In this document: positions 1 through 59,208 of the stretch, piece by piece
Numbering within the stretch: position 1 is the stretch's first letter
How the letters are laid out: each line of letters starts with the position of its first letter
From: an uncultured Acetobacter sp.
GTDB taxonomy: Bacteria > Pseudomonadota > Alphaproteobacteria > RF32 > CAG-239
Assembly: GCA_964416205.1 (NCBI GenBank)
Contig: CAYQDC010000003.1
Span: 1,167 to 60,374, forward strand
DNA: 59,208 nt
Direction of reading: 5' to 3'
Translations under genes and position numbers: made by a program
Notes under the pieces: generated by a model
What the model was told of the DNA's origin: nothing
What the model saw: only the letters and a program-made list of their open reading frames with translations
Database searches by the model: none

Positions 1-54
1 TATCCTTTTGGTATTAGATATCCTTTTGGTATTAGATATCCTTTTGGTATTAGA
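1..54. repeat. Perfect 18-bp tandem repeat, 3 copies (TATCCTTTTGGTATTAGA), cut by the window edge
   Basis: Read directly: 1-18, 19-36 and 37-54 are identical. Copy number to the left is unknown. Confidence 0.9.
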
Positions 55-415
55 TCATAAAAATATTAATTTATCACTAATTTTTTTTATGATATTAAAT
101 ATAATTTTAACTATTGTCTTTATGTTTGGATATCGTAAATGGTTATCATGTCATGGAATTAGTGATCACCGTCTTTATAGGTGCATTCCACGGGCGATTA
201 ATCGATGTATGGTACAGGCGCACGTGCTGGTGCAGTTTATGTTCTGTATTGCTGAATTTTCGGCAAGTATAATAGCCTTTGGGTGTAGTGGATATGCTTT
301 TTCTGTTGAAAGGTTAACATTGTTGACTTGATTTCTTTTATTTTTTCATAAATTTTTTCTTCTGAAAATCCTTTTGCTAAAGATAATACGGAGAAAGATG
401 AGGATAGTTACTAGT

Positions 416-1087
416 TCAGTTGACTTTGTGAATGTAAATCGGTTGAACTGATTTGCCTATGTTAATGGAATATTTGTGAATCCCTGAAAGTGAAAAGCAA
501 CTGGACGCGTTTAAGATCCGGCAAATCAGGTTTGGCGTCCGGCTGTAGATGAGGTAAGAGTTTTTATAAGCTTTTATCCGGGTGAAAGGGACTTTTTTGA
601 CGGTGTCAAGAGCTGTCGACAGGTCATACCAGCAGGGATATCCATGGATATCCTGGTTATGGCGGATAACGGTGTCGTTTTTGCCCTCCCGTTCGATTTC
701 CTTCCAGGTTTTGCCTAGCAGAAACAGTAGGTTTTCGTTGGTTTCGGCCGGAGTGTCGCTGGCATGGATAAAATTGCCACCAGTTAGTTGACGATACTCT
801 ATTTTTCTTTTTATGATATTGATGTTAACACCGTTGACATATTGTGGCAAAGCGTCATATACGATGTAGAGCTTAAACGCGCCAGTGCCTACTTCCCGCT
901 CTTTGCGACAACTTTTTGGAAGTTTCTTACCGTAAAAACGCGACAAATTGTTGGCAAAATACGCCGGTGTCCAGCAAATTTCGTAAACCCGAAAAATTTC
1001 AAAATTATTTTTTATATCCGTAACAATTTGTTTTTCCATAAAACTGGCATTTTGCCAAATGATAAATAGATATGGTTCTTTTTGCAT
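416..1087 (-). CDS. Hypothetical protein; N-terminal half has nucleoside-diphosphate-kinase-like motifs
   Basis: 223-aa ORF with no competing long frame. EPYLFIIWQNA ... SRFYGKK ... NFIHASDTPAETNENLLFLLG resembles NDK ERTFxIIKPD ... HY ... NxxHGSDSxExAxxEIxxWF. The C-terminal ~95 aa are unassigned. Confidence 0.6.
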   Translation of the reverse strand: MQKEPYLFIIWQNASFMEKQIVTDIKNNFEIFRVYEICWTPAYFANNLSRFYGKKLPKSCRKEREVGTGAFKLYIVYDALPQYVNGVNINIIKRKIEYRQLTGGNFIHASDTPAETNENLLFLLGKTWKEIEREGKNDTVIRHNQDIHGYPCWYDLSTALDTVKKVPFTRIKAYKNSYLIYSRTPNLICRILNASSCFSLSGIHKYSINIGKSVQPIYIHKVN

Positions 1088-1281
1088 AGTTAGTTCATCC
1101 CAGAATATGTTCCTTGTTTAATATAAAATTGTTTACATCTGGATGCAACATAAATTGTTAACAGTGTGTAAAATCTAATTGGAGCTTGTATTGTTTGGCT
1201 ATGATGAAGCTACACCGTGATTTAACTTTTGGATAAGTGAAATTTAAAATAAATAATGTATATTTTCACAGGAACAAATAT

Positions 1282-4200
1282 TTATTTTTCTTTTGTATCT
1301 TTTCCTTTCTGTTTTGAAATGGACATCATCAGTTTGATACGGTTAATCTGGTTGGTTTCGCTGGCACCAGGATCATAATCCACTGCAATTATGTTTGCTT
1401 TCGGAAAGCGTTTTTTTATTTCTTTAATGAATCCTTTGCCAGTAATATGGTTGGGTAAACAACCAAAAGGCTGCATACATAAAATATTGTCCACTCCCGC
1501 TTCCAGTAGTTCAACAATTTCCGCCGTCAATAGCCAGCCTTCACCGGTCTGATGCCCCAAGGACAGTAACCCGCGGATCTTTTTGCGTAAATTTTTAAAG
1601 AATACTGGTGGCTCAAACCGTTCGGATAATTTTAAGCCCAGACGCATAGACCAACGGCAACATTCCAAAACAGCAATGCTTGAAAGACTGACTGCATAAG
1701 CTTTCCACGAGCCCTGCAGATATTTATAATTATAGATATGATCGTAAAATCCGTATAGCATAAAATCCAATAAATCCGGAACGACAGCCTCTCCCCCCTC
1801 TTCTTCTATTATCCGGATAGCCTGGTTGTTTGCATCGGGATGGTATTTTAACAGAATTTCTCCAACCAGACCTACACATGGCTTTCTTTTGATATCCCGC
1901 AAGGGTAGTTTGTCAAACTCACGTATCATTCGAAACATATTCAAATTAAAAGTTATGACATCTCCATTTTGCAGATTTTTCTTAATTATTTCTACCCATT
2001 TATTCACCAACTTCTGCGTGCTGCCTTTGATTTTTTCATAGGGTGATACCCGGTTGGTCATCCGCATCAGCGCATCACCATAGCATCCGGCCATAATCGT
2101 CCGCCAGAGGATCTTACGGCCTGGGATAAAGCCCGGGTTGTCTACGTTTCCACTTACATTCATGGTAATAACCGGAATATGCTCCATATTGCACTGCATC
2201 AGAGCTCGACGCAAAAGTCCGGCATAATTTGATGCCCGGCAGCCACCGTTGGTTTGCGATATCAATAATGCTATTTTGTTTGTGTCATAATTTCCTTTTT
2301 GTATTGCTTGCAATAACTGACCGATAACAACAATCGCCGGAAAGCAAGCATCATTATTTACATACTTCAAACCAAGCTCTATGGCATCTTTATCTACATT
2401 CGGCAGTTGAGCAACTTTGTAGCCTTCGCTGGCGAATATTGTTTCCATAAACTGAAAATGTGTTGGTGACAACTGCGGAATTAAAATCGTATGTGTTTTT
2501 TTCATCTCAGCCGTAAATACGGTATTTTTTTTCTCTACTTTCTTTTCTGACTTTTCTTTTTCCTGTTGCCAGTCTTTTAATGCGGCCAGTAGCGAACGAA
2601 TCCGGATTTTTGCCGGTCCGAGATTATCACCCTCGTCAATTTTTATCTGGGCATAAAGCCGATCTTTTGATGTAACGATTTCTTCTAACTGATCTGATGT
2701 GATGGCATCTACTCCACAACCGAAAGACACTAGTTGCAAAATGGCGAGGTTATTATTATCGGCAGCAAAAGTGCCGGCACGATATAAGCGGGAATGGTAT
2801 GTCCATTGGTCGCGTACCCGCAAAGCATCTGGATTTGGGCGCAGATGGGCAACCGAATCTTCGGTTAAAACAGATAAGCCGCAGGCATTTATCAGCTCGG
2901 GAATGCCATGATTGACTGCTGGGTCTATATGATATGGGTGCCCGGCCAGAACAATACCGTATTCGCCATTCTGCTTTAATTTTTCTACCGCTTCAATACC
3001 GGCTTTTCTTATATCTTTTTTAAATCTCCGTAATTCCACAAAAGCACGCTTGACAGCCATACGTAGCTGCAAAGATGAAAATCCGGCAAACAAAGGGATT
3101 GATTTCAACCGTTTGGCCAAGATTTTTTCATCCAGAGGAAGAAATGGCGTATAAACAGGAATATCGCCGGTTGCCAGTTCGGAAATATTTTTGGACAACA
3201 ATTCTGGATAGCCGGTTACAACCGGACAGTTATAACTGTCTGCCTGAGAAGGAAAATCCTTTTGTTCCCTAGGGATGCATGGGAAGAAAATGCAGTCTAC
3301 GTTTTTGTGCAGCAAATCCATAATATGTCCGTGCGCCATTTTGGCCGGATAACATACCGTTTGCGACGGAATAGATGCATATCCACTGAAAAACAGTTTT
3401 TTAGATGACGACGCCGACAGCTCAACCCTAAATCCAAGGTGTGTAAAGAGTGTAAACCACAGTGGATAATTCTCATACATATTCAGCGCCCGTGGAATGC
3501 CGACTGTACCGTGGACAGCCTTTTCTTTCGTAAGGGGTTTGTAATAGTCAAACAGGCGGGCATATTTATACGCACACAGGTTTATTTTATTGTTTTTAAC
3601 CCGGCCAGCACCCCTTTCACATTTATTGCCGGAAATAAACTTCTTTTTATTGCCAAAATCAGTAATTGTCAGCATACAATGATTAGTGCAGCCCTGACAT
3701 CTTGCGTTTGTGGTTTTAATATCCAGTTTCTTTATTTCGTCTGATGTTATAAGCGCTGTTTTAATGTCATTTTCCGGCCCGCGTTTTTTGGCAATCAGAG
3801 CCGCTCCAAATGCGCCCATCAAGCCGGCTAACCCCGGACGTATAACTGTCTTTCCGACCTGAATTTCCAAAGCACGGAGTAAGGCATCATTCAAAAATGA
3901 ACCGCCTTGCGCGACAATGCAATTTCCCAATTCAGATACATCTGTGATTTTAATAACTTTATAGCATGCATTTTTTATGACCGAATAAGACAGGCCCGCT
4001 GCAATATCGCCAACAGAAACACCATCTTTTTGTGCCTGCTTAACCTTAGAATTCATAAACACCGTACAACGCGTGCCCAAATCTACTGGGTGTCTGGCAG
4101 CCAATGCCGCATTAACAAACTCCTGCATAGTCATATTTAAGGATTTGGCGAAATTTTCAATAAAAGACCCACAGCCGGAAGAGCAGGCCTCGTTAAGCCC

Positions 4201-5529
4201 TATTTTTTCAATTATGCCGTTTTTTGTTTTCATGCACTTGATATCCTGTCCGCCGATATCCAAGACAAAACTGACGTCGGGGGCAAAAAATGCCGCCGCC
4301 TGACAGTGTGCTACCGTTTCTACCTCATCAATATCAAGACGCAACCCTGCTTTAAGCAAAGCGCTACCATAACCGGTTGCCGCGGCGGCTTTAATTTTCA
4401 GCCCTGGCTTGGCACGGGAATATATCTCCTGTAATATATTTAAGGCCTGATGAAAAGGATCCCCTTTGTTGGAGCCGTAGTAAGAATAGAGCAGATGGCC
4501 TTCTTCATCTATCAATACGGCTTTTATCGTGGTGGAGCCACTGTCTATACCGAACCATGCCTCTCCTTCATATTCTTCCAATGAAATCGTCTTAACCATG
4601 GTACGAGCGTGCCGTTTGTCAAATTCTTCCTTTTCCTTTTTATCTTTGAACAACGGCGGCAGTTTTTGAATATTGTTTTCTTCCTCCAGCTTACTCAATT
4701 CCTCAACAAAAATTCTTAGTTTTACCGGCTCCTCTGCCCCGCCCAGTGCATGTAGCGCTGCTCCCAACGCTACAAAAAGCTCAGCACGTTCTGGTAAAAC
4801 GGCATGTTCTGCATCCAGTTTTAAGGTTTCGGTAAAACATTGGCGCAAAGATTTGATAAAAGCCAACGGACCTCCTAGAAATACAATTTTTCCGATAATA
4901 TCTCTTCCACGTGCCAAACCGCCGATAAACTGGTTGACAACAGCCTGCATAACTGACATGGCAATGTCACTTTTGGTGCAACCTTCGTTAATCAGCGGAA
5001 CAATATCTGTTTTGGCAAAAACGCCACACCGTGATGCTATCGGATAAATGTTTTTATATTGTAGCGCCAGTCTATCCATTTCGTCGACATCCAGATTTAA
5101 AAAAGATGCCATCTGGTCTATAAAGGCTCCCGTCCCGCCAGCACAAGTTTCATTCATCCGCAAATCCGTACCGCTGGTCAGAAAGGTCAACTTAGCATCC
5201 TCCCCGCCCAGTTCTATAATAACGTCGGCGTCAGGGATTTGTTTTTTTATGCTCAGGCTGGAGGCTATCACTTCCTGTACAAACGTTACCCTTAATTTCG
5301 TGCATAACGATAAAGCTCCAGAACCGGTCAAACTTATTCTGAAACTGATATCAGGGAATTTTTCCATAATTTCTTTAAGTATGGAAATAATTTTTCTGCG
5401 AACTTCCGACATATGTCTTTGATAAGTCGAAAATAAAATATTTTCTTTATCATCTATTACAACAGCCTTTACCGTTGTTGATCCCACATCTATTCCGAGA
5501 TATAATAATCTTCTAGTCTCCGTTGCCAT
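1282..5529 (-). CDS. Fusion protein: two BcrA/BadF/HgdC-type activase ATPase modules plus 2-hydroxyacyl-CoA-dehydratase-like/DUF2229-type C-terminal region (1415 aa)
   Basis: Module 1: LGIDVGSTTVKAVVID, NETCAGGTGAF, SRCGVFAKTD. Module 2: FGIDSGSTTIKAVLID, NEACSSGCGSF, GTRCTVFMNS. A Cys-rich linker CQGCTNHC follows, then about 800 aa of dehydratase-like sequence. Single uninterrupted ORF. Confidence 0.9.
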   Translation of the reverse strand: MATETRRLLYLGIDVGSTTVKAVVIDDKENILFSTYQRHMSEVRRKIISILKEIMEKFPDISFRISLTGSGALSLCTKLRVTFVQEVIASSLSIKKQIPDADVIIELGGEDAKLTFLTSGTDLRMNETCAGGTGAFIDQMASFLNLDVDEMDRLALQYKNIYPIASRCGVFAKTDIVPLINEGCTKSDIAMSVMQAVVNQFIGGLARGRDIIGKIVFLGGPLAFIKSLRQCFTETLKLDAEHAVLPERAELFVALGAALHALGGAEEPVKLRIFVEELSKLEEENNIQKLPPLFKDKKEKEEFDKRHARTMVKTISLEEYEGEAWFGIDSGSTTIKAVLIDEEGHLLYSYYGSNKGDPFHQALNILQEIYSRAKPGLKIKAAAATGYGSALLKAGLRLDIDEVETVAHCQAAAFFAPDVSFVLDIGGQDIKCMKTKNGIIEKIGLNEACSSGCGSFIENFAKSLNMTMQEFVNAALAARHPVDLGTRCTVFMNSKVKQAQKDGVSVGDIAAGLSYSVIKNACYKVIKITDVSELGNCIVAQGGSFLNDALLRALEIQVGKTVIRPGLAGLMGAFGAALIAKKRGPENDIKTALITSDEIKKLDIKTTNARCQGCTNHCMLTITDFGNKKKFISGNKCERGAGRVKNNKINLCAYKYARLFDYYKPLTKEKAVHGTVGIPRALNMYENYPLWFTLFTHLGFRVELSASSSKKLFFSGYASIPSQTVCYPAKMAHGHIMDLLHKNVDCIFFPCIPREQKDFPSQADSYNCPVVTGYPELLSKNISELATGDIPVYTPFLPLDEKILAKRLKSIPLFAGFSSLQLRMAVKRAFVELRRFKKDIRKAGIEAVEKLKQNGEYGIVLAGHPYHIDPAVNHGIPELINACGLSVLTEDSVAHLRPNPDALRVRDQWTYHSRLYRAGTFAADNNNLAILQLVSFGCGVDAITSDQLEEIVTSKDRLYAQIKIDEGDNLGPAKIRIRSLLAALKDWQQEKEKSEKKVEKKNTVFTAEMKKTHTILIPQLSPTHFQFMETIFASEGYKVAQLPNVDKDAIELGLKYVNNDACFPAIVVIGQLLQAIQKGNYDTNKIALLISQTNGGCRASNYAGLLRRALMQCNMEHIPVITMNVSGNVDNPGFIPGRKILWRTIMAGCYGDALMRMTNRVSPYEKIKGSTQKLVNKWVEIIKKNLQNGDVITFNLNMFRMIREFDKLPLRDIKRKPCVGLVGEILLKYHPDANNQAIRIIEEEGGEAVVPDLLDFMLYGFYDHIYNYKYLQGSWKAYAVSLSSIAVLECCRWSMRLGLKLSERFEPPVFFKNLRKKIRGLLSLGHQTGEGWLLTAEIVELLEAGVDNILCMQPFGCLPNHITGKGFIKEIKKRFPKANIIAVDYDPGASETNQINRIKLMMSISKQKGKDTKEK

Positions 5530-5891
5530 TTTTATACCCTGTTAATACCTTATTATGGTCAGGGTATTAACCGGTGCGTTAAAAAGTCAAGATAAATTTT
5601 CCCAAAAACAAAAAATGTTTAAAAACCGGTTTGTTAATTTTTTAATGCTACCAATAGAACGGCTAGGCCTTTCTGTGCCTGATAATGTGACGACTGTCCG
5701 GCATATCTGTGTTGCACCGTAATAATATAAATTCTCAATATTTTGGCCGTGGCAATAATTGAAATTTTATCCCCAAAATACAGCAATATTCTCTGCTCTG
5801 TTTGATTTTGCGATGGTAACTCATTTTGCCGAGATTACGCAAAAATCGGCGGCATTCATCCCCCAAGGCGTTGAAAAATAGTCTTTGCAGA

Positions 5892-6520
5892 TTATGTTTT
5901 TAAAATTTTTTTTTTGACATTATCGTAATTGCCAACCGAAAAAATATAATAGTGGCGCTGGCAATTATAACATTCAGCTAGGCAGACATTCGGCGATAGC
6001 TGTTTTTGGGAAAATTCGCCGTCTTTTATTTGTTCGTTATGGCGGATATACAGCAAATCCATTTGCACAGGCCGAAATTTTTCGTTTACTCGGTGAATAA
6101 ATGGCACCAGCTCTTCTCCCTATTTTATACCCGATGAGCTTTCAGCCTGTTCCATATATACCAGCAATACTTTTTCTGCGGCCTGAATATTTTTGTATAA
6201 GGTATATACGGCGATTGTATTTTTCTTTTACAGGCGGGAAACTTTCTGCTATATTTTTATATAGCGGAAAATCATGGTTAAACACCATAAGAGTACGTTT
6301 GTTATAATTAATATCACATGGTTCTGGACAATTTCTCCGGCCATAAAACTGCAAATCATCTTTTTCAAAAAAATCCTTAAATCCACCCAACAAAAAATTT
6401 ATTCGCTCGGCAAATGTTCCGCCGGCAATCCAGTCAAACGGTGCAGAATAATGCCTTAAATGCATTTTTCGCAGGTAATTGACACAAAAACACACTTCGT
6501 CCAATGAAAAAAACTGTCAT
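5892..6520 (-). pseudogene. Frameshifted DUF1796-like (putative papain-like peptidase family, PFDW motif) gene remnant
   Basis: The 120-aa ORF (6142..6504) contains SLDEVCFCVNYLRK...APFDWI. A 71-aa ORF in another frame (5892..6107) continues directly downstream (LLYIRHNE...). Together they reach the ~200 aa expected for one gene. The only ATG (6520) is out of frame across an A7/T7 run (6507-6513). Confidence 0.45.
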
Positions 6521-6565
6521 ATTTCTTTTTATCCAATTTCCATACCCCTTTTTTATTTTGCTTTT

Positions 6566-7471
6566 TCATGTTGATTTTTCCATACCTAGCTGTTTTTGCA
6601 AATATTCGGCAAATATCCTGGCGGCCGGTGAAAATATTTGATTTTTCTTCCAGACGATATCCAACTCAGACTTTAGTTCTGGCACCAGCGGGCGAAAACA
6701 AACACTGCCGTTATCCATTGTATTTATCAATTTATCTAAAGTTAAAGCACAGCCTATGCCCTGCTCCACCAGAAGAGCTGCATTAAAAAGCAAGTTATAT
6801 GTTGCAATAATGTTTAAGTTTTCCATATCCCTGCCAAACCAGCGAATAAATTCATTGTGCCTGCTGCCTCCCTGCAACAACTGGCGAGAACAAATCAAAG
6901 GCAGACCGCGCAAATCCTTTTTGGAAATATCTTTCTGGGAGGCCAGCGGATTATCCTTGCGCATTATCACCCCCCAACGATCTTTTGATAGCAAATGAAT
7001 AAAATCGTATTTAGATAAGTCTGTCGGCTGTATCAAAATGCCATAATCCAACAATCCTTTGTCCAAACGCTCTGTAACATCTTCCGCATTGCCGCTGAAC
7101 AGATGGAATTTTATATACGGATAATCCAAACATACGGCTTTAATTACTTCAGCAATTATTCTCATACCCTGCGTTTCGCCACCACCAATATAAACCTCTC
7201 CGGAAACCGGATATTGTCCGGCACCGATCTCTTCTTTTGCTTTGCTTACCATTTCCACAATTTCTTCCGCACGTTTACGCAGTACCATCCCGTCAGCAGT
7301 TAAACGGACATTGTGACTGCCACGGATTAACAAACAGCGCCCGAGTTCTTTTTCCAGTTCCTGTATTTGGCGCGACAAAGTTGGCTGGGTTATATGTAAA
7401 GCATTGGCTGCTGCCGTGATACTTCCTTCCCTGGCTACCGATAAAAAATAACGCAGTACGCGTAACTCCAT
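6566..7471 (-). CDS. LysR-family transcriptional regulator
   Basis: N-terminal HTH MELRVLRYFLSVAREGSITAAANALHITQPTLSRQIQELEKELG, a ~300 aa length, and divergent orientation to its neighbour. Confidence 0.95.
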   Translation of the reverse strand: MELRVLRYFLSVAREGSITAAANALHITQPTLSRQIQELEKELGRCLLIRGSHNVRLTADGMVLRKRAEEIVEMVSKAKEEIGAGQYPVSGEVYIGGGETQGMRIIAEVIKAVCLDYPYIKFHLFSGNAEDVTERLDKGLLDYGILIQPTDLSKYDFIHLLSKDRWGVIMRKDNPLASQKDISKKDLRGLPLICSRQLLQGGSRHNEFIRWFGRDMENLNIIATYNLLFNAALLVEQGIGCALTLDKLINTMDNGSVCFRPLVPELKSELDIVWKKNQIFSPAARIFAEYLQKQLGMEKST

Positions 7472-7514
7472 TTTCTTCTCCTTTGTACTGGAATTTGTAT
7501 TTTAGCTAGTTATA

Positions 7515-7533
7515 ATATGCCTGTCAAGCATAT
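7515..7533. promoter_or_regulatory. Candidate LysR box (ATATGC-N7-GCATAT, contains T-N11-A) in the divergent intergenic region
   Basis: Perfect 6-bp inverted repeat read directly. It lies between the lysR-type gene and the hydrolase gene. Confidence 0.5.
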
Positions 7534-7613
7534 CTGACTATAAATTATTAGTATTTGCTATTCTTAAAATTTTTGTTATCTTAATATTCGTTAATAGCAA
7601 TAGGGAGAATTTT

Positions 7614-8726
7614 ATGAGAAAAAGTTTTTATCTGCCAACCGTTAGTGCAAAGTTTGCTTTTGCCATTTTAGCCGGTGTTTTGTTTTCAACTGCCAGTATT
7701 CTGCCTGCCGGCGCGCAAACCGGTGCAGTTTCTGACGCTAATTTTATTGGAGGAAATTCTATGACAACTACTGATATAAATTGGGATAAAGTTTTCCAGA
7801 AAAGCGATAAAGTTACCGTACAAAAGGTTCATTTTAAAAACCGTTACGGTCTTACGCTGACTGGAGATTTATATCTACCAAACGATAAAAACAAAGATCA
7901 GCTGCCAGCCATTGCCGTAAGCGGACCGTTCGGCGCCGTGAAAGAACAATCCTCTGGTTACTATGCGCAAACTATGGCTGAACGAGGCTTTGTTGCTCTG
8001 GCTTTTGACCCATCATATACTGGTGAAAGTAGCGGTGAACCGCGCAATGTGGCTTCCCCTGATATCAATACCGAAGATTTCAGCGCTGCTGTTGATTTTT
8101 TAAGCAATTATCCGGATGTTGATCCTGAGCGAATCGGCATTATCGGTATCTGTGGTTTCGGTGGTTTTGGCTTAAACGCTGCGGCCATGGATACACGCAT
8201 TAAAGCCACTGTTACTTCCACCATGTATGATATGACCCGCGTTACCGCCAACGGCTATTTTGATGCCATTGGCGAAAATGAACGGTATGAACTGCGCAAA
8301 AACCTTAATGCACAACGCACCGCCGACTTCCAAAACAACGACTATGCCAAAGCGCCGGGGCTACCAGAAAAGCTCACAGGCGATGAACCGCAGTTTGTAA
8401 AAGATTATTGGGACTATTACAAAACATCGCGCGGTTTCCATGAACGTTCCATCAACTCCAACGGTAATTGGACGGTTACATCATCTCTGTCGCTAATGAA
8501 TATGCCGATTTTAGCATACAGCAATGAAATCCAAAACGCGATCTTGATGATACACGGCGAAAAAGCGCACAGCCGCTATTTCAGCGAAGATGCCTTTAAA
8601 AAATTAAAGGGTGATAACAAAGAGTTACTGATTATTCCAGACGCCAACCATGTTGACCTTTATGACCAGCCGAATAAAATCCCGTTTGACAGGATTGAGC
8701 AGTTCTTTAATACTTATTTGAAATAG
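7614..8726 (+). CDS. Secreted alpha/beta-fold hydrolase (dienelactone-hydrolase-like), Cys at the nucleophile elbow
   Basis: Signal-peptide-like N-terminus (..ILPAGAQT). IGIIGICGFGGFG elbow motif. C-terminal HGEKAHS and ANHVDLYD as candidate catalytic His regions. Confidence 0.75.
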   Translation: MRKSFYLPTVSAKFAFAILAGVLFSTASILPAGAQTGAVSDANFIGGNSMTTTDINWDKVFQKSDKVTVQKVHFKNRYGLTLTGDLYLPNDKNKDQLPAIAVSGPFGAVKEQSSGYYAQTMAERGFVALAFDPSYTGESSGEPRNVASPDINTEDFSAAVDFLSNYPDVDPERIGIIGICGFGGFGLNAAAMDTRIKATVTSTMYDMTRVTANGYFDAIGENERYELRKNLNAQRTADFQNNDYAKAPGLPEKLTGDEPQFVKDYWDYYKTSRGFHERSINSNGNWTVTSSLSLMNMPILAYSNEIQNAILMIHGEKAHSRYFSEDAFKKLKGDNKELLIIPDANHVDLYDQPNKIPFDRIEQFFNTYLK

Positions 8727-9023
8727 ATAACGTAAAAGAGCCGGTATCTTATTTCAGATGCCGACGTTGTTTATTGTTTTTATTAATATGAGTGAACTAA
8801 TAGTTTGAAGCTCGGGTTTTAAAATCTGAAAAGGTAATAAAATTAATTATTTTGGTTGAATTTTGAATAATATATCTTTTAAAATTTGTCATCTCTATGT
8901 TTTTATTATAAAAATAAAAAAAATTACCAAAATGAAAAAAATTATTTTACCTTAAGCGTTTCTTAAGATTACAATGCAGAATAAAATGTGTTCTGATAAA
9001 CTACTTTATTTAGGAGAGAAACG

Positions 9024-9386
9024 ATGAGTAAATTTTTTGCTGTTTCTGCTTTAGTTTTAACCTTTGCTGTTGCTTCACAAGCGCAAGCTCAAAATTACGG
9101 TGGTGGCTTTCAAGGGCCGACCATTTCATCCTCAACCGTCGCCGAAGCCCTCAAATTAAAAGATGATACACCGGTTGTGCTTATCGGTAAAATTGAGAAA
9201 AACCTCGGTAATGAAAAATATCAATTTAGCGACGGCACCGGCTCTATCGTGGTTGAAATTGATGACGAAGACTGGAGAGGTCTGACGGTTAAGCCGGAAG
9301 ATACCGTTGAAATCAGCGGAGAAATTGATAAGGAATTTATGGGTACACCGAAAGTTGATGTTGACCGTATTCAACTGAAAAAATAA
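9024..9386 (+). CDS. ygiW: YgiW/YdeI-family periplasmic OB-fold (BOF) stress protein
   Basis: Signal peptide, then [72 protein letters not shown], collinear with E. coli YgiW. Confidence 0.9.
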
Positions 9387-9405
9387 ATTTCGTGGACTAA
9401 GGCCA

Positions 9406-10062
9406 ATGAGAATCCTTCTGGTGGAAGATGACAGCCTTATCGGTGATGGAATTAAAGTTGGGCTATCCAAGCTCGGCTTTGTCGTAGATTGGTTTGATGA
9501 TGGCACCGACGGCAAAGAAGCTTTGTTGCAGACACCGTATGATGCGGTTGTATTGGATTTGGGATTACCAGGAATTGACGGCTTGTCAATTTTGAAGTCA
9601 TGGAGGAGTGCTGGACTGGATACACCGGTACTTATCCTGACGGCCAAAGGTGATGTAGATGAACGGATAAAAGGGCTTAACAGCGGTGCCGATGATTATT
9701 TAGGCAAACCTTTTGCTCTCAGAGAAGTCCAAGCCCGGCTGAATGCTCTTATCCGGCGACGTTATGGTATAAGCAAGCCGCTTATCTGCCATAAAAGTGT
9801 TACTTTTAATCTGGAAACCAAAATTGTATGCCTTAATAACGAAAAAGTTATGCTCTCACCTAAAGAAACGGCTTTACTGGAGTTACTGCTATTGAACAAA
9901 AACAAAGTATTATCTAGAAAAGCGATTGAAAATAAACTTTATTCCTGGGATGAAGACGTTGGCAGCAATGCGGTAGAAGTTCACATTCACCACCTGCGTA
10001 AAAAACTCGGCAAAGATATTGTCAAAACCATTAATAAAATCGGATATATGCTTGAAGGGTAA
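9406..10062 (+). CDS. OmpR/PhoB-family response regulator (QseB/BasR-like)
   Basis: [27 protein letters not shown] receiver motifs. Winged-helix C-terminus [13 protein letters not shown]. Confidence 0.95.
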
Positions 10063-10067
10063 ATACA

Positions 10068-11468
10068 ATGCGTCTACAGCAGACATTTTTACGCCTGCGT
10101 CGTTTTGATGGCAAAAAAATGATACACAGCCTTAGTTTTCGGCTGATGATGTTTTTTGTGCTGGTATTTGCTGTGGTGTTTGTTGTGGCTGGCTATGTTT
10201 CTTATAAAGAAACGCGCGAAAATATTGATGAGTTTTTTGATACTTATCAGATAGCACTGGGGCGCCAGCTTGCCGCAGCCGACTGGAGCACTGTTTCGCC
10301 CAGAACACAGCAGGCTACAGACAGACTTATTAAAGGTATTGAAAACGCTGCTGATGATGACGATGCCATCGGATTTGCCGTGTTTTCTCCACAGGGTGAC
10401 ATAATTTTTCATGACAATGAGAACGGAAAATATTTTCACTTCAGCGGCAATACCGGTTCTTTCCTTAACGAATCGATCGGTAAAGACAGAGATTTGTGGC
10501 GACTGATATGGCTGCAATCTGTCGATGGCGAATATATTATTGCCGTCGGGCAGGAACTTGACTACCGTGAAGACCTGGTTATAGATATTGTTGAAGAATT
10601 CATGCTGCCATGGCTTATCGGCTTTGGTATTTTGCTGTTAGCTGTTATCTGTCTTACCTATATTGAATTTTTACCACTTAAGCATCTGGCATGGCAAATT
10701 AAACAAAGAAAGGCTGATGATTTCTCGGCTATTGATACGGTACGGGGGCCTGTAGAAATTCTGCCACTTCTGGAAGCAATGAATCAGATGTTCGGCAAGA
10801 TTGGAGATCTAATCGGCCGTGAACGCAGTTTTATTTCCGACTCGGCACATGAACTCCGAACACCACTGTCTGCATTGAAAATCCAGCTTGAAATTGCACA
10901 AATGGCAAAAGATGATGATCTCCTGCAAACGCAGGCTCTGGATAAGCTGGCTACCGGTATCAGCCGAGCCGAGCATCTGGTGGAGCAACTCCTGGCTTTG
11001 TCAAGACTTGAAGCAAATAATGATCAATATAATAACCATGAATTTCTAAACTGGAAAGACATTGCCAAGCAATTAGCTGACGAATATGCCCCGCTGGCAG
11101 CAGTCAAAGGTATCAACATCAGAATTAATGATACCGGAGAAACAACGCCGCTGGCAATGGGAAATCATATTTTAGCGACGCTGTTGTTGCGCAACCTGGT
11201 TGATAATGCCGTTAAATATAGCCCTTCCGGAGCACAGGTTACCATTTTGTTGACCGGCAAAGAACTGGCTGTTGTTAACTCGGATACCCGGGTTGATGAT
11301 GCCGTTATGCGACGCCTGAGCGAACGTTTTTTCCGACCAGCGGGACAGAAAGAAACTGGCAGTGGCCTCGGTCTGGCCATTGTCAAACGCATTGCCAATA
11401 TTTACGATTGCAAAGTCATGTTCAGCAATACGGCCGAAGGCTTTAAAGTTTCTATTTGCTATATTTGA
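10068..11468 (+). CDS. Sensor histidine kinase (QseC/BasS-like), two TM segments
   Basis: H-box SDSAHELRTPLSAL, N-box LVDNAVKYS, G2 GSGLGLAIVKRI. Starts 6 nt after the regulator. Alternative start at 10119 (MIHSLSF). Confidence 0.9.
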   Translation: MRLQQTFLRLRRFDGKKMIHSLSFRLMMFFVLVFAVVFVVAGYVSYKETRENIDEFFDTYQIALGRQLAAADWSTVSPRTQQATDRLIKGIENAADDDDAIGFAVFSPQGDIIFHDNENGKYFHFSGNTGSFLNESIGKDRDLWRLIWLQSVDGEYIIAVGQELDYREDLVIDIVEEFMLPWLIGFGILLLAVICLTYIEFLPLKHLAWQIKQRKADDFSAIDTVRGPVEILPLLEAMNQMFGKIGDLIGRERSFISDSAHELRTPLSALKIQLEIAQMAKDDDLLQTQALDKLATGISRAEHLVEQLLALSRLEANNDQYNNHEFLNWKDIAKQLADEYAPLAAVKGINIRINDTGETTPLAMGNHILATLLLRNLVDNAVKYSPSGAQVTILLTGKELAVVNSDTRVDDAVMRRLSERFFRPAGQKETGSGLGLAIVKRIANIYDCKVMFSNTAEGFKVSICYI

Positions 11469-11578
11469 TCAATATTTCAGGCTGTTATAAAGTATCAGAT
11501 TTTTACCCTAAAGAAAAACGCCGCCATAGGACGATGTTTTTCTTCTGATACCAAATAAAGTTTTCTGTTAAGTCAAAA

Positions 11579-12055
11579 CTATTTTCTGACCTTTTGACCG
11601 ACAATCGCTACAATCTCCTTCTCGTCTTCTGGGCTTAACACCCCATACAAAGGAATGGCAAACGGTGTAAAATCGCCATTGTGGCGCTGTAAAAAATTAT
11701 ATTTATAATCAATACCTTCCTTGGGTATCAGGGTTAACACTTTGCAACGGCGCAGGCCGCAGCATACTTCTTTTTCTTCGGTACGAGCAATGTCTTTCCA
11801 CGGCAATTTTTGACAATAGTCAATCTTTATCCCATTATCATCTACGGCGATAGCCTGATGCTTCAGGATATATTTCCATCCCCATACCATCCAGGAAAAA
11901 ACACAAACCCCGATAAGAATTTGAGTTTGTATCCAATATAACAGGCAAACGCATTTTACGCTCCAATAGCCTAATGTAATGGTTAATGCCAAGTTGAGTA
12001 TCAACCATGCGTTAACTTTATTAAAGTCGTAGTAAAAAACTTTTTCATTTGTCAT
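11579..12055 (-). CDS. Hypothetical membrane protein (2 TM plus soluble C-terminal domain)
   Basis: ORF trimmed to ATG at 12055, which is preceded by AAGGAG with 8-nt spacing. Hydrophobic segments WLILNLALTITLGYW and ILIGVCVFSWMVWGW. Confidence 0.6.
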   Translation of the reverse strand: MTNEKVFYYDFNKVNAWLILNLALTITLGYWSVKCVCLLYWIQTQILIGVCVFSWMVWGWKYILKHQAIAVDDNGIKIDYCQKLPWKDIARTEEKEVCCGLRRCKVLTLIPKEGIDYKYNFLQRHNGDFTPFAIPLYGVLSPEDEKEIVAIVGQKVRK

Positions 12056-12265
12056 TTTTTGTCTCCTTTTTTCTGTTTCAAAAGTAGTATAACATTTAGA
12101 GTTCACTCTATGTCAACTGGTTTTTCAAGAAAATATTCCTTTATTATCAACATGTTACAAAATTGTTCTTTTTTTTATTTTTGCTTTTCTTTATCATTAT
12201 TAGGATTGGCTTTTTAATAAATGTATATTATAGATAACTTCAGCAACTCTTATTGCGGAGGAATA

Positions 12266-12823
12266 ATGATTTACAGCTCTTCTTACACTGGTCCCTACGG
12301 AGAAATATGCCTTGTTAGCAACGGAATCTTTCTGACAAAACTAACAACGCCAGCATGGCGTAGCCATTTAGCCTCCAAGCTCACCGATAAAAGCGATATT
12401 CGGGCAGTTACAGGCGACGGATCAACTCTGCCCTGCCTTAACGATGCTAAAAGATGGCTGGATATTTATTTCAGCGGACAATGTCCTGATTTTATGCCAC
12501 CACTTTATCCTGAGGGAACACCTTTTCAACAACTAATATGGTCCCTACTCTGTAATATTCCTTATGGCGCTCTAATCACTTACGGCGCGTTAGCAAAAAA
12601 AGCAGCCGTACTCATGCATAAAATAACCATATCGGCTCAGGCCGTCGGTGGTGCGGTTGGTGCAAATCCTATCGGCATTATTATTCCCTGCCACCGCGTT
12701 ATTGGCCAAAGCGGTAGCTTGACCGGTTATGCTGGCGGGCTCAAACTTAAAATGCAACTGCTACAAACAGAGGGAGTTGATACCTCGGTACTGAGTATGC
12801 CTGCAAACAGCTGCTTTTTATGA
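12266..12823 (+). CDS. ogt: Methylated-DNA--protein-cysteine methyltransferase
   Basis: Active-site IIIPCHRVIG followed by LTGYAGGL. ATG at 12266 preceded by GGAGG. Confidence 0.9.
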   Translation: MIYSSSYTGPYGEICLVSNGIFLTKLTTPAWRSHLASKLTDKSDIRAVTGDGSTLPCLNDAKRWLDIYFSGQCPDFMPPLYPEGTPFQQLIWSLLCNIPYGALITYGALAKKAAVLMHKITISAQAVGGAVGANPIGIIIPCHRVIGQSGSLTGYAGGLKLKMQLLQTEGVDTSVLSMPANSCFL

Positions 12824-13003
12824 GATGTTTTTATTTTTGTTCCGTTCTTACTCCCTGGCTGGTAAAATATATACTATTTCTGAAGACTTTGATAAAACAG
12901 AATAAAATATTTGATTTATACAAAAGACTTATTGACAAGTGTGAAAAGTATATATAGAATGGTTTGTATGTTTAATATATTGAGGTAGTTCAAAAATAAT
13001 TAC

Positions 13004-14341
13004 ATGAGTCCTGTATACGGGTATGCTTTTAATTTATTTTTAGTTTTAGTTTTAGTTTTTTGTAACGCTTTTTTTGTTGTTTCCGAGTTCGCTATCGTTA
13101 AAATCCGACGTACAAAACTTGAAGAATTGGCGCACAGTGGTAGTAAAAGTGCCAGAATCGCCTTAAGAATCAATGAACACATGAATACTTATCTGAGCGC
13201 TATCCAGCTCGGTATTACGTTAGCTTCCCTTGGTCTTGGCTGGCTAGGTGAACCGGCTGTATCGCGTTTGCTGGAAAATTTGTTCAGTGGCTTTTTTGCC
13301 GACAACAGGTTGTTGCTGCATTCGCTGAGTTTCGGTATTGCCTTTACCTTTATTACATTGCTCCACGTTGTCTTCGGTGAACTGGTACCAAAATCCATGG
13401 CTATCCAAGATACTGAACGTTATGTTTTGCTGATTGCCAGACCTCTTTATACGTTTAACAAAATTTTTGCGCCGTTTATCTGGGTGTTTGACCGTGTTAC
13501 AATGTGGATTTTGAAACTAATGAATGTTAAACAGGCTGATGAAAATGAAGATGCCCATTCCGAAGAAGAAATAAAGCTTATTATTGATGCTTCGCAAAAA
13601 GGCGGAGTTATTGATGATACTGAAAGTGAGATTATCCAAAATGCTATCAGTTTTTCGGAAATTTCCGCTCATGAGATCATGATTCCCCGCCAGGAAATGA
13701 AATGTATCTATCAGAACAGCAGTTACAACGAGATTATGGAATTTGTCAAACAACATAAGCATACGCGTTTCCCTCTTTGCAACGGAGATAAAGACCAGAT
13801 TATTGGCATGATACATATCCGCGATTTACTGGAGTGCAAAAATACACCGCATAAAGATATACTGAGCAAGATTGTCCGCAATATTCTGTTTGTTCCAGAG
13901 AATAAATCTATTTCTGAAATTTTGCATGAAATGATGAAAAAGCGTATCCATCTGGCGGTTGTAGTTGACGAATACGGCGGAACGGCTGGACTGCTGTCCA
14001 TGGAAGATATTTTGGAAGAGCTGGTGGGAGATATCCAAGACGAACATGATGAAATAACCGAAGATCCGGTAAAAAAAATTAGTGATTTGGTTTGTGAATT
14101 TGATGGTTTGTACTTGGTTGAAGATGCTTATGACTGTATGGGGCTACCTTATGACGATAATGAATATGAAGAGAGCACGATGGGGGGGTATGTCTTTAAC
14201 TTGCTGGGACGTGAACCAGAAGTCGGTGATATGGCTGAAGATGAATATTGCGTCTATGAGGTGCTGGAAGTGGATAACATGCGCATTGCTCGCCTCAAGG
14301 CTACAGTCAAGTCATCGTTTCATATAACGGAAAATACCTAG
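13004..14341 (+). CDS. CNNM/DUF21 - CBS pair - CorC/HlyC family membrane protein (hemolysin-like/Mg-Co efflux family)
   Basis: N-terminal DUF21 TM region (NAFFVVSEFAIVKIRR), CBS region (IMIPRQEM..., HLAVVVDEYGGTAGLLSMEDILEELVGDIQDEHD), and a CorC_HlyC tail. Confidence 0.9.
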   Translation: MSPVYGYAFNLFLVLVLVFCNAFFVVSEFAIVKIRRTKLEELAHSGSKSARIALRINEHMNTYLSAIQLGITLASLGLGWLGEPAVSRLLENLFSGFFADNRLLLHSLSFGIAFTFITLLHVVFGELVPKSMAIQDTERYVLLIARPLYTFNKIFAPFIWVFDRVTMWILKLMNVKQADENEDAHSEEEIKLIIDASQKGGVIDDTESEIIQNAISFSEISAHEIMIPRQEMKCIYQNSSYNEIMEFVKQHKHTRFPLCNGDKDQIIGMIHIRDLLECKNTPHKDILSKIVRNILFVPENKSISEILHEMMKKRIHLAVVVDEYGGTAGLLSMEDILEELVGDIQDEHDEITEDPVKKISDLVCEFDGLYLVEDAYDCMGLPYDDNEYEESTMGGYVFNLLGREPEVGDMAEDEYCVYEVLEVDNMRIARLKATVKSSFHITENT

Positions 14342-14994
14342 TTCTCCAACCAGCTGATTTTATGTCTGTCGAAGTGTCCGCAAGCCTGAAAAAAATAAGT
14401 GGGCAGATAAAGCGATATGACAAATCTTCGGTGATAACTGGAGTTTTTTGTTGCCTTATTTATGTTACATTAATAAAGTGCTGATAGCTAGTGCTAACAG
14501 AGTGGCTAACTATTTTTTCTCAGGATATTTGTCCTCTTCTTCATAATACATTGGCATATTCCCAAATCCTGTCAAGTTGAATATATCGTTAAATAGGCCA
14601 GGCCATGGTAAATATTATCAAACATTTCCAATACTGCCTGTTTTACCCATTCCTGATAATAACATAGTGGTTTAAGCATCGGGCGAGCGGGAGATTTTGA
14701 ACATTTCTTCCCGATTCTGAAATGGAAATGTGCGTCAATCTGCCAAAATGGCATAACATAGGTATGAGCTTTTTGATAGGTCTTTTCCAAACAGGTTTAC
14801 CGAGCGTCAAGCATTTGCACACGGAATGCTTTTTATCGGTGTCTGACGTAGGTCTGTATCAACTATTCATTCTGCTGGCAGAATATAGTTCTTAAGAGCT
14901 GCCATTTCGGCAGAAATGATTGCTTTTTTCTTTGAATTTTCAGCTCTTTCATAAAGATAATTTTTTATATTATTTTGTTTGGAATATATACGTC

Positions 14995-15028
14995 AAAAAG
15001 CCTCGAAAATTCATTTTCGGGGCTTTTT
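14995..15028. terminator. Bidirectional rho-independent terminator hairpin
   Basis: AAAAAGCCTCGAAAA-TTCA-TTTTCGGGGCTTTTT, a long stem with one G-U. It has an A-run and a T-run on either side and lies 22 nt downstream of the minus-strand gene ending at 15050. Confidence 0.75.
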
Positions 15029-15049
15029 ATATGACGCTTATCTGTCTGC

Positions 15050-15760
15050 CTATTCCGGCAACAGTGATGTACGGAACGCCATATACGGATCTTCCTGCTC
15101 AGAAGTAATCGTCAGGCTACCGTCTTCATTTTCCTGAAGTTTGTCAATTTGTATAAATTCATAATTTTTGAAATCATTCAAATCAGCTCTCTGCGAACCT
15201 TCCAGGCGAACGTTTTTAACGGTTACCGTTCCCGGATATGAGCCAAAGTCTAAACGAATACGGTAAACTGACTTTTCTGGCAGAACAATGCTGTAATTGT
15301 CGGTTCCTGCTTTTCCTTCCGCTATAACAAAATGATCGGCATCAAACCAAACCTCCCGTTCTACCGTGTAGTAAACCTCATAGGTGAAATCTTTTTCTGC
15401 CGTAGCCGTAAACATCAATACTGCATTTTGAGGTTCTACCTCAATGATTTCTTTCGCCGTTTCTTTTACCGCCATGGTTGCTTCTGTCGGTGCATGATCC
15501 TGAATGACCGTAGATTCTGTGCGAGAAGGTTCTGCATTAACAGCTGGTTTTGTTTCTGCGACGTCCTCTTTTTCAACAGTTGGCTCGACTGGGACAGTAG
15601 GTTCTGGAGTGACTACGGGTAATACAGCTGCAGGTTTTGCCTTTTCTATCGTTGGTTTCGGTGCTTTTTTCTCTGAAAAACCGAGCATAAGCATCAAAAT
15701 GGCTGCCACTAAAATAATTCCGGCAACGACCCATTGTTTGGTATTGTTTTTTATGTTCAT
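15050..15760 (-). CDS. Hypothetical membrane-anchored protein with Pro/Thr/Glu-rich linker and beta-rich C-terminal domain
   Basis: ORF trimmed to ATG 15760 (AAGGAG 8 nt upstream). TM anchor WVVAGIILVAAILMLMLGF. Linker PAAVLPVVTPEPTVPVEPTVEKE. Confidence 0.65.
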   Translation of the reverse strand: MNIKNNTKQWVVAGIILVAAILMLMLGFSEKKAPKPTIEKAKPAAVLPVVTPEPTVPVEPTVEKEDVAETKPAVNAEPSRTESTVIQDHAPTEATMAVKETAKEIIEVEPQNAVLMFTATAEKDFTYEVYYTVEREVWFDADHFVIAEGKAGTDNYSIVLPEKSVYRIRLDFGSYPGTVTVKNVRLEGSQRADLNDFKNYEFIQIDKLQENEDGSLTITSEQEDPYMAFRTSLLPE

Positions 15761-15851
15761 ATGAAAATCTCCTTTGTACAAAAGCTCTACTTTGTTGAAG
15801 TTTAAACAACGAATTTGTTCTTTTCAACTTTTTTTTCTATTTTTCTTTTAT

Positions 15852-17495
15852 TTATACCAGCCGGCTTTTTTCTATTGCAGCTTTAACAAAACTGATAAAC
15901 AGCGGATGTGGCGCAAAAGGTTTGGATTTTAATTCTGGATGGAATTGTACGCCCACAAACCACAAATGATCCGGTCTTTCCACAATTTCCGGAAGCTTGC
16001 CATCCGGCGAAGTACCAGAGATTATCATACCACCTGTAGCTAGTTGTTCGCGGTATTTGATATTGACCTCGTATCGATGACGATGGCGTTCGGATATTTT
16101 TTCACAGCCATAAATTTCTGCCGCCTTGGAGTTTTTTTGCAATATTGTTTCATACGCGCCCAGGCGCATAGTACCGCCTAAATCACCATCTTTGTGACGG
16201 ATTTGTCTGGCACCATCTTTATCCCATTCGGTCATCAAACCAACTACCGGCTCACAACTTTCATCCAGTTCGGTGGTATTGGCATTTTTAACTCCCAAAA
16301 TGTTGCGCATAGTTTCTATAACTGCCATTTGCATACCGAAGCAAATGCCTAAAAATGGAATATTGTTTTCCCGAGCATATTTGACAGCGGCAATTTTCCC
16401 CGCTGTGCCACGCACTCCGAATCCGCCAGGAACCAGAATACCACTGACATCGGAAAGATAAGCCGCTGCATCTGACTTCTCCATATCTTCGGCATCTATC
16501 CATTTTATACGAACTTTATATTTATTCGCGATACCGCCATGCGTCAGTGCTTCGCTCAATGACTTGTAGGCTTCAAGCAATTTGACATATTTGCCAACGA
16601 CGGCAATTTTTACCTCACCTTCTGGAGCCTTTAATGTTTCTACAATGTACTCCCAACGACTTAGGTCTGCTTCAGGGCAAGGTAAACTAAAGTAGCGACA
16701 AACCGCTTTGTCCATGCCTTCGTGCGAATATGCCAGCGGCACTTGGTAGATATTGCTGACATCTAATGCCTGAATGACATTTTCTTCTTTGATGTTGCAA
16801 AATAAGGCTATTTTCCGACGTTCGTTTTCCGGAATTGGCATTTGTGAACGGCACAACAGCATATCCGGCTGAATACCGTATTCCTGTAACTTTTTTACTG
16901 AGTGCTGTGTCGGTTTTGTTTTTAGCTCGCCTGCTGTTGGAATATATGGCAAAAGGGTTAAATGCAAAAACATCGTACGGTTGCGCCCCAATTCATAAGC
17001 CAACTGACGGATGGCTTCTAAATACGGCTGTCCTTCTATATCTCCGACCGTACCACCTATTTCGCATAAAACGAAATCTTCATTGCTTAAATCCCCTGTG
17101 ATAAAATTCTTTATCTCATTGGTAACATGAGGAATAACCTGAATAGTGGAGCCGAGATAATCGCCATGACGCTCTTTATCTATCACACGCTGATAGATTT
17201 TACCGGTTGTAGTACTGTCGCTTTTTTTTGCGGCTACGCCTGAAAAACGCTCATAATGTCCGAGATCTAAATCTGCTTCTGTCCCGTCATCGGTGACATA
17301 TACTTCTCCGTGCTGAAAAGGGCTCATTGTACCGGGATCTACATTAAGATACGGATCCAACTTTCTCAACCTGACTTTGAAGCCCCGGCATTGCAAAATA
17401 GATGCCAGCGATGCAGATGCCAGCCCCTTGCCTAAAGAAGAGACAACACCCCCGGTTATAAAAATAAATTTTGTTTTCGGATTTAGTTCTGACAT
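15852..17495 (-). CDS. pyrG: CTP synthase
   Basis: [23 protein letters not shown]-terminus. GATase domain GICFGMQ and HRHRYEVN. Confidence 0.97.
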
Positions 17496-17579
17496 TTTCC
17501 ACCCCTTAGTTAAATTTGTAGTGAAAAAGGCACCTCCTTTCTCAGGTGCCTTTATTTTAAGAGCTTTTCGGCATTTTAG

Positions 17580-17936
17580 TTATTCCGCTGTCGTTGTTGG
17601 AATCGGCGTCTTCGGTGTTTCCGTCGCGGCATTCGGAACAGACGGCACTGACGGTTCATTTTGTACCAAAGGTGCTACATCGGTAATAGACTCAGGTCTT
17701 CTGGTTTCGCCTTTGTAATACAATGATAACAAAATTGACGTAATGAAAAATATTGTTGCCAAAATTGCTGTTGTCCTAGTCAGCAAATTACCCTTACCGC
17801 GTGCTGACAAGAAACTGTTGGCGCCATTGCCACCACCCAGTCCGCTTAAAGCATTTCCAGAATTACGCTGCATTAAAATCAGCGTCACCAGAAGAACGGC
17901 TACCATCAAATGAATAACTAACAATACTGATCCCAT
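17580..17936 (-). CDS. secG: Preprotein translocase subunit SecG
   Basis: LLVIHLMVAVLLVTLILMQRNSG..GLGGG pattern. Typical position between tpiA and pyrG. Confidence 0.9.
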   Translation of the reverse strand: MGSVLLVIHLMVAVLLVTLILMQRNSGNALSGLGGGNGANSFLSARGKGNLLTRTTAILATIFFITSILLSLYYKGETRRPESITDVAPLVQNEPSVPSVPNAATETPKTPIPTTTAE

Positions 17937-17955
17937 TTCTATTTCCTTTTACTTG

Positions 17956-18717
17956 TTATTGTTTACTTGCCTCAGCTATCGCCATGAAGTCTGTCACTTT
18001 TAAGCTGGCACCACCGATAAGACCTCCATCAACATCTGGTAGAGCCAGCAGTTCTTTTGCATTTCCAGGCTTCATGCTACCGCCATATAAAATCCGCATT
18101 TTGTTGGCATTGGCACGACCAAGCTTTTTAGCTATGACTTTACGAACGGATGCATGAACTTCTTCCACTTCTGCTGTTGTCGGTGTCCGTCCTGTTCCTA
18201 TCGCCCATACGGGTTCATATGCTATAACTGTATTTTGTGCCGTTGAGCAGTCCGGAACGGAACCGTTAATCTGTGTGGTGCAAATGTCGATTGTTTTGCC
18301 TGCATTGCGTTCGTCTTCTGTTTCACCGATACAAATTATTACCTTAAGACCCGCGGCAATAGCTGCAGATGCCTTTTTCTGAATAAGATCATCTCTTTCC
18401 AAATGATCGGTACGGCGTTCGGAGTGACCAATTATCACATATTGACATCCGATATCTTTTAACATCAGGGGGCTAATGTCGCCGGTATGAGCGCCTTTCT
18501 CCGCAAAATGGCAGTCTTGTGCTCCGACCATTACCCGAGAACCTTTGACCGCTTTTTTGACTAATGCCAGAAGAGTAAAAGGCGGACAGACCAAAAATTC
18601 ACAATCTTTTCTTGCTGCTTTTTTAACTTCCTGCGCAATGCCTTTGGCTAACGTCAAGCTGTCTTCGGTCAAACCGTTCATTTTCCAGTTTCCGGCAATT
18701 AAAGTTTTTCTGACCAT
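17956..18717 (-). CDS. tpiA: Triose-phosphate isomerase
   Basis: IAGNWKMNG, IIGHSERR, AYEPVWAIGTG, GGASL motifs. Confidence 0.97.
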   Translation of the reverse strand: MVRKTLIAGNWKMNGLTEDSLTLAKGIAQEVKKAARKDCEFLVCPPFTLLALVKKAVKGSRVMVGAQDCHFAEKGAHTGDISPLMLKDIGCQYVIIGHSERRTDHLERDDLIQKKASAAIAAGLKVIICIGETEDERNAGKTIDICTTQINGSVPDCSTAQNTVIAYEPVWAIGTGRTPTTAEVEEVHASVRKVIAKKLGRANANKMRILYGGSMKPGNAKELLALPDVDGGLIGGASLKVTDFMAIAEASKQ

Positions 18718-18967
18718 TGTATCCTCTTAATTAAATTTATAACTCTTTTTTTTTATCATATATATTTTTATTTTCCAGCTCAAAAAAAAGTTGTTTACAG
18801 AAAAATTTTCCGCCTGTTTTCAGCCGAATATTTTTCGAAGCAAGTGATGAATAAAAAAATGTTGAACATATTTATATTTGAGATTGCATATTTTTTTTTA
18901 ACTTTTATAATGGTTGTGATTACGTTATTTTCAGGACTGGTAATAAATTATTTTTGGATGGATAAAA

Positions 18968-20851
18968 ATGATAAGTAAATTAGCAAAAGCACATGAAAGC
19001 TGGTTTTTTAAGTTTATTTCGATGGCAGTTGCCGTCAGTTTTATTTCTCTTTTCGGCGTTACAGGGTATATTAACAGCGCCAGCCAAAATCAAACCGTTG
19101 TTGATGTAAATGGCCTGAAAACGACGCAAAGTGAATTTTCTTACCGGCTGCAGAAGGAAATGAATGCCCTTAAAAATCTGACCGATGAAGATTTTGAGCT
19201 AACTGATGGTTTACGTAATACTTTTATCGAAGGTGTTTTACGTCAAATTATCAACGAAAGTGTTTTGGAGCAGGCAATGAAACAAAATAACATCAGATTT
19301 CCACGAGCTTATATCCAACAAATTGTGTTTGGCCAACCTGAATTTGCTAATCCGCTTAACGGGCAATTTAGCCCTGACTTGTTTAAGCGCTATCTGTCTT
19401 CTGCTGGCATAAGTGAAAGTGAATATGTTGATATGATTAAAAGGCTGATGGCTCGGAAAATGATGATTACGGATCTTATTTCCACGTTTAAGGTTCCGGT
19501 TGTTTTGAGTAATGCTATTCATGCCATGGACAATAAACGCCGTTCTTTTAAATATGTTTTGGTATCACCGGAAGATGTTACCGTTGAACGTCATATAAGT
19601 GATGACGAAGTTCAGCAATATTTTGAAGATTTTGCCGAAACATTTATGGTTCCAGAAATGAGGAATGCTGAAGTTCTCTTTCTTTCCAATACAGCTATTT
19701 TGAAGAAATATGTTGCCAGCGATGAGATGATGCGTGATTATTATAAGGAAAATGAAAAAGAATTTGAGCAGCCCGAAAAACGAGAAGTGCTACAGATGAT
19801 TTTTATGGATAAGAGCACTGCCGAAGATGCAATGAAAAAACTTGAAGCCGGTGGAGATTTTGCCAATATTGCAAAAGAATTTTCGGCTGAAAATGCTGAT
19901 AACCCAACTTTAGGTATCGTAGCACAGGATGAGCTGGCAGACGATTTGGCTTATGATGCTTTTGAACTGCAGCTTAACCAACCAAAATTGTTACAGGTTG
20001 CAGACACATGGCAAATTGTTAGCGTCAAACAGACTATTCCAGCTAAAAAGTCTACTTTTGAAGATGCCAAAGAGCAGATTATGGCCATTTTAAGCGATGA
20101 AAATCTATATGATGCTTTAAGAGACGCCAGAGCTGATATTGATGATGCCGTCAATAGTGGTAAAGATTTAAAGGACGTGGCAAAAGTAGTCGGTGCCGAA
20201 GTTATTGAGGTCAACGGCATTACCGAAAATTCACAGGTATCTCTTTTGCCTGAAGCGTTGAAATCTCTCGGTGCAACTCTAGATTTTAATGAAACGGTCT
20301 TTTCTTACGGACTGGGTGAGATAAGTTCTGCGGAAGAATTTGATGACGGTATTGCCGTGGTTAAGGTTACTAGGATAACAGATGCTCATCTTCCGGAAAT
20401 TAAAGATGTCCGCGATAAGATTGTCGCTCTGTGGACTATTCAGGAAAAAGATGCTTTGGCTAAAGAGACAGTCGATAACATTGTTGCCGATGCCGAAAAT
20501 GGCAGTCAACTTGCAGATGCAGCTAAAGCCAGAAATTTGAAATTGTTCCGTTCGGAACCTATCAGTCGCAATGAAACGTTTGCTGGCTTGACACCGCAGG
20601 AAATCAGTGATCTGTTTTTGACAAAAGACGATGGAGTTAAAGTGTATGAGCATCCTGGCAATAGTTTTGTTATTGTTACGCCTTTTGAAACGGTTAAATA
20701 CAGTGATGAACTGTCAGACGAAATGCTTGAGGAAGTTATTAGAAGGGCAAGGACATCTATGACAATAGATATGGCACGAGGAGCTATGGGCAGTCTGACT
20801 GAAAGCATGAATATAAAAGTTGATTATAAACGGGCAGGATTTTCCGAATAA
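18968..20851 (+). CDS. ppiD: Periplasmic chaperone/peptidyl-prolyl isomerase PpiD-like (SurA N-terminal domain protein)
   Basis: N-terminal TM anchor, 627 aa, SurA_N-like region then a degenerate parvulin-like middle. Stop overlaps the fmt start by 1 nt. Confidence 0.8.
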   Translation: MISKLAKAHESWFFKFISMAVAVSFISLFGVTGYINSASQNQTVVDVNGLKTTQSEFSYRLQKEMNALKNLTDEDFELTDGLRNTFIEGVLRQIINESVLEQAMKQNNIRFPRAYIQQIVFGQPEFANPLNGQFSPDLFKRYLSSAGISESEYVDMIKRLMARKMMITDLISTFKVPVVLSNAIHAMDNKRRSFKYVLVSPEDVTVERHISDDEVQQYFEDFAETFMVPEMRNAEVLFLSNTAILKKYVASDEMMRDYYKENEKEFEQPEKREVLQMIFMDKSTAEDAMKKLEAGGDFANIAKEFSAENADNPTLGIVAQDELADDLAYDAFELQLNQPKLLQVADTWQIVSVKQTIPAKKSTFEDAKEQIMAILSDENLYDALRDARADIDDAVNSGKDLKDVAKVVGAEVIEVNGITENSQVSLLPEALKSLGATLDFNETVFSYGLGEISSAEEFDDGIAVVKVTRITDAHLPEIKDVRDKIVALWTIQEKDALAKETVDNIVADAENGSQLADAAKARNLKLFRSEPISRNETFAGLTPQEISDLFLTKDDGVKVYEHPGNSFVIVTPFETVKYSDELSDEMLEEVIRRARTSMTIDMARGAMGSLTESMNIKVDYKRAGFSE

Positions 20852-21762
20852 TGAGAGTTGTTTTTATGGGAACGCCGGATTTTGCCGTTCCGGTATTGGA
20901 AGCGCTTATCAGTCATCATGAAGTGGTTGCTGTTTATACGCGTGCGCCCAAAGAAAGCGGTAGGGGTAAAAAAATAAATAAGTCACCGGTGCATCTGGTG
21001 GCAGAGAAATATAATATTTTCGTCAGGACTCCTAAGACTCTGAAAAATGATGAAGAGCAAAATTATTTGCGGGGATTGAATGCAGATGTTGCTATTGTGA
21101 CAGCTTACGGATTGCTTTTGCCCAGAGCTATATTGGATATGTTTCCATTGGGGTGTATTAATGTTCACGCTTCCCTGTTACCCAGGTGGCGAGGGGCCGC
21201 TCCTATCCAGCGAGCAGTTGAAGCGGGAGATATGCAAAGTGGTATTTCCATTATGCAGATGGTGCAAGCGCTGGATGCGGGTGCTGTTTTGGCACAGGAA
21301 GCTGTTTGTATTTCCAAGAAAATGACCGGCGGTGATCTGTATGAAAAATTGACGGATATCGGAGCGCCGCTGCTTATCCGTACGTTAGAAAATTTACGAA
21401 CTGTTGTACCTCAACAACAAAATGAAGCACAGGTTACTTATGCACCGAAACTGGACAAGACCGAATGTTTGCTTAATTTTGATGCTGATGCCGATGTGCT
21501 GTATAATAAAATCAGGGCTTTTTCTCCTTATCCTGCGACTTATTTTATTTATCAAGGTGAGCGTTTTAAGGTCTATCGGGTTACTGTTACGGAAATGACC
21601 GGTTGCCCAGGTGAGATTTTAGAAGGACAAAAAGAGCTGGTTATTGCAACACGCGGAGGTAAAGCTCTCCGGATTGAAAATATTCAGCGCGAAGGCAAAC
21701 AGGTGATGACTGCAGTCGATTTATTGAAAGGTTTTCATTTCCAAAAAGGTATACGAGTTTAA
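20851..21762 (+). CDS. fmt: Methionyl-tRNA formyltransferase
   Basis: MRVVFMGTPDFAVPVLEAL and NVHASLLPRWRGAAPIQRA. Confidence 0.96.
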   Translation: MRVVFMGTPDFAVPVLEALISHHEVVAVYTRAPKESGRGKKINKSPVHLVAEKYNIFVRTPKTLKNDEEQNYLRGLNADVAIVTAYGLLLPRAILDMFPLGCINVHASLLPRWRGAAPIQRAVEAGDMQSGISIMQMVQALDAGAVLAQEAVCISKKMTGGDLYEKLTDIGAPLLIRTLENLRTVVPQQQNEAQVTYAPKLDKTECLLNFDADADVLYNKIRAFSPYPATYFIYQGERFKVYRVTVTEMTGCPGEILEGQKELVIATRGGKALRIENIQREGKQVMTAVDLLKGFHFQKGIRV

Positions 21763-21915
21763 CTGTAGTAATTTTCGGATGTAGTATATTAATGTATATA
21801 AGGATGATTGCTTATTGCAATGTTTTGTCATATAAAATTATCTGGCATATTTATTTTTTTGCTTGATTATATAAAAATGTTGTATATACTCGGAGCGAAT
21901 TTATTATGGAAAACC

Positions 21916-21999
21916 GCGGGCGTGGTGAAATTGGTAGACACGCCAGACTTAGGATCTGGTGGCTTTGCCGTGAGAGTTCGAGTCTCTCCGTCCGCACCA
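21916..21999 (+). tRNA. tRNA-Leu (anticodon TAG), CCA encoded
   Basis: Hand-folded. Acceptor GCGGGCG/CGTCCGC. Anticodon arm CCAGA-CTTAGGA-TCTGG. Long variable arm. T-arm with TTCGAGT loop. 84 nt. Confidence 0.9.
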
Positions 22000-22037
22000 T
22001 TTCGCGGGTTTGAGGATTTTTTTTAGGAAGATAACTA

Positions 22038-23366
22038 ATGAAAGTAAAAGAATTAAAATCAGAAGGCTTAGGCCGTGAATATAGCGTTACCATTAGCGTG
22101 GCAGATTTTGATGTCGAAGTTGAAAAGAAGTTGCATCAGATTGCAAAAAAAGTGACGATGGATGGGTTCAGAGCCGGAAAGGTTCCTTTTGCTATGGTTA
22201 AGAAAAAATATCAGGCCAGTGCAATGAGTGAAGCTTTGGATGATATGGTACGTGATGGTGTTAATAACCTATTGAAAGAAAAAGGATTACGCCCGGTATT
22301 TACACCGGATGTAACAATGGATAAATTTGAAGAAGGGAAAGATGTTAAGTTCAAAGTATCCATGGAAATTATGCCAACAATTGATGTTAAAGATTTTTCA
22401 GATATTAAACTTGAGAAAATAACGGCTGACGTTCCAGAAGAAGAAGTTGAAAAAGCTTTGAAATATATGGCCGAAAGTCGTCGCGATACAGTAAAAGTTG
22501 AAGAAGATAGAGTTACGGTGAAAGGAGATGTTGCCGTTATTGATTTTATCGGTACCATTGACGGCAAGGAATTTCCAGGGGGAAAAGGTGAAGCTTATCC
22601 GCTGGAAATTGGTTCCAATTCTTTTATTCCTGGCTATGAAGATCAGCTTATCGGTAAAAAGGCCGGTGAAGTTGTTAATGTTAAAGCGACTTTCCCGAAA
22701 AATTACCAAGCTAAAGATTTGGCCGGAAAAGAAGCCATGTTTGTCACGACGATTAAAGAAATCAGGGAAATCAAACGGCCTGAAATCAATGATGAATTTG
22801 CGAAATCTATGGGTGAAGAAAATCTGGATCAGTTAAAAGAAAAGGTAAAACAAAGAATTGCTGAAGATTATGGCGCTGCATCAAAAATGAAATTAAAGCG
22901 GGCGTTGCTGGATGCTTTGGATAAGGCTTATAAATTTGATGTTCCTTCCAAACTGGTTGATATGGAATATGAAGCGATTGTTAAACAGTATGAGAATGCC
23001 AAGAAGAACAATCAACTTGATGAAGAAGAAAAAAATAAAAAAGAAGAAGATCTGCTGAAGGAATACAAAGACATTGCCATACGTCGCGTTAAGCTCGGAC
23101 TGTTATTGGCTGAAGTCGGAAACGAAGAAAAAATTGAGGTAACGCAGGAAGATATGAACAAGGCCATTATGGCCGAAGCTCAGCGGCATCCGATGCAGGC
23201 AAAAGCTATTTTTGACTTTTACCTGAAAAACAAAGAAGCGCTGGAGCGTCTGCGGACTTCTGTCTATGAAGAAAAAGTTGTAGATTATGTTTTGTCTAAG
23301 GTGCACACCAAAGAGAAAAAAGTGTCGGTTGAAGAACTGTATAACTTTGATGAGAAAGCTGCCTGA
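22038..23366 (+). CDS. tig: Trigger factor
   Basis: MKVKELKSEGLGREY.., GFRAGKVP, FKBP-type middle domain (FPGGKGE..IPGYEDQLIG), 442 aa. Confidence 0.96.
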   Translation: MKVKELKSEGLGREYSVTISVADFDVEVEKKLHQIAKKVTMDGFRAGKVPFAMVKKKYQASAMSEALDDMVRDGVNNLLKEKGLRPVFTPDVTMDKFEEGKDVKFKVSMEIMPTIDVKDFSDIKLEKITADVPEEEVEKALKYMAESRRDTVKVEEDRVTVKGDVAVIDFIGTIDGKEFPGGKGEAYPLEIGSNSFIPGYEDQLIGKKAGEVVNVKATFPKNYQAKDLAGKEAMFVTTIKEIREIKRPEINDEFAKSMGEENLDQLKEKVKQRIAEDYGAASKMKLKRALLDALDKAYKFDVPSKLVDMEYEAIVKQYENAKKNNQLDEEEKNKKEEDLLKEYKDIAIRRVKLGLLLAEVGNEEKIEVTQEDMNKAIMAEAQRHPMQAKAIFDFYLKNKEALERLRTSVYEEKVVDYVLSKVHTKEKKVSVEELYNFDEKAA

Positions 23367-23566
23367 TTGGTGAATCTTTTGCTTTCGGAATAAAGAGAGA
23401 GCTGCTTAATGTGGCTCTTTTTTATATATATTGCTATTCAACAACACTATGGCATTGACCGTGAAATTGCAACGATACGTATTTTATTTCTAAAAATAAT
23501 TGACAATCTATTATTTGCCATGTGATTTTATTATTTTTCATTTTAACTTAAACGTAAAAAAAGCTG

Positions 23567-23782
23567 TTGCCGTTTTGCAATGCGGATTATCGTTCATTTT
23601 CAGTTGAATATGTTTTGTATAATGACGATACCTTTGAACTACTGAAAAATCGTTTTTTCCCATTAAACAGAGCAAACCATTACAATCACGGAAATGTGAT
23701 TGTCGTATATCCTTATACTGAAGAACAGGCAAGGATTTTACTGGATGCGATACGTGACGGCGTACCTTCCAATTTGAAATAA
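23567..23782 (+). CDS. Small hypothetical protein (71 aa), uncertain
   Basis: Only an ORF in a 613-bp gap. The C-terminal part (YPYTEEQARILLDAIRDGVPSN) looks protein-like, but no clear RBS or family was found. Confidence 0.25.
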   Translation: MPFCNADYRSFSVEYVLYNDDTFELLKNRFFPLNRANHYNHGNVIVVYPYTEEQARILLDAIRDGVPSNLK

Positions 23783-23979
23783 CATACTATAGCTGATGTT
23801 TCCTCACGCGCTATAGTTTATCCCGAAAACCTATTTTTAAGCGAGATGGTTTTTACGGCACGATATTTGTATCTGTAATTTATATCGCGGTATGCAGATT
23901 TTTATTTTTTTGTTGCAAAAATACATTCATTTTGCTAGATGTGTTTTTAGTTTTACAATAAATTTTCTAAGAGGCAGTA

Positions 23980-24843
23980 ATGATAAAAATCGGCATGGAT
24001 ATTTTGGTTGAATCCCTTTATGAAACGCTGGTATTGTTTCCTTATCTGTATCTGACTTATCTGGCATTGGAATTTTTGGAGCACAAGACTTCTGGAAAAA
24101 CGCTGGATCATATCAAAAAATCTGGAAATTTCGGACCAATTATCGGCACTTTACTCGGACTGATACCTCAGTGTGGCTTTTCAGTGGCGGCGGCAAACCT
24201 TTATACTACCGGTATTATCACATTGGGAACATTGCTGGCTATTTTCCTTTCTACTTCTGATGAAATGATGCCTATTTTAATCTCAGGCGGTGCCGGAATT
24301 AACATTATTGTACAGATCTTGTGCCTTAAAGTCACTTTTTCCATTATCAGTGGTGTGGCGTTAGATGCCTTTTTGCCACAAAAATTTATTAATCAAAAAA
24401 AAGAGCCTGAGATTGAAGCTTTTTGCCAGCGGGAGAACTGCAAATGTACACACCAGGACAACATCTGGCATTCAGCTTTCAAGCATACCGAAAAAATCAG
24501 TACATTTATCTTTATTTTTTCCCTTATTATCAATGCTGTTTTCATTTTCGGTGGACGGGAAACCATTCATTCCATTCTAACGGAAATGCCGGTGGTCAGT
24601 AAATTTGTTGCCGCTGGTGTTGGTCTTATTCCAAGCTGCTATCCTTCAGTCTTGCTGACACAGTTGTATCTGGATAATACTATATCACTCGGCACAATGA
24701 TGGCCGGTACACTCAGCAATGCAGGACTTGGTTATCTGGTGCTTTATCGCGTTAATAATAACCACCAAGAAAATCTGCGCATTTTGGCATTGCTCTATCT
24801 CCTTGGCGTTGCTTTTGGAATTATCACAGAAGCGTTATTATAA
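23980..24843 (+). CDS. ArsP_2-family putative 10-TM metal (manganese/arsenic-type) transporter
   Basis: FGPIIGTLLGLIPQCGFSVAAANLY and FLSTSDEMMPILIS match my memory of this family. AGGCAG-type RBS before the ATG. Confidence 0.7.
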   Translation: MIKIGMDILVESLYETLVLFPYLYLTYLALEFLEHKTSGKTLDHIKKSGNFGPIIGTLLGLIPQCGFSVAAANLYTTGIITLGTLLAIFLSTSDEMMPILISGGAGINIIVQILCLKVTFSIISGVALDAFLPQKFINQKKEPEIEAFCQRENCKCTHQDNIWHSAFKHTEKISTFIFIFSLIINAVFIFGGRETIHSILTEMPVVSKFVAAGVGLIPSCYPSVLLTQLYLDNTISLGTMMAGTLSNAGLGYLVLYRVNNNHQENLRILALLYLLGVAFGIITEALL

Positions 24844-24876
24844 AATACGAAGGTATCTATCAACAACCGTTGAAAG

Positions 24877-25719
24877 TTATTCCATGATATAATTTTGGCG
24901 CAAAAAGGCGATTTCTTTGGCGTATCCTGGCAGTTCGTTTGGTGTTTCCAAATTGACGGGAATACCTTTTAATGCCGGATGATTGATGAAACGGATAAGC
25001 GCTTCTTTGCCGATAGTTCCGTATCCTAAACGCTCGTGACGGTCTTTATGCGAAGCAAATTCTGTCATACTGTCATTTAGATGAATGGCATGCAACCGGT
25101 TTAGGCCTATGGTACGGTCAAACTCATCCAATACACTGTCCAAATTATTAATAATATCATACCCGGCTGAAAAAATATGGCATGTATCCAGGCAAACTCC
25201 TAACTTTTCCGGCGAATTTATTTTAGTCCGGGAAATAATTTCCGCCAACTCTGCAAATGTAGCCCCAACTTCACTGCCCTTCCCAGACAATGTTTCCAAC
25301 AAAACCGTAGTATGGATAGCTTCGGGCATAACTTCATCCAAGATTTCCACAATCTGTGAAATGGCTGCTGTTACCCCCTGCCCGACATGCGAACCGGGAT
25401 GGAAGTTATACAGGTTTCCCGGAAGATTTTCCATGCGCCTTAAATCATCGGCAAAAACATTGAAGGCAAATTCACGAACTGATGCATCTTTGGAGCATGG
25501 ATTTAGAGTATACGGAGCATGTGCCAATATCCTGCCAAAGCCGTTTTTCTCTGCCAAAGCAATAAAAGCATGAATATCATCTGTCCGTATATCTTTTGCA
25601 GCACCGCCACGTGGGTTGCGCAAAAAAAATTGAAAAGTATTGGCTTTTAAGCTCAACGCCGTTTTTCCCATTGCAGTAAAACCACCGACTGACGATAAAT
25701 GACATCCCAGATAAAGCAT
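24877..25719 (-). CDS. nfo: Endonuclease IV (AP endonuclease)
   Basis: MLYLGCHLS.., HAPYTLNP, NFHPGSH, LETLSGKG, CLDTCHIF, HLNDS metal-site motifs. ATG 25719 preceded by GGGAGGA. The longer ORF upstream runs through a tRNA gene. Confidence 0.93.
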   Translation of the reverse strand: MLYLGCHLSSVGGFTAMGKTALSLKANTFQFFLRNPRGGAAKDIRTDDIHAFIALAEKNGFGRILAHAPYTLNPCSKDASVREFAFNVFADDLRRMENLPGNLYNFHPGSHVGQGVTAAISQIVEILDEVMPEAIHTTVLLETLSGKGSEVGATFAELAEIISRTKINSPEKLGVCLDTCHIFSAGYDIINNLDSVLDEFDRTIGLNRLHAIHLNDSMTEFASHKDRHERLGYGTIGKEALIRFINHPALKGIPVNLETPNELPGYAKEIAFLRQNYIME

Positions 25720-25853
25720 GCATCCTCCCTTTTTTATTTTGTATTGATATGTGATTATACTGCTTCTTTGAAAAACGTCAATTTTTTTGTAAAAATATAA
25801 AAAAAAGCTTGTCTTTTCATTTTTTTTTGTGTAGATATATGTTCGTCGTTGAA

Positions 25854-25930
25854 CGGAACGTAGTTCAGCCTGGTAGAACGCTGCGTTCGGGTCGCAGAGG
25901 TCAGTGGTTCGAATCCACCCGTTCCGACCA
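25854..25930 (+). tRNA. tRNA-Pro (anticodon CGG), CCA encoded
   Basis: Hand-folded. Acceptor CGGAACG/CGTTCCG. D-arm GTTC/GAAC. Anticodon arm CTGCG-TTCGGGT-CGCAG. T-arm AGTGG-TTCGAAT-CCACC. 77 nt. Confidence 0.9.
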
Positions 25931-25934
25931 TCAC

Positions 25935-25962
25935 AGGTCACCTGAATAAGGTGACTTTTTTG
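25935..25962 (+). terminator. Rho-independent terminator after tRNA-Pro
   Basis: AGGTCACC-TGAATAA-GGTGACTT followed by a T-run. Confidence 0.75.
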
Positions 25963-26085
25963 TGTTATGAAACTACCAACTGATTATTTAGTCTTCTTTT
26001 TGTTTTAGTTGTTTATATCCATAACTTATCATTTGTTTAATTTGCCATTACCTGTATTTTCGTTTGCCGATAACATATCAGGCAT

Positions 26086-26136
26086 AAAAAAACCCTTTGC
26101 ATAAAGAATAATTATCTCTACTATACAAAGGGTTTT
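26086..26136 (-). terminator. Terminator of the rpsP-rimM-trmD-rplS operon
   Basis: On the minus strand, AAAACCCTTTG ... CAAAGGGTTTT (11-bp stem, long loop) followed by T7. It lies 19 nt after the rplS stop. Confidence 0.6.
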
Positions 26137-26154
26137 ATTCCTATGAGCAATATC

Positions 26155-26544
26155 TTATTCGGCGTTTTTGGCTTTGGCTTGTGCAGACAAATCATCCGCA
26201 ATACGGGCCGAACGACCACGCAATGCACGCAAGAAGTATAATTTTGCTCTTCTTACTTTACCGATACGGGTTACTTCTATTTTCGCAACATTCGGGGAAT
26301 ACAGTGGGAATACACGCTCAACGCCTTCACCGAAAGAAATCTTGCGAACTGTAAAGGAAGAATTCAACCCATCATTTTTACGGGCAATACAAACGCCTTC
26401 ATAAATCTGAATACGTTCACGGTCACCTTCTTTAACCTTGGTATGAACCTTCAGGGTGTCACCGGCTTTGAAGTCAGGAATATTCTTTCCTTCCGTCAAT
26501 TTGGCAACTTGCTCTTTTTCAATGTTTTCTAAAATGTTCATCAC
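26155..26544 (-). CDS. rplS: 50S ribosomal protein L19
   Basis: [33 protein letters not shown]. Confidence 0.96.
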
Positions 26545-26579
26545 TTTTACCTTTTAATAAATTTTTTAACTTTATACAC

Positions 26580-27272
26580 CTAACTATTTTTAGAATCAAG
26601 ATATTTCTTAAATAAGTCAGGTCGCCTCTCTTTTGTTGCGATTTCTGCCTGCTGTCGACGCCACTCGTCTATCTTTTGATGATGACCAGACAATAAAACT
26701 TCCGGAACAGCCCTGTCGTTCCATATAATCGGACGGGTGTATTGCGGATATTCCAACAAATAATTTTCAAAACTTTCATCTTCCAGAGATGCTTCATTCC
26801 CCAGAACGCCAGGGAGCAGCCTTACTATGGCATCTAGCAAAATCTGAGCTGCCTGTTCGCCGCCGGTCAGGATGTAATCACCGATGCTTACTTCTTCTAT
26901 ATTAAAGGCTTCTATGATGCGCTCATCTATGCCCTCAAAACGACCACAAATAATCATCAGCTCATCTTCCGCTGCCAGCTCGCGTACCAGTTTTTGCGTC
27001 AACAGCCGACCCTTGGGACTCATATAAATTATTCGCCCTCTCGTACGGGTAGCCTCTATCGCCCGGCCTAAAACATCTGGACGCATAATCATGCCCGCAC
27101 CGCCACCACATGGCGTATCATCTACCGATTTATGCTTGTCAAATGCATAATCGCGGATGTTTACGGTTTCCAACTGCCATTTTTGTTCTTCCAACGCTTT
27201 TCCTGTCACCGAATAACCAAGAAACCCTGGAAATATTTCTGGAAAAACAGTCAGAACTTTTGCCTTTAGCAT
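26580..27272 (-). CDS. trmD: tRNA (guanine37-N1)-methyltransferase
   Basis: [28 protein letters not shown] motifs. Confidence 0.96.
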
Positions 27273-27814
27273 TTTTGGAAATCCTTTTCGTCTTCCAAAA
27301 ATACCATTCCGGTTGATGCCACAATAATGTATCCATCCGTCAGATTTATTTCTGGTACGTAACCTTTGTTGAAAGGCAACATCTCGGAACGTCCGTTTTT
27401 TAAGCGGATTTCCAGAATATCTCCAGCACCGAAGTTATAAAAACCAATTACTTCGGCTACTTCAGACTTTTCGATATCCAAAACTTTCAATCCGACAAGG
27501 TCAGTCTCATAATATTCTTCTTCTGTCGATAGTTCTGGCAAAATGCCGCGCGGAGCATACAGCTCCGCCCCTATAAGGGCTTCGGCAGCTGTCCTGTCAT
27601 CCACACCTTTTATCTTGGCACGAAGCAAATCTTTTGATCGGCCGGTAATTTGTAGCGAAAAATGATACGTTCCGACTTTGTCTTCCAGCTCTCCATAGCG
27701 GGCAATGTCCTTGTCTGAGGCCGTGTAGCTCTTGACTTTAACTTCCCCGCGGATACCGTGAACGCCGACAATTTTGCCTAAACAAACTCTTTTTTCGCTC
27801 ATCAAACAATCCAT
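27266..27814 (-). CDS. rimM: Ribosome maturation factor RimM
   Basis: [20 protein letters not shown] and a PRC-barrel C-terminus. Overlaps the trmD start by 7 nt. Alternative start at 27802. Confidence 0.92.
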
Positions 27815-27845
27815 CGCAACACAAACTTATTTATTCAAGAAAAAG

Positions 27846-28253
27846 TTAGGCTTCAACAGGAGTTTCTTCAGAAGCCTGGGCTTCGGCGGCAGTTGCTGCG
27901 GCTTCAGCAGCGGCTTTGGCCTTTTCTTCCTTTTCTTTAATTCTTTCCAAAGCTTTTGCCTTCGGAGCTGATTTCTTCGGCTGAGCTTTGATTTTCGGTG
28001 CTTCGCACAAACCTAGATTCGCAAACAACTTTTGCAGTCTCTCAGTCGGCTGTGCCCCTTTGGATAACCAAGCTTTTACCTTTTCAATGTCCAGAACCAA
28101 CCGGTCCTGATGATCTTGCGGTAACTGAGGATTGTAAGCACCAAGTTTTTCAATAAATCTGCCATCACGAGGAGCTCTCTGATCTGCAGCTACAACGCGA
28201 TAATACGGATGCTTTTTTGATCCACCGCGAGAAAGTCTAATACGAACTGTCAT
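27846..28253 (-). CDS. rpsP: 30S ribosomal protein S16 with Ala/Lys/Glu-rich C-terminal extension
   Basis: MTVRIRLSRGGSKKHPYYRVVAAD. About 50 extra C-terminal residues (KAQPKKSAPKAKA..EEKAKAAAEAAATAAEA). Confidence 0.95.
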   Translation of the reverse strand: MTVRIRLSRGGSKKHPYYRVVAADQRAPRDGRFIEKLGAYNPQLPQDHQDRLVLDIEKVKAWLSKGAQPTERLQKLFANLGLCEAPKIKAQPKKSAPKAKALERIKEKEEKAKAAAEAAATAAEAQASEETPVEA

Positions 28254-28294
28254 TTTTTTCCTTTCCAGTTTATTTTTGTTTCATTTCTTCCGCA

Positions 28295-29677
28295 TTAAAA
28301 CGGAAATTTACGATTAAATCCGCCCATCGGGATTCCTCCGAACGGATTTGGTTTGGCAAAACGGGAAGCCAGAGCGCCTAAACCGCCCATTTTTCCCATT
28401 TTTTTCATCATGGTTGACATTTGCTCATAGGATTTAAGCAACTTGTTAACCTCATGAACTTCTACTCCTGCACCGGCGGCAATCCGTTTCTTACGAGAAG
28501 CTTTGATAATATCCGGATTGCGACGCTCCGCCTTGGTCATTGACAAAATTATAGCTTCCTGTTTTTTGACCATCGAATCGGCATTTACCGCCTCTATCTG
28601 CTCCTTATATTTGCTCAACCCCGGCAACATTCCCATAATGTTGCTTATGGATCCCAGCTTCTGCATCTGGCGAATCTGATTGAGCATATCCTCCAAATCA
28701 AATTTGCCCTTCAGCATTTTTTGGGTCATGGCCTCGGTTTCTTCTTTATCTATCTTTTCAACCGCTTTCTCCACCAGGCTGACGACATCCCCTTTATCCA
28801 GAATTCTCCCGGCCATGCGGTCGGCATGAAATTCTTCTATATCTTCCAGCTTCTCACCGGTTCCCAAAAATTTCAGTGGCGCACCGGAAACCATTTTCAT
28901 TGACAAGGCAGCACCAGCACGGGACGAACCGTCAATACGGGTTAAAACCAACCCACTGATACCGACTTTTTCATTAAATTCTTTTGCGACATTGCAGGCT
29001 TCCTGGCCAATCAGGGCATCAGCTACTAATAATGTTTCTGTCGGTTCTACCAGCTTTTTGACGGCAATTACTTCGGCCATCAACTTTTCATCAATTTGTA
29101 GCCGTCCGGCCGTATCCAAAATCAGGACATCATAAATACCTTTCTTACCTTCGGATAATGCGCGACGGGTAATTTCCAATGGTTTTTCGCCGGTAACAAT
29201 CGGCAAAACGTCCACACCAATCTGACTACCTAATTGCGTCAGCTGTTCCTGTGCCGCCGGACGGTAAACGTCCAGTGATGCCATCAATACACGTTTATTC
29301 TTTTTTAATTTAAGGGCGATTTTAGCAGACGTCGTTGTTTTACCGGAGCCCTGCAAGCCGACCATTAAAATTACGGCGGGAGGAACGGTTTTGAAATTTA
29401 AACCGCTTTCATCATCACCCAGCATGCCTACCAATTCATCATAAACGATTTTTACCAACTGCTGATCTGGACGGATAGATTTGATAATCTTTTCGCCAAC
29501 GGCCTTTTCCTTGACATGTGCCATAAACTCTTTAACTACAGGCAATGAAACGTCAGCTTCCAACAAAGCTAAACGAATCTCGTGCAGTCCGTCTTCTATA
29601 TCTTTTTCGGTCAGAACGCCGCGCGAACCAAGCCTGGCAAACACGTCGCTCAATTTGTTGGTCAAAGCATCAAACAT
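28295..29677 (-). CDS. ffh: Signal recognition particle protein Ffh
   Basis: MFDALTNKLSDVF, GLQGSGKTTT, DTAGR, and a Met-rich M domain. Confidence 0.97.
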   Translation of the reverse strand: MFDALTNKLSDVFARLGSRGVLTEKDIEDGLHEIRLALLEADVSLPVVKEFMAHVKEKAVGEKIIKSIRPDQQLVKIVYDELVGMLGDDESGLNFKTVPPAVILMVGLQGSGKTTTSAKIALKLKKNKRVLMASLDVYRPAAQEQLTQLGSQIGVDVLPIVTGEKPLEITRRALSEGKKGIYDVLILDTAGRLQIDEKLMAEVIAVKKLVEPTETLLVADALIGQEACNVAKEFNEKVGISGLVLTRIDGSSRAGAALSMKMVSGAPLKFLGTGEKLEDIEEFHADRMAGRILDKGDVVSLVEKAVEKIDKEETEAMTQKMLKGKFDLEDMLNQIRQMQKLGSISNIMGMLPGLSKYKEQIEAVNADSMVKKQEAIILSMTKAERRNPDIIKASRKKRIAAGAGVEVHEVNKLLKSYEQMSTMMKKMGKMGGLGALASRFAKPNPFGGIPMGGFNRKFPF

Positions 29678-29977
29678 CTATCTTCCTTGCTCTTTTACCC
29701 TTTATTGATAAAAAAAACTGCGCCAGTGTGCGAACCCTCGCTGACTGACGGCACTCCGCAGAGTGTTATTTTTGTTTCAAAAACTGAGTTGATATTAGAA
29801 AAAAAAATGCGAGAGTCAAGTTCTTTTTGCAGGCTTTTTGTGCTTTTTTTCATATAAACTGCTTTAATGAACGGCTCTTCTCGGAAAGCAGCGTATTTTT
29901 GGCTTGCATATTGGATTTTGTTTGTTAATATGCGGATAGCTTGATCAATACCCAAAGTCGGGAGATTTAAAACTAAA

Positions 29978-31567
29978 ATGTCTGAAAATATTGTCAGCAA
30001 AAGAAAAACATTCGCTATTATTTCTCACCCGGATGCTGGTAAGACGACATTAACCGAAAAACTTTTGTTATTCGGTGGTGCCATTCAGCAAGCCGGTGCG
30101 GTTAAAGCACGCGGCGAAAACCGACGTGCCCGTTCAGACTGGATGAAAGTGGAACAAGAGAGGGGTATTTCTGTTGCTTCATCTGTTATGACGTTTGAAT
30201 ACCAGGATACAACTTTTAATCTGCTTGATACGCCGGGGCATGAGGACTTTTCGGAAGATACCTATCGGGTTCTGACCGCGGTAGACTCAGCAGTTATGGT
30301 CATAGACTCGGCAAAGGGTATTGAGGCACAAACGAAAAAGCTGTTTGAGGTGTGCCGTCTGCGTAACATTCCTATTATTACTTTTATCAACAAAATGGAT
30401 CGTGAAGGTCTGGATCCGTTTTTGTTGCTTGACGATATTGAAAAAACGCTGGCACTTGATGTCTGTCCAGCTAGTTGGCCCATTGGCAGTGGCAAAGATT
30501 TTCTCGGATGTTATGACCTGCTTAACGACCAGCTTATCCTGATGAACAAAACCGGCAATAAGGGACAACTCAACAGCGTGATTGAAACATGCAAAGGTTT
30601 AAATGACCCGAAATTGGATACACTTCTACCGGCACATGCAGTAGCGAAACTCAGAGAAGATGTTACCATGATTAAAGAGTTATGCCAACCTTTTGATATG
30701 GAACTCTATCTGGCAGGTGCGCTGACGCCGGTATTTTTTGGCAGTGCCATTAATAACTTCGGTGTTAAAGAAGTTCTGGAAGGCTTGCATACACTCGCCC
30801 CTGCCCCGCGTCCGCAGCCGGCAGCAGAACGAATCGTTAATGCCGAAGAGAAAAAAGTTACTGGCTTTATCTTTAAAATCCAAGCAAATATGGATCCTAA
30901 ACATCGCGACCGAATTGCTTTTATGCGTATTTGTTCCGGACATTTTAAAAGAGGAATGTCGTTGCTCCAGGTGCGTACCGGAAAACCGATTAAAATTCCA
31001 ACTCCAGTTATGTTTTTGGCTCAAGAACGCGAACTGGCCGAAGATGCTTTTTCCGGAGATATTATCGGTATACCGAACCACGGGCAACTCAGAATCGGCG
31101 ATACTTTGACTGAAGGTGAAAAATTACATTTTACGGGTATTCCCAGTTTTGCGCCGGAACTCTTAAAATCGGTACGGGCGCTTGATCCGCTTAAATCAAA
31201 ACATCTCGGCAACGCTTTGCAACAAATTGCCGAAGAAGGCGGAGCCAGCGTCTTTAAGCCGATTATCGGTTCGGAATGGATTGTCGGCGTGGTCGGCGTG
31301 TTGCAATTTGAAGTTATGGCTGACCGTATACGCACCGAATTTAATATACCAGTCGTGTTTGAATCGACGCAATATTACACAGCGCGCTGGATTTCCTGCG
31401 GTAATAAAAATATCCTGGAAAAATTTATTGATGCCAACCAAGCCAATATTGCCGATGATCATGACGGCGAAAAGGTATTTTTAGCCCGTAACGCCTGGCA
31501 TCTTAACAAAGCGAAAGAGGATTTTCCGCAAATTGAACTCCGCGCCACGCGCGAACAAGTGTTTTGA
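29978..31567 (+). CDS. prfC: Peptide chain release factor 3
   Basis: RKTFAIISHPDAGKTTLTEKLLLFGGAIQ, DTPGHEDF, NKMD. 529 aa. Confidence 0.96.
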   Translation: MSENIVSKRKTFAIISHPDAGKTTLTEKLLLFGGAIQQAGAVKARGENRRARSDWMKVEQERGISVASSVMTFEYQDTTFNLLDTPGHEDFSEDTYRVLTAVDSAVMVIDSAKGIEAQTKKLFEVCRLRNIPIITFINKMDREGLDPFLLLDDIEKTLALDVCPASWPIGSGKDFLGCYDLLNDQLILMNKTGNKGQLNSVIETCKGLNDPKLDTLLPAHAVAKLREDVTMIKELCQPFDMELYLAGALTPVFFGSAINNFGVKEVLEGLHTLAPAPRPQPAAERIVNAEEKKVTGFIFKIQANMDPKHRDRIAFMRICSGHFKRGMSLLQVRTGKPIKIPTPVMFLAQERELAEDAFSGDIIGIPNHGQLRIGDTLTEGEKLHFTGIPSFAPELLKSVRALDPLKSKHLGNALQQIAEEGGASVFKPIIGSEWIVGVVGVLQFEVMADRIRTEFNIPVVFESTQYYTARWISCGNKNILEKFIDANQANIADDHDGEKVFLARNAWHLNKAKEDFPQIELRATREQVF

Positions 31568-31605
31568 GCTTTTTTGTTTGTAGGAGTTTACATAAATAAT
31601 ACCAA

Positions 31606-31640
31606 AGCCAGAAACCATGCTATTCGGTTTTCGGCTTTTT
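31606..31640. terminator. Imperfect hairpin plus T-run shared by the convergent prfC and rgpF-like genes
   Basis: AGCCAGAAACC-loop-GGTTTTCGGCT followed by TTTTT. Overlaps the last codons of the minus-strand gene. Confidence 0.4.
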
Positions 31641-32465
31641 GCTTTTGTAGACCTGAATGCCTAAAATTTTGTATAATTCCTTTTCCGGGGTTTGTTTGTG
31701 ATACCATACAAACTTATGGACTTTATACCAAAGATGATGCAAACATGACACTTTCTGTCCGTCAAAACTTTTTATTCCGAGCCTCGCTAAACCAACAAGA
31801 TTACCCAATAGGTGTTCGAAAACATGTGCCAGTGATCCTTTTTCGTTTCTGTTGGTTATTGAAAAATCATTTATATTTATTTTTCCCACTATAGGGTAAA
31901 ATATTTTTGCTTTTGCGGCAAACATCGTCCCGGATATATATTCTTTTATCTTTAATTGTTTTGTTCCCAGTATCTCTTCCCATTCGTTCATGCGACTCTC
32001 ATATTGTTGAATTTCATTCGGCAATATGAGCCTGGCATCTGCAATCATTCCACAATCTTTTTCAGATAATGTTTGTAAACTTTTTTGCCAATTTGCCGTC
32101 GTTGAACAAAAACGCAACAAATATGCCCTCCACTTTGAACCGCTCACATCAAATCCATTGATATACCAAGGATATGTTGTTATATTTCTTTTCGTATGCA
32201 ATTTGATGACATAATCATATTGTTTCAGATTTACCAGATTCAAAACATATATAAAAGGGCCGACATCATATCCTCTATTTTCGGATACAATAAATTTTGC
32301 CGGGCAAAGCAACTCCCCCCCCCATTTTTCTCTCTTATTGTAATTTTCCGCGGGCATTGTTATATAGGCTTCGCACTCAGCTGTCCTAGCAATTATGTTA
32401 ATGCAATTTTTCAGTTCTTGCCATAAATCATGATAATAGACATGTGCATGAATTAGAATTTTCAT
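31620..32465 (-). CDS. RgpF-like (rhamnan synthesis protein F family) glycosyltransferase, contains a G9 tract
   Basis: ILIHAHVYYHDLWQEL ... ENRGYDVGPFIYVL ... YDYVIKLHTKRN matches the RgpF family pattern (HLYY..., NRGRDIxPF, KxHTKKS). Confidence 0.85.
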   Translation of the reverse strand: MKILIHAHVYYHDLWQELKNCINIIARTAECEAYITMPAENYNKREKWGGELLCPAKFIVSENRGYDVGPFIYVLNLVNLKQYDYVIKLHTKRNITTYPWYINGFDVSGSKWRAYLLRFCSTTANWQKSLQTLSEKDCGMIADARLILPNEIQQYESRMNEWEEILGTKQLKIKEYISGTMFAAKAKIFYPIVGKININDFSITNRNEKGSLAHVFEHLLGNLVGLARLGIKSFDGQKVSCLHHLWYKVHKFVWYHKQTPEKELYKILGIQVYKSKKPKTE

Positions 32466-33694
32466 TGTGTTTTATTTCTCCAGTTTTTCCACTTTTGTTT
32501 TATTTTTCTTTTCCATGGTACATAGGCTTTTGCCATTCTGAACAATCTGATAGCCAATAATGGATCCTGTTTCATCAAAAACTTGTTGTATGATATTTGT
32601 GTATATTTTTTCATGTATTCTTTAATGAATATCTTACAATTTTTTTTTGAAATATATCCAACAAGCTCTTTTGATACTTTCAGGCCTTTGTTTCGGCAAA
32701 AATCATCAAATTCTTCTGTTATACCTAACAGCCACGGTCCAATAGCATGGTCAATAGCAAATGGGTTCATGTTTGCGCCGATACTATACCAATCTGCATT
32801 TAATGCCTGATGGACAATAGTCTGTTCTTGAACAGACATATCGCTTCGTTCCAGTATAAACGATTGTATGCCAGAGGAGGCAAAAACTTCCAAATGCATC
32901 GCCGTACCACTGACGCCGGCTATTGTTTCCGCCCCTTTTATGTATGCTATTTGTTTTTTTAACGGCAATTTTTCCGGGTATATGATTTTGAAACCGTTAT
33001 CTTTAAAAAGCTTTTCTATTATATCTTCCCCCAAACATCGATCGCCTTTGGTTAGTTTTGTCCTTGAGAGATAAATCTTTTTAGCCTGTTCTCCCACTAC
33101 TTTGCTACTTATGTATTGAAAAGGCGCTAAAAATTTTTCATTATAGGCATGACAGAATGTATGGCTCGGAGCCGGAACATAAACTTTGGCAAAGCGACAC
33201 GTTTTCTTAATCAGATGCACTCTTTCCCGCGGAATGCCTAATAACTCTATAAATTCCCAAAATTGTTTTGTAGCAGGTTGCTTTTTGGATAAGATGAATG
33301 CGAGCTCCAACTCCTGATGTTCCAACCAGTACCACAGGCGGTTGGTACTCTCCATCAAAAAATGTCCAAAATGATTTACTAATAACCCCGCATATATAAT
33401 TTCTTTTTCACTATATTCAACATCTTGCCGGACTATTGAGTATCCTTGCATTAAAGAACCACTGGTCTCACCGCGCCAATTTTGGGACATTGTAACAAAA
33501 TTCCCATCTTTATCTAATACGCCACCAGTAAATATCGGAACATTTTCATCATTTATTTGTTTTTTAGCTGGTAGAATAACTCCGCCATCAACAATCTCTA
33601 CTTGCTTTTTTTGATTATCAAAATAATTTTTAGTCAGTACTTCCGTAAATTTTTCCCGGTATTTCTCTGTAATATATATCTTTTTGTCTTCCAT
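32462..33694 (-). CDS. Glycosyltransferase family 61 / DUF563 protein
   Basis: NHFGHFLMESTNRLWYWLE and IAGVSGTAMHLEVF resemble the GT61 HxxxE...LxRL and GxHGAxLxNxxF patterns. ATGA overlap with the downstream rgpF-like gene. Confidence 0.75.
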   Translation of the reverse strand: MEDKKIYITEKYREKFTEVLTKNYFDNQKKQVEIVDGGVILPAKKQINDENVPIFTGGVLDKDGNFVTMSQNWRGETSGSLMQGYSIVRQDVEYSEKEIIYAGLLVNHFGHFLMESTNRLWYWLEHQELELAFILSKKQPATKQFWEFIELLGIPRERVHLIKKTCRFAKVYVPAPSHTFCHAYNEKFLAPFQYISSKVVGEQAKKIYLSRTKLTKGDRCLGEDIIEKLFKDNGFKIIYPEKLPLKKQIAYIKGAETIAGVSGTAMHLEVFASSGIQSFILERSDMSVQEQTIVHQALNADWYSIGANMNPFAIDHAIGPWLLGITEEFDDFCRNKGLKVSKELVGYISKKNCKIFIKEYMKKYTQISYNKFLMKQDPLLAIRLFRMAKAYVPWKRKIKQKWKNWRNKTQ

Positions 33695-33880
33695 AGTTCC
33701 TCTTAAGTTACTGTAAAAAAAGTGTCATTTTTTTTAAGCACGACAGGCATTAAACAGTACTTACCTAAAAGAGGGATAACTAATTATAATTTGTGGATAA
33801 AATTAAATTATTATTAAAGAATATCTATAAAAGTATACTTTAAAAGAAAGTACCCTTTTTTTAGCAGTTTTAACTTTCTA

Positions 33881-34354
33881 TCATTCATCTTTTATCTTTT
33901 TTTTGCTTTTATTTTCAAAATAATGCTGTGGTTTAAAATCTCTGGCGAAGGTAAACTTATCCTGCCCGTTAATACTGGTGATTTTCGGATTTTGCAATAT
34001 CTCCGGCAGTTCGGTGGTACAGAATGTGCTCCGTTCATCGGCTCCATCTACAAAGGCGTTTATATTTCCAGAAGCAGCTCTTATGTAGCGCGATGAAGCT
34101 TTGCACCAGATTTTGGTAATTTCTTCGCCTACCTCATCAACTCTGCCCTCCAATCCCAAAGCAATCAGTTCTTTGCCACAAGGTGTATCATCAAGCATTT
34201 GCGCTCCAGTGTGGCTGCGAACAAAAGCCAATGCTTTTTCTTTATTTTCTGAGGTTGGCATATAACTGATACTATATACCACTGCACCACCATGAACAGT
34301 TGTAACATGGCTTTCTTCAGCTATTACCCATGCTCTATTCAGCAATGTGCTCAT
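33881..34354 (-). CDS. Minimal ADP-ribosyl cyclase/CD38-like (ARC fold) protein, candidate NAD+ glycohydrolase/cyclase
   Basis: Motifs collinear with human CD38. VVYS ~ LLWS(W125,S126). MLDDT ~ TLEDT(E146). IWCKASSRYIRAA ~ FWKTVSRRFAEAA(W189,S193). NAFVDGA ~ HVMLNGS. RSTFCTTE ~ NSTFGSVE(T221,F222,E226). The start overlaps the upstream gene by 20 nt. Confidence 0.6.
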   Translation of the reverse strand: MSTLLNRAWVIAEESHVTTVHGGAVVYSISYMPTSENKEKALAFVRSHTGAQMLDDTPCGKELIALGLEGRVDEVGEEITKIWCKASSRYIRAASGNINAFVDGADERSTFCTTELPEILQNPKITSINGQDKFTFARDFKPQHYFENKSKKKIKDE

Positions 34355-35621
34355 TATTTATTATTTCCTTCTTCTGGTCGGATGGGACACTATCCGCAAC
34401 CTCTCCCTGTACAGTTCGACTATCTTCTACTTTATCAGCAACGGCCGTTTGGGCAGTTTCTTTTGCTATTTGCGGTGCGGCCATCAAATTGAACAGCGTA
34501 ATTTCTGCCGGAGCGAAAATACGCATCGGCGGCCCCCAATATCTGGTTCCGCGGGAAACGTACATTTTTATACCGTTTTTATTATAAAACCCGGCCAAAA
34601 CGCCATCGTTGGCAGCTTCCACAAAATAATGAAACGGATATATCTGTCCACCGTGTGTATGGCCGGACAACTGTAAATCTACATTTTCCGCTGTTAGCCC
34701 TTCTGCAATTTTCGGTGTATGCGACAGCAAAATGACAAAATCGTCCTTTTCCGCTTTATAAAGGGCATTTTCTGTCTTTATTGGCATATTGATCCGTTGT
34801 GCCGCGTTGATGTCTGGAATGCCGGCAAGATAAATCCCCGTATCGCCTACCTTCTCACCATAATTATTCAAAAAGCGAAAATATAATCCAGAAAATCCCA
34901 TGGCCCATTCTCTGGCACCGGCATAAAATTCATGATTGCCCAGAACAATATATACCGGCCCGTTTTCTTCCAGTTTTTTCAACTCCTGCATTTGATTATA
35001 TAACCTGGCCGGTGTATTATCTACCGTATCTCCAACAATCACCACCATATCAGGTTGCAGTTTTTTCACACGGTTGACAATCTTTTCTATGGTTTTTGGA
35101 GATGTGTCTACGTCAATATGCAAATCCGAAAGCATAACCAGTTTGGTGTTTTTCTTAATTTTCGGCGAAGAAATATCATAGGTTTTAACGGTTGGAATTT
35201 TTGTAGCCTCAAACACACCGTACAAGCAAAATAGCAGAGCAAATGCCAGCGTGTATAAATTAACCTTTTGCAGCAAAAGCGGGTTTTTCATTTCGTTTAT
35301 CGGGACGCGGCGTATCAAATCTACTATCATCCATCCGGTATCGCGAATAAAACTGACTATAAACAAAAAGAAAACATAGCCAAATAAAAAATATAAGACA
35401 TCAGTCAGATGTATGAGCACTCCGCTTAGTTCCAGTCTGCGAACGGCAAATCCAATAAACGGTGCGCTCCAACCGACAAGCAAAAATAACAGGAAACTAA
35501 GTTTTATCCCCCAACCGTAATTTCCGTATCCGACATAAGTTTTGTATGTAATAGCAATAACTGCAATGGCGACGATTAAAAATGCAATATCTGCCGGCAT
35601 CTCTTTCCTCCCTTTCGGCAT
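34335..35621 (-). CDS. Membrane-anchored calcineurin-like metallophosphoesterase
   Basis: About 140 aa with 4-5 hydrophobic helices, then LSDLHID, VIVGDTVDN, LGNHEFY, LLSHTP, SGHTHGGQ. Acidic C-terminal tail of about 45 aa. Confidence 0.88.
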   Translation of the reverse strand: MPKGRKEMPADIAFLIVAIAVIAITYKTYVGYGNYGWGIKLSFLLFLLVGWSAPFIGFAVRRLELSGVLIHLTDVLYFLFGYVFFLFIVSFIRDTGWMIVDLIRRVPINEMKNPLLLQKVNLYTLAFALLFCLYGVFEATKIPTVKTYDISSPKIKKNTKLVMLSDLHIDVDTSPKTIEKIVNRVKKLQPDMVVIVGDTVDNTPARLYNQMQELKKLEENGPVYIVLGNHEFYAGAREWAMGFSGLYFRFLNNYGEKVGDTGIYLAGIPDINAAQRINMPIKTENALYKAEKDDFVILLSHTPKIAEGLTAENVDLQLSGHTHGGQIYPFHYFVEAANDGVLAGFYNKNGIKMYVSRGTRYWGPPMRIFAPAEITLFNLMAAPQIAKETAQTAVADKVEDSRTVQGEVADSVPSDQKKEIINNEHIAE

Positions 35622-35638
35622 TTGTGTTTCGCTTTTTC

Positions 35639-36160
35639 TTATGCTTCTGTTACTTTTTTACGCGGTGTAGCGGTTCTGCGACGTACGATTTTTTTGACTT
35701 TCGGTGCTTCTGTTTCCGGCGTCTGCTCTTCAGAAATTTCTACTACCTGAAAAGTTTTAGCCGTGGTAGGTTCAGATGAAGCCGGCAAAGTTTCTACGTA
35801 GCCATTTGCTTCAGCAACTGGCTCTACCGGAGTGACAGTATTGGCTTCTTCCGTTTCCGGCGTTTCTCCTACGCCCCCGGATGCATTTTCTTCCGTATGG
35901 TTCATCTGCTCCTGACGCGCTTGACGACGTTCGTTAATCTCTGTTACGATTTTACGATAGTGTTCTGCATACTGGCGGTATATTTCCATATCCACATAGT
36001 TGCCACTCCCTTGCGCTTCTTTAGCCAAGTCATTGTAGCGACGTATCAAATCCAATGCTGTACCGCTGATCTTGCCGGCGATGCTCACACTGTCAAATTT
36101 ATAGTTTAATGTGTAACCGTTGTTACCATTACTGCGAAATCTATTGTTCTGTTTTTTCAT
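35639..36160 (-). CDS. DUF4167 domain protein
   Basis: Basic N-terminus, then ALDLIRRYNDLAKEAQGSGNYVDMEIYRQYAEHYRKIV, as I recall for the alphaproteobacterial DUF4167 family often found next to prmC. Confidence 0.7.
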   Translation of the reverse strand: MKKQNNRFRSNGNNGYTLNYKFDSVSIAGKISGTALDLIRRYNDLAKEAQGSGNYVDMEIYRQYAEHYRKIVTEINERRQARQEQMNHTEENASGGVGETPETEEANTVTPVEPVAEANGYVETLPASSEPTTAKTFQVVEISEEQTPETEAPKVKKIVRRRTATPRKKVTEA

Positions 36161-36297
36161 ATAATCCTACAATCACGACGAGCTCGGAAAGCCCGTCTAC
36201 CATTAAATTAAAAAAAGGAAAGAACGGCACGCTCCTCGAATAAAACTGCGTACCCGATACAATGTCGTATATAACCTACTAAAATTTATTTTGCAAC

Positions 36298-37146
36298 CTA
36301 TTTTTTCAATATCACACACCTGTTAATACCTGCTAAATCTTTGGCCTTTTCAACTAGTTCCAATCCACACTGGACGAATATATCAGCAATGTTCTCAGCC
36401 TGCCCAGCGCCACTTTCCAACAGAATGTAGCCCCCTTTTTGCAAAATTAAAGGGGTAAATGCGGCAATTTCACGGTAGCAACTATAGCCGTCGACACCGC
36501 CATCCAATGCAACTATCGGATCAAAATCCCTTACTTCCTTATCAAGACCTGCTATTTCATCATGTGCTATATATGGTGGATTGGAAACAATCATATCAAA
36601 ACTGTCGGGTGGAAATGACATATCGTTCCAACTGCCAACTACCAAATGACACCGTCCGGCAATATCAAGAGCTTCAGCATTTTCTGCAGCAACAGCCAGT
36701 GCTGCTGGTGATATATCCAGACCGACGCCGTTGGCTTGCTTTCTTTCCGCCAACAACGACAATAATATGCAGCCACTGCCTGTTCCTAAATCCAAAATAC
36801 GGCTTTCTTTATTTTCCGGTAGTAGCGATAAAGCTTTTTCTACCAATATTTCCGTATCTGGACGAGGCGATAGGACATTATGATTTACTTTGAACACAGA
36901 TTTGTAAAATTCACGATAACCGATAATTTTATCCAGTGGCTCATGATGCGAACGCCGGAATAACATGGCATATGCCGCGGCTTTTTCTCCAGCTGTCAGG
37001 TTCGGATATGATGGTGCAGTGTTCTTTAAAATAATACTAGCTTCCAAACGCGGTGAGGCAATTTGGGCAGCAGACAATTGTTTTATTAAGTCTTCCCGTA
37101 CGTCCGTACCTTTTTCCGAAAATTGGCTTTGAAACATTTTTTCCAT
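36298..37146 (-). CDS. prmC: Release factor glutamine N5-methyltransferase
   Basis: ILDLGTGSGCILLSL SAM motif and VSNPPYI catalytic motif. Start overlaps the rpoH stop (TAATG). Confidence 0.92.
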   Translation of the reverse strand: MEKMFQSQFSEKGTDVREDLIKQLSAAQIASPRLEASIILKNTAPSYPNLTAGEKAAAYAMLFRRSHHEPLDKIIGYREFYKSVFKVNHNVLSPRPDTEILVEKALSLLPENKESRILDLGTGSGCILLSLLAERKQANGVGLDISPAALAVAAENAEALDIAGRCHLVVGSWNDMSFPPDSFDMIVSNPPYIAHDEIAGLDKEVRDFDPIVALDGGVDGYSCYREIAAFTPLILQKGGYILLESGAGQAENIADIFVQCGLELVEKAKDLAGINRCVILKK

Positions 37147-38042
37147 TATGCCGCCATAGATTTTTTGACTTCATCAGAAAGTTTGTTAAAGGCTTTCTTT
37201 TCTATCTGGCGTACACGCTCACGACTTATGTTAAAGCGGGCACCGATATCATCCAGAGTGCTCGGCCTCTCGGTCAGCATACGGTTCTTAATGATGTATT
37301 GCTCGCGTTCGTCCAGTTTTTGCAGACATTGTGCCAAAATCCTGGCTTTATATGCATGTTCCTGGCGGGCGGCCAGTTTTCCTTCTATATTTTCTCGACC
37401 GTCTATAACCATATCAATTTTTTCGCGGCCGTTTTCATCATCACCAATACTAACGTTTAACGAGCTGTCACCACCGATACGCCGGTTCATTTCTTTGACA
37501 TCCTTCTCATCCACCAGCAGTTCATTAGCAATGGCCTTGACAACTTTCGGCTCTAATTCTTTATTTTCGTAAATTCCCAATCGTGCCTTTATCCGGCTTA
37601 GATTGTAAAACAATTTCTTTTGCGCAGCAACAGTGCCTATTTTTACCAATGACCATGAACGCAAAATATAATCGTTTATTGCTGCTTTTATCCACCATAT
37701 TGCATAGGTAGCCAGACGAACTTTCTTTTCGCGGTCAAACTTTTTTACAGCCTGCATCAAGCCGATATTTGCTTCAGAAATGACATCTGACATCGGTAAT
37801 CCGTACCGACGATAGGTTAAAGCTATTTTGGCAGCCAGACGGAGATGGGAAGTTATTAATTTTTGTGCTGCTAACAAGTCTCCCTTGATTTGAAAGTCGT
37901 TAATCAATCTCTTTTCTTCTTCTTCTGTTAAAATCGGAAACTTTTTTATTTGTTCCAAATAGCTGTGCAAACCGCTTTCTTCTACCACCATGGGTAGCTG
38001 CGTTTTTTTATTGATGATGACTAACTCTTTATGTTCGCTCAT
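37146..38042 (-). CDS. rpoH: RNA polymerase sigma-32 factor
   Basis: SHLRLAAKIALTYRRYGLPMSDVISEANIGLMQAVKKFD (region 2). RpoH-box-like AQKKLFYNLSRIK. Region 4 RFNISRERVRQIEKKA. Confidence 0.93.
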   Translation of the reverse strand: MSEHKELVIINKKTQLPMVVEESGLHSYLEQIKKFPILTEEEEKRLINDFQIKGDLLAAQKLITSHLRLAAKIALTYRRYGLPMSDVISEANIGLMQAVKKFDREKKVRLATYAIWWIKAAINDYILRSWSLVKIGTVAAQKKLFYNLSRIKARLGIYENKELEPKVVKAIANELLVDEKDVKEMNRRIGGDSSLNVSIGDDENGREKIDMVIDGRENIEGKLAARQEHAYKARILAQCLQKLDEREQYIIKNRMLTERPSTLDDIGARFNISRERVRQIEKKAFNKLSDEVKKSMAA

Positions 38043-38133
38043 GTTTCCCTTTCAGACTCTTCCGACATATCCGAGCAACATTTATTGCACCAATGTTTAT
38101 ATTTATATTGTCCTTTTGACAAAATCAAGTTTT

Positions 38134-38667
38134 TTATTGTGCTTTTTTGTACGTAAATGACGGAAAATTACTCTTTTCATCTCCCAGATTAATCAGAAGA
38201 CACCTATATGCTTCCTGTTCGGGATAAATTATCAGATATATATTTTTCGGTGCGGTATACGGATTTTGATTTTTACATATGCGGATATTTGATTCGGCAA
38301 CTCCCTGGTTGATTTTTACGTCGGCAATAACATCAGAAACTGGACGGGTTTTCTCTGTCTTGTAATTGTTGATATTTTCTTCTGAGAATTTTTCCAAATT
38401 GTGCATGGTAAAATAGCGATGCCGACGAAAGCGGACATTCTGGTCTAAATTATCTGCATAATAACCTTCTACAAATTTTTTGACAGCTGACAGCAAATCT
38501 TTGTCATCGCATGCCGGCAGAGAAATCTTCCGGTTTTCTACTTTATGTGTTATGACCTCTACTGCTTCTGGATATACATTATCTTGCCCTGATGATACGG
38601 AAAATTCCTCCGCCCCGGCCTGAATTGCCACAAGAGCAAGCACAGTGGCCATCAAAAATTTGTACAT
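38134..38667 (-). CDS. Hypothetical secreted protein
   Basis: Signal peptide MYKFLMATVLALVAIQAGA. No recognised family. Confidence 0.6.
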   Translation of the reverse strand: MYKFLMATVLALVAIQAGAEEFSVSSGQDNVYPEAVEVITHKVENRKISLPACDDKDLLSAVKKFVEGYYADNLDQNVRFRRHRYFTMHNLEKFSEENINNYKTEKTRPVSDVIADVKINQGVAESNIRICKNQNPYTAPKNIYLIIYPEQEAYRCLLINLGDEKSNFPSFTYKKAQ

Positions 38668-38688
38668 ACAACCTCCTCTGTATCCGTA

Positions 38689-40077
38689 TTAAAAGTTCAA
38701 TGACTTAGGCGTACGCGGAAATGGTATGACGTCGCGAATATTGGCAATACCGGTCAGCAACATCATCATTCGCTCAAATCCCAATCCAAATCCGGCGTGG
38801 GGAATAGAGCCGTATTTACGGGAATCCAAGTACCAGGAATAGTCTTCTTCATGCATTCCCAACTCCTCAATGCGCCTTTTCAGAAGTTCATAGCGCTCTT
38901 CACGTTGCGAACCGCCTATCAGTTCACCTATCCGCGGTACTAAAACATCCATTGCGGCAACCGTTTTGTTATCATCGTTCATCCGCATATAAAAAGCTTT
39001 AATTTCTTTCGGATAATCACGAACGATAACTGGTTTTTTGAAATACTGTTCCGCTAAAAAGCGTTCATGCTCAGTTTGCAAATCAATACCGTATTCCGGC
39101 TTGTATTCAAAATCTTTACCGGACTTTTGCATAATTTCAATGGCCTCAGTGTAGGTTATACGGGCAAAACTGTTGTTTTTAATATTGTTTAATGTATCCA
39201 GTAGCGATGTATCCACAAACTTGGCAAACAGTTCTATGTCATCGGCACATTTTTCCATCACATCCATTACACAATAACGAACCATATCTTCGGCTACATC
39301 CATATCATCATAAATATCAGCAAATGCCATTTCCGGCTCTATCATCCAAAACTCGGCAGCATGGCGTGGCGTATTAGAATTTTCGGCGCGGAAAGTCGGA
39401 CCGAAAGTATAGATATCACCTAGCGCACAAGCATACATCTCGCCATTTAATTGCCCTGATACCGTCAGATGTGCTGGCTTGCCGAAAAAATCCTGCCCGT
39501 AATCAATATCGCCGTTTGGCAGACGTGGCGGATTTTTAATATCCAACGTTGTTACCTGAAACATCTCACCGGCTCCTTCGCAATCCGAACCGGTAATAAT
39601 CGGTGTATGGACATATTGGAAACCGCGCTCCTGAAAAAATTTATGGATAGCATACGACAAAGCGGAACGGACTCGAAAAGTCGCACCGTATTTGTTGGTG
39701 CGCGGGCGTAGATGGGCTATCGTGCGCAAATATTCGTCAGAATGCTTTTTCTTTTGTAGCGGAAAATCATCCAGCGCCAGGCTGTAAATTTCAATCTTAT
39801 CGGCAACAATTTCATATTTTTGGTTACTGCCCTGCGATTCAATCAAAGATCCAGTAACAGCAACAGAGGATCCGGTAGACAAATTCTTTATCTCATTATA
39901 ATTGGGGAGATTATTCTGAGCTATAATTTGTAAATTTTTCAGGCATGATCCATCATTTAATTCAATAAACGAAAAATCTTTGGCATCTCTTCTGGTTTTT
40001 ACCCAACCTTTGGCCAATACCTGCGGTTGCGTTGTTTCCGACTGCAACAAATCTACAATCTTAGTTCTTTTTAACAT
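38689..40077 (-). CDS. asnS: Asparagine--tRNA ligase
   Basis: [24 protein letters not shown] domain. Class II motifs [21 protein letters not shown] and GFGLGFERM. Confidence 0.96.
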
Positions 40078-40243
40078 TTTGATTTATTCCCCATACATTA
40101 AATGTTTTTTTAAAGCAAAACGAAGTTTAGGGTATTTTGTTTTAAATGTAAACAGAAAATGTTTTTTACATTGCGGAAATTTATCCGATAACAGATACAA
40201 AAAAAACAGAGATTAAGGGCTTTTTTTCATCGGGGCAATCATT

Positions 40244-40579
40244 TTACAGCATATGACGTGCCAGGATAACCAGATACGCATATACTAAAAATGCCAACAC
40301 CCGATATAGCGCTGCAACACTTATTATGGCGCCACCAATGAGAAACATCTGTATCAACGCCACAATAAACAGCCCGCAGCCTAACATTATCAACCAATAA
40401 TATTTCTGCTTTAACAGCAGCAGTGCCGCAATAACTGCCGACAGGGCGATATAGAGATTTTGCATGGCATAAAATATTTTTGATACCGGCATGGTAACCG
40501 GTGAAAAATGCAACACGAAAGACGCCATAATTACGGTAACAGCAACAATAAAAATCATAAAACAAGTTTTTTTAGACAT
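40244..40579 (-). CDS. Small hypothetical membrane protein (3-4 TM)
   Basis: The 111-aa frame is uniformly hydrophobic-helical. It was preferred over the overlapping 108-aa Cys/Arg-rich frame. Confidence 0.55.
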   Translation of the reverse strand: MSKKTCFMIFIVAVTVIMASFVLHFSPVTMPVSKIFYAMQNLYIALSAVIAALLLLKQKYYWLIMLGCGLFIVALIQMFLIGGAIISVAALYRVLAFLVYAYLVILARHML

Positions 40580-40657
40580 AAGCTCTCCCTCAGCTGTATT
40601 TATTGGAATAGTATAATGAAATAATCTTAAATTTCCGCTAATGTTTCCGGAAAAAAA

Positions 40658-42970
40658 TTAATTCCGTTGCACCTTATTTGTATATATTCTTTTTTTCAAC
40701 GCTTCTTTAGATGCGGAAACATAAGCTTTCTGCATTTCCGGTGTATCTAATACTTTTTTCATAACCATAAGCTCTTCATCATCGGCTTTTTTACATTCAT
40801 GAAACGATTTTACTTTGTTTTTTATCTTATTTATAAATTCTTTTGGATTATGCTCAAGTTCTGTTTTTAATTCGGAATACGCGGCATCGACTTTTTGCTG
40901 GAAGAGGATTTTCTGTTTTATATCATAAGTTTCTTTTCCTGCACATTTCAGATATTTTTTTCTGGCCTCCAGAATAGATGGAATGCTGTAGTTTTTCTTA
41001 AAATAATCGTTGGAACGTAAAAGTTCAAACACATTGTCGTCACCGGTTATTTTTCCTTTCTCTATAACGGTTACTTTATCGGCGTTGGCAACAACATCGG
41101 CTGCATGGGTGACAACGATGACATTTTTATCTTTGGCGATTTCTTTCAGTTCTGTAACAAGTTCCATACTTAACCCCGCATCCAGTGCCGAGGTAGGTTC
41201 ATCAAGTATGATGATTTCTTTTTGGGCTAAAATGGCGCGGGCAAATGTCAGGCGCTGTTGCTCTCCGCCGGAAAACTCGGTAAATCCTTTTTCGTAATTT
41301 GGATCGCCGTTCGGCTGTTCTTGATAATATGTATCATATATTTTTGCTTTTTTTAACGCTTCGTCTATTTTTTCCTTGGGATGGTCATGTAATTCGCACA
41401 TATAGTTATATCTTTCTGCGCTTATTTCTCCCCTTTCTTTTTTAATCCGCGCCTCATCCAAATCTTCATCGCTGGGTATCAGCATTTCGAGATTTTTACT
41501 AATACTCATCGAATCGAAAAAGATGTCTTTTTGCGTCATAATGCCAACATAATTCATGAGCTCTTGTTCCGTTGTTTCTGCTATATTGACTCCGCCGATG
41601 GTTATTTCTCCTTCATCAATATCATAAATGTGTGTCATCAAGTCGATTAGCGTGCTTTTGCCGTTTCCGGATTTGCCTATAATCACCTGGAGCAGACCTT
41701 TTTCAAAGGTAGTATTCATATTTTCTATCTGGAAGGAGTTTTTCTTTTCTGAATAATCTTTATCAGTTTTTTTTCTGCTGTAATCAGGATATTCAAACGA
41801 CACATTTTTTATTTCTATCTTGGAATTGTCAGCATTCAGCTGTTTTTCACCAGATTTAATGTTCATCCAATGTGGTATCTGCAATTTTTTATTTTCATCA
41901 ATATATCGATAGACAGATTCTTTCATTCGCCTCAATGATTGAACTACAGCGAGACTCCTAGTCAAAAAACCCATGCTGGCACCGGTTATAGTTGCGAATG
42001 CGCCTAGTTGACCGCTATCTAAAGATGTTTTGGCGCCGATATAACAGGCGGAACTAAAAATACCGATACTAATAATGGTATTCATGGTGATATCTAATTT
42101 GCTGCTCAACTCAAAGAACTTTTCAGAAAATAAATTAAACTTTCTGAGGCTGTGGTCAACGATGTTTATAGATTTGTCTTTCTGTTTGTATCTCTTTAAG
42201 ACATCGGCTTTACTTTGCAAATCATATATAGTGCTGTTTGTTTGTTCGGATTTTTCGCGAATGATTTTTTCCTGTTGCCTGTGACGTGAAGCAAAAAAAT
42301 TGCTGAGCCCTACCATCATGGCTGTGCCACCACATATAACTCCGAACATAACAGGAGACTGTGTTAGTAATATGGCGCCAGAAACAGTAATACCGGAGAT
42401 ACCGTTTAATATTTTCATATTTTCATTCATTATCACAGTCTGTGCATTTGCTATGTTGTTTATTCTGGATTGCAGATTTCTAGTATTGTTGTCTTTTAGA
42501 CGGAAGAACTGAAGTGGCCGGTTAAGGGTTTCTTTAAATTTGCGGACTACCGTATTTGCCTTAATTTGTTGACCAATTTTATTCATTATAAGCATCATCT
42601 TATTTCTGGAAATGGCAGATATAACCATGCCGCCAATATATTCGGTGCTACAAATCCATAGTTTGGCCTGCGCTGCCGTACTTTGTAACGCAGTCACCGT
42701 ATTTCCCATAAGTATTGGCAAACTTCCGCTTAATACCCCATTGGTCACTGACCAAAATATTCCTTGTTTTATTGTTTTTTTTTCATTACTGGAAGCGTTT
42801 TTGTATTGCTCTATAACAAGCTTTAAAATAGATGTTTCTTGTCTGGCCTTGCGTATTTTTCTTCCTCTGCGGACGATTTTAGGATTTAAAACTTTTGGAT
42901 TGATCTTCAGAGCCTTAGAAAAAGACATGCTGTCAAGCTGTTTTTTCTCTTTTTTTGTCAAATCAGTCAT
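40658..42970 (-). CDS. Fused TMD-NBD ABC exporter with basic N-terminal and long helical C-terminal extensions
   Basis: Walker A GKSGNGKST, Q-loop GIMTQKD, signature FSGGEQQR, Walker B IIILDEPTSALD, H-loop VVTHA. 770 aa. Confidence 0.9.
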   Translation of the reverse strand: MTDLTKKEKKQLDSMSFSKALKINPKVLNPKIVRRGRKIRKARQETSILKLVIEQYKNASSNEKKTIKQGIFWSVTNGVLSGSLPILMGNTVTALQSTAAQAKLWICSTEYIGGMVISAISRNKMMLIMNKIGQQIKANTVVRKFKETLNRPLQFFRLKDNNTRNLQSRINNIANAQTVIMNENMKILNGISGITVSGAILLTQSPVMFGVICGGTAMMVGLSNFFASRHRQQEKIIREKSEQTNSTIYDLQSKADVLKRYKQKDKSINIVDHSLRKFNLFSEKFFELSSKLDITMNTIISIGIFSSACYIGAKTSLDSGQLGAFATITGASMGFLTRSLAVVQSLRRMKESVYRYIDENKKLQIPHWMNIKSGEKQLNADNSKIEIKNVSFEYPDYSRKKTDKDYSEKKNSFQIENMNTTFEKGLLQVIIGKSGNGKSTLIDLMTHIYDIDEGEITIGGVNIAETTEQELMNYVGIMTQKDIFFDSMSISKNLEMLIPSDEDLDEARIKKERGEISAERYNYMCELHDHPKEKIDEALKKAKIYDTYYQEQPNGDPNYEKGFTEFSGGEQQRLTFARAILAQKEIIILDEPTSALDAGLSMELVTELKEIAKDKNVIVVTHAADVVANADKVTVIEKGKITGDDNVFELLRSNDYFKKNYSIPSILEARKKYLKCAGKETYDIKQKILFQQKVDAAYSELKTELEHNPKEFINKIKNKVKSFHECKKADDEELMVMKKVLDTPEMQKAYVSASKEALKKRIYTNKVQRN

Positions 42971-43175
42971 TTCCTAATTTCCTTCTCAGATGCGACTATT
43001 ATGATAGTGTATCATAATATAGGATTATTTGCAAGCATTGCGGAAATGCTTTATCGTCATTGACTATAACATTGATCCAACCAGTTGAAAAGGTTGGTTT
43101 CTCATATACTCAAAAAGAAAATGACACTTGTATTTGTCAAAAAAATATGTTATACTTTCTCTAGTGAAATAAAAA

Positions 43176-43919
43176 TTAGATTTTTTTAGAACGTTTCGCC
43201 TGCTGTTTTTTCGGTTTGAAAACAGTCTTTTTCGGTGTTTGCTTTACTTTCTGTACAGTTTTCGCCGTGTGAGAAGCTTTGGTTTCGGCGACTGTTTTGG
43301 CTGATACTTTCTTTTTCGTGGCAGAGGGCAGCTTTTTTCCCAGCCTCGGCTTTTTATAAATAAAAATTTTTTCCGGCACGCCATAAATTGAAGACGCTAT
43401 CTGTTTTACTTCTTCCAGATGTTCTAAAGGGAACATTTCCGAAATAACTGTGCAGTTTGGCTTGATTTCCTGAGCCAACTTTTTACCCAGTGGTTCGCCG
43501 GTTACTTTTAAGACATAGCACAAAATCAAATCCATAGTGGCGTAATTCTGTTTCATATAATCGCCCTTGATAAATTTTATGTTTGGCAGACCAGCTGCCT
43601 TTATTTTACCCATGGTCAAGGGCACTATATCCCATTCATAGCCTATAAATTCATGTTGCGGAAATTCCCTGGCCAGTGGCAACAACAAGGCACCGCTACC
43701 ACATCCTAAATCCGTTACCTTCAAAGATTTTGATGATTTTTGCAAAATGAGGCGTGCTTCTGCCAAGATATCTTGCTTTATTTTGCCGTAAGAAGACACA
43801 AACGGCCCGTATTTGCCACAGCCACAACGGATATAGGAATATGTCTGGTATAACAGATAAACAATGGCAAAAAAACCGATAACTAACGCCAGCAAGATGA
43901 GAATTCCATTGCAACACAT
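43176..43919 (-). CDS. Class I SAM-dependent methyltransferase with N-terminal TM helix and Lys-rich tail
   Basis: VTDLGCGSGALLLPLA motif I. N-terminal ILILLALVIGFFAIVYLLY. C-terminal ~55 aa KK..K-rich. Confidence 0.8.
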   Translation of the reverse strand: MCCNGILILLALVIGFFAIVYLLYQTYSYIRCGCGKYGPFVSSYGKIKQDILAEARLILQKSSKSLKVTDLGCGSGALLLPLAREFPQHEFIGYEWDIVPLTMGKIKAAGLPNIKFIKGDYMKQNYATMDLILCYVLKVTGEPLGKKLAQEIKPNCTVISEMFPLEHLEEVKQIASSIYGVPEKIFIYKKPRLGKKLPSATKKKVSAKTVAETKASHTAKTVQKVKQTPKKTVFKPKKQQAKRSKKI

Positions 43920-44030
43920 TATTTATTCTCCTTTGCATAAAAAAGTTGCTTCTCTGTTTTATTTATCTTAAATTGTTTAAGATTATGTTTAAGGAGTTAT
44001 ATATCTCAAAAAATTTCAAGGGAGAAACTT

Positions 44031-44750
44031 ATGAACAAACAATACCGGCGTATTTTATTTTTGACTGGCGCAGGAATCTCTGCTGAATCCGGATTAGCCA
44101 CGTTTCGCAGCGAAAACGGTTTGTGGAATAACCACCGGGTTGATGATGTTGCTACGATTGAAGCCTATTACCGCAATCCCGACTATGTTCATGATTTTTA
44201 TAACAACATGAAACCGGAATTATGGAATGCCAAACCCAATGCCGCTCATCTGGCTATTGCACGCCTGCAACAGGAATACCCAGGTGAAGTTTATATCGTG
44301 ACGCAGAATGTTGACACACTGCATGAAAAGTCCGAAAGCAAAAACGTTATCCATATCCACGGGCAAATCAACCAGGCCATATGCCTGAACTGTGGCCATA
44401 TTCTGGAATCATGGGGCGATGTCACTTCTGAAACGATTTGCGAGAATTGCCAAGTAACTGGCATGATGAAACCGAATATTGTCTTTTTTGGCGAAAATCT
44501 GCTGTATATGGATACCGTTGAAAAACTGTTACATTCATCGGATCTTTTTGTTTCCATCGGTACTTCAGGAGTGGTTTATCCAGCAGCTGGTTTTGTTCGG
44601 ACGGCAAAATATTATGGTGCCGACACCATAGAGTTTAATCTGGAACCGACATCAAACAACTTTTATTTTGATAAACATATCATGGGGAAAGCAGGCGATA
44701 CGCTTCCTCCGTTTGTCAACAGATTGCTGGCTACTGTCCATGACAATTAG
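44031..44750 (+). CDS. cobB: NAD-dependent protein deacylase (Sir2 family)
   Basis: LTGAGISAESGLATFR, QNVDTLHE, IHIHG, CxxC...CxxC zinc ribbon, GTSGVVYPAAGF. Confidence 0.93.
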   Translation: MNKQYRRILFLTGAGISAESGLATFRSENGLWNNHRVDDVATIEAYYRNPDYVHDFYNNMKPELWNAKPNAAHLAIARLQQEYPGEVYIVTQNVDTLHEKSESKNVIHIHGQINQAICLNCGHILESWGDVTSETICENCQVTGMMKPNIVFFGENLLYMDTVEKLLHSSDLFVSIGTSGVVYPAAGFVRTAKYYGADTIEFNLEPTSNNFYFDKHIMGKAGDTLPPFVNRLLATVHDN

Positions 44751-45609
44751 CTGCAAACATCTGCTGCAAAAAAGCAGGTGAAAAAATGTTTTTTCCGGCT
44801 ATCATTTTTAATTTGCTGCAGCCATCCGCCGCATAAAAAGCTTCGGCATTTTGCGGAGAAAAATATTTTCCTATTTTCCGTCGCACGATTACGTTTGCCT
44901 CTTCATAGCTGATTTTATGATATCTCTTGCTTTCTATATTCCTTTGCAATACATCATCGGGCAAGGCTGCCAATTTGCCGCCGGAAAACAATATTTGCAG
45001 CCAAAAATCCCAATCTTCAGAAACCAACAGATTTTCATCATAACGAATATGTTTTTTTTGCGCAAAATAGCGACGATACATTACGTTGGCATTGCCGAAA
45101 TTGTTATATTGGATTAAACCGGCAGCTATTTCATCGTGATGCAATGGGATACGCCGAAAGCCCTTTAACTGGCCTGCTACCGCCGCAATATCGGGGTTTT
45201 TCTCCAAAAATTCAACCTGCTTGACCATGCGCTGTGGCAAAATTTCATCATCGTCATCCATTATCATGATATATTTTCCACGTGCCAAAGAAGCGGCTCG
45301 GTTGCGAGAATATGCTATACCGCGGTTTTTCTTGTTCTTATAATAACTTATCCGCGAATCTACCGCACTGTATTTTTTGATAACCTCATCTGTCCCATCC
45401 GTTGAACCGTCATTGACAATGATAAGCTCAAAGTTATCAAAATCCTGCCCCAATATCCCATCTATTGTTCTTGGCAACAGACCTGCTCGCTGATATGTCA
45501 GCATTACGACGGATACTACTGGCTCATGCTGCCGAAAACACTTTATATATATTATGCCGCAAATCAAAACCAGCAATGTCACGACGGTGGCGGCAGTACA
45601 TCTTTTCAT
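44731..45609 (-). CDS. Family 2 glycosyltransferase with N-terminal TM anchor
   Basis: VSVVMLTYQRAGLLPRTIDGILGQDFDNFELIIVNDGSTDGT and MDDDD motif. Confidence 0.88.
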   Translation of the reverse strand: MKRCTAATVVTLLVLICGIIYIKCFRQHEPVVSVVMLTYQRAGLLPRTIDGILGQDFDNFELIIVNDGSTDGTDEVIKKYSAVDSRISYYKNKKNRGIAYSRNRAASLARGKYIMIMDDDDEILPQRMVKQVEFLEKNPDIAAVAGQLKGFRRIPLHHDEIAAGLIQYNNFGNANVMYRRYFAQKKHIRYDENLLVSEDWDFWLQILFSGGKLAALPDDVLQRNIESKRYHKISYEEANVIVRRKIGKYFSPQNAEAFYAADGCSKLKMIAGKNIFSPAFLQQMFAANCHGQ

Positions 45610-45613
45610 TTCC

Positions 45614-46063
45614 TTATTGTGCTATAATACGAGCGGTACTGCCAAACAAAACAAAACAACGTTGCCCGACTCCAAGTGCCTGTCCCGTTCCCTGGGTTAT
45701 ACTGATAACCTGACCGTTATCCAATTTGACAATATATTCTAAACCGATTTGTGAATTAACCCCTTTTTCTATCGCATTGCCAGCCATGCCACCCAATAAA
45801 GCACCACCAACCGCACCTAAGGCGTGCGCTGTGCCGCCACTGCCAATTGTTGATCCAGCAACACCACCAGCGACACTGCCAATCAGAGTGCCAGCACCGG
45901 AATTCGAGTTAACATTAACGGCGCGGACGCTCAAAACCGTGCATTGTGTGACAGTTGATACCTTGCCAGTCTGATTGACGGAATAATAATCCGAATTGAT
46001 ATTATCCGCACATCCAGACAAAAGCAAAGCCCCTAATGTTATCCCTAAAAATTTTTTAGACAT
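45614..46063 (-). CDS. Glycine-zipper outer-membrane lipoprotein (SlyB/17-kDa antigen family)
   Basis: Lipobox LLSGC. GSVAGGVAGSTIGSGGTAHALGAVGGALLGGMAG. Confidence 0.85.
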   Translation of the reverse strand: MSKKFLGITLGALLLSGCADNINSDYYSVNQTGKVSTVTQCTVLSVRAVNVNSNSGAGTLIGSVAGGVAGSTIGSGGTAHALGAVGGALLGGMAGNAIEKGVNSQIGLEYIVKLDNGQVISITQGTGQALGVGQRCFVLFGSTARIIAQ

Positions 46064-46154
46064 AATTAATCTCCTCGTTGATTTTACCGTTGTTTTTAAT
46101 TTAATGTATTATTTCCGATTGTCAATATTTTTCACAGTCACAGGCCTTTTTAGA

Positions 46155-47084
46155 CTAAATTTTATTTTTCAATTCTTCCAGGATACGTTTTTCATGCTCA
46201 GGCTGATCTTGTCGGGCTTCTATAACATCTTTGCGGATTTTTTGTGTGCGCCTAAACAGTTGAAAAAGTTTATCACCTTCATCCCAACGGATATTGCGCT
46301 CCAAGGCAATTAAATCTTCAATAAAACGTTGTATCAACTCCAGAACAGTCTGCTTATTGGTCAAGAATATATCACGCCACATGGTCGGATCTGAACCGGC
46401 AATACGGGTAAAATCACGAAAGCCACCAGCTGAATATTTAATGATCTCTTTATGCTCGTATCCCTCCAAATCGGCAACCGTTCCTACAATGGAATAGGCA
46501 ATCAGCTGCGGCAAATGCGATACGGCAGCCATAACTTTATCATGATGAGCTGCCTCCATGATATCTACTTTCATGCCACAATGCTCCCACATTTTCGTTA
46601 ACAGCTCTTCTGCTTCAGGGGTAGAATTTTCAGTCGGTGTCAATATACACCAACGCCCTTTAAACAATGAAGAAAATCCATTTTGGGGACCTGATTTTTC
46701 AGTTCCTGCAACCGGATGTCCGCCAACTACAATTTGTCCCTGTGATTTGTTTAGGTATTTTTCCATCTCCAGTAGACTATATTGTTTAACTGAACCGACG
46801 TCTGTAATTATGACACCTTTTTTAGTATATGGGGCAATTTGTCGTGCCAATGCACCAAAAGCACAAACCGGTGTGGCAAAAATAACGATGTCTGCATTCT
46901 TTACCACTGCCTCTGGTTTTGTCTCGTAAATATCTGCCAATCCGAGACGTTGCGCTTCGGCAAGATGTTCTTCATCAAGATCGTATATCGCCAACTCATC
47001 CACATCTCCGTTTTGTTTTAAATTTCTGGCAAGGGATGATCCTATCAGCCCGATGCCCAAAATTGCCGCTTTTGCAAATAACAT
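46155..47084 (-). CDS. tyrA: Prephenate/arogenate dehydrogenase
   Basis: Rossmann AAILGIGLIGSSLA. HPVAGTEKSG. Start trimmed to ATG 47084 (MLFAKAAILG) because the upstream 26 codons look non-coding. Confidence 0.88.
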   Translation of the reverse strand: MLFAKAAILGIGLIGSSLARNLKQNGDVDELAIYDLDEEHLAEAQRLGLADIYETKPEAVVKNADIVIFATPVCAFGALARQIAPYTKKGVIITDVGSVKQYSLLEMEKYLNKSQGQIVVGGHPVAGTEKSGPQNGFSSLFKGRWCILTPTENSTPEAEELLTKMWEHCGMKVDIMEAAHHDKVMAAVSHLPQLIAYSIVGTVADLEGYEHKEIIKYSAGGFRDFTRIAGSDPTMWRDIFLTNKQTVLELIQRFIEDLIALERNIRWDEGDKLFQLFRRTQKIRKDVIEARQDQPEHEKRILEELKNKI

Positions 47085-47344
47085 TTCTTCTGCCCTCTTT
47101 TTTTTACTTCTGCCGGCGAAAAGTCTAAACCGTAAAAAAAAGATGTCAAATTTTACCGGCAAATAACCCAGAAATACTTTTATCTGAATATTTTGCCGGT
47201 TGACATAGCTGTATAATTTTGTATCCTTTTATTGTTCGATTACTCATTTGTTGAATTAGTATTGTTATCATTTTGTCGAATGATTAGGTTTAAGGATCGA
47301 ACCTCGTTAAAAAATTTTTTATTTTATGGGTAAAATTTATCATC

Positions 47345-47785
47345 ATGTTGTTTTTTTTGACCGGCGCTGGTTTTTCTGCAGAATCGGGACTTTGCACATT
47401 TCGCGGCAACGTTGGCCTGTGGAATGGTTACAGAGTCGAAAACATTGCCTCCAAAGAAGCTTTTACGAAATGTCCGATATGTGGCAAAAAAGGCTTTATT
47501 CGTCCTAATATCGTTTTATTTAACGAACCAATCTTTTATGTGCGACAAATTGAACAACTCATAAAGCAAGCTGATTTGTTTGTTGCCGCTGGTACATCCG
47601 ATGAAATTCCTCCGGCATCTATTTTTGCCAAAGAAACTAAATCCGGCGGTGCTAAAACCGTTGCTCTTAATCTGACCCTCCCCTTAAATTACCGTTATTT
47701 TGACACGGTGATTTTAGGTAAAGTAAGCAAAACTCTACCAAAGTTCATAATGGAGCATTGGGCTCGATTCAGCGGTAAATGCTGA
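47345..47785 (+). CDS. Internally deleted Sir2-family paralog (lacks catalytic His and QNxD), probable non-catalytic remnant
   Basis: [33 protein letters not shown] aligns with the cobB N-terminus, then jumps straight to [23 protein letters not shown]... About 85 residues of the cobB core are missing, yet the frame stays open. Confidence 0.6.
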
Positions 47786-47903
47786 TGTACGGTCTTTTTC
47801 CGCAGTTCCATGGAATTATCTGAAATCATGCGCATACAGCCTGATAAAAAAGCAGACTTCATCAGAAGCCTGCTTTTCAAAATCTAAATTTTTGTTGATT
47901 ATT

Positions 47904-48836
47904 TTAGGCTGATTTACCCAGTTGAGCAGCAACCTCAGCAGCAAAATCCTCTTCTTTTTTCTGCAGCCCTTCGCCCAGCTTGAAGCAGACGAAACCGCCT
48001 AATTTAACTTCGGCGTTGTTTTCTTTAGCAAATTCAGCCATAATATCTTTAACCTTCTTATCTGGATCCATAATATAAGCCTGTTCTTCCAAAACAACTT
48101 CTTCATAGTACTTACGGATGCGACCTTCTACCATCTTTTCAACAATATTGGCAGGCTTTCCAGATGCCAGAGCCTGTTCGCTAAAGATAGACTTTTCATG
48201 CTCAACGGATGAAGCCGGAACATCAGCAATCGTCATGGCAATTGGGTTAGCTGCCGCAATGTGCATGGCAATGTGTTTACCAAATTCCTGCATTTTGGCT
48301 TTATCGGTATTGCCTTCCACGGCTACCAAAACGCCTATTTTTCCCAGAGTGCTACGTACACTGTTATGAACATAGGAACAGATGATACCATTATTCGCAT
48401 TCAAATAAGCTGAACGACGCAAATTCATGTTTTCGCAGATTTTAGCAATCATATCGGTTAAAATCGTTCCCATGTCTTTACCTGTTTCCAGGCATACAAA
48501 AGATTTCAATGCTTCTATATCACCCTTAACAGCCAAAGCGGCTTTGGCGGCATTTTCAACATAATTTTGGAAGATTTCATTCTTTGCAACGAAGTCTGTT
48601 TCTGAATTAACCTCCACAACAGCACCGGCATTGCCTTCAACATAAACAGAAACCAGCCCCTCTGCCGCAATACGACCGGCCTTTTTGGCGGCAGAAGCCA
48701 AACCTTTTTTGCGAAGCCAATCTATCGCTTCTTCCATATTGCCATTTGTTTCAACCAGAGCCTTTTTACAGTCCAACATACCGGCGCCGGAGGTTTCCCT
48801 TAAACTTTTTACCATATTTGCGGTAATTTCAGCCAT
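47904..48836 (-). CDS. tsf: Elongation factor Ts
   Basis: ITANMVKSLRETSGAGMLDCKKAL UBA-like N-terminus. 310 aa. Lies downstream of rpsB. Confidence 0.96.
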   Translation of the reverse strand: MAEITANMVKSLRETSGAGMLDCKKALVETNGNMEEAIDWLRKKGLASAAKKAGRIAAEGLVSVYVEGNAGAVVEVNSETDFVAKNEIFQNYVENAAKAALAVKGDIEALKSFVCLETGKDMGTILTDMIAKICENMNLRRSAYLNANNGIICSYVHNSVRSTLGKIGVLVAVEGNTDKAKMQEFGKHIAMHIAAANPIAMTIADVPASSVEHEKSIFSEQALASGKPANIVEKMVEGRIRKYYEEVVLEEQAYIMDPDKKVKDIMAEFAKENNAEVKLGGFVCFKLGEGLQKKEEDFAAEVAAQLGKSA

Positions 48837-48868
48837 TACTATTCCCCTTGTCTGATATTCTAAATAAC

Positions 48869-48899
48869 AAAAAAACCGGCGTGGCAGCGCCAGGCTGCC
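48869..48899 (-). terminator. Hairpin plus U-run between rpsB and tsf (partial terminator/attenuator)
   Basis: Minus strand: GGCAGC-CTGGC-GCTGCC, then ACGCCGG and T7. Confidence 0.4.
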
Positions 48900-48927
48900 T
48901 CCCTTTTTGCTGAAACGCTCTTTTTAC

Positions 48928-49707
48928 TTAAGCGTTTTCCACTTCTTTATTTTCGGCAAATGCTTCGTTTGCCACAACATTAACCGCTTCGTCAACCTTG
49001 ACACCCTGAGCAGCAACTTCTGCCTGCATACCATCCAGAATAGCTGATGATATTAACTCACAATACAGCTGGATGGCACGAATCGCATCATCATTGCCCG
49101 GAACGGGATAATCTACATCATTTGGATTGGCATTTGTATCCGTAATACCGATTACGGGAATACCAAGCTTTTTGGCTTCTTTAATCGCCAAAGCCTCTTT
49201 TGGAGTATCAATCACAAACAGTAAGTCCGGCTGACCACCCATGTTTTTAATACCGTCCAGAGAAAGAGCTAGTTTGTGCTGTTCTTTCTTAATGTTCTGC
49301 ATTTCTTTTTTGGTATAGCCGTCATAGGCATTCTTTTCTTCCATTTCGTTTAATTTGACGAGACGGTTGATTGATTTGTTAACAGTTTTCCAGTTGGTCA
49401 GCATGCCACCCAGCCAGCGATAGTTAACATAATACTGTCCACATCTCTCTGCGCTTTCCTTAACAATATCTTGCGCTTGACGTTTGGTGGCAACAAACAA
49501 AACTTTGCCGCCCTTGGCCGCTACGTCACGAGCCACGGCCAACGCCGTATAGAGCATCGGATAGGTTTTCTGCAAATCAATGATGTGAACATTATCTTTT
49601 TTTCCGTATATATACGGAGCCATTTGCGGATTCCAACGACGAGCGTGGTGTCCGAAATGCACGCCGGCCTCAACAAGCTGGCGCAATGTAAAAGTAGGAA
49701 GTGTCAT
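48928..49707 (-). CDS. rpsB: 30S ribosomal protein S2
   Basis: LRQLVEAGVHFGHHARRWNPQMAPYIYG. Confidence 0.97.
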   Translation of the reverse strand: MTLPTFTLRQLVEAGVHFGHHARRWNPQMAPYIYGKKDNVHIIDLQKTYPMLYTALAVARDVAAKGGKVLFVATKRQAQDIVKESAERCGQYYVNYRWLGGMLTNWKTVNKSINRLVKLNEMEEKNAYDGYTKKEMQNIKKEQHKLALSLDGIKNMGGQPDLLFVIDTPKEALAIKEAKKLGIPVIGITDTNANPNDVDYPVPGNDDAIRAIQLYCELISSAILDGMQAEVAAQGVKVDEAVNVVANEAFAENKEVENA

Positions 49708-49740
49708 ATTTTATTTTTCCTTATTTTCCGGTTAAACCTC

Positions 49741-49826
49741 CGCAGGACTTCGGCTTAATCGCTTAAGCACCGGAGCGTGAAGTATCTTATTACCTAAAGG
49801 TTCAAACATACCGACGCTTTCCTGCG
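49741..49826 (-). promoter_or_regulatory. Structured rpsB 5' leader (long-range helix CGCAGGA/TCCTGCG enclosing about 70 nt)
   Basis: Complementary 7-mers at 49741-49747 and 49820-49826, plus adjacent CCGA/TCGG-type pairs. They lie between a terminator-like hairpin (49835-49856) and the rpsB RBS. Confidence 0.35.
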
Positions 49827-50006
49827 TGTGAATTAAAAAACGGCGTGATTGCCGTTTCTGTAGATTTTATAATGTTAAAATATTTATTTTTCAAGTTTTT
49901 TTTATGTTTTTGATGAAAAAATTTTTTAGATGCAGTATCTGGCTGTACGAAAAAAGGAAAAATCTTTTCATCTTCTAAAAGACGAAAAGATTTTTCCTTG
50001 CAACCT

Positions 50007-50702
50007 TCAATGATAGGAATCGATATATTCCCTCACCGTTTTTTCTGGTAGCCCGTGCAACATTGCCAATGACAATATTTGCCTCAATTCGCGGTGGCGC
50101 GGGTGTTCTAAATCGGCGCCTGATGATGCAAGGTACAGCAGTGCATCGGCAATTTGCACAGCAAACAGCATGTCTTTACAGCCAAGCAAAGCATCCAGCT
50201 TTTCTGGACGGATAGAAAACAACGCATCAATCGTTTCCGGATCCTGCGACATTTTCAGTACATCCAAGGATTTTTCAACCGATAAACGGCGCCGACCGTA
50301 ATAAGGAGAAACTTCCAATAAAATTTCTACCAAGCGTGGCAAATGGTCTAAAATCAAAAGTTTTTCCCCTTTGTCTAACCAAAGAACTCTCTCTTCTGGC
50401 AAAGGGAGTTTTTCTCCGTCAGCCATACATTTAAACAAAAGGACAACTCTTTCTTCATCTCGGCTCTTGTGTTGCCCAAAAATCTTGATTTCATCACTTA
50501 CTTTACCTCCAACAATGTCTTCAGCGTAGTAATAGGTTACTGTATCGCCTTTTTGTAAGCGACTCGTCATCTCCGTTTGCGGTAATTTGAATACTTCCAC
50601 CCTGCCATAGCAATGGTCATTTAACAACTCCACATCAAAAACGCGGAAATTTTCTGCGGCACCAATCTTATTGATGCGGGCAGTCAATGGTCCTTTTGAC
50701 AT
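50007..50702 (-). CDS. Hypothetical protein (beta-rich N-domain plus helical C-domain)
   Basis: Clean 231-aa ORF divergent from parE. No family recognised. RecO was considered but is not supported. Confidence 0.6.
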   Translation of the reverse strand: MSKGPLTARINKIGAAENFRVFDVELLNDHCYGRVEVFKLPQTEMTSRLQKGDTVTYYYAEDIVGGKVSDEIKIFGQHKSRDEERVVLLFKCMADGEKLPLPEERVLWLDKGEKLLILDHLPRLVEILLEVSPYYGRRRLSVEKSLDVLKMSQDPETIDALFSIRPEKLDALLGCKDMLFAVQIADALLYLASSGADLEHPRHRELRQILSLAMLHGLPEKTVREYIDSYH

Positions 50703-50916
50703 AATATCTTAAAAATTAAAGTACGGTTCGTTTCTAACATGTTTTTTGACAGAACGCAAGTCTTTTGTTTAACCACGCAAGATTTCTGTCATCGGAAAAG
50801 TTTTTCTGTTTAATATTCAGAAAAATTTCTTGTGTTTATCCTTTTAACTTTGTATATTTTGAGGAAAATTTATAAAAAATAATGGTCAGTAAACGACCTG
50901 AATATCAGGGTAAAAT

Positions 50917-52905
50917 ATGAGCGATTTGTTTGAAAATTCAGCAACTGCAGTCAAGGGTGAATATTCGGCGCAGGATATTGAAGTGTTGGAAGGCCTGGAT
51001 CCGGTCAGGCATCGTCCGGGCATGTATATCGGTGGCACGGACGAACAGGCTTTGCATCATCTAGTAGCGGAAATCTTGGATAACTCCATGGATGAAGCTG
51101 TGGCTGGTTATGCTACAAAAATAGACATTTCGGTTAATTCTGATTTATCGGTTACTATCACCGACAACGGGCGTGGAATTCCTGTCGACGAACATCCTAA
51201 ATATCCGGGCAAGTCGGCTCTTGAGGTTATTTTTACAACATTGCACTCAGGCGGAAAGTTCGGGGGGCATGCCTATAAGGTTTCCGGCGGTTTACATGGG
51301 GTTGGCTCTTCAGTGGTCAATGCCTTGTCCCAAAAGCTGATAGTTGAAGTTGCACGTGATAAAAAGCTATATCGGCAGGAATATTCCTGCGGACGGCCGC
51401 TTACCCCTTTGGTTCTGGTCGGTAATGCTCCGAACCGTCGTGGCACAAGCATTACTTTTTTGCCTGATGAGGAAATTTTTGGCAGTGATAACAAATTTGT
51501 TCCCGCAAAAATATACCGAATGGCTCGTTCCAAGGCTTTTTTGTTTAAAGGAATCCGAATTTTCTGGACGTGTGCCCCCGAGCTTTTGAACGAAGCTGAT
51601 GGTATTCCGACAGAAACGGAATTTAATTTTCCCCATGGATTGCTGGATTTTTTAAATTATCAAATCGGCGCAAGAACGACCATTAATCGTACGCCTTTTT
51701 CTGGTGAAGCTGAATTGGCCGGCGATGAAGGTAAAGTCGAATGGGCTGTTACATGGCCCGAAGATGAGAAAGGGTTTTGCAATTCATATTGTAACACAGT
51801 TATCACCCCACAGGGCGGCACTCACGAACAGGGTTTCCGCACGGCTCTTATTAAAGGGCTTAAAGAATATGCTGATATGGCTAATATCAAAAAGGCAGCC
51901 AATGTGACGGCCGATGATTTTTTGAGTGATGCGGCGGTTATGCTTTCTGTTTTTATTCGCGATCCACAATTTCAAGGGCAAACCAAAGATAAGCTGACTT
52001 CCAGCAAAGCGGTGAATCTGGTGGAGAAAGCGATCAAAGATTCTTTTGATCACTGGCTTTCGTCGGATAAGGAAAATGCAGGAGCGTTGATTGACTATGT
52101 AGTTGAACGGGCAGAGCTGCGTAAAAAAAGAAAAGAAGAAAAGGTGCAAAACCGTAAATCGCCGACAAAAAAGTTGCGCCTGCCCGGTAAACTGGCCGAT
52201 TGTTCCAAAGCAGCAGCAGAAGATACTGAAATCTTTATTGTTGAAGGCGACTCCGCAGGCGGTTCGGCTAAACAGGGACGCGACCGGATGACGCAAGCGA
52301 TCCTGCCTTTGCGCGGAAAAATTCTTAATGTAGCGAGCGCAAGCCTGGATAAGATTACGCAAAATCAGGAAATTAAAGATATGATTGAAGCGCTTGGCTG
52401 TGGCACTAAAGACAATTATAAAGACGAAAATCTACGCTATGAAAAAATCATCATCATGACTGATGCTGATGTGGATGGTGCACATATCACATCACTGTTG
52501 ATGACTTTCTTTTACCAATATATGCCGAAATTAATAGAAAATGGGCATTTGTTTATCGCGACTCCGCCACTGTATAAAATCGTTTTCGGTGGAAAAAACT
52601 ATTATGCGCTTGACGATGAAGAAAAAGATAAAATTCTCAGTAAAGCCAAATCTAACCAAAAACCAGACATCAGCCGTTTCAAAGGTTTGGGCGAGATGAG
52701 CGCACAACAGTTGAAAGAAACAACAATGGATAAAAATAATCGTGTCTTGTTGCGTGTGGTAGTGCCCTCCCCCAACACTGAAGAAGGACGCGACGAGGCT
52801 TTTGAAACGCGGCGTCAGGTTGAACGTCTAATGGGTAAGGATCCAGAGCAGAGATTTAAATTTATTATTGAACGAGCCAAATTTGCCGAAGATTTGGATA
52901 TTTAA
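50917..52905 (+). CDS. parE: DNA topoisomerase IV subunit B
   Basis: LEGLDPVRHRPGMYIGGTD, GLHGVG, EGDSAGGSAKQGRDR, PLRGKILNV, DADVDGAHI. Its 662 aa lack the proteobacterial GyrB insertion. Confidence 0.85.
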   Translation: MSDLFENSATAVKGEYSAQDIEVLEGLDPVRHRPGMYIGGTDEQALHHLVAEILDNSMDEAVAGYATKIDISVNSDLSVTITDNGRGIPVDEHPKYPGKSALEVIFTTLHSGGKFGGHAYKVSGGLHGVGSSVVNALSQKLIVEVARDKKLYRQEYSCGRPLTPLVLVGNAPNRRGTSITFLPDEEIFGSDNKFVPAKIYRMARSKAFLFKGIRIFWTCAPELLNEADGIPTETEFNFPHGLLDFLNYQIGARTTINRTPFSGEAELAGDEGKVEWAVTWPEDEKGFCNSYCNTVITPQGGTHEQGFRTALIKGLKEYADMANIKKAANVTADDFLSDAAVMLSVFIRDPQFQGQTKDKLTSSKAVNLVEKAIKDSFDHWLSSDKENAGALIDYVVERAELRKKRKEEKVQNRKSPTKKLRLPGKLADCSKAAAEDTEIFIVEGDSAGGSAKQGRDRMTQAILPLRGKILNVASASLDKITQNQEIKDMIEALGCGTKDNYKDENLRYEKIIIMTDADVDGAHITSLLMTFFYQYMPKLIENGHLFIATPPLYKIVFGGKNYYALDDEEKDKILSKAKSNQKPDISRFKGLGEMSAQQLKETTMDKNNRVLLRVVVPSPNTEEGRDEAFETRRQVERLMGKDPEQRFKFIIERAKFAEDLDI

Positions 52906-53044
52906 CTGGCCGTACTTTTACCCTGTCGCTCTTTTATTTTTGTCTGCTATCTGCCTAAAGAGGCATTTATTACTATTTTAGACAAATATGACTAGAATAT
53001 CTTTTTTTAATTTGTTATTATATTTGCAAATTTATTTTTTATCC

Positions 53045-54556
53045 CTAGTCATAAGCACGGTAAAAACGCTTCTTATAATCATATTCGCATTTTAATTTGC
53101 TATATTCTGGCTTTAAGATATAAAGCACATCTGAATTGTCAAAGCGCTTATAATATTTATTTATCAATTCCATATTCGGCCGGTGGACATATATATCAAC
53201 TCCGCGTTCGGAAGCGTATTTATCTCGATACGGGGCTGCAGAAATAATTTTCGGTCTATAAGTCATAATGACATTATTAATGTCCATCAACTGGCGGATA
53301 CCGACCTTGGCACCAATTACGTCCAGCTGACCTAATAAATTCCAGTAATAATGCGGATCGCGATTATATAAATTGTAAATCGTTCCGTCGCCGTTTAAAA
53401 CATAATCGCATGGTGTAACATAGTGCAAAATCTTCTTATTCAGTGGCTCATAAAAACGCCCTACCCTATTACCAATATTGCCATTATAAATAGCCGGTTT
53501 GTACATGCAAACTCCCAATGCTGCCACCAAAAGATAAGTAAAAATAAATTTTTTTCTGAATATTTTTTCTTCCAGAAAAACCGCACTCAGAATTGCCGCA
53601 ACATAAACCAGTAAATAAAAATAATAGGCAAATGCCGAAAAATATAGCAACCGCTGCAATAGTTCGACAAAAAATAATATAACAAAAATTTTAAAATAAA
53701 TTTCCGAATTACGCCAGCAACATATTGCCGCTAGCAAACTACCCAAAATTAAGAGTTTCAATTCCGGCCATAATATTCCGACCCTCCGGTCGGCAAATAA
53801 TTCTGGGATATGCAAATTAAACGTAAAATTTGAATGATACCAAACACCTAAGATGCCGTTTTGCCACAGATATACAGTAAACAGCAGACTCAGACATACT
53901 GGCAGAAGCAGAGCATATCCCATATCCAACCAGCGAATTTGGCGATGATATAATAAATACAGGGAAATTATACCCATCAGAGCCAATGTAAAAATGATTT
54001 TCTGCAGAAACATAAAAGATGCCCAAAACAGCAGCAGTGCTAAGCACAACTGCCAAAGCTTCTTTTGCTTTAAATAACAAAAATAATAGTATAATCCGGC
54101 AAAAAATGCCGTCATCATAAAGTTATCCGGACGAAAAGACGACAACGACACGACAATATACGGTGTCAAGGCCAATGATGTTGCAATCAGCCCGCCTCGT
54201 TTTCCGGTACAAAACTTTGAGGCTATGAGGTAGAGATAAAAATAGTTCACAAACGATATTAAAACCGATGCCGTTTCTGTTAATGAAGTGATAATGTTAT
54301 CATCAAGCCCGCGGGCGTGCCATCCGACAATCGGCGCAAATATATACCACAACAACGGATTATGATGTTGAAAAAAATCTTTATATGGGATAAAATCGGC
54401 AAAAACCAGCCATGATGAATGAATATGCTCCAGCGTATCGCCGCCAAGCGTGTCCGTACACCAGACGACATAAAGACAAAATGTCAACCCGACTACTAGA
54501 TGGGCACAAAAAAACCATATCGGAAATTTATGATATAAGGCTTTCAGATACGGCAT
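53045..54556 (-). CDS. Polytopic membrane protein, probable GT-C-fold (ArnT/PMT-like) glycosyltransferase
   Basis: About 11 hydrophobic helices, an early loop with DTLEH/DFIPYKDFFQHH, and a soluble C-terminal ~130 aa. Confidence 0.5.
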   Translation of the reverse strand: MPYLKALYHKFPIWFFCAHLVVGLTFCLYVVWCTDTLGGDTLEHIHSSWLVFADFIPYKDFFQHHNPLLWYIFAPIVGWHARGLDDNIITSLTETASVLISFVNYFYLYLIASKFCTGKRGGLIATSLALTPYIVVSLSSFRPDNFMMTAFFAGLYYYFCYLKQKKLWQLCLALLLFWASFMFLQKIIFTLALMGIISLYLLYHRQIRWLDMGYALLLPVCLSLLFTVYLWQNGILGVWYHSNFTFNLHIPELFADRRVGILWPELKLLILGSLLAAICCWRNSEIYFKIFVILFFVELLQRLLYFSAFAYYFYLLVYVAAILSAVFLEEKIFRKKFIFTYLLVAALGVCMYKPAIYNGNIGNRVGRFYEPLNKKILHYVTPCDYVLNGDGTIYNLYNRDPHYYWNLLGQLDVIGAKVGIRQLMDINNVIMTYRPKIISAAPYRDKYASERGVDIYVHRPNMELINKYYKRFDNSDVLYILKPEYSKLKCEYDYKKRFYRAYD

Positions 54557-54564
54557 TGTCCCTC

Positions 54565-55623
54565 CTATGGCATAAATACGGTCTGTTTAAACACGTTTTC
54601 CATAAAAAACAGTGAAATAAAACTTAAAACAAATGCGATAACAGGAGTAGCAATCCAACCGGAAACGACCTTTAATACAATGCTCCATTTTATACCTTTG
54701 CCGCCTTTAACCAGTCCGATACCTATAATCGCTCCGACGACCGCCTGAGTACTAGACACTGGTACTGCCGGTAGTGGCGGTAGATTTATTGACAGCAGAA
54801 AATGTTCCAATTTTTCCGATGAAAAGAGAAGCAATACCAAAGACTCCGACAATATGACTATCCACGCAACCATCGGCGAACAAGATAAAACATTTTTGCC
54901 TATGGTTTTAATAGCCTTTTGTGAATAAGTGAAAATACCGATACATGCCGCTACGGCACCCAGCAAAAACAAAACTTGTGTACCGTTTAACGTATATACA
55001 TTGCCTAATTTTAACGGACCGAAGATATTTGAATCAATAAAAACGCCAACGACGTTAGCCATGTTGTTGGCGCCGAGGGCAAATCCTCCCAAAGCTGTTG
55101 TTAAAATCATTCCTACACGCACTGCCATATCCTGCCATAAAACATGTACTTTACTGTGGTGGAGAATGCTTTTGATGCACAAGTACAATAAGACAGCCAG
55201 AGCTCCTGAAATTATCGGACAGCAAATCCATGATGCACATATAGAAGCCAGAGTATCTATATTCGTCGGTTTATTGTTATATACGTTCCAGCCGATAATA
55301 CCGCCGACAATAGCTTGTGAAATGGAAACACTAATACCCGATTTCAACATCATTAGTACGGCCAACGCTGAAGACAATGATACCGTAAAAGCTGCAGCTA
55401 GAGTATTAACACCGCCTAAATTATTCAATGTCTCTGCGGTGTTCTGCCCGCTGGCTACCGCGCCTAAAATTAAAAAAATACAAGCAATGGTAGCTGCATT
55501 ACGAAAACGCAACATTTTGGTTCCGACGGCTGTCCCGAATATATTAGAAGCATCGTTGGCGCCCAGTGACCATCCCAAAAATAAGCCACTGGAAAGGAAA
55601 AAAAGATATTCAAACATTATCAA
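54565..55623 (-). CDS. pit: Inorganic phosphate transporter, PiT family
   Basis: Duplicated GANDASNIFGTAVG / GANNMANVVG signature. Confidence 0.93.
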   Translation of the reverse strand: MIMFEYLFFLSSGLFLGWSLGANDASNIFGTAVGTKMLRFRNAATIACIFLILGAVASGQNTAETLNNLGGVNTLAAAFTVSLSSALAVLMMLKSGISVSISQAIVGGIIGWNVYNNKPTNIDTLASICASWICCPIISGALAVLLYLCIKSILHHSKVHVLWQDMAVRVGMILTTALGGFALGANNMANVVGVFIDSNIFGPLKLGNVYTLNGTQVLFLLGAVAACIGIFTYSQKAIKTIGKNVLSCSPMVAWIVILSESLVLLLFSSEKLEHFLLSINLPPLPAVPVSSTQAVVGAIIGIGLVKGGKGIKWSIVLKVVSGWIATPVIAFVLSFISLFFMENVFKQTVFMP

Positions 55624-56279
55624 ATTTCCCTTTTAATTGCAAAAATCAACAATGCGTCAATGCAGTCTTCAGCAAGATCGGCAATATCAGCCACTTCTTC
55701 CACAAAATTATTGATTTGCATTTTGTGGGCCAAATCCATATCTGCCTCAAATACCTGCCGGCGTAATTTGGCTGACGTTTTGTCGCTTTGATGTTCCAAA
55801 AGATAAACTTTTTGCGAATAATCGCGTAAGGTTACCAAATCGCGGAAAAAAGCTCGTGAGGCAATAGCCATGTTTTCGGCGCAATCTGTTACCTGAACGA
55901 TCAGTTCACGCAACAAACCATGATATATTTCAGGAATTTCCGGCTGTTCAATGTAAAATTTATGCGCCACTTCGTCAAACAGGTTAATGACTCGATCCAA
56001 ATTTTCCACTAACTTCAAAATATTGCCACGTAAATCCGGTATCAGGTTTTCTTCATACAATTTGCTTTCTATCTCACGGCGCAGCTTATCTGAATCGTGT
56101 TCAATTGTCTTTATTTTTTTACTGACATGGCAGTAGGTTTCACTGCAGTGCTCTTTCAAATAAATGTCTACAGCCTCTTTGAAAACCATTGTCATTTCTA
56201 TTATTTTATCGTGTAGATTGTCAATATTGTGTTCCAAATCGCGGGTGCGGGCAAACAGCGAAATCTTGACATTGAACAT
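55620..56279 (-). CDS. DUF47/TIGR00153-family PhoU-like phosphate transport regulator
   Basis: Helical 219-aa protein overlapping the pit start by 4 nt, the canonical partner arrangement. Confidence 0.85.
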   Translation of the reverse strand: MFNVKISLFARTRDLEHNIDNLHDKIIEMTMVFKEAVDIYLKEHCSETYCHVSKKIKTIEHDSDKLRREIESKLYEENLIPDLRGNILKLVENLDRVINLFDEVAHKFYIEQPEIPEIYHGLLRELIVQVTDCAENMAIASRAFFRDLVTLRDYSQKVYLLEHQSDKTSAKLRRQVFEADMDLAHKMQINNFVEEVADIADLAEDCIDALLIFAIKREI

Positions 56280-56448
56280 TTCTTATTTTCCTTTCCAAAT
56301 GCTATTCTTGGCAGATTATTATCCGGTTTTTACCGTACGTCAATCTTTTTCCCTTTTTTGTTAAATTGCCTGTCAACATAATTTATTTTGTGCTTGCAAT
56401 TATTTTTTTAATTTATTAGCTTCGAAGTGTTATATAACATTTTTAAGG

Positions 56449-57216
56449 ATGGGAAATATGCAAAAAGATAATATCATTACCATTTTAGTATCGGTTATTT
56501 GTAGCGTTGTTGTTTCGGTTGCTCTATGTACCAAGGTTTGTGGCGGTACAAATTCCGCCCCAGATACTGTGGCAACGACCGGCTCTGCGAATATTAACAA
56601 AGCTATTGAGAACTATCTTGTTGAAAATCCGACAAAGGTTCGCGAAGCTTTAGTATTGGCCGAACAAAAAGAGCAGGAAGCTGCTCAGAAGCGTATTGCT
56701 GAGCTTTATAAAGCTAATTGGAAAGAGTTGAGTAGCTATGAGGGTTCGCCGTTTATCGGACCGAAAGATGCCGATATTACCATTGTTGAATTCTTTGATT
56801 TTAACTGCGGTTATTGCAAACGTCTGGCTCCGGAATTGATGAAAGTCATTAAAAACAATCCGGAAATCAAGGTTGTCTTTAAACCGGTTACGTTCTTGGG
56901 TTCCATGCCGACAGCAAAGATGGCTCTGGCAGCAAATAAGCAAGGCAAATTCATTGAAGTTTATGAAGCTCTGCTTACTCATAATGGGCAGATTACAACG
57001 GCTGTTGTTGAAAAAGCCGTTAAAGATGCTGGCTTAGATGTTGAAAAAACAAAGAAGTTGGCTGAAAGTGATGAAATTGCTAAAGAGATTTCCACGATTG
57101 CCAGTTTGTCACAAAAAGTTGAAATACGTGGAGTTCCTACCCTGATTATTAATGGTGAGGCTCTGCCAGCGATTGATTCTGCTTCTATTCAAAATGCAAT
57201 TGACAAATTAAAGTAA
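56449..57216 (+). CDS. DsbA-family thiol:disulfide oxidoreductase (membrane-anchored), CGYC active site
   Basis: FFDFNCGYCKRLAPEL and VRGVPTLIING. The likely true start is 56458 (AAGGA 9 nt upstream). Confidence 0.9.
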   Translation: MGNMQKDNIITILVSVICSVVVSVALCTKVCGGTNSAPDTVATTGSANINKAIENYLVENPTKVREALVLAEQKEQEAAQKRIAELYKANWKELSSYEGSPFIGPKDADITIVEFFDFNCGYCKRLAPELMKVIKNNPEIKVVFKPVTFLGSMPTAKMALAANKQGKFIEVYEALLTHNGQITTAVVEKAVKDAGLDVEKTKKLAESDEIAKEISTIASLSQKVEIRGVPTLIINGEALPAIDSASIQNAIDKLK

Positions 57217-57238
57217 TTTGATTGTTGGTTTTGTTTTG

Positions 57239-57267
57239 GCCTGCCTTTGAAAAGGCAGGCTTTTTTT
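57239..57267 (+). terminator. Rho-independent terminator
   Basis: GCCTGCCTT-TGAA-AAGGCAGGC followed by T7. Confidence 0.9.
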
Positions 57268-57375
57268 ATTTAATTTCACGAAGATTTATTTTTAAATTGT
57301 GTATCCCTAAAAAAATCTTGCATAATTACTTTAATGCCTTAAGTTATTTTTAGTATTGTTTTGAGGAGTTTTTTA

Positions 57376-58335
57376 ATGATGAAAACAGTTCTTAAATATC
57401 TATCCGTGCTGGTGTTAGCGGCTCTGGGTGCTGGTGTTGTATTGTATGTGGACGAACATTGTCCGGAAAAACAGTTGGCAAAGCAAGCTCAGCTTGAAAA
57501 ATCTATTGCCTTATATATAAATAATCATCCGCATGTTATTTTGGAGGCTATATCAAAAAGCGATAATTTTGGTACAGTCGTACGCAGTTTTTCTGCCACC
57601 GGCGATGGAGAGATGAATGAAAAACTCAAATACTTTCTGGAAAATAATTCTTATCTTTTAGAAAGCTTTATCAGTAATAATGCTTCAACAGTTATTAAAA
57701 TGTTGGCTGATACCGATGATTTCAAACAGGCTGTAGCAACTGCGGCATTGACAGTGGAAAGCATCAAGGAAGCATCTCCTGCTAAGGAAGAGACCGCGGC
57801 ACAGGATAATCCCAACCAAAAATTTATTGACCATTGGGAGGAAATGAGTAACGGAAATATAGCACCGTATGTCGGTCCCCAAGATGCAAAGGTGTCTGTG
57901 GTGGAGTTTTTTGATTTTGCCTGCGGGCATTGTAAGGCTCTGGCACCGATTATGAGTCGCCTAAGGAAGGATAATCCTGATGTCAAGTTTGTCTTTCATC
58001 CGCTTTATTTTATGAGTGAACACTCTCCGTATGCAGCAAAAGTTTCGCTGGTTGCTTTTGAAAAAGGCAAGTTTGCAGAAGTTTTTGACGGTATGATGAC
58101 TTTACCGGAACTTAATGAAGAGGCTGTTAATCAGATTTTGGTAGATGAAGGACTCAATGCTGATGAAATCAAAAAAATGTCCGAAGAAAAGAAAATCCGC
58201 AGAGGTCTTCAGGAAATAGATTCCTTATCACAGGTTCTTGGTATTAACGGTGTACCGATGCTATTGATTAACGGCGAGCCTTTTTACGGACGAAGCTATG
58301 AAGACTTACAAAATAAGCTCAATAGCTTAAAGTAA
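57376..58335 (+). CDS. Second DsbA-family oxidoreductase (membrane-anchored), CGHC active site
   Basis: FFDFACGHCKALAPIM and INGVPMLLING. ATG 57376 preceded by GAGGAG. Confidence 0.9.
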   Translation: MMKTVLKYLSVLVLAALGAGVVLYVDEHCPEKQLAKQAQLEKSIALYINNHPHVILEAISKSDNFGTVVRSFSATGDGEMNEKLKYFLENNSYLLESFISNNASTVIKMLADTDDFKQAVATAALTVESIKEASPAKEETAAQDNPNQKFIDHWEEMSNGNIAPYVGPQDAKVSVVEFFDFACGHCKALAPIMSRLRKDNPDVKFVFHPLYFMSEHSPYAAKVSLVAFEKGKFAEVFDGMMTLPELNEEAVNQILVDEGLNADEIKKMSEEKKIRRGLQEIDSLSQVLGINGVPMLLINGEPFYGRSYEDLQNKLNSLK

Positions 58336-58619
58336 CTATTCGCAAAAAAAGAAAAAACTCTGTAATCAGAGGCTTTTTCTTTTTTTTTACAAATGGTAGC
58401 CTTATTTTAGTATACAACAAACCGTCTTGAAAACGGATATTGATGATATGCATTTTTAATTGCTTTTTCAATATATTTTGTTTCCAGATTAAGACGAAAA
58501 ATACTCCATACATCGAAACACCATATTAATCTCAACAATGTTTCTGCTGATACAAAGAATAAAACTCTCCGTCTGATAAAAAGCATTTGCATTCAGAACT
58601 AATATTTCATACATGTTCT

Positions 58620-58952
58620 TCAATTTAACATGCCCAAAAGCTCTCCACGCGGGGGCTTTTCTTTTGCCTGGTTATCCTGGCGATATCGCCCAGATAATAC
58701 CTCCCCCATAACTTCAAACATATTTCTACCTAACCTTGAAATTTCGGTGGTGATAATTTTATCACCCTTAGCGAGTTTCCTTAACAGTTTTCCAAGTTTT
58801 CTTTTATCCAATGGTTTTCGGTAAGAGATCGTTTCCTCAATAATTTCATCAACTTTGATATTGTTTTTATGGGCAAATGTTTCTAACTCAAAACGCTGAT
58901 TGGCACAATTTTGCAGGTCTGTGCTGACCCTGATATAAAAATAAGTCGTCAT
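58620..58952 (-). pseudogene. Truncated serine recombinase (resolvase/invertase) N-terminal catalytic fragment
   Basis: YFYIRVSTDLQ (catalytic Ser) and ISRLGRN. The sequence diverges after ~85 aa and stops at 110 aa. No HTH domain was found in any frame downstream. Confidence 0.7.
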
Positions 58953-59130
58953 TACTAATCCTTTGATATTACATTTTTATTTATCAAAAGATTTATATAA
59001 AATAAATGTCCCATTAGATTAAATATCTGGTGGAAATATATAACTGGGTATTTCCGGAGTCAATAATTTCTTGAAAAACGAGCAATTGTGTGAATTCTAG
59101 CAGTTTCATACACCTCTTTAATAAGCCCTG

Positions 59131-59167
59131 AAAAAGGCCTCTCCATAAACGGACATTTATGGAGAGG
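59131..59167 (-). terminator. Terminator of a minus-strand gene lying beyond the right window edge
   Basis: Perfect 12-bp stem CCTCTCCATAAA-CGGACA-TTTATGGAGAGG, followed on the minus strand by CCTTTTT. Confidence 0.7.
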
Positions 59168-59208
59168 TTGACGGACTGTGAAAGAGGAAAAGAAATTATT
59201 ACAGCAAT

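Follow-up and report, generated by a model that had tools for sequence, protein, structure and literature searches.

The minus-strand open reading frame (ORF) at 33881..34354 of the window, i.e. of the entire 59,208-nucleotide stretch of DNA that was analysed, encodes a stand-alone, minimal protein of 157 aa whose assignment to the ADP-ribosyl cyclase (ARC)/CD38 fold is strongly supported. Judged from its sequence and from structure modelling, it is probably a cytoplasmic, vertically inherited NAD(P)+ glycohydrolase/cyclase with a physiological role, similar to the stand-alone, non-toxin bacterial ARCs described under the name 'Nac' (non-toxic ADP-ribosyl cyclase; Colautti, Kim & Whitney, J Biol Chem 2025, PMC12356396). 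CD38-like enzymes of bacteria were characterized only in 2025, nearly all of them as secreted NAD-depleting toxins (PMC12356396, PMC12605009), and the question was raised whether cADPR plays any role in bacterial physiology (PMC12356396). The gene neighbourhoods of the few stand-alone Nac enzymes were described as uninformative in the same work. The view taken in the original prediction, with toxin heads as the only known bacterial ARCs, is outdated by the Nac enzymes (PMC12356396). A conserved, cytoplasmic, immunity-less ARC that appears to be inherited vertically among many alphaproteobacterial species of the human and animal gut supplies context that has been lacking for these enzymes. Every member of the stand-alone family is now annotated as "hypothetical protein", and recognizing them as ARCs gives a better annotation for a gut lineage about which little is known.

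Homology of the 157-aa protein to ARCs was established via family profiles because searches with the single sequence (Pfam, NCBIfam, phmmer against PDB) yielded sub-threshold matches only. The sole Pfam match, PF02267 (Rib_hydrolayse), covers just residues 80-129 with E=0.018 and 14.9 bits, which is below the gathering cut-off of 25 bits and insufficient by itself. Of 72 relatives, 31 match PF02267 (best 8e-9), and the ortholog at one further locus (L128) carries a weak precomputed Rib_hydrolayse assignment. A profile of the close family retrieved the PDB entry 9RO8 at E=0.01. With a profile of the broad family (A2), the whole domain matched 9RO8 (4.9e-15) and 9OUF, i.e. Tac1 (4.5e-14), followed by porcine CD38 (5BNF; 7e-10), Aplysia cyclase (1LBE; 1.4e-9) and human CD38 (~8e-4); apart from one spurious match, all remaining PDB matches below 0.01 were CD38 entries. 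In the AlphaFold2 (AF2) model (pLDDT 91.8), the protein adopts the two-lobed alpha/beta architecture of ARCs, with four strands arranged in a sheet, six main helices and a helical cap. The structure search suggested along with the original prediction returned ARC folds throughout: each of the top 50 Foldseek matches in PDB was a CD38, Aplysia cyclase, 9RO8 or 9OUF structure, with E values between 8.5e-5 and 1.5e-3 and a TMq of only ~0.5.

When the protein was aligned by profile to solved structures of ARCs, every residue equivalence to CD38 that had been proposed from the sequence was recovered, far beyond chance. VVYS corresponds to FWS, LDDT to LE(D/S)T, W83...S87 to W...S, and E115 in STF...E115 to the catalytic Glu. 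The predicted catalytic residues are Y27, D55, W83 and E115. E115 is aligned with E573 of Tac1, E356 of ARCtox and E226 of CD38, and W83 with W540, W323 and W189, respectively (numbering checked against PMC12356396 and PMC12605009). Residues of the nicotinamide site (W83, S87, T110/F111, E115) are kept as in CD38. Invariance among homologs, which the original prediction had suggested checking for several positions, was found for W83 and E115, both in 38 close homologs (alignment A1) and in 17 diverse stand-alone homologs (A3), and it extends to ~30% identity. Two of the refuting outcomes named in the original prediction, a lack of ARC-fold matches and a lack of conservation of E115 and W83, were not observed. 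Among the four canonical catalytic positions, two are replaced: Trp125 of CD38 is Tyr27 in the window protein and either Tyr or Phe in family members, and Glu146 is Asp55 and varies between D, E, G, A and N. At the latter position (E516 in Tac1), cADPR release is favoured in the Tac1 E516A variant and in Nac1, which has Ala (PMC12356396). We considered Tyr27 and Asp55 as a sign of cyclase rather than hydrolase activity, or of non-toxicity, and dropped this idea because in this wing of the superfamily toxin-like C-terminal domains, too, have this Tyr and often the Asp; the substitutions therefore say nothing about activity level or product.

The protein consists of a core of ~145 aa and a Lys-rich tail of 12 aa that is missing from homologs; its close homologs (n=136) are all 142-167 aa long. 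Hydropathy analysis revealed neither a hydrophobic segment nor a hydrophobic N-terminus, and a search for delivery modules (LXG, PAAR, Rhs, CdiA etc.) detected only the ARC core. Sequence, hydropathy and model thus agree with the original prediction that signal peptide, delivery domain and the extra lobe of the eukaryotic enzymes are missing, and a cytoplasmic location appears likely. A dN/dS ratio of 0.10-0.15 indicates strong purifying selection.

Gene neighbourhoods were compared at ~135 loci, with sampling biased toward the lineage of the window; for the metagenome scan a narrower alignment was used, the very diverse one being too little conserved. At all of these loci the ARC gene is the last, tightly coupled cistron, and it is encoded with neither polymorphic-toxin components nor an immunity gene, as is characteristic of Nac enzymes. 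It is preceded by genes for a metallophosphoesterase (MPE), the heat-shock chaperone ClpB, a HAD phosphatase, MPE-HAD, MPE-ClpB or DUF4167 alone, with gaps of -20 to +16 nt behind MPE, ClpB, HAD and DUF4167 alike (-17 to +16 nt for the non-MPE genes). The MPE-ARC junction (-20 to +2 nt) is kept in ~28 of 50 ARC clusters (80% identity) and also occurs with a 50%-identical homolog in a different upstream context. HAD-IA genes form chains of the type MPE-HAD-ARC or DUF4167-HAD-ARC with overlaps of 8-11 nt; the HAD ortholog of locus L128 lies at 7112..7789. In other settings no MPE gene is nearby: clpB-ARC adjoins rplJ-rplL, ARC follows DUF4167 directly, or, at locus L032, MPE lies >10 kb from ARC on the same contig. 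The clpB-ARC pair was relocated jointly, apart from MPE. Only part of the lineage has thus conserved the specific ARC-MPE pairing that had been proposed, and MPE is one of several interchangeable upstream genes and not an obligate partner of ARC.

The most constant upstream neighbour across the lineage is DUF4167, and the order AsnS-hyp-RpoH-PrmC-DUF4167 is kept in ~50 of 58 species genomes. The next gene after ARC differs (convergent prfC, histidine kinase, M23 peptidase, EF-Tu or others); a conserved small, immunity-like ORF was never found there among the loci compared, and no mobile context surrounds ARC at the syntenic housekeeping locus. The gene has most likely been inherited vertically in uncultured gut and rumen Alphaproteobacteria. 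Distant stand-alone ARCs adjoin genes for NadD-like and NadR-type NMN adenylyltransferases.

A sigma-32-like box, CTTGATTT-N15/16-[AC][CT]TATAT, is located upstream of clpB in 46 of 46 clpB-ARC loci; these comprise 24 distinct versions, and the background frequency is 0.0024 per 160 nt. The clade of the window has neither clpB nor this box at its ARC locus, and therefore any heat-shock link would be indirect for the window. When the box was sought in this clade upstream of DUF4167, MPE and ARC, it was absent and a different promoter-like element was present instead. In the window, this putative element precedes DUF4167 on the minus strand (GTTGCAA at 36297..36291, N17, TATATA at 36273..36268) and is followed by a conserved, terminator-like hairpin with a T-run (36237..36209). 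The region 36209..36297 comprising promoter-like element and leader is conserved across type-A loci, and an Rfam search assigned the leader to no family. A scan of 33500..38300 for consensus sigma-70 promoters and terminators gave counts at chance level, which were not counted as evidence.

Pfam analysis corroborated the predicted upstream genes, which are all on the minus strand: an rpoH-type sigma factor gene (37146..38042), prmC (36298..37146) and the gene for a DUF4167 protein (35639..36160; Pfam DUF4167, 4.9e-16). The first two are housekeeping/heat-shock genes at the head of the syntenic block (36298..38042). Only 17 nt separate the DUF4167 stop from the MPE start, and DUF4167 is the first gene of what is probably a single DUF4167-MPE-ARC transcription unit. 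Downstream of ARC, an AT-rich spacer of 186 nt is followed by a variable GT61 gene. The low-GC GT61/RgpF insert at this place is variable, and ARC itself is not surrounded by island features.

The MPE gene (34335..35621, minus strand) encodes a membrane-anchored calcineurin-like protein of 428 aa (COG1408/YaeI-like; Pfam Metallophos, 7.7e-18). The motifs DLH, GDTVD, GNHE and GHTHGG are present as predicted; of the 4-5 transmembrane helices proposed, four were found by hydropathy and in the AF2 model (pLDDT 82). They are located at residues ~8-140. The catalytic domain behind them (~141-384) probably faces the cytoplasm, and residues 385-428 form a disordered C-terminal tail. In line with the original prediction, the ATG of ARC (34354) lies 20 nt inside the 3' end of MPE. 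This overlap (34335..34354, minus strand), a putative translational coupling junction, is accompanied by a Shine-Dalgarno-like AAGGAA box (34365..34370, minus strand) 10 nt upstream of the ATG, and an identical -20 overlap is present at L002-4, L006, L011, L014, L045, L059-62 and L123. With E. coli YaeI and chlamydial LpxG, MPE shares calcineurin-like motifs and N-terminal membrane anchoring. It differs from both in scoring far under the curated NCBIfam cut-offs (YaeI: 80.7 bits, 1e-22, cut-off 188; LpxG: 71 bits, 1e-19, cut-off 350), and an equivalog relationship to either was ruled out. Its top Foldseek matches are generic MPEs (SbcD/Mre11, Rv0805, purple acid phosphatase, UshA/NadN, MPPED2), and a sequence search of PDB returned only Mre11 (~1e-4). 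None of these three approaches revealed a specific affinity to ADPRibase-Mn, the type with which MPE had been linked.

Based on the retained residues, we propose that Glu115 acts as the catalytic carboxylate in a cleft lined by Trp83 and Tyr27. The enzyme would split its presumed substrates, NAD+ and/or NADP+, between nicotinamide and ribose and release ADP-ribose (ADPR) and/or cyclic ADP-ribose. As the invariably last cistron, ARC would be translationally coupled to whichever gene precedes it, that is, within DUF4167-MPE-ARC in the window and, in sister clades, behind ClpB under a sigma-32-type promoter or behind a HAD-IA nucleotidase-like phosphatase. Its physiological role may consist of NAD turnover or NAD-derived signalling, plausibly linked to stress, rather than of interbacterial toxicity or phage defence; MPE and HAD may process an ADPR-type product and would not be required partners. 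The reproducible context, i.e. a terminal cistron behind either clpB with its sigma-32-type promoter or MPE/HAD, leads to testable hypotheses on stress-linked NAD turnover or signalling, with MPE and HAD as candidate enzymes for degradation of the product. A more specific version, in which ARC is a stress-regulated cytoplasmic generator of cADPR/ADPR that is RpoH-promoted together with ClpB and whose signal is ended or processed by MPE/HAD, is unlikely on present evidence. If true, it would amount to a second-messenger or NAD-rationing module for heat-shock/proteotoxic stress in bacteria, built on the very enzyme with which animals signal through Ca2+.

A closer functional tie between the two neighbours, in which ARC makes ADPR or cADPR and MPE (HAD in sister clades) hydrolyses the product, is conceivable though doubtful. 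Such a pair might shape a signal or complete a catabolic route from NAD to AMP/adenosine, analogous to the mammalian CD38-CD203a-CD73 pathway. The persistence of the MPE-ARC overlap in more than half of the clusters and in the 50%-identical homolog is compatible with this idea, as are the recurrence of two unrelated phosphohydrolase families (MPE, HAD-IA) in the slot before ARC and the probable position of the MPE catalytic domain on the same side of the membrane as ARC. However, ARC is found without nearby MPE in several settings, the MPE family is vastly larger than that of ARC (>6400 homologs versus ~500 representative clusters), MPE has no specific similarity to ADPRibase-Mn, and adjacency of the two genes could just be inherited operon order. 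What is left of the producer/degrader pair originally envisaged is a weak hypothesis, backed by the two recurring phosphohydrolase families.

A constitutively active cytoplasmic NADase without inhibitor should be harmful, so one has to assume that turnover is low, that the enzyme is regulated or that it acts on another substrate. The last of these options would imply that the ARC fold was re-purposed for a different N-glycosidic substrate (NMN, NaMN, a nucleotide or a modified nucleotide), making the protein a salvage or house-cleaning hydrolase with nucleotidase-like neighbours. It would explain why the cell tolerates the enzyme, and it is consistent with Tyr at the position of the first Trp, with the variable position 55 and with the HAD neighbour being most like pyrimidine 5'-nucleotidase. 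Moreover, ARCs and nucleoside deoxyribosyltransferases have folds of one flavodoxin-like assemblage, and proteins of the latter kind are among the weak matches in BFVD, where the giant-virus matches of ARC are marginal. Yet all significant sequence and structure matches are NAD-utilizing ARCs, the residues of the nicotinamide site match those of CD38, Tyr27 is also present in toxin-like relatives that carry PAAR, Fil_haemagg or PT-TG modules, and the NadD and NadR genes next to distant members suggest NAD, so that we consider a different substrate rather improbable. More improbable still is a catalytically weak or inert NAD/ADPR-binding regulator or sensor that, for example, modulates ClpB or reports NAD status. 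Translational coupling to ClpB persists in several clades, and the catalytic Glu is lost in some paralogous representatives (Gly in P0131, Cys in P0132), but neither E115 nor W83 varies anywhere in the lineage of the window, a pattern expected of an active enzyme, and ARC also exists without ClpB, as in the window. The toxin-antidote or defence function contemplated in the original prediction, i.e. an effector that depletes NAD in abortive infection and is restrained by MPE or ClpB, has the least in its favour and is very improbable: although proven NAD(P)+-depleting toxins are close domain relatives (PMC12356396, PMC12605009) and a distant homolog (L132) resides on an integrase-bearing element, PADLOC models (run against ARC, MPE and DUF4167) and PHROG gave no match, the gene occupies a fixed syntenic site among housekeeping genes in ~50 species under purifying selection, its upstream partner is interchangeable and sometimes absent, and it lacks both an accompanying immunity-like ORF and island surroundings.

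The physiological NAD(P)+-cleaving enzyme favoured here would have its nearest counterpart in Nac1 of Actinophytocola oryzae, a stand-alone, immunity-less ARC that makes cADPR and ADPR (PMC12356396). Both proteins (Nac1 by description) are ~150 aa long and lack a delivery domain and an adjacent immunity gene; both have kept the catalytic Glu and have a residue other than Glu at the position of CD38 E146. They differ in that Nac1 carries a Sec signal peptide, with Ala as the residue at this position, whereas the window protein is predicted to be cytoplasmic and has Asp. While the gene neighbourhoods of Nac1 'offer no clues', the window ARC has a fixed operonic position behind DUF4167, MPE, HAD or ClpB and is apparently inherited vertically across a whole gut alphaproteobacterial lineage.

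In terms of sequence and structure, the best matches are Tac1 (an LXG/T7SSb toxin of Streptococcus parasanguinis; 9OUF) and PAAR-ARCtox of Pantoea ananatis (9RO8). With ~20% identity, they share with the window ARC a minimal two-lobed core of ~145 aa and the pattern S-x-x-Y...SG...ELP...N...T.I. By contrast, both are C-terminal domains of secreted, horizontally mobile polymorphic toxins with immunity proteins (Imm74 or others), none of which applies to the window ARC, and their first two catalytic positions are Trp and Glu, where the window ARC has neither. Metazoan CD38/CD157 and Aplysia cyclase have the same catalytic core fold with the same order and spacing of motifs, and equivalents of Glu226, Trp189, Ser193 and Thr221-Phe222 of CD38 are all present in the window ARC. 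The eukaryotic CD38-type proteins are, however, disulfide-rich ectoenzymes of ~250 aa with extra helices, to which the predicted cytoplasmic core of 145 aa is 13-20% identical.

The 157-aa ORF (33881..34354, minus strand) is predicted to be a protein of the CD38/ADP-ribosyl cyclase (ARC) fold, with four concurring lines of evidence: sequence, homologs, a broader family profile and structure. The original prediction of this fold proved correct, as judged by family-profile matches to ARC structures and by a Foldseek search with an AlphaFold2 model. As a single sequence, the protein matched the Pfam family Rib_hydrolayse below threshold (E=0.018), and phmmer returned weak matches to PDB entries 9RO8 ("ADP-ribosylcyclase toxin"; ARCtox of Pantoea ananatis) and 9OUF. 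The latter is mislabelled "Ribonuclease" in the PDB sequence file and is actually the ARC toxin Tac1 of Streptococcus parasanguinis (PMC12356396, Table 1), an annotation trap which could misguide automated function transfer. All 136 close homologs (142–167 aa; identity at least 57%) come from alphaproteobacterial MAGs of gut or rumen origin; every named one is a "hypothetical protein". With a profile of 38 homologs the match to 9RO8 rose to E=0.01 and CD38 entries appeared. An exhaustive HMM search for the ARC family yielded 511 representative clusters; 31 of the 72 clusters sampled matched PF02267 directly (best 8e-9), and PAAR, Fil_haemagg, PT-TG or RTX modules were present on single members. 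The profile of this broader family matched PDB structures over the whole domain (9RO8, 4.9e-15; Tac1, 4.5e-14; porcine CD38, 7e-10; Aplysia cyclase, 1.4e-9; human CD38, about 8e-4). The AlphaFold2 model, computed with the family alignment as input, had a pLDDT of 91.8, and its best 50 Foldseek matches in the PDB were exclusively CD38, Aplysia cyclase, 9RO8 and 9OUF. In about 43 representative clusters (e.g. P0149, P0151, P0161, P0166, P0170) the ARC domain is N-terminal in proteins of 210–440 aa with uncharacterised C-terminal regions, which makes them neither stand-alone ARCs nor classical C-terminal toxin heads.

Active-site residues were equated by comparing the chain numbering in HMM alignments with the residues specified in the 2025 publications on ARCtox and Tac1. 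Y27 of the window ORF corresponds to W125 of CD38 and W273 of ARCtox (none given for Tac1), whereas D55, W83 and E115 correspond to E146, W189 and E226 of CD38, to E299, W323 and E356 of ARCtox, and to E516, W540 and E573 of Tac1, respectively. W83 and E115 vary neither in the close family nor in 17 diverse stand-alone homologs (to ~30% identity); position 27 is always Tyr or Phe, and position 55 is variable (D, E, G, A or N). Because toxin-like C-terminal domains of the same superfamily wing share both Tyr at the 27-equivalent (33/34) and Asp at the 55-equivalent position (9/34), no product preference is inferred from Tyr27 and Asp55. The ARC gene is under strong purifying selection (dN/dS 0.10–0.15), and its product is devoid of a hydrophobic segment and thus predicted to be soluble and cytoplasmic. 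Two stand-alone homologs, P0131 (Gly) and P0132 (Cys at the E115 position), have lost the catalytic Glu while keeping the remainder of the fold signature, and may be inactive or regulatory paralogs.

In the window, the ARC ORF shares a 20-nt overlap with the ORF of a 428-aa metallophosphoesterase (MPE; 34335..35621, minus; Pfam Metallophos 7.7e-18). Upstream on the same strand lie the genes for a DUF4167 protein (35639..36160), PrmC (36298..37146) and an RpoH-type sigma factor (37146..38042). Both ORFs and all other features described originally were found in place. Between ARC and the convergent prfC resides a glycosyltransferase pair (GT61 family and RgpF-like; 31620..33694; GC 0.34), which was found in only two of 58 related genomes (L005 and L021) and hence represents a variable surface-polysaccharide islet. 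Rfam matches above gathering score comprised an rpsB leader/sRNA (49713..49830, minus), an ffh sRNA motif just upstream of prfC (29713..29756, minus), tRNA-Leu(TAG) (21916..21999, plus) and tRNA-Pro(CGG) (25854..25930, plus).

The ARC loci gathered comprise 58 from species-representative genomes, 60 from metagenomes and 19 from exact-protein look-ups, a sample that is skewed to the window's clade. ARC invariably closes a co-directional cluster within the gut alphaproteobacterial lineage, and its start abuts or overlaps the preceding stop (gap of -20 to about +16 nt). The preceding gene varies by clade. The arrangements comprise DUF4167-MPE-ARC as in the window (L001–L031, L059 and others), DUF4167-MPE-ClpB-ARC (L034–L043, L071 and others), rplJ-rplL-ClpB-ARC with MPE not nearby (L051, L053, L056, L058), DUF4167-MPE-HAD-ARC with every gene overlapping (L128–L131), DUF4167-HAD-ARC (L091) and DUF4167 directly followed by ARC (L068, L077, L088–90 and others). 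After clustering of ARC at 80% identity (~50 clusters), the preceding gene was MPE in about 28, ClpB in 8, DUF4167 in 4 and other or unknown in 9. No conserved ORF was present 3' of ARC among the collected loci, the next gene being mostly convergent and clade-variable. Since the tight gap is kept behind varied genes, coupling is a trait of ARC as terminal cistron rather than a specific MPE-ARC bond. The MPE-ARC pairing emphasized originally is clade-specific: it is present in the window's clade, and other clades have ClpB, HAD or DUF4167 directly before ARC. In the sole genome with ARC isolated outside the cluster (L032, 8896..10438), the gene is divergent to a Na+/Ca2+ exchanger-family gene; cADPR acts in eukaryotic Ca2+ signalling, and the juxtaposition is probably a coincidence.

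The MPE displays the calcineurin-like motifs DLH, GDTVD, GNHE and GHTHGG, has four N-terminal transmembrane helices and belongs to a family with >6400 matches at E<=1e-10. Among curated families it scores highest against YaeI (80.7 bits; cut-off 188) and LpxG (71 bits; cut-off 350), and a sequence search against the PDB returned Mre11 only (about 1e-4). The AlphaFold2 model (pLDDT 82; four transmembrane helices; residues 385–428 disordered) is nearest to the generic MPE folds of SbcD/Mre11, Rv0805, purple acid phosphatase, UshA/NadN and MPPED2, with no ADPRibase-Mn among these folds; the proposed ADPRibase-Mn type is not supported. The even number of transmembrane helices, a K/R-rich N-terminus and a K-rich segment past TM4 suggest that the catalytic domain is cytoplasmic. 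Most orthologs (373–385 aa) are without the low-complexity C-terminal tail (34335..34466; residues 385–428, ~45 aa), inside which the ARC start codon falls.

The slot before ARC may also be occupied by a HAD-IA hydrolase gene that overlaps ARC by 8 nt (L128, 7112..7789; L130, 4929..5609; L081, 426..1130; L091, 1517..2245) and whose product has pyrimidine 5'-nucleotidase as closest, sub-threshold match; in L128–L131 it is itself overlapped by MPE (8–11 nt). The recurrence of two unrelated phosphohydrolase families in this slot, MPE and HAD-IA nucleotidase-like, lends some support to a producer/degrader model in which the ARC product is handled by MPE or HAD, as does the MPE-ARC junction that is kept in a 50%-identical homolog despite an altered upstream context. 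However, MPE is neither a necessary nor a unique partner of ARC, and we consider the model possible rather than probable.

All 46 loci having the clpB 5' end contain CTTGATTT-N15/16-[AC][CT]TATAT 6–28 nt upstream of the clpB start (L034–L058, L071–L125; e.g. L035, 7340..7369; L051, 7382..7411). The motif occurs in 24 distinct versions, in which the boxes are conserved and the spacers vary (background rate 0.0024 per 160 nt), and we take it to be of the sigma-32 promoter type (-35 CTTGA; alphaproteobacterial -10 CYTATNT). In two loci it is also found upstream of rpoH (L007, 2648; L019, 6438). Its presence before both genes implies that clpB and ARC form a heat-shock operon and that rpoH possibly regulates itself in this lineage. 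In L051, where a clear rplL terminator precedes the motif, clpB and ARC form a discrete, probably RpoH-dependent bicistronic unit. Both clpB and the sigma-32-like box are absent from the ARC locus in the window's clade, which has another conserved promoter-like element before DUF4167, [GC]TTGCAA-N17-TA[AT]TAT, followed by a leader with hairpin and T-run. The window version (GTTGCAA-N17-TATATA plus leader; 36209..36297, minus) starts directly after the prmC stop and is kept across loci of the DUF4167-MPE-ARC type; DUF4167 starts ~50 nt past the hairpin and TTTCCTTTTTTTAAT run. This element had no Rfam match and looks like a leader, attenuator or small RNA. Literature searches found no report that ties either ClpB or heat shock to cADPR or ARC, nor any paper on the function of DUF4167. 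A sigma-32-linked module for NAD-derived signalling or NAD rationing seems improbable to us.

Distant stand-alone ARC homologs from outside the gut alphaproteobacterial lineage have heterogeneous neighbourhoods, and two of them independently adjoin NAD-biosynthesis genes. In L132 (4259..5546) a NadD-like nicotinate-nucleotide adenylyltransferase gene is immediately upstream of ARC, and in L067 (187..3216) a gene for a NadR-type NMN adenylyltransferase/kinase is two genes downstream, along with an acyl-CoA-ligase-like gene. These neighbours support NAD as the substrate class, and we give an alternative substrate of ARC little chance. The L132 homolog resides on an element with integrase, AlpA and a CRP-like regulator. 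PADLOC models matched none of ARC, MPE and DUF4167, PHROG had no match to ARC, a BFVD search gave marginal giant-virus matches only, and a defence or toxin-antitoxin role for ARC is unlikely.

The explanation that we favour, with some reserve, is that the window ARC would be a non-toxin enzyme of the cytoplasm, an NAD(P)+ glycohydrolase/cyclase that serves a physiological function and is expressed as terminal cistron of a DUF4167/MPE/HAD/ClpB operon.

Tox-ARC domains were predicted in polymorphic toxins by Zhang et al. (2012), with Alphaproteobacteria not among the listed hosts. Martinkus et al. (2025), who solved the Pantoea ARCtox structure, stated that bacterial ARC domains are exclusively associated with secretion modules. 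The Tac1 structure was also solved, and stand-alone "Nac" enzymes (non-toxic ADP-ribosyl cyclases) without immunity genes were described by Colautti et al. (2025; PMC12356396), whose searches covered RefSeq proteins annotated as ARC and used Tac1 as query. They identified cADPR and ADPR as products of the prototype Nac1 of Actinophytocola oryzae and obtained no functional clues from Nac neighbourhoods. Complete novelty, as claimed originally for a stand-alone bacterial ARC, is outdated by these enzymes; the gut alphaproteobacterial family, ClpB and phosphoesterases are unmentioned in the two 2025 papers and their supplements. By its sequence the window protein is a member of the ARC superfamily, and as a stand-alone ARC without immunity gene it qualifies operationally as a Nac-type enzyme. 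Unlike Nac1, it is predicted to be cytoplasmic, is vertically inherited across a lineage and has a conserved operon context.
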